Origin: Caecitellus pseudoparvulus
Lineage: Eukaryota > Protista > Bigyra: Bicosoecida
Direction of reading: 5' to 3'
Assembly (NCBI GenBank): GCA_965644315.1
Contig: CBFFRQ010000193.1
Location: forward strand, 1 to 31,131
DNA: 31,131 nt
This document shows positions 1 through 31,131 of the stretch, in pieces (positions within the stretch are counted from its first letter, which is position 1; the number at the start of each line of letters is the position of its first letter). The notes under the pieces were generated by a model. That model was given only the letters and a program-made list of their open reading frames with translations. It had not been told where the DNA came from and did not search any database. Made by a program: the position numbers and the translations under genes.

Positions 1-1884
1 TAACCCTAACCCTAACCCTAACCCTAACCCTAACCCTAACCCTAACCCTAACCCTAACCCTAACCCTAACCCTAACCCTAACCCTAACCCTAACCCTAAC
101 CCTAACCCTAACCCTAACCCTAACCCTAACCCTAACCCTAACCCTAACCCTAACCCTAACCCTAACCCTAACCCTAACCCTAACCCTAACCCTAACCCTA
201 ACCCTAACCCTAACCCTAACCCTAACCCTAACCCTAACCCTAACCCTAACCCTAACCCTAACCCTAACCCTAACCCTAACCCTAACCCTAACCCTAACCC
301 TAACCCTAACCCTAACCCTAACCCTAACCCTAACCCTAACCCTAACCCTAACCCTAACCCTAACCCTAACCCTAACCCTAACCCTAACCCTAACCCTAAC
401 CCTAACCCTAACCCTAACCCTAACCCTAACCCTAACCCTAACCCTAACCCTAACCCTAACCCTAACCCTAACCCTAACCCTAACCCTAACCCTAACCCTA
501 ACCCTAACCCTAACCCTAACCCTAACCCTAACCCTAACCCTAACCCTAACCCTAACCCTAACCCTAACCCTAACCCTAACCCTAACCCTAACCCTAACCC
601 TAACCCTAACCCTAACCCTAACCCTAACCCTAACCCTAACCCTAACCCTAACCCTAACCCTAACCCTAACCCTAACCCTAACCCTAACCCTAACCCTAAC
701 CCTAACCCTAACCCTAACCCTAACCCTAACCCTAACCCTAACCCTAACCCTAACCCTAACCCTAACCCTAACCCTAACCCTAACCCTAACCCTAACCCTA
801 ACCCTAACCCTAACCCTAACCCTAACCCTAACCCTAACCCTAACCCTAACCCTAACCCTAACCCTAACCCTAACCCTAACCCTAACCCTAACCCTAACCC
901 TAACCCTAACCCTAACCCTAACCCTAACCCTAACCCTAACCCTAACCCTAACCCTAACCCTAACCCTAACCCTAACCCTAACCCTAACCCTAACCCTAAC
1001 CCTAACCCTAACCCTAACCCTAACCCTAACCCTAACCCTAACCCTAACCCTAACCCTAACCCTAACCCTAACCCTAACCCTAACCCTAACCCTAACCCTA
1101 ACCCTAACCCTAACCCTAACCCTAACCCTAACCCTAACCCTAACCCTAACCCTAACCCTAACCCTAACCCTAACCCTAACCCTAACCCTAACCCTAACCC
1201 TAACCCTAACCCTAACCCTAACCCTAACCCTAACCCTAACCCTAACCCTAACCCTAACCCTAACCCTAACCCTAACCCTAACCCTAACCCTAACCCTAAC
1301 CCTAACCCTAACCCTAACCCTAACCCTAACCCTAACCCTAACCCTAACCCTAACCCTAACCCTAACCCTAACCCTAACCCTAACCCTAACCCTAACCCTA
1401 ACCCTAACCCTAACCCTAACCCTAACCCTAACCCTAACCCTAACCCTAACCCTAACCCTAACCCTAACCCTAACCCTAACCCTAACCCTAACCCTAACCC
1501 TAACCCTAACCCTAACCCTAACCCTAACCCTAACCCTAACCCTAACCCTAACCCTAACCCTAACCCTAACCCTAACCCTAACCCTAACCCTAACCCTAAC
1601 CCTAACCCTAACCCTAACCCTAACCCTAACCCTAACCCTAACCCTAACCCTAACCCTAACCCTAACCCTAACCCTAACCCTAACCCTAACCCTAACCCTA
1701 ACCCTAACCCTAACCCTAACCCTAACCCTAACCCTAACCCTAACCCTAACCCTAACCCTAACCCTAACCCTAACCCTAACCCTAACCCTAACCCTAACCC
1801 TAACCCTAACCCTAACCCTAACCCTAACCCTAACCCTAACCCTAACCCTAACCCTAACCCTAACCCTAACCCCTAACCCCTAAC
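1..1884 (+). repeat. Terminal telomeric array (TAACCC)n, the C-rich strand of a TTAGGG telomere
   Basis: Perfect TAACCC hexamers from base 1 to 1866, then two TAACCCC variants and a partial TAAC at the junction. Confidence 0.99.
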
Positions 1885-2107
1885 TTTCCAAATGTCAAGC
1901 TAATCACAAGTTGTGAAGTGCTAACATTGCCTAATCCAGGCGCTCGTGCACCCAAGTGTGGTGTTGCACAGTGCTTGCTGGTTGGGTGGTGCGCACCGGG
2001 GCGGGGTAGTGCGAATTCCGCACACCATCGCACCGTGGCTCCCAGTTTGCGCCCTCGGTCGGGGCATGCACCTGGGATCGACATCAAAAGCATCATTGAC
2101 AAGCATC

Positions 2108-4192
2108 ATGAACGCCCAAGTGGATCAAGTCCTGGGGGTCCTCTTCGTGGAGGGGTGCCTGAAGCGCAAGCAAGTGCTCGGCCCCAGAACAGGTGTCTTC
2201 ACTGACATGCCACGTCGGGGTGCCGCACGCACCTTCGAGCTTGGAGGACCCCTGCCCAAGACTGATCATGATAGTTCATCTTCGGCACGGGACATGTGGC
2301 TCGAGGTCTATGGGGAAGCCGCCGAACGGCTGATCCCAGGGCTGAGTGCGGAATTCGGCAACGCCAATGCGGCCCTGCGCCAGGGACCCACCGGATCGCC
2401 AACCATCCTCGTCACGCTCGGAAGTGAGGGTGATTCACCAACAGTGGCACGTCAACTTCGCATTCTTGCTGCTCAAGAGGACGACTTCGCCATTCGAGTC
2501 GGCCAAGGTGGGTTCGTCGCCGTGGCCTACACCAACACCAAGCAGTTCGCATCGGCGAAGGCGAAAGTGAAGGTGAAGGCCCACCCCACCGCCATCCAAG
2601 TGGCCCACCAAGTGACCAAGGAAGCAACCGAAATCGCCTGCCAGTCAGGTGATGTTGCCAAGGTCATGTGCCTCGTTAGGTCCCACTTCGACCATGGCCC
2701 CGTGCCAGCCCAAGCCGTCCGTCCCAGTGTCAGACAATCCGTCCCCTCCGAGGGTGATGCACCTGTCGACACCAAGACACCATCGACCTGGACTGACACT
2801 CAGCTCGACAAGGCACCGAAGAAGAAGAAGACCCGTCGAGGCAAGCGAGGAAAGGGCAAGTCAGCCGGACGATCCCTCACCTTCGAGGACGTCTTCATCA
2901 AGAACGTCCGGCCACCTGCACCTCGACCAACCTCACCACCTGCCACCCAAGGCTCACCCAAAGATACCGTCACCACCCCTGTGGTGCATGCCATGTTGCC
3001 TTCATCAAGGGTGCAGCGGGGCGTCGACCGCAAGTGGCCGTCCCCCACCCCGTCGGGCGAGGCAAGCCCCGAGGTGCACCGGTATCGGCCGTCTGCAGCA
3101 GCAGCATGGGAGGTGATCACAAGGGTGGTGCCTCTTCATGACAGTGTGCGGACACCCGAGCACCTGGCCGAGTACCCCATCAAGCCTGGCCCTCTGGCCG
3201 ACCTGCTGTCATCGACCCACGTGTACTCTAACGTGGGGGGGCGGGCCTGTGTCCAGGCCTGTCTCGAGACGGCAGCAGGGGAGAGGGTCTTCGAGGCTGG
3301 GGACCTCCTCCTACTCCAGCATGCAGCCACCATCAACGCTGCCCAGCTTGCCTTCAAGCACATGGTCAGGCAGCTGGAGGGGGTGGTCAGTGACTCGTCC
3401 AGCTCGGACATCATGGACGTCGGCCAGAAGCCACCCTCCCCCTTCCGCTCAGACGGGCAACGGGTGGCCGTCTTCCGCAACATGCTGCACCAGCACTCGC
3501 CGGATGACACCTTCCTGGCCCCAGGTACACCACCAGTCCTGCTTCCCGGCCTGCACCTGCTCATCGACCGCATCAACCAAGGGTACCGTGCCCCAGCCGG
3601 GCATGATGACCTTGGCCAGGCCGGCGTCGACCCCAGCCAGGTTGATGAAGAGGGTGACCAAGAGGGGCACCTCGACGGAGTGCTGTATGCCTTCGCACTT
3701 CGAGAGGTGTGGACCGACAACACGGCCCATCTGCAGCTCATCCTCGTCGACCATGATCGAGGCAAGCTGGTGCTGTGGAACCCCGACATCCCTGACCTCC
3801 ATGACGAGCTGCCCCTGCACAAGTGCATGACCCGGCTGGCAGCCGAAGGCATCAACGTCTTGTACCGGATCTGGACCACACCCGAGGCGGGCAGTCCAGC
3901 ACCCTTCCGGGACAGGCTTCGAGGGGCACTCCAGTCTCTCCGAGATGACTTCCCCCCCCTGCCTCACAAGGCCACCGACGGCACCGTGCACCCCCAGACC
4001 CTCATCGCTGGCAAGGGCACAAGGGTGGCCATGCCTCATGGGCGGATGACCCGACAGCAGGCCGCCACCCTGGAGGCTGAGGTCAAGGACCCCCTCAAGC
4101 GGCTGGTGCCTGAAGACGGCGAGGGTCGCCTGCCCAAGGTCAAGGATGTGCCCCACATCTCGATCGGGCAGATGGGTGGACGCCTGATGTAA
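2108..4192 (+). CDS. ORF1-like protein of about 694 aa: possible N-terminal RRM, basic patch, Pro/Thr linker, possible OTU-like cysteine protease domain
   Basis: Intact ORF (track 1946..4192; ATG at 2108 chosen, alternative ATG at 2066). GQGGFVAVAYTNTKQFASAKAKV resembles RNP1 plus helix. Basic patch KKKKTRRGKRGKGK. GGRAC...GHLDGVLYAFAL...LQLILVD...INVLY...GTVHPQTL follows the OTU motif order. The ORF is solid; the domain calls are tentative. Confidence 0.7.
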   Translation: MNAQVDQVLGVLFVEGCLKRKQVLGPRTGVFTDMPRRGAARTFELGGPLPKTDHDSSSSARDMWLEVYGEAAERLIPGLSAEFGNANAALRQGPTGSPTILVTLGSEGDSPTVARQLRILAAQEDDFAIRVGQGGFVAVAYTNTKQFASAKAKVKVKAHPTAIQVAHQVTKEATEIACQSGDVAKVMCLVRSHFDHGPVPAQAVRPSVRQSVPSEGDAPVDTKTPSTWTDTQLDKAPKKKKTRRGKRGKGKSAGRSLTFEDVFIKNVRPPAPRPTSPPATQGSPKDTVTTPVVHAMLPSSRVQRGVDRKWPSPTPSGEASPEVHRYRPSAAAAWEVITRVVPLHDSVRTPEHLAEYPIKPGPLADLLSSTHVYSNVGGRACVQACLETAAGERVFEAGDLLLLQHAATINAAQLAFKHMVRQLEGVVSDSSSSDIMDVGQKPPSPFRSDGQRVAVFRNMLHQHSPDDTFLAPGTPPVLLPGLHLLIDRINQGYRAPAGHDDLGQAGVDPSQVDEEGDQEGHLDGVLYAFALREVWTDNTAHLQLILVDHDRGKLVLWNPDIPDLHDELPLHKCMTRLAAEGINVLYRIWTTPEAGSPAPFRDRLRGALQSLRDDFPPLPHKATDGTVHPQTLIAGKGTRVAMPHGRMTRQQAATLEAEVKDPLKRLVPEDGEGRLPKVKDVPHISIGQMGGRLM

Positions 4193-4606
4193 GTCACCTG
4201 TGGGGGCATACTCCCTGTGCCACACATGACTGAAGCTTTGTGTCGCGACCGACGCACATAGCTGACATCGGACATTGGAAAGTCCAACCCAACCTCACCA
4301 TCACCAACCCAACATCGATACCAACACATCAGGACTCGGCTCAGTGGAAGGGGAAGGCACTTGCAGCAAGATCTGTGAGGCCGCCCCCAAACCTGAGCCG
4401 AAGGGACAGCCGGGCTGGGTCGTGTGCTTGCATCTCAGCAACACCCAGTCCGTGTCGAGTCCATATCCTCCAGCCCACACCGCCACCCAAGCCAAGCAAG
4501 TCGGGTCTCCACCCCTGGACATCGGACCGAGACGGACGAGACTGGACTGGACGGACAAGACAAGAGTGGACCGAGACCTGGACCTACACCTCAAGACCAT
4601 CCCACC

Positions 4607-4807
4607 GGGGCGGGCGCTGAAGCGCCAAGACAGACGGCGACTTATACAACGGACACGAGTCTGTGCTAGTCGCAAAGCCGTGCAAGCGGTGCCGTCGTGG
4701 TGTCTGTGTCACTGCATTCTGTTGTGGCGCAGGTGGCACCACATGTCCAAGCCCAAGCTGTACCATGATGTAGCCTGCATGGAGGCAATCTGCAATGCAT
4801 TGAGTAG
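4607..4807 (+). other. Conserved structured 3'-terminal RNA element, copy A
   Basis: Shares blocks ATACAACGGAC, GTGGTG, TGCATTC, GGCACCAC, GCCCAAGCTGTACC, GGAGGCAA and TGCAATGCATTGAGT with 8686-8887; the stems covary between copies. Confidence 0.8.
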
Positions 4808-4873
4808 CTAACCCTAACCCTAACCCTAACCCTAACCTAACCCTAACCTAACCCTAACCCTAACCTAACCTAA
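4808..4873 (+). repeat. Short internal telomeric tract with TAACC variants
   Basis: 11 units, of which 4 are TAACC pentamers, plus a terminal TAA; same orientation as the terminal array. Confidence 0.97.
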
Positions 4874-7800
4874 GCGAAGTTCCAGGTTCAGCACCGCATC
4901 AGGGAGCTTACACTGGCCGACCCATTCACTGCGCACCAACACATCCGAAAGTTGGCTGGGAAGAAGCGGAAAGGCACAGTGTCCTGCATCCAGTCAGTAC
5001 TCGACAGCAACGGAACACTCATCACGGAACCTGCTCTCGTTCGGTCCACAGTGCGGGACCACATGTCCCAAATCATCAGCTCCCCCCCTCTAGAGCTTGC
5101 CCCACTGAAGTTCGGTTTGGCCCGGCTGCTGCCGTCTGCACAAGATGCCACCGCCTCTCATGATGCTTGGGTCCCAAGTGTGGACCTCATCATGAGAAAG
5201 ATCCAGTCACTCAACCTACACCGCAACCCTGGCACTGGAAGCTTCCAAGCTGAACATCTGAAGTACGCCAGTGAAGCCTTCAGGAAGAAGTATGCTGTTA
5301 CCCTCCGCCAAGCCATCAGCACTGGCTCCTGCCCTGAGGAGTACCACTGTGGCGTCGGGACTCTCATCCCAAAGGCCGCTAGCCAACCCGGACGAGTACA
5401 GACATACCGCCTCATTGTTTGTCGCCCACCTCAAGCCAAGCTGTTCTTCTCTGTGGTAGCAGCTTGTGTAGAAGACTGGGTCCAAAGGTGGATCTCTCCA
5501 GAACAAGCTGGCTTTACTCATGCTCGAAACACGCATGAACAGATACTAGCACTACAAGAAACTTCTGCTGCGTATCTTCGAACAAAGCCGGACGCCAGTG
5601 TCCTCATACTCTTTGTTGACTTCAGAAGCGCCTTCGATACTGTCAGTCACGGTGCGATCATTGAGATCCTTGAGAGCGCAAATCTCCCGAGCGCCCTACT
5701 CGAATGTGTGAAAGACTACATGCGGCGAGCTTCTGTTGCCATCCACACGGGGCACGGCCTCTGCAACCCCCTACCGGTGACAAACGGTGTCCCACAGGGT
5801 GGAGCCCTGTCGCCTCTTCTGTTCAAAATTGCCATAGATGTCCTCTCTCACCGGCTCAGAGAACTACCAAAGCAGGGGGTGGCGGGTGCAGGAGTGCCCA
5901 CACCCCGAGGCCGAGTCACCCACACGCTGTATGCGGATGATCTGGCCTGCCTGGCTACCACACCAGCTGCCCTCCACCGAATGTTTCTCGAAGTCAAATC
6001 TGTGGGCAGTCGTGTTGGACTGACCATAAACCCCAACAAGTCAGGTGTCATGATCTTGACTGGAGCGCAACATGTCAGAGGCATATCAGCGACAGAGAGA
6101 CGAAAGCTGGTCTGGAGATCCCGCTGGCTCAAGTCTGGGGAGATGTTGAAAGTAAAGGGGGCGCCCATCCAACGTACGAGTGTCTACTCGTACCTTGGTG
6201 CCCCACTTTCAGAAAACTTCAGCCGCACCAGGCTGCTTGCCTTGAAGCATGCAACACAATCTTGCACCCGGGCTGGCTTCGCCTGCGGTGCCCTCCTTAG
6301 TGGCGTCTGGCTTAGCCCAAGTCTCAAACAGCGGGTCGGTGCTGCAGCTGTCAACAGCGCCGCCGACTACATCCTTGCCTCTCAGGTCAGCAACTCCGTG
6401 CTACCTCTTCGAGATCTTGACCGAGGACTGGCCATTGCCTTCTCTAAGGCCCAGCTTGGCATGCAGAGTTCACTAGCTCGGATGCACAACTATGCAAAGT
6501 TGGCTGTGTGTGGCATCCTGCCAGCACACATCCGAGCGACAAGATTACGCAGCAACATCTTCAAAAAGTTGCTGAAGAACTTGCACAGCCCCACGCCTAT
6601 AGTCAAAGCCCTGTCATCCAGCCTTCATCAAGCCCTGCGCCAGCTTCCGCCCACCATGGACATGGCCTTTGTCTTTCAGGCCAATGTCCGCCTGGATAGG
6701 AAAGGACCGGGAGGAGTTCCAGACCCCTGGGCCCTGCACGGTCTCCTTGACCTTTGGCTACATGGTTGCCTCCCTGATCGCCGGGCACTTGAGGCAGCCT
6801 GCCAAGAGCCAGCCGCAGACTCATCACCCGAAGCACAGGGGATCGACATCCTTGCTCGGTTGGATCCCCCTCCAACCAAGGCCCAACTCCTTGGACTTGC
6901 TGCCCCGGAGCTGTCAGACCTCTCCCAACCCCCAACCTTCCCAGACAAGACCTCTTGGTCGATCAGACAACATGTAGTCGCCTCGTTCCTCCATGTTGCA
7001 CAAGCGGTTCAATGCCAAGAAGTTGGCTACACCACCACTGGCGAGATGAAGCGCTCAAGGCGGCCTAAGGAGTTCCACGTTGGACTGGGGGCCTGTTTCT
7101 TCACATGGCTCCACCCCATCCCCTCTTCTGTAAACCCACTCTTTTGGGTCCATGAAGATGACCAACAAAGCCGAGTCAAGATCCACCTCTGGCAAACGCT
7201 GCAGGTCTTCAATGGGGGAGACACCCCCACACTCTTCAGCGAATGTCCCTTGTGTCATGGAGTTTCATGGTGTACACTCCATGAACATGTCCTCTTTGAC
7301 TGCCCTCATTACAAACTGCAACCATCGCGGACGAACGCAATGGTTGCAGTGCGGAATTTCCTAGAGCGGTCAAATGACGCGGTGAGGGGGGTGGCCAACG
7401 CCCAACACCTTGAAGTGCCCCCCCTCATCCTGGATGCTGTTGTCCGGGCTGCCGAAGGCCGCTTTGTGGGCCGACCGGGTCGCTTGATCCTTCTTCGCCT
7501 TCTACTGTGCGGCCAGTGGCCCCACCGGTGGGGCCAGCCTCCAACACAGCAGCTTTGGAGACCTGAGGCGGCCGCAGTCCTGAGCAACCCTCATGTTGCT
7601 CTCCGCGGCCCCTCAGGTCCTCTCCGCCCTCCCAAGTACTGGAAACAAGCTCTGGCTGCCGCCACGAGCTTCTCTGTATCTGCGTGGGACGTGCTGGTAA
7701 CATGCATGCTGGGACGTACCTCACAGGCTGATCGCCATGTCCAGGTACACGCCAGGTACCTGTGGTGGGCTGCCCATGGCCTCACGAGTCCACTTCCAGG

Positions 7801-8044
7801 CTTCTCCACCCCTGACCCAACCGCTGTGAGAAAGCATACGCGACATGTTCGCACGCGGCGCTTTGAACGGACTTACTTTCCTGTCAGGGCTGAGCGCAGG
7901 CCTCCTCGCTCCTTCACGAGGCAGGCCACTCTCCTTGATTTTGGTCTCGCACGGCCCGAAGCCCGTGATGACCCTCCATCACCCTCTTCCAACTCGGCCA
8001 TGTCCTCCGAGATGTCCTTGGAAAGTCCATCGTCTTCTGAATAG
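4874..8044 (+). CDS. LINE-type reverse transcriptase (ORF2-like, 5'-partial) with C-terminal CCHC zinc knuckle
   Basis: Motifs YRLI, ISPEQAGF, FVDFRSAFDTVSH, GVPQGGALSPLLF, LYADD (YADD at 5930-5941), GLTINPNKS and YSYLG. Knuckle CPLC-x9-EHVLFDC at 7244-7303. The frame is open from 4874 (AKFQVQHRIRELTLADPFTAHQHIRKLAGKK), with no ATG until about 5064. Confidence 0.96.
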   Translation, partial: AKFQVQHRIRELTLADPFTAHQHIRKLAGKKRKGTVSCIQSVLDSNGTLITEPALVRSTVRDHMSQIISSPPLELAPLKFGLARLLPSAQDATASHDAWVPSVDLIMRKIQSLNLHRNPGTGSFQAEHLKYASEAFRKKYAVTLRQAISTGSCPEEYHCGVGTLIPKAASQPGRVQTYRLIVCRPPQAKLFFSVVAACVEDWVQRWISPEQAGFTHARNTHEQILALQETSAAYLRTKPDASVLILFVDFRSAFDTVSHGAIIEILESANLPSALLECVKDYMRRASVAIHTGHGLCNPLPVTNGVPQGGALSPLLFKIAIDVLSHRLRELPKQGVAGAGVPTPRGRVTHTLYADDLACLATTPAALHRMFLEVKSVGSRVGLTINPNKSGVMILTGAQHVRGISATERRKLVWRSRWLKSGEMLKVKGAPIQRTSVYSYLGAPLSENFSRTRLLALKHATQSCTRAGFACGALLSGVWLSPSLKQRVGAAAVNSAADYILASQVSNSVLPLRDLDRGLAIAFSKAQLGMQSSLARMHNYAKLAVCGILPAHIRATRLRSNIFKKLLKNLHSPTPIVKALSSSLHQALRQLPPTMDMAFVFQANVRLDRKGPGGVPDPWALHGLLDLWLHGCLPDRRALEAACQEPAADSSPEAQGIDILARLDPPPTKAQLLGLAAPELSDLSQPPTFPDKTSWSIRQHVVASFLHVAQAVQCQEVGYTTTGEMKRSRRPKEFHVGLGACFFTWLHPIPSSVNPLFWVHEDDQQSRVKIHLWQTLQVFNGGDTPTLFSECPLCHGVSWCTLHEHVLFDCPHYKLQPSRTNAMVAVRNFLERSNDAVRGVANAQHLEVPPLILDAVVRAAEGRFVGRPGRLILLRLLLCGQWPHRWGQPPTQQLWRPEAAAVLSNPHVALRGPSGPLRPPKYWKQALAAATSFSVSAWDVLVTCMLGRTSQADRHVQVHARYLWWAAHGLTSPLPGFSTPDPTAVRKHTRHVRTRRFERTYFPVRAERRPPRSFTRQATLLDFGLARPEARDDPPSPSSNSAMSSEMSLESPSSSE

Positions 8045-8685
8045 GCGGGGATCTGTGAGAGACAAAGCGCGGAAACAGGCAAGCTTACATGTGTATCGTG
8101 GTGAGAACCACGGTCGTGGTTGACTGCGAAGGCGAGGCTGCTACATGCGCTGTCCTTGATGCTTGGTTTTCTCTGTGAAAAGCAAGGTTATTGGAAAGTG
8201 AATGTTGTCAGTATACGTACCTGTGTCTTTGAGGTCCACAGAAAGACCCACTGGCGGCTCTGCGATGTTGTGGGCGGAATTTGGGAGCGTGAACAGACGG
8301 GCGCCGTGTGCAACGCCGCACGCGGAACTTACAGGTCCGCCACGTCCTGATAGATGATGTGGCTGGAACACCTGTGAACAAGGGAGCAAGCTGGTGTGTT
8401 CTTGGTGGGCGGGGGGACGTTGTTCCGGCGGTGCGCGCTGCTACCACCGGCGTGGTGCAGTGCAGCACCGCCATGAAACGCCACCCCCCAAGGCGGCCAC
8501 TGCGGCTCAGTTCAACGCGCAGTGGCCCCAGGCACACGTGCAGTGCCTGGCAGAGGCCAAGAGATCTGGGGGACTGATGAATTATGATGCGAAATGTGGA
8601 CTGGGACGAAGTAGGAGTGGGCCCGGCCCCCTCTGGCTCAGCCGACTGAGCCGAGAGGGCGCGGGAGGGACAGTTCAGCATGTAT

Positions 8686-8887
8686 GGGCGGGCGCGGGCG
8701 CGCCCTAGCAAGCGGCGGCTCATACAACGGACGTATGTCCGTGATGGCTGCAGACCCACGAGAGTGGGAGCCGCTGTGGTGCCTACTGCAGTGCATTCGT
8801 GTGCTGTGGTACGCAAGGCACCACGAGTGATGCCCAAGCTGTACCGTGCAAGAGTGTGCGGAGGCAAGTTGCAATGCATTGAGTGAG
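8686..8887 (+). other. Conserved structured 3'-terminal RNA element, copy B
   Basis: Homologous to 4607-4807 with compensatory base changes in several hairpins. Confidence 0.8.
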
Positions 8888-9193
8888 CTAACCCTAACCC
8901 TAACCCTAACCCTAACCCTAACCCTAACCCTAACCCTAACCCTAACCCTAACCCTAACCCTAACCCTAACCCTAACCCTAACCCTAACCCTAACCCTAAC
9001 CCTAACCCTAACCCTAACCCTAACCCTAACCCTAACCCTAACCCTAACCCTAACCCTAACCCTAACCCTAACCCTAACCCTAACCCTAACCCTAACCCTA
9101 ACCCTAACCCTAACCCTAACCCTAACCCTAACCCTAACCCTAACCCTAACCCTAACCCTAACCTAACCCTAACCCTAACCCTAACCCTAACCC
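8888..9193 (+). repeat. Internal telomeric tract (about 51 TAACCC units), probably the ancestral chromosome end
   Basis: TAACCC array with one TAACC variant at 9159-9163; abuts non-telomeric subtelomere at 9194. Confidence 0.98.
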
Positions 9194-9649
9194 ATTCTTG
9201 CTGAGGACATCTCAATTCCAACGTCTCTCCCAATCAACGTGGGTGCTGACCTTCGCCTGTGCGGGCACCTTGCGATAGCAGTATGAGATGGATAGCTTGT
9301 CGCGGCAACCTGCAACGTGAACAGATACCCTGTGCCAAGGGACGAGATCCTGAGCGGGGAGAAGATGCTAAATCTTACCACCTACAGCAGGATCACAGCC
9401 ACAGAATCCCAAGGCTGGGCAGGGCCGCAGCACAACAGGCACGCTCGTGAGAGTTGCGCTGGCTTCGCACCACCGTGTCGCAAGTGCCTGCTACAGTCCA
9501 CCGATGCAAGCTGAGCGAGCGGGATAACAGCATTGGCAGCCAAAAATGGGCTGAACCAAACTTCAATATCTCAGAGTTTGGTGTAGCTGGTGAAATGCCT
9601 GAAATGCACTTCAGTCTTGACTCCAAATGGCGCTCGCTGGGATTGTGGT

Positions 9650-11070
9650 GTGGGAGAGGGTGAATGGGAGCACTTTGCCAAGAGCGAAACTCTTCGCCTC
9701 ACCGCCAGGATTTTCGTTGACAAGACAAACTTCCTACGTCCCGTAGAGGATATGTGCAGGCTTCGATCAATTGTTTGGGCTGCCACCAGCCCCACAGGCG
9801 CTGTTTCAGGCTTGGCCCAGCCCAGTTTGGCGGCGTCGCCCACGCCCCCACCGGCGCAGTCTCTCACACGGAATCTGCGTCCACCATCGCTCATGACTAT
9901 AGCTTAATCCTCTGATGCACCTCGCTGTGTGCACTTTGCGGGCTGGAGGCAAGAGCAGGCTGAGTGGCTGCGTGCCTCCCAGGGTCGCTCTTCTGGGGCA
10001 GCCCTCGCGACCAAGACACACAACCTCTGCTCGCGAACAATGTGTCACTGGCGTGACGAGGTTCTCACCAAGTTCCACAAGCACCGATGTGGGCATGCGC
10101 AGGCCATGAAGCTGGCGGCAGGTGCGTGGCGTGGTGGTGCCTCAAACCGGCGTTTCGCCCACCTACGCAGAGAGCACGTCGAGCCTCCCTGCGGCGCAGG
10201 ACGAAGCGCCCCGCACCATGCAGTGGTGGAAATGCCTGAACCTTCGCCGGAATGCGTGGTTGCCGGTCCATGTGTATGCGTGCCTGAGCGCCTTGCTCCC
10301 CACGCCACAGCGCCTTGTCAAAGGTGCTTTGCGCAGGCTCTGGCTCTCAAGGTGCTGGCAGCCCAGCCATGGACCCTCCAGCCCCGGCGGAGAGTGGGTG
10401 CTGTCTCCTCGAGTCGTCCCAGACACGGCAGAACAATTCTTCTGTTGCCATCCAAGCGGCCACGACACCACAATCTACAGACAAGCTCTCGCCAGTGCCA
10501 AAGCCATGGTGTGGCTTGCCGGCAGTGCTTACCACATCCGGCTGCTGCTGGGCGCCGCCCCTGTGGGCTACGAGCTCACACAGCAGTGCATCAAGGCGCA
10601 AGAGGCTCTCGAATGCCTCCCTGAGGCACCCTCGGACATGATCCTGCCTCCCAACGCGGCTGCCTTGGCTGGCCCTGTGGGTGTGTTGCTGGGCTTGTTA
10701 ATGGCGTGCTCTGCGCATTTCATGACCCTAGGACTGCCTGGGACAGCTATCATGACCACCCGCACAGTGCTGGGACGATCAAGACTACCACCCCATCATG
10801 GAGAAGGGACGGTGACGGTGCTCTCACGCAATGCGGCTGAGTTGGGCGTCGCTCGGTCACTGCTGGATGGGAAAGGCTCCGTGGACGCCGCAATGAAAAG
10901 GGAAGCGACTGACGAACGAGATAAGACGCTCTACAGGTACATCGAGCTCTCTGAGGCCACGAAGTACAAGGCAGAAACCCTGGCAGGCACGGCACTCGCT
11001 GTCACAAAGGAAAACTGGGCCGTGCAGATTGCCGTGAACACAGCCTTGGCCTGCTCAGCGCACACCTTGC
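9650..11070 (+). pseudogene. Decayed 5' fragment of a large transposase-associated gene; diverged inverted paralog of about 29700-31131
   Basis: Peptides IVWAATSPTGAV, WRQEQAEWLRASQGRSSGA, AMKLAAGAWRGGASNRRFA, ECLPEAPSDMILPP and LYRYIE match minus-strand ORFs 30493..30963 and 29696..30505. A 1-nt deletion near 10380 relative to that copy shifts the frame. No DDE domain follows. Confidence 0.75.
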
Positions 11071-12599
11071 AGGTCCAATGGCAGTCTGTGGGAGTGCCTT
11101 TTCTTCTCGGCGATGTATCCAGCCCACCACACTGCCAGGCCATGCCAGCGGAGCGAACCAGTCCAGCTTCGGCGCTTCCACATCCTGGGCTAGCTGAAGC
11201 GATGCCCACAGCAACACAGCCCAGCCGCACTACACACAGCTATAACCAGGATGGACGTCGACAACACCCAGCCACGCGCTCCCCGAGCAGGCGTGCACCG
11301 AAAGATTCACCAGCTCCACCTCGAGGTTGGCCGCAACAGCCTCAGCTGCAAACGCCAGTGCCGCTTGGGTCAAAGGCCCGGCCGGCCACACGCAACGTGC
11401 AGCGCAACAGTACATAGGTGCATAAGGGTGGACTTTCTAATATGCCTCTTGTCAGTAAGGGGGCAACCAGCCGCAGCGCTGGGCGCTGGAGCAGGGCTGG
11501 CGTTGTGCTGGGTGGTGTGAAGGGAGTTTCATCCTGAACGGCGGACAATCACAAGCCGCTTGTTGAAAGGCCTGGAGCACGCTGGAGGCAGAGCACATGT
11601 GACGTGCATCCTTCACATGTCTACGTCCACCTCGCCCCCCAGCACCGGGGAACTTCACCCTGCCATGAAGAGGCGGCCGGAATGCTCAGCTGCATGGGAA
11701 AGGTTGGTGTTGGCGGTGCGAAACGCGAGGCCACTCCGACACAGGGCGCCTCTGGCTGGACGGGTGGTGCTCTTTGAAAGATTGGGGACCTGCATGTCGA
11801 AATGATTCGACTGGATACATGAAGCAGTGAATTGTGGCAAATATCCCTTGACTGTCGCCGCAAGGCGCTAACACCTTTTGGTTGAAAAGTCACGCAGCGA
11901 GCAAAGGGTCTCCTACCAAAGTGCATTTTGCACTAAGCTTCTTTGTTTTTCATGCAGTGCTCCCCATTGGCACGCACAGGCTGGACGTAGTGGACGGCAG
12001 TTGCCCTGTCTACGCCACAGCCCCCGAGCACCTCCACAGCGCCTGACGTTCATGTGCTCTGACCTCCACCAGCACCAGTCGCTCGTCCAAGCGCACTGCA
12101 CACCAAGGCCTGCCTTTGCTCCCACAAGTATCATGACCACGACTGAGGCTGCAGGAAGCTGCTTGAAGTTCGCCCTTCCCCGCGCCGTGTGCCTTAGCCT
12201 TGTTGTCTGCCCAGCAGCTGGCCGAGAGTGCCCTGTGTCGAGCGTGGGTGAGGTGATCAAGGAAGAATGCAGGCACCCATGCAGGTTGCGGCAAGGCTTC
12301 GAAATCGCACCTCAAGCCACTTGACGCCCCAAACCACACCCTACTTGCAGCTTATGGCCTGACCCCAGCCCCACCTTTGCGAAGCCTGGCCCGTCCAGGT
12401 ACAGCGAATGGCAGCGAACGAAGACAAGCCTCTAATTCAACCTGCACACAGCAGCCAGAGAAGCACCTTCACCAATGCAGCTTGCACACCTATGCAGTGG
12501 CAACCCACGCTCTGAACAGCTTCATTGACTTTCGTCCGTGGCGAGTGCTCGAGGCGCCCCAGACAGCGTCCTTGGCTTACTCCGCCTCGATGTCCCCTG

Positions 12600-13830
12600 T
12601 CGCAAGCCAAGCCTGAAGAGCAATTGCTCGAACTCCACCCAGACCCACGAGCTCCCTACAACCGCAATAACGACCTCCTCGCATGCCAGACGAAGACCAG
12701 CTTCATCTCACACGCGCACTTCCACACTTCGGCCATCACTCAAGGCAAGAAGTTCCCGAACCACGCCCAAGTGGCCGTCGCAGCTGGCCCAGACAAAACC
12801 AAAGTCAAGCCCGCCTGCATCCCCAGCACTTTCAACAGCGTGAAAGCCTGTCAGAAACAACATCCCCTGAACAGCAACAGCAAGCCATTCTGACATGCCC
12901 ATCGAGCGTCGAACTCTCCCCGAGCATGTACAACGCAAGCTGCCCCCCAGCAAACTCAAGCAGCTCAAAGACGCCCACGTGCCTGCCATGGCATATCTTC
13001 ACAACCCCAGCCTCAGCTTCCTTACCATTACTTGCGTGTGCGTCCACAGCTCACCCCCGTCAAAGTGCTAGAAGTTCCCATAACACATCCACATGCCAGC
13101 CTGAAAGCAGCTCTTCACCTGGATCCACCCCTCGCGTGTTCGTCAGCTGCCCGGCCACCATGCAAGCTTAGAAGCGTGACTACCACACCACGCGATCATG
13201 CTAGCGGGCGAGTCGAATCCTGGCCTCAGGCCCATTGAGGTCTGCTGTGTGCACGTCCACTACGCGCTCTCCTCCCAAAAACGAGAGTCTCTACTCTGCC
13301 CGCAGAAGTAACGCAGCTCTGCGCCCCTGCCGAGTGCTTGTGCCGCCCCACATGGCATCTTTGCCGGCCTGAACAACAGCAGGCCCGGCATCAAGCCTGT
13401 CCTGCAGTGGAATGATGCGGCTGCCAGTCAGCGCCAGCAGCTCTCGCGTGACACCCACATTGACACCTTGGAAGGCAAAGCAGAAGGCAACCCCATTGCC
13501 CGCGTTCACATCCACAGTCCGCTGCCCAGTCAGAGCCAAGAGCTCTCGCACTATTTCCACAGGGCCAAATGTACACGCTTCGCGAAGCCAGCCTCAGACA
13601 CACCCCTTGGCCCGGCATGCACATCCACTGCCCGTTCACCCTCCAAGGCAAGTAGCCCACGGACCACTTCCAAGTGACCGTCCTTGCACGCACCCCGGAA
13701 CCCTCCTTCGGGCCCAAGCCAGTCCCTTGCGTGCACATCCACGGCCCGCGGACCAGTCAGAACTACGAGTTCACGCACGATGTCGACGTGACCATGCCCA
13801 CATGCCTCCTGAAATCAAATTTCTCGCCCA
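12600..13830 (-). pseudogene. Degenerate ankyrin-repeat gene
   Basis: Repeated units ACKDGHLEVVRGLLALEGERAVDVHA, EIVRELLALTGQRTVDVNA, GVTRELLALTGSR and ASCDGHLGVVRELLALSDGRSVEV are scattered over different frames with stops. Boundaries are approximate. Confidence 0.8.
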
Positions 13831-14639
13831 CACAAGCCGCCAACATGCACATCCTCCGCACTGCCACCTGCCAGTGCCTGGACATAGCGGACTTCCTGCA
13901 CCCTTCCGTCGCAACAAGCAGCCAGGAGTTTGGCTTCGCCTCCGCCACCTCCTTCTCCACCTCCCGGCATGAAAGAGCTGATCAGGTCAATCGGCATCAT
14001 TGGACCTGACGGAACGAAAGAGCTTGCACATCCAAACGGTACTTGCCACCCCTCCTCTGGCGCTGTTTCATGCGGCTGTCCATCCACCGTGGTCCAGCAA
14101 GCAGATTCCGCAACTCCGCACGCGCTGCAGCTGTCCCGTGTGCGCTGCAAGCTTTGCTGCAACGATTCGCCCACACTTGAGTATATTCAATCCACCCCTG
14201 TCATCCACTTGAGCGACTGACTGCAGGTGTGAGTTGCAGAGCGCCTCGTGTTTGCGCTGGCGCTGGCACTGCTTCGCCCAGCTGCTGGCCACCCCAAACA
14301 CCCACAGCTGGCGCCCCACCCTTCCTGCAAGGCCTGGCGCAGCAGCACACCAGGTCCCAACTTTCAACCAAAGCTTCTACACCATCCCAGGCCTTCGCCA
14401 TCCTGTACACCTGCTCAAGCTCCCCGCCAGACCGCGCAAGTGGCACACTCGAGCCACAGCAAGCAGCTTCGGAAACTCAGCAGTCTCAGTACGCCCACCC
14501 TGACCCCGTCCACCCAAAATGCGCCAAGCAGCCACCTGTGCTCAATGTGCATTGCCTTCACACAGCTCACCAGGTGCACAACGTCAGCCTACCCACACAC
14601 AAGCTTCGCACCGCAGCCACTGAGCAAACTCGACACATC

Positions 14640-17600
14640 TCAGTCTTTGGGCTGCAGGTTCTTAATGGCGTCAGTGATGCGCTGCTTGAGCGCAGTGGCC
14701 TTTTCCCTGAGCTGCTTCGCCACTTGAGAAGGGTCTGTTCCTGCAGCCAGGCCCAGGCCGCCCGCCAGTGGCATGGCGGAGTTGACCACTGCGCCAAAGG
14801 TGCTGCCGCCCGACATGGCCTGCACGCCCAGCAGGATGAAGACAAGCATGATGACGAGCGAGACCACAAGCACCATGAGGCTGTACAGCAAGACGTCCCA
14901 CGAGAGGCCCATGGCTGAGAGGGCTGCTTCGGTGATTTCCCGCAGCAGGATGTGGATGCCCGCCTTGAACTCCTGGCGGTCCAGCACGTTGTCCGACTCG
15001 ATGACGTCCAGAGACGCGAGGATGCGCTTGGCCCGCTCATTGGTCAGGGGCAGCGACGCATTGGCGGTGAAGTCCACGAACTCGTCGAAGGAGATGCCGC
15101 CGCCGTCCGTGTCAAAGGCGTCGTACAGCAGGTCGATGGCTTGATCGGACAGGCGCCCGTTGACGAGGGGCAGGGAGGCGAACTTGTTGGCGAGCTTGGT
15201 CTTGGCGCCCGCCACGACGCTGTCCATGTCCGCCTTGGCCTTGTCCTTCGCAGCGTCCAGGGCCACCTTGGCCGCTGCAGTTGCCGCAGCGGTGGCCGCA
15301 GAGGCAGCTGCGCCGGGGGACGAGGTGTCGACTCCAGCCCGCTGCAGCTGCTCCACGAGGCCGGTAATTGTGTTTATGATGGTCTCCAGGCGGTCCTTGT
15401 TGAAGCCGCCGAACTGCAGGGCCAGCTTGCGCACGCCGGAGATGTCCCTGCGCGACAAGGACAGGATGGCGTCCACGATGGCCAGCGCGCCGTGCTGCTC
15501 CACCGGCACCACGCTCTCCAGCAGCTGCATGATGTGCTCCTGCCGCTTCCCCAACTCCTCTGCCACCGCTCTGCTCACTGCCAGCGCCTTCTTGGCAGAG
15601 CTGCCGCTGGTGGAGCCCGCTGCAGACACGGCCGCCGCAGCCGCCGCGCCACTCTGCCCTGCCGTCTGTGCTCGGGACGCGACAGAGGCAGCTGAGCCAA
15701 TGACGGACTCAGCCTGTGACGCAGCGGTATTGGAGACGTCTTCCAGGGCACGCAGGCGGGCCTGCATGAGCGCGATGAAGTGCTGGATGACGCCGAGGGC
15801 AGCCACAAGCTTGGGCTCGTTCTGCACCAGCGCCTGTACGAAGACGGGGATGGTGGTGAGGAGCTCACCGGGGTTGCCGCGCAGGAGGATGCCGCCCAGC
15901 GTGACGGCCAGGAACTTGGGGTCGCGCAGGCGCTTGGCGAAGATCTCGTCGCCACTGCCCTGCGACAGGAAGTCCGTCACCATGCCCAGGGATGACAGGG
16001 CGCCTTGTGCTTGGGAAATGCCGCCTGAAATGGCCCCTGCCGCGCTGCCCACAGCTCCCAGAGCAGAGTCCCGCGCACCCATGATGTCTGCACTGAGCAG
16101 GGAGGACAAGTTGGCGCCGCGCACCATGCTATTGGCGGCGTCTTGCGCCTGGCCCGCTGCTGCGCTGGCAGATGCACTCAGCGCAGCCAGAGGCGCTGCC
16201 ACAGACGTCGCGATGCCATGTGAGACTTGTGACGCTGCGAACTTGACCACCGCCATGGAGGCTTGTGCAGCCTGCGACACCTGCCCCTTGCGGGACCGGG
16301 CTACCTTCCTGACGTGTCGCGCTGCAGGACCGCCTGCACCTTGTCCACTGGCCCAAGCAGGCCCATGGCAGACTCGATGGAGGATGGAGACACGCCCTGC
16401 AACAGCTTCACCTCTTCGAAGCTGGTCAGTCCAGGGGGTAGCTCGTGGCCTCCATGAGACACCTCCCTGACCCGCTGCACGATGGCCTCGGCGGCCGGCT
16501 TGGGCAGGCGTCGCAGCAGGACGCGGATGAGGGAGTTCCGGATGCTTTCGTTGTGCAGCAGGGTGAGCTGCAAGGTGTTTTGTGTCAGCATGACGCGGGG
16601 AATACCAAGGATGCGGCAGAGGCCCGTCGCAACGTCGCCTTGCATGAGGGAGAAGAAGCCGATGAGGACACGGTCCACTTCTGGCAGGACAAAGGCCGGG
16701 TTGACGCCCCACACAGCCCTGGACAGCAAGCGCACAGAAGCGCCCTTCACGCCAAAGTAGTTCTCCATCGTGCGGCTGGACATGCCCCGCAGGGACTGCA
16801 GTGGGTGCAAGCCCACCCCCACACTCCCCCGCTGTGCCGCCTGCAGCACAGGCAGCACTTGTTCCAGCAACCAAGGCCAGCGGGTGGTCTCTTCGTCCCC
16901 GCGGTCGCCGGAAGATGCCGCCACAGCTGCAAGGGCAGGGCCGGCAGCCCGCGCCACGGGAAGAATGCGCAGCAATTCCTCCGCAGGCGGCAGACGCCCT
17001 GTCACGAACTTCAGGATGGTGCTGAGCACACGGGCCGTGGCACGCACAGGCTTGGCCTCGCCGCCGGCGTCGTCGGCTTCCTCCCTGCAGAAGGGGATGT
17101 TGCTGAAGCGGGCAGACTCCACACGCGTCAGCAGCTTCAGAGCCCTGTCCAGGTCAATGCAGGCGCTGTCCCGCGTCAAGTCCAGTCCCGCCTCGGCGGA
17201 AGCACGGGCAAGGTCGTCGCGGACAGCCAGAGACTTGACAGCTGCCGCGGCATTGTGGGAGGACAGCGTGCCCATTTCATCTCCGTCGATCATCAACTGC
17301 ACCGTCGCGGAGCTGCTGCGAGCATCGCCCACCAGGCGGTGGAACTGGTTCGTGTGTTCCTCCTGCTTCTTGGCGAACTTGTCGCTCATCTCCGCCTCCA
17401 CGAACTCGTCCAGGCGGTCTCGCTGCGAGTACAGGTCAGACACAAACGCCATCTGCATGCGCATGGCATCGTGCACGGGCAGGTTGGCGCCGTTCACTGC
17501 CTCCACCATGTCCAGGCGCAGCTCCTCAGCCACGGCCTGCGACGTGAGCAACTCCCCTATGGGACGGTAACCTGCCATGGCCCGCGCATTCATGAGCTTC

Positions 17601-20600
17601 ATCTGGGCGCGGTGCACGTGGAAGCGGCAGTGGAACTTGCCTCGCATGACGCTGACGGAAAAGGCAGGGTAAATGGGCATGCCTTGCAGGTCCGGGTTCT
17701 TGAATGCGACGCCCATGGGTGCGTCGAAGCTCCTGTTCAGCCCGAACGTCATGGTGCGCTTGTCGTAGTCCACGGCGCAGCTGATGATGTCCCCGTTCTC
17801 CCACTCGCTGCCAAAGGAGCCGTCATCCCCGCCATTCCACTTCTTCCGGCGCTGGCCGTCCCAGGCCCACGAGTTGGGGTCGTCGCCCACGCCATTGTTG
17901 CGCTTGGTCGTGAAGGCGTTGTTCACCCAGCCCACCTGCAGGTACCGGTTTCGCCCAGAGAACATCTGCAGCTCGTAGTAGTACCTGCCTGATGTCACCG
18001 CTGCGCCTGGAATGGCCACAGTGGGGAACGTGGACGCTTTGCTGGTGTTCAGGGAGTACCGGACACGGCCACTGCTGTCCCCCATGAACAGCCCATCGAT
18101 GCCCAGGATCTGGTACTTCCGCCTGCCAGACACCATGGGCAGGGGGCGCGTTGGACCGCCAGCGTTGAACTCGGGCGCGTACTTGCTCTGCAGCACCTTG
18201 CGGCTCTCGCTGCCCGCATACCGCAGCGCGTCGTCACTGCCGTCCATGACTGCAAAGCCAAAGTAGTCCTCCGCCTCTGCCACCTGGTCGCCGCCCTTGG
18301 GCGACATAGCTGAGCCGCGTCGGGGGCTTCCCTTGGAGTCTGGCGAGCCGAAGCCCTGCTTCTTGCTCTGCCCTGTCAGCAGCCGCATGGTACTCATCTT
18401 CAGCATGGCGTCCTCCTTGTGTTCGTCCAGGTCATCATCATCCTCACCAGGGTTGCCGCTGGAGGAAAGGCGGCCGGGGAAGCCACCCTGGGCGGGTTTG
18501 GCTTGCCAACTGCCAGGCTTCTGCTTCTCTTCCGCTTCAAATCCGCCTAGGCTGTCTGCTCGACCCGACGCAGGGGTGGGCAAAGGGGGCGGCGCCTTGG
18601 ACTCGCCAGCGCCATCCTGCGGAACAGACGATGATGACTCGTGCAGGCCGCTCGCACCTGAGCCCGTCAGCGTCGCAGAATGCTCCGCGCGGGCATTCAC
18701 AGCCGAGGGTCGATGCCTGGCGCCAAATCCGCTCAAGTCCACCTTGGACACTTGCGTGGAGGGATCCTCGGCGTGGCTTGCTTCGGACAAGCAGATGAAG
18801 TTGTTGTCCATGTCCAGAGTCATCAGCTTGATCATACGATCGGCGCCGGTGGTGATGAAGAGGAAGTCAATGGCAGCGGACAGCCGGTCCACCCGCAGTG
18901 TCGGCATGGAGGAGCTGATCCACGGCCTCACCTTGCCCAAAAGCCCATTGCTCACGGGCACGATCTGCGTGATGCTGCCCTCGTGTTGGGGTGCCATCTC
19001 AGCCACCACCCGCCAGTCCATCCACAATGACTCCGGGACATGTGCAGAGCGAGGCGCACCGAGTACGGCCAGCAGCCGCCCACGTGACGTGCCCACCAGG
19101 ATGACGTCGTTGGGGGTGGGCATGCTGGGGCGCGGCGCATCCACCACAATGACCTCCTCCTCCTCGCTCATGGACGCCTGCTTCTCAGTGGCAGCAGCCA
19201 CGTAATCCAGCCACACCTGCCGCTGAATCTTGCCGTCATCGTCGGTGGCCTCCCACTTCACCGCCAGGGGGTTCGCGATGGACGAGACCTGCGTAATGCG
19301 CTCCCCTGTCAACAACTCGATGACGTCGGCGGCAAAGTGGTTCAGAGCACGCGCTTGCTCCGTAACATTGCTGAAGTAAATGCCACCAGTGCTCGTCACC
19401 GTCGCAAACCACGACAGAGCTCCCCAAGCCTTCTGGTTGGCAGGGACGTGGTCAATGAGGGGCAGTTGGCTCTTGTACTTCAACTGCAGCCCCGTGACTG
19501 GAGCTGCGGCAAACTCACGGGAGGCGTCTGTGTCTGGCTCTAGCCTGTTCCGCACCTCTCGCGTGGCCCCGACAAAGGCAGAGGGGAAGGGGAAGAAATG
19601 AGACACGATGCCGACGGGGATGCCATCATCGGGAATGAGGCCGTGAAGCAGCATGCGTGCCTGTCGCTCCTTCTCCAGGGTCGCCTCGTTCCCAGTCTCC
19701 AACAGTCCAAACCCGTTGCCGCAGTGGAAGACATAGATCTCCCGCCAAGCAGTGAGCAGGTACTTCGCGTCGTAGTCGCCGGTGTCTGGATCCAGGAGGG
19801 GCCAGTGTGCTGTGAAGTTGCTCAGGCGCCCCGGCAGCAGCTTGGAGGTCATGTGCTTGGCTGACTTCAGCCACTTCGTAGGGGCGCCCAACGGCTCGGC
19901 ATCAAGGTTGGTCAGTCGCCACAGCACAATGGTCTTCGACGCAGTCTGCACGAAAAGGGCTGGCTCTTCCTCCGTGGGGTACCGCTTCGTGCTTTGGACG
20001 AGCGTTCGAGCATCCATGAAGCACTTGCCGTCCTCCCCCGTCAACGGAAAGTCCAGCTTCTCCAGCCTGACGGGAATGGGCTCGTACCCCTGGCCAGGCG
20101 GCACGCTCATCTCGCCTAAGAACCCCGGTAGGTCGCTATCGCCTGAGTCCGCAACATCCGCGGCCAGATCGTGCACTTCCACAGGGGCGAAGTCGCCCTC
20201 CACACGGTCGCTGGAAATGCCCCACACGCAGACACCGACTTTGTCAATGCCTACCAGAGCCACTGACCGCGCCTCATGCGTCATTCGCTCAGCGCGGCAC
20301 AAACACTTGACTGCTTCGCCTTCCGTCTGCACGCCGTGGCCCAGCTCTTGTATGTACCACAAGCCGGCATACACCTGCCGCACGCGCACAGAGCCTCGGG
20401 AGTCGCCTGTAACGAGGCGCAAGCAGGCGTGACCTTCATCCGGAGACGAGTTCCGGATGAAAGCGGCGGCAGTGATGCCTTCAAGAGTGGCCACTGACGA
20501 CGTCGGGTGCGGCACAATGAGGTGTGGCACGATGCTGCCGCCGCAGTGCTCATCGTCAGCCCTTGACGTAGCGATCCCGTGAACATCGAACATGGCTGTG

Positions 20601-20734
20601 TTGAAGTCAATGGCTGTGTTGAAGTCGATGGCTTCACACAAAGCCCGCAGGCACTCAGGTGCCTCAACTTCCTCCACAGGCTGGTGCTTGAAATCCAAAC
20701 GCCAACACCTCTCGAGCAGCACTAATTCGTCCAT
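14640..20734 (-). CDS. Large protein of about 2000 aa: possible beta-propeller-like N-terminus, SPRY domain, helical region, EF-hand pair, C-terminal transmembrane segment(s); frame break near 16300-16340
   Basis: ORF 16301..20734 has SPRY motifs SGRYYYELQM, LQVGW, GVGDDPNSWAWDG, WENGDIISCAVD and IYPAFS. ORF 14640..16874 has LYDAFDTDGGGISFDEF and LDVIESDNVLDRQEF, then a hydrophobic stretch LLYSLMVLVVSLVIMLVFILLGV. Joining the two ORFs needs a short intron or a 1-nt frameshift. Confidence 0.75.
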
Positions 20735-21303
20735 GGCGGCAGGTTAGGCAGATGAGGTATCCCACATAAGTGCATATCCTGACATGAACAGGTAGCGGTG
20801 AGAATCTGCTCCCCCGCTTGCATCTCGACCAACAAGGCGCCAGTGCTACTCCGGCAAGCCATTTCAACAGCAACCGCGTACTTTCCCCGCAGCAGCGACA
20901 CCAAAGAAGACTTCCAACTTTCACGCCTCGCACCGAGCAATTTATCTACAACATACACCTTCCAGCTTCAGCAGCCACCCCCACCTTGCGTCAGCTTCTC
21001 CAGAATCGGCTGTGCAAGCCGCAGCTAACAACCGATTTCCGCTCCACAGCTGATTTGTTTGCTCTGTCCCCTGATAACCTTCCACTTTGTCGTGACAGAA
21101 AGGCAAGCCAAATGAGAATTCAAGTATTGGAGTGGTTCAAAAATGAGCAATCAGTTTTCCCTTAGCCTCTCGCTGCCGAGCTTCCACGCTTTGCAGAGTT
21201 GTCCAGCCTGTTGTGGTACAGATATCTACCCGTGCAGAGAATGCGTACATGTATGTTCCCACCAAAACCAACCAAAGGTGGGGAGGCTTCTCGCTTGAAT
21301 TTG

Positions 21304-24300
21304 TCAATGTTCTGCATCCAACTCTTCCCGTGGATCGCCCATCTTTATCTCCAACGGTTTCAGCTCGGGGGGCAAAAAATTCTGTTCGAACACCCCATAG
21401 AAGCCTGGGACATAAGCTTTCGATAATGCGTGGGACTTGCCCTGTGGGGTTCGGGTGCAATAAATGAAAAACAGCTCGACGTCCTTCACTTCGGTGATCA
21501 ACTCGGACAGAGGCAGGGGAGGACTCTCGTGGCCCTGTCCAAATGCTGCAGCTCCTTCACCGGCAACCGATTGTGGGGCCACAGGTTCCTCTGCTTCATC
21601 TTCGCCGACTTGAGTGCCAGCCTCTGATGTTTTCCTGCTCTTCTTCCGGCCTGTCTCGAGAGGAGGCGACACCAGCAGCTGCTTGGTCAACTCAATCACT
21701 GCATCGCGGTCTTCTTCAGGCAGCAACTTCGGTTCCATGAGGAGCTCCTTGAAATCACCACTGTGGTCGTATACCACTCGGCAGTTGAGGTCAATCGGCA
21801 CTCCAAAAGTCCACAGGATTAAGTTCGCAAGTGTAGCCTTAGTCTCCTCAGTTTCCTTCGGATTGTCGAACTTCATCTGGGTTCCTTGGATCTTCCTGAG
21901 ATAGCCCTCATCGCAGGCAAGGTTGGCCAGGTCAGCTAAAGTTGGAGGAACTTTCTTTTTCGGTTTTTCTCCGAGGCGTGTTACCCTTAAATTATCGAGC
22001 GTTCGTTTACTCGCGTGGCCGGCAAGGGTTGAGATTGTGGTTTCGATGAAAGCAACCTGTAGCTTTGATGGTTCGGGTTCGGTGTTGTCTTCATCCTTGA
22101 TCTCTGGCGAGCGCCTGAACACGACGAAGTCCACAGCTGGAAAGTTGTGGGGTGTGCGCACCACGTGCACGCTCCCTGGAGCGAGGTTCTGCACGACATG
22201 CACATCGGCAGCAGACAAGCCAGCGCCTTTCGCTTCTTGCTTGGTCTGAGCTGCGAGGATGGAACCCGGGTCCGAGCCCAGGGAGTAGGTCCGAAGCACC
22301 ACTTTTGGGGGTCTGGACTGCATGCTTGAGAGCTTTTCGTAGGATGACCCAAACATGCCCAGCTCTAGCAATGTGGCCAGAGTGTCCTCGAAGTCCTCTC
22401 CACTGCCCAAGTGGGTCACACCATTCATGATTCGGTCCCAAGCTCTCTTCTGACTCAGAGAAGCCTCCGGCCCAGCGAGCTCTCGGTGGAGCGAGATGAG
22501 GGACCTTATGTAAGCATGCCTCGCAACGTGGGAGGAGAACCGCACATTGCCCTCCAGAGTCATTTTGTTGGGGTCGATCCTCGACAGGATCGAAGCAGCA
22601 GCCATCGTGTGACTCAAGAACAACTTAACGCCTCTTTCCTCCTCTGTTGTCTCCAAAGTGCCTTCCGTCAGTCGTGTAAGGCAGCGATCCTCCATCTGCT
22701 GTCTCATGTCACCCCAAGCTGCTTTCAGAGCCACCTGAAACCAATCAGTGTCAATGCTTGAGCTTGCTTTTGTCCGCGCCACTGCCCTAGTTAAGGCACG
22801 AGCAAGCCCACCCACAGACAAGACGAAGTTGTCGAACAATTTCAGGTTGTCAGCATCGCTCAGGGCTCTCATAGCCCTGGGGGGGAGCTGCAGAGAGCAG
22901 TCTTGGCCCGCTTGAAGGTCTGCAACGGTGTGAACCTGCTCGGTCCAGCCCAACGCATCAGCGTTTCTCTTTGGCCCAAGCATGAGCAAGCGGGAAAGCT
23001 CTGGGCTGAGTCGCTCCATTTCAAAGAAAGGGATGTCTTCGTCTGTGGATGAGCCAAAATCGAACCTGAACTCAATAGGCTCCAGTACTTTCTTCTTCTC
23101 AGTGCCTTTGCCTTTTCCTTTGTCGCTGCTGTCTGCTTTGCCTTTGCTTCTTTTTGTGTTGTCGCCTTCGTCAGTGCCACTGCTTCCTTCTGCGCCATCT
23201 TTTCCTTCTTTGCCTTCTTTAGACTTGTCTTTATTCAAGTCAAGATGCGCAGCATGGAAATCTGGTGAGTAGGCGAACACCCTGCTCGAGTTCTTGGTCC
23301 AAATGAACAACTCATTCAGCTCCTTCCACCAGAGGGGATCCCCAGGAGGCTTTTTATCAAGCACGGCCTGCAAGTGGTTTGCCTCGTCGACAATGAACGA
23401 TGCAGGGAGGCTCTTCGGGTTTTTTCCTTTTGCTTCACCTCCACGATTGTACGCAGAGTCTTGAGCGATGAGCAAGCTGTGAAGTGCTTCGTGTGCTCTG
23501 GCTCCTTCCTTGCCAATCGCTGCCATGTCCATGCACACTTGAGGCCTGAGCAGGCTATTCCCGCAAGACATTGACAAACCACCTTGCATGAGGTTGTGGA
23601 ACAGATTCTCGAATTCTGGCTTTGAGGGAGCGAACACGTTCGACTCCGACATGTACAAAACGTCACCCCCCGCCCCGATGCCAATCATCGTGGCAAGCGC
23701 CCGTAGAGATGCCGACTTCCCAGTTCCGTGAGCAGCAGTGGCCATGACCCCCGGAAGAGCACCAAAACAAGTCTTGGCGGACTTCTCGAACAACCTCATC
23801 CGTCCGCGCGTGAGAACGAAGGTGGTGAGCATTAGGTCTTGTTCAAGGCTGGAGGACGACGCCTCAGAGCGAACGCCGAAAACAGTTGGTCGCAAGCCCT
23901 GAACTTTCAAGCCTCCGAATGAAACTCTCTTCAAACCTGTTTTATCATGCTGAAATTTATACGGCTGCTCCAACCAAATCGGCAGCCGCAGCACCACAGC
24001 CTCTAAAATGCCGTTCATGTAGATTGGAGAGCAACCTGCTGTCCACTTGATGTTCTTTCCTTCACTTGCCGTGGGATCCTCGCACTTGGCTTTCGTCAAT
24101 CCGTCTTTGAGTGCATCAGCGACACTCCATTGAGAAATTTCAGCTCCCACGAAGGCATCCCCCGCATCAAGCAGCCAGCCAAAGTTGTCCGCCAAGATCT
24201 CCAAAGTTGAATCGTCAGTATTGAGGAGACCCTGAATGTACTGCTTGTCTCCGACACCCGCATCTTTGAGCTGCTTCTTGGCCGCGTCTTTGCCTCGCTT

Positions 24301-25475
24301 CTTCAACAACAGCATCGAACGGAGAGGCACGCCCAAGTTCATGACCGATAATTCCCGGGCTTGGCTGTTGAACCACGCAGTGCGGACGGCCACTTCCAGC
24401 TGCGCCTTGAAGTCGGCCATCATGCTTGCAGAGACATGCTCAGGCAGCTCCTCTTTGCAAAATGCGTCAATGTCACACTTGGCCAGTGAGTCCACAGAGT
24501 GAGAGCAGACGCTCTTCAGAACCTTGACTCTGTCCTCCGCCTTCGTAGTACCCTGCATCATCTTCATGGAGACCCTCACGACTCCACAACGCTTGAGAAT
24601 TTCCCACAGCTCGTCTCCAGCACTTTTCTGAATAAACAAAAGCAAGCAGCCACTATGATGCGCAAGGAAGGGGAACACAAAGCGGGAAGTGCTCAACTCA
24701 CCTTGCATGTCAACACTTCACTCTTGATGGCTTCCTGTGCTTCCATCTTCGCCACCATCTTCGCCAGCTTGGTTTCGATCTTCAACAGTTCGGCCTTTGC
24801 GCCGCTCAAGTATGTCGGCAGCTTCCTCACCCACACTTGAGTAACGCGGTTTTCGAACTTCACCCCAATCGAGCTGATCAGTTCACCTTCTTGAGCAAGT
24901 TCCAAGCTGACGTCAATTGGCATGTCAAAAATGGAAGCAAGGAAACTATTTTGTTTTTCGGTACTTTCATTCTCGAATCGAATCCCAAAATCAACTTGAG
25001 TTATGAAGCCGCTTGAGACGAGGGCTTGAACCACGTTTACGTCGGGAGGTGCCTGCGAAGAAGGCCAGACAAAGTGCAGGGCACGATGCCTCGCGCAGGC
25101 ACACCTCAAGGGCAAGCTACGTACCTTCAGCTTCTTGAGGGCAGAAAGGGCTATTTCCAATGGAACCTCTCCTTCTGCTTGCTCAAGCTCAGCCAAAGCC
25201 ACAAGCAACTTCTCCCTCTTCTTCTGCGGAGTCTTTCCCCACCATTTCGTGCTCCGTAGCACTTCCCTGACCTCCCGAGGTCCCTCCGTCGCAGCACCAG
25301 CCACAGATGAAGCGTGGCGCAGCAAGCTGGGTGCCTGGGGCGGCTTGGGTGTGCGCGGTGGAGGCCAGAGCACTGGAGCAGGAGCAAATTCCGCTCCAAC
25401 ACTGCGCAACGCCAACACAGGCCGCAGTGACGCCCCCACAGCACGTGACAAAGTCACTGCAGCCTTCAAGCTCAT
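21304..25475 (-). CDS. Crinkler-RHS-like P-loop NTPase plus PD-(D/E)xK-like nuclease, 3 exons (25475-25125, 25052-24702, 24627-21304), about 1341 aa
   Basis: Walker A AAHGTGKS and Walker B FIVDEAN. C-terminal GEDFED...PHNFPAVDFVVF...FIETTIS...H matches the CR-REase pattern. Introns GTACGT..TCGCAG (25124-25053, 72 nt) and GTGAGT..TTCAG (24701-24628, 74 nt) join the ORFs in frame. Confidence 0.8.
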
Positions 25476-26597
25476 GGTACCTTGCCTAGATGTTCAGGCA
25501 CCGCAGATGCTCCAGGTGCGCGCTCACTACTCAAAGTTGCGCTGGTGCGGAAGTGTGCGAAAGTCCGCACAACGTAGAGCTGCACGAAGCTCTGAGGTGA
25601 GGCAAGCTTGAGCACGATGTGCCGGATGAACAGTACACACTTCGCCCAAGGGCACTTTCATGAAATATGATGTTTTTGCCGTCAGCGCACCGTTGCGCAG
25701 GTTCGGCAAGCCATGTGAAAGGCTGTCTTAAGAGCTACGCGAATGATGCAAAAATATGTCTCACGCAGCTGAAACCGGAGTACAGTATCATGGGGTAAAG
25801 TTGGGACAGGGTAAAGATGGGACAAAATAGATAGCAGGGAAGAAATTGAAGTTGGGACAAGCATCTTGGCGGGGGGTGGAGGGGGGGGGTGCTACTTGTA
25901 TCTTGCCCTCACCGCAGCTCTGGCGTCACGTGTGCATGGGAATATGCTGGAAATGGGCAAAATTGGTGCGGTGCCCAATGATCATGTGCGCGAATGAGGC
26001 ACATTGCAGTGGTTCGTGCGAACCTCAGACGCCAGTCCAGGGACGCGCAGGGGGCCTCACAAAGCCAGTAGCCTCGCTGCGTTTCAAGTTTGTTGAGTGC
26101 TGGTCGCGGCGACCTGCACCATCGCTGTAATCCATCAAGGGCAAGTCCGAATCGTATGACTTCGTTACCCAGCTTGAAGACGGCGACGAGGTGTTTCGAC
26201 GGCTTTGCAACGCTCCTTGGAGATAATGCCCGAACAGGAGACGAGATTTCCAAAACTTTGTGCTGCATACAATCCTAATAGATTTATGGAAGTGTTCCTG
26301 TCCAAAGCATGCCCGGGGGTTGTCTCTCTCCCGCCAGAGAGCGCTGCACAGTGCGGGTGTGGTGTTTCGCTTTGCCTCACCACGCCAATCCACGAGGCCT
26401 GCGATATCTCTGCATTGGGCTGCACTCTACCGGCTCTGAACAGCTGAGAGGTCCGTTACATGAAGGTAGTCTGATGAAACGTTGAATTATTCTGCAAGTC
26501 TCTCATACCACGCGTCTAGCCTCGGGGTCCTGGCTGGCCTGTGTGTGGATGAAACTCCCTTCACCCAGCCGGAGAGCCAGCGGCTCTGCTCCAGCCC

Positions 26598-31131
<4,534 letters not shown>

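Follow-up and report, generated by a model that had tools for sequence, protein, structure and literature searches.

Two insertions at a chromosome end of Caecitellus pseudoparvulus, probably members of a telomere-restricted superfamily of APE-type LINEs

The window analysed here is a stretch of 31,131 nucleotides from the genome of the bicosoecid Caecitellus pseudoparvulus, and its features are collected in Table 1. Two elements, referred to as units A and B, are embedded in telomeric repeats at its start. The order given in the first-pass annotation (telomere, A, telomere, B, telomere, and subtelomere) was borne out by repeat mapping of the three tracts, and both units are found on the + strand, co-oriented with their 5′ ends distal. 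The opening ‘AAC’ and the closing ‘CTAAC’ of A are not separable from telomere sequence.

Table 1. Features of the chromosome end in the window.
Feature	Position	Strand	Description
Distal telomere tract	1..1884	+	(TAACCC)~314, reaching the contig start; CCCCTAA variants adjoin A
Unit A	1885..4807	+	Full-length non-autonomous telomeric element lacking RT and APE, 2,923 nt
A 5′ UTR, presumed internal promoter region	1885..2107	+	Homologous to 5′ ends of full-length B1 and B2
A ORF	2108..4192	+	694 aa from ATG 2108; in-frame ATG further upstream, at 2066
G7 run in A ORF	3235..3241	+	G6 in ~21 otherwise identical A copies
A structured 3′ tail	4606..4807	+	Common to all B-type families; predicted from fold and covariation
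A-B spacer	4808..4870	+	Short, irregular mix of CTAACCC, CTAACC, and CTAAC
Unit B	4871..8887	+	5′-truncated copy of the ~7.8-kb B1 telomeric LINE
B1 polyprotein frame remnant	4874..8044	+	1,056 codons, open, without start context
RT domain (RVT_1)	5366..6079	+	Pfam E 3.3e-30; only Pfam domain in B
CCHC-type Cys/His motif, C-terminal	7244..7312	+	C-x2-C...H...C
B1 structured 3′ tail	8684..8887	+	Homologous to A tail
Proximal telomere tract	8888..9193	+	(CTAACC)51; unique subtelomeric DNA directly after

Missing from unit B are ∼3.78 kb of its parent element, from the 5′ UTR through the N-terminal region to the APE domain. Its coding sequence starts near residue 1281 of the 2,335-aa B1 polyprotein, with the first ∼1,280 codons gone. 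The window copy is 100% identical to copies on contigs C197 and C163, and 96% identical to those on C67, C134, and C44. Six other B1 copies (on C163, C197, C134, and C67, and two on C44) extend upstream of its start in coding sequence and without telomere repeats, so the left edge of B at 4871-4874 is, as judged from these alignments, a truncation point. The extent of truncation varies among B1 copies (0, 560, 780, 2,596, and 3,779 nt). The full-length copy on C67 has one ORF of 2,335 aa with Exo_endo_phos and RVT_1 domains, and a B3 copy of 2,093 aa has both likewise; ORFs of B2 copies reach 2,386 aa. Intact copies of the B1 element and its kin encode a single protein of about 2,100-2,390 aa, in which an orphan N-terminal region is followed by APE, RT, and CCHC.

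These copies bear on the earlier reading of the locus as a split retrotransposon, in which A would hold only ORF1 and B only a nuclease-free RT, the two being mutually dependent and travelling as separate RNAs. The units do look this way within the window, where RT is absent from A, and B shows neither N-terminal domain nor nuclease. However, B is truncated on the left, its intact kin encode the A region, APE, RT, and CCHC together in one ORF, and the ORF of A is homologous to the N-terminus of that protein. The statement that B shows no nuclease is true of the truncated window copy only, since full-length relatives carry APE upstream, and the longest B copies possess both their own ORF1 region and an APE, so that a counterpart of the A ORF is contained in full-length B. 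A split element is therefore extremely improbable.

The description of the RT as LINE-like with a CCHC motif, and not of the Penelope type, has stood up well: it belongs to RVT_1, and its first match among solved structures is human L1 ORF2p (E 3e-18), followed by R2. A word-indexed search of a protein library with B found 11 distant, unnamed proteins with APE and RT, at 24-37% identity. LTRs are absent, and variable 5′ truncation is combined with constant 3′ ends, as in LINEs; there is no poly(A), and the tail enters CTAACC directly. Pfam analysis of the 2,335-aa polyprotein detected only APE upstream of the RT, and no restriction-enzyme-like endonuclease. In full-length B1, B2, and B3, the APE domain lies N-terminal to the RT and is weakly matched by PF03372 (27-33 bits against a cut-off of 24.5), with all of the catalytic motifs (N, E, D-x-N, D, and D-H) aligned. 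The domain is very divergent: among solved structures it reached EEP enzymes only at E ∼1, whether compared as a sequence or as a profile, with none below 0.7. Identity between families is 43-70% in the N-terminal region and 68-83% in the RT, and conservation of the APE motifs across such diverged families argues that the nuclease is probably in use.

Unit A contains a single ORF of 694-708 aa. The encoded protein has a cluster of basic K/R residues, and its C-terminal domain is conserved, with Cys, His, Asp, and Asn residues that are invariant. Neither the ORF nor this domain has a match in Pfam. When A was used for a word-indexed search among 5.8 billion proteins, the sole match was a metagenome copy at 97%. 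The N-terminal alignment, run exhaustively as a profile against 1.84 billion representatives, gave a single 48-aa fragment, and two scans of JGI metagenome contigs, with the N-terminal and RT alignments, yielded zero confirmed relatives. The queries contained no telomere-repeat sequence. In the assembly there are at least 47 full-length copies of A at ∼100% identity, on 37 contig ends. An independent ENA metagenome contig carries a 97% copy with flanks as in the window, so that the architecture recurs there. The A ORF differs from a metagenome variant by 24 synonymous and 14 non-synonymous changes; in its C-terminal half, 20 of 22 changes are synonymous, where 26-34% would be expected by chance. 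Within the limits of a comparison with one variant, this pattern shows that purifying selection acts on the A ORF.

Not all copies of A have an open frame. In the copies with G6 instead of G7, the frame is broken just upstream of the conserved Cys motif, and these ∼21 copies match the intact ones in abundance; either the frameshift is an assembly error or the A protein is dispensable in cis. No RNA run contains A, and none of the listed sequencing runs is of RNA. Contigs from a pair of doubtful RNA runs, a metagenome, and a run of another organism include A variants at ∼97-98% in the form of DNA, and the few short contigs on A in the doubtful RNA runs offered no usable evidence of a transcript.

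The bodies of the two units had been described as unrelated, a view that does not hold for full-length elements. The A ORF aligns with residues 50-795 of the B2 ORF1 at 42% identity (E 2e-168), and over its full length A shows 41-47% aa identity to the N-terminal parts of the B1, B2, and B3 polyproteins, the homology stopping where APE starts. A also has the 5′ UTR of the family, and its positions 1-364 are 74% identical in nucleotides to L051 and to C135, C18, and C30. Because its ORF matches the polyprotein N-terminus up to APE and the 5′ UTR is held in common, A is, by these homologies, an old RT-less relative, comparable to HeT-A next to TAHRE, rather than a complementary half. The first-pass annotation had allowed that A might be merely a deletion derivative if a full-length B contained its ORF; the homologous region is indeed present, but A is no recent deletion. 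The divergence of A from B1 and B2 equals that of B3. Further families occur on C154, C147, C81, and C153; the N-terminal comparison covers B1, B2, and B3.

The 3′ termini of A and B are homologous, as had been noticed from the window itself, with the final ∼200 nt 70% identical and both entering CTAACCC. The tail of A ends with an invariant CAATGCATTGA motif and 4 nt, followed by CTAAC. In the consensus fold there are 61 pairs, with 96% of cells paired, and double-sided changes occur at 21 pairs, compared with 8.5 ± 2 in shuffled alignments (0 of 500 as high) and at most 5 in a slid control. The tail is kept across seven tail types, and the covariation shows a predicted structure that is conserved. 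Through this common structured tail, A may plausibly be a passenger of the B-family RT.

Members of the superfamily are present at nearly all assembled chromosome ends, and comprise at least five autonomous lineages with 35%-99% RT identity, among them lineages at 38% and 62%, together with a Gag-only partner. Nearly every RT match (107/108) is within ∼21 kb of a contig end with its 5′ end distal. All of the full-length A copies are located no more than 15.1 kb from a contig start (+) or ∼12 kb from a contig end (-), in a placement that covers the contigs other than C95, C129, and C137. The suggestion that the elements would be found only at telomeres and in one polarity is thus upheld by the RT matches and by every placeable copy of A. 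One candidate for an interstitial location, a B1 tail on C208, was rejected: it has the polarity of the other copies, is no more than ∼20 kb from the end of the contig, and adjoins a 17.7-kb inverted-repeat element.

The order and spacing of elements are not fixed, in answer to another question raised from the window: neighbours, spacers, and truncation points differ between copies. All 11 of the A 3′ junctions examined are unlike in spacer or neighbour, and so represent separate insertion events. Truncated A copies start at 242, 1024, 1181, 2422, and other positions, and all end at the same tail. Of 38 tail-motif occurrences examined, 36 mark a 3′ end followed by CTAA(C...); the two exceptions are a match internal to a coding region on C138 and a tail on C67 joined to non-telomeric sequence. 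The phase of the junction with the repeats is constant at the 3′ end and variable at the 5′ end. Some arrays have been duplicated as blocks, as with the identical A-B2-B2 arrays on C18 and C30, so copy number exceeds the number of retrotransposition events. These arrays, along with the ∼100% identity of copies, raise the question of whether the A-B stack in the window was itself copied in one piece from a different end, through break-induced replication or subtelomeric recombination. This is very unlikely, given that the truncation point of the window B1 was found in no other B1 copy and the 63-nt spacer in no other A copy. The reading that we hold to be probable is that this chromosome end received two separate insertions, both from a superfamily of APE-type LINEs restricted to telomeres. 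On this reading, B is a dead B1 copy that retains only RT, CCHC, and the 3′ UTR, and A is a full-length copy of an RT-less relative with a Gag/ORF1-like N-terminal part. The earlier proposal of two extensions, B first and then A, retains its independent insertions; the order is the simplest reading, and is not forced if the endonuclease also targets internal tracts.

A mechanism for these insertions can be proposed. Element RNA would terminate in the conserved tail and about one C-strand telomere unit, which would anneal to G-strand DNA, either at an endonuclease nick or where the chromosome terminates, naturally or through erosion. Reverse transcription would be primed from the 3′ OH, and such priming on the G-strand would explain why the 3′ end is proximal and fused to CTAACC. 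We infer that intact B-type elements provide the RT in trans, and A would be copied because this RT recognises the common tail. The end would then be re-capped by telomerase; TERT is present, as a 1,389-codon frame on C77 with a match to the TERT RNA-binding domain (PF12009, 79 bits).

A rival account concerns the part played by the endonuclease. In a mode like that of HeT-A/TART or Athena, attachment would be endonuclease-independent and only terminal, primed by a G-strand 3′ overhang or eroded end, or would involve template jumping by the RT, with APE idle at telomeres. Elsewhere, the spacers that follow element 3′ ends are 4-396 nt long, with a median of 13 nt (≤13 nt in 20/36). Stacked copies are mostly 1-3 telomere units apart, and the spacers often lie directly against a neighbouring element truncated at its 5′ end, whereas terminal tracts extend over hundreds to ∼1,900 nt. 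Longer proximal remnants would be expected if long tracts were nicked at random, and the constant 3′ phase also fits terminal addition. On the other hand, the APE motifs have been conserved between families, and internal tracts may have shrunk after insertion. We consider endonuclease-independent attachment a possibility to be taken seriously, albeit short of the probable one.

Telomere-dedicated retrotransposons are known in only a few lineages, namely flies, the silkworm and other insects, rice-blast and Fusarium fungi, rotifers, and Giardia, and are central to ideas on the relationship between telomerase and retroelements. The Jockey-clade HeT-A, TAHRE, and TART of Drosophila, like the elements here, form head-to-tail arrays at chromosome ends with 5′ ends distal, and include several autonomous lineages with variable 5′ truncation and a common 3′ region. 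HeT-A, like A, is the far commoner RT-less partner, with a protein homologous to the autonomous Gag. However, the Drosophila elements replace telomerase repeats, whereas this host has telomerase, with 1.9 kb of perfect terminal repeats and long TTAGGG tracts. The elements here also end in a telomere unit instead of oligo(A), and have one giant ORF instead of gag and pol, with an N-terminal protein that has no detectable relative.

Other systems share different features. The MoTeRs and FoTeRs of fungi belong to the CRE/SLACS group and have a restriction-like endonuclease, whereas the nuclease here is of the APE type and N-terminal to the RT. Magnaporthe MoTeR1 and MoTeR2 and the Fusarium FoTeRs are non-LTR elements embedded in TTAGGG telomeres (PMC1635262, PMC12857005). 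As here, an RT element and a shorter RT-less one have common termini and are stacked between short telomere tracts; in contrast, the RT-less partner here encodes a protein homologous to the N-terminus of the autonomous element. The R1-clade TRAS and SART of Bombyx, a host with telomerase, are APE LINEs limited to telomeric repeats, with a fixed 3′ junction phase; the 3′ end of their RNA has been proposed to anneal to the target repeat (PMC7265360). The elements here are similarly APE-bearing, confined to telomeric repeats, and fixed in 3′ phase. TRAS and SART differ in having two ORFs, a CCHC-bearing gag followed by pol, and poly(A), where a single ORF and a structured 200-nt tail are seen here, and in being separate families in both orientations, compared with a single orientation here. 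Athena and Coprina, which are endonuclease-deficient Penelope-like elements, are telomere-restricted with telomere-complementary 3′ ends in telomerase-positive hosts (PMC8557442), whereas here a LINE-type RT (RVT_1, with L1 ORF2p and R2 matches) is combined with an endonuclease in the family. The host is a marine protist with a small genome and telomerase, providing a tractable unicellular system. It bears on the question of whether such elements help telomeres or merely exploit them, on how an RT recognises a structured tail ending in a telomere unit, and on why a protein-coding RT-less partner outnumbers its drivers.

The single giant ORF with an orphan, possibly proteolytic, N-terminal module is unusual among LINEs. 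One speculative scheme, which we consider doubtful, is that an N-terminal papain-like protease cuts the giant polyprotein, and that A has been kept by selection for its protein (in telomere targeting, as a protease, or both) and for copies that buffer chromosome ends along with telomerase. This would amount to an independent mutualism in the style of HeT-A/TART in a telomerase-positive stramenopile, with a benefit to the host that is only putative. A weak lead points to a cysteine protease domain of the papain-like (clan CA) type, both in A and at the N-terminus of the polyprotein. In a papain-like fold, the Cys opens a helix, and the His and Asp/Asn lie on strands that follow. The invariant residues, numbered from ATG 2066, are C395/C399, H555/H563, D562/D564, and N572/D574. 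Atlas feature matches were to Peptidase_C58 and C39, with a maximum of only 0.85, and AlphaFold2 pLDDT was low for both A (38.7) and its C-terminal domain (45.6). A fold search with the low-confidence model of this domain returned calpain, Josephin, interpain, staphopain, streptopain, and USPs at Z 5-7, matching in the beta part only.

In Caecitellus pseudoparvulus, contig C193 of a eukaryotic assembly (30.6 Mb in 215 contigs) has at its left end a truncated copy of a telomere-specific LINE with an APE-type endonuclease (unit B), together with its abundant non-autonomous relative (unit A). Repeats, open reading frames and domains were read across the window, and the layout of telomere, A, telomere, B, telomere proposed in the first-pass annotation is accurate within it. 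Over their final ~200 nt the two units are 70% identical, and each continues into CTAACCC, so that the proposed homologous 3′ terminus is borne out as well. What the annotation had observed is thus largely confirmed; its headline reading, a split retrotransposon of an ORF1-only A and a nuclease-free B expressed as two RNAs, is not supported.

Features of the left end of contig C193 (positions in the window)
Feature	Position	Details
Terminal telomere tract	1-1884	~314 perfect TAACCC units, from window start
Unit A	1885-4807	2,923 nt
A ORF	ATG 2108 (2066 less likely) to 4192	Sole ORF of A
G run in A	3235-3241	
Spacer between A and B	4808-4870	63 nt, irregular CTAACC-type units
Unit B	4871-8887	4,017 nt
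B open frame	4874-8044	RVT_1 (Pfam, E 3e-30)
Cys/His motif in B frame	7244-7312	
Proximal telomere tract	8888-9193	51 CTAACC units, then unique DNA
SPRY-domain ORF	16304-20734 (-)	Intronless, 1,477 aa
Long open frame	26598-28691 (-)	
Hexamer array	28299-28491	Perfect (GTCGCT)32

When B was used as a query against the genome, 7 copies matched at 96-100% and a further dozen at 75%, every match beginning at the opening bases of the query. Reading of the junctions showed coding sequence upstream of this point in all other copies, with telomere repeats there solely in the window copy. Window B is a 5′-truncated copy, presumably dead, in which roughly the first 1280 residues of the polyprotein are missing and the frame starts at about residue 1281. 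Fetching the upstream DNA gave full-length elements of ~7.8 kb for its own family, B1; the copy on C67 has one frame of 2,335 codons and that on C163 is the same apart from a break in the frame. Frames reach 2,386 codons in the best copies of B2, the 75% family, and 2,093-2,250 codons in B3, a family at 67-70%. All three families carry Exo_endo_phos upstream of RVT_1 in Pfam searches, and when this domain is aligned with APE domains from other LINEs, the motifs N, E, D-x-N, D and D-H are all retained; the family of B is therefore not nuclease-free. Variable 5′ truncation is a classic LINE signature, and other B1 copies lack 0, 560, 780 and 2,596 nt, which indicates separate insertion events.

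The same full-length elements clarify the origin of A. Over its whole length, the protein of A can be aligned with the N-terminal ~800 residues of the polyproteins of B1, B2 and B3 (42% identity and E 2e-168 to B2), and it ends where their APE domain starts, so that the longest B copies combine an A-like N-terminus and APE in a single frame. The opening 364 nt of A match the 5′ end of full-length elements at 74% identity, and the 413 nt of its 3′ UTR that precede the tail have no counterpart in B1. These alignments rule out A as a gene unrelated to B, and the unit bodies are not unrelated as had been claimed; nor is A's ORF, which has a homologue in full-length B, the missing half of a split element. 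Distance also rules out a fresh deletion derivative: A stands at 45-47% to B1 and B2, as far as B3 does (43-44%), with B1 and B2 70% alike. By these comparisons, A belongs to the superfamily of B as an old and independent lineage without an RT.

Both types of element lie near contig ends, with one exception, in the polarity noted in the first-pass annotation. At least 47 full-length copies of A at ~100% identity, plus truncated copies, occur on 37 contigs; all plus-strand copies lie within 15.1 kb of the contig start, and the minus-strand copies that could be placed lie 1-9 kb from the contig end, counted from their distal edge. With the RT as query, a protein search gave 108 matches that fall into lineages at 99, 83, 70, 62, 51, 44, 38 and 35% identity, many in open frames of 2,000-3,400 codons, and 107 of them are within ~21 kb of an end and 5′-distal. 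The exception (C23:10663-11160, minus strand) is a fragment of 165 aa with 65% identity to B1, within an open frame of 208 codons; it is in the 'wrong' orientation, at 10.6 kb from the left end, and no telomere repeats are nearby. The lineage at 38% (C147:54563-55693 and C42:707665-708795, both minus strand) has frames of 3,394 and 2,779 codons, respectively, much longer than those of other families.

Array orders include A-A-B1, B2-A-A, A-B2-B2 and A-A-A-B3, with spacers of 4 to 396 nt, and no two of the 11 A 3′ junctions that were read are alike, so A and B do not form a single invariant unit. An identical A-B2-B2 array with the same spacing is present at C18:1752-20191 and C30:5357-23795; either whole arrays are also copied from one chromosome end to another, or the assembly contains one end twice. 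Outside this genome, an independent metagenome contig from ENA reads from telomere into A (97%), 17 nt of telomere and the 5′ end of a B-type element, and public sequencing runs, among them marine metagenomes, contain A at ~97-98% identity.

The tail of ~200 nt is common to seven types, namely A, B1, B2, B3 and three others, and ends in all of them with an invariant CAATGCATTGA followed by 4-5 variable nt and CTAAC. The tails fold into a consensus of 61 pairs in which 96% of cells are paired. Compensatory double changes occur at 21 pairs; 500 shuffles gave 8.5 ± 2 and never reached that number, and sliding the partners gave no more than 5. This covariation is good evidence that an RNA structure is conserved between the tails of autonomous elements and of A, a feature of the sort that allows trans copying of a partner by an RT. 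In 36 of 38 occurrences the tail motif marks a 3′ end followed by telomeric C-strand sequence in a single phase; the others are an internal coding-region match and a genuine 3′ end without telomeric sequence. Element RNA would thus end in about one telomere unit, which could pair with G-strand DNA and prime reverse transcription. Most tracts after a 3′ end are very short (median 13 nt), and many adjoin the truncated 5′ end of the next element, with telomere units beside junctions often irregular. Such short spacers fit better with attachment at short or eroded ends, or with template jumping by the RT, than with random nicking inside long tracts, although conservation of APE suggests that the nuclease matters.

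Among 38 differences between the A ORF and a metagenome variant, 24 are synonymous (26-34% expected by chance), including 20 of 22 in the C-terminal half; the protein is therefore under purifying selection. It has no Pfam match and is an orphan in all libraries searched. Two invariant Cys in its conserved C-terminal domain lie where a helix is predicted to begin, and ~160 residues on there are invariant His, Asp and Asn on strands. Language-model neighbours of this domain are Peptidase_C58 and C39, at only 0.85, and a structural search from a model with pLDDT 46 placed calpain, Josephin, interpain, staphopain, streptopain and USP chains on top (Z 5-7). These three weak, concordant hints point to a possible papain-like cysteine protease, as a lead only. 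The G run in A is G7 in ~29 full copies, leaving the frame intact, and G6 in at least 21, where it is broken, in otherwise identical versions; G6 may reflect a homopolymer misassembled or misread, or else a genuine allele that spreads no less well than G7.

On C77, a frame of 1,389 codons contains a TERT RNA-binding domain, and chromosome ends carry long perfect telomere repeats, so telomerase and the elements coexist. The polar arrays, and a Gag-only partner related to an autonomous element, recall HeT-A/TAHRE/TART, but telomerase is retained here. TRAS/SART are likewise APE LINEs restricted to telomeric repeats in telomerase-positive hosts, whereas the present elements have one ORF and no poly(A). 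MoTeR1/2 also include an RT-less partner with common termini, but the nuclease here is APE, not a restriction-like enzyme, and the RT is LINE-type, unlike that of Penelope-type elements. The elements thus miss defining features of each of these systems, and literature searches found no account of such elements in stramenopiles.

Further into the window, the SPRY ORF is the first sizeable subtelomeric gene matching Pfam; its neighbouring long ORFs have no Pfam match, nor does the minus-strand frame that contains the hexamer array. Elsewhere, an AT-rich element of ~17.7 kb with 418-bp terminal inverted repeats (C208:38868-56563) is present in several copies, also on C212, C149, C40, C160, C144 and C133:14708-15094, and adjoins telomeric LINE tails. 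One of its ORFs weakly matches lipase/alpha-beta-hydrolase families, and it may be an endogenous virophage or polinton-like element integrating near telomeres.
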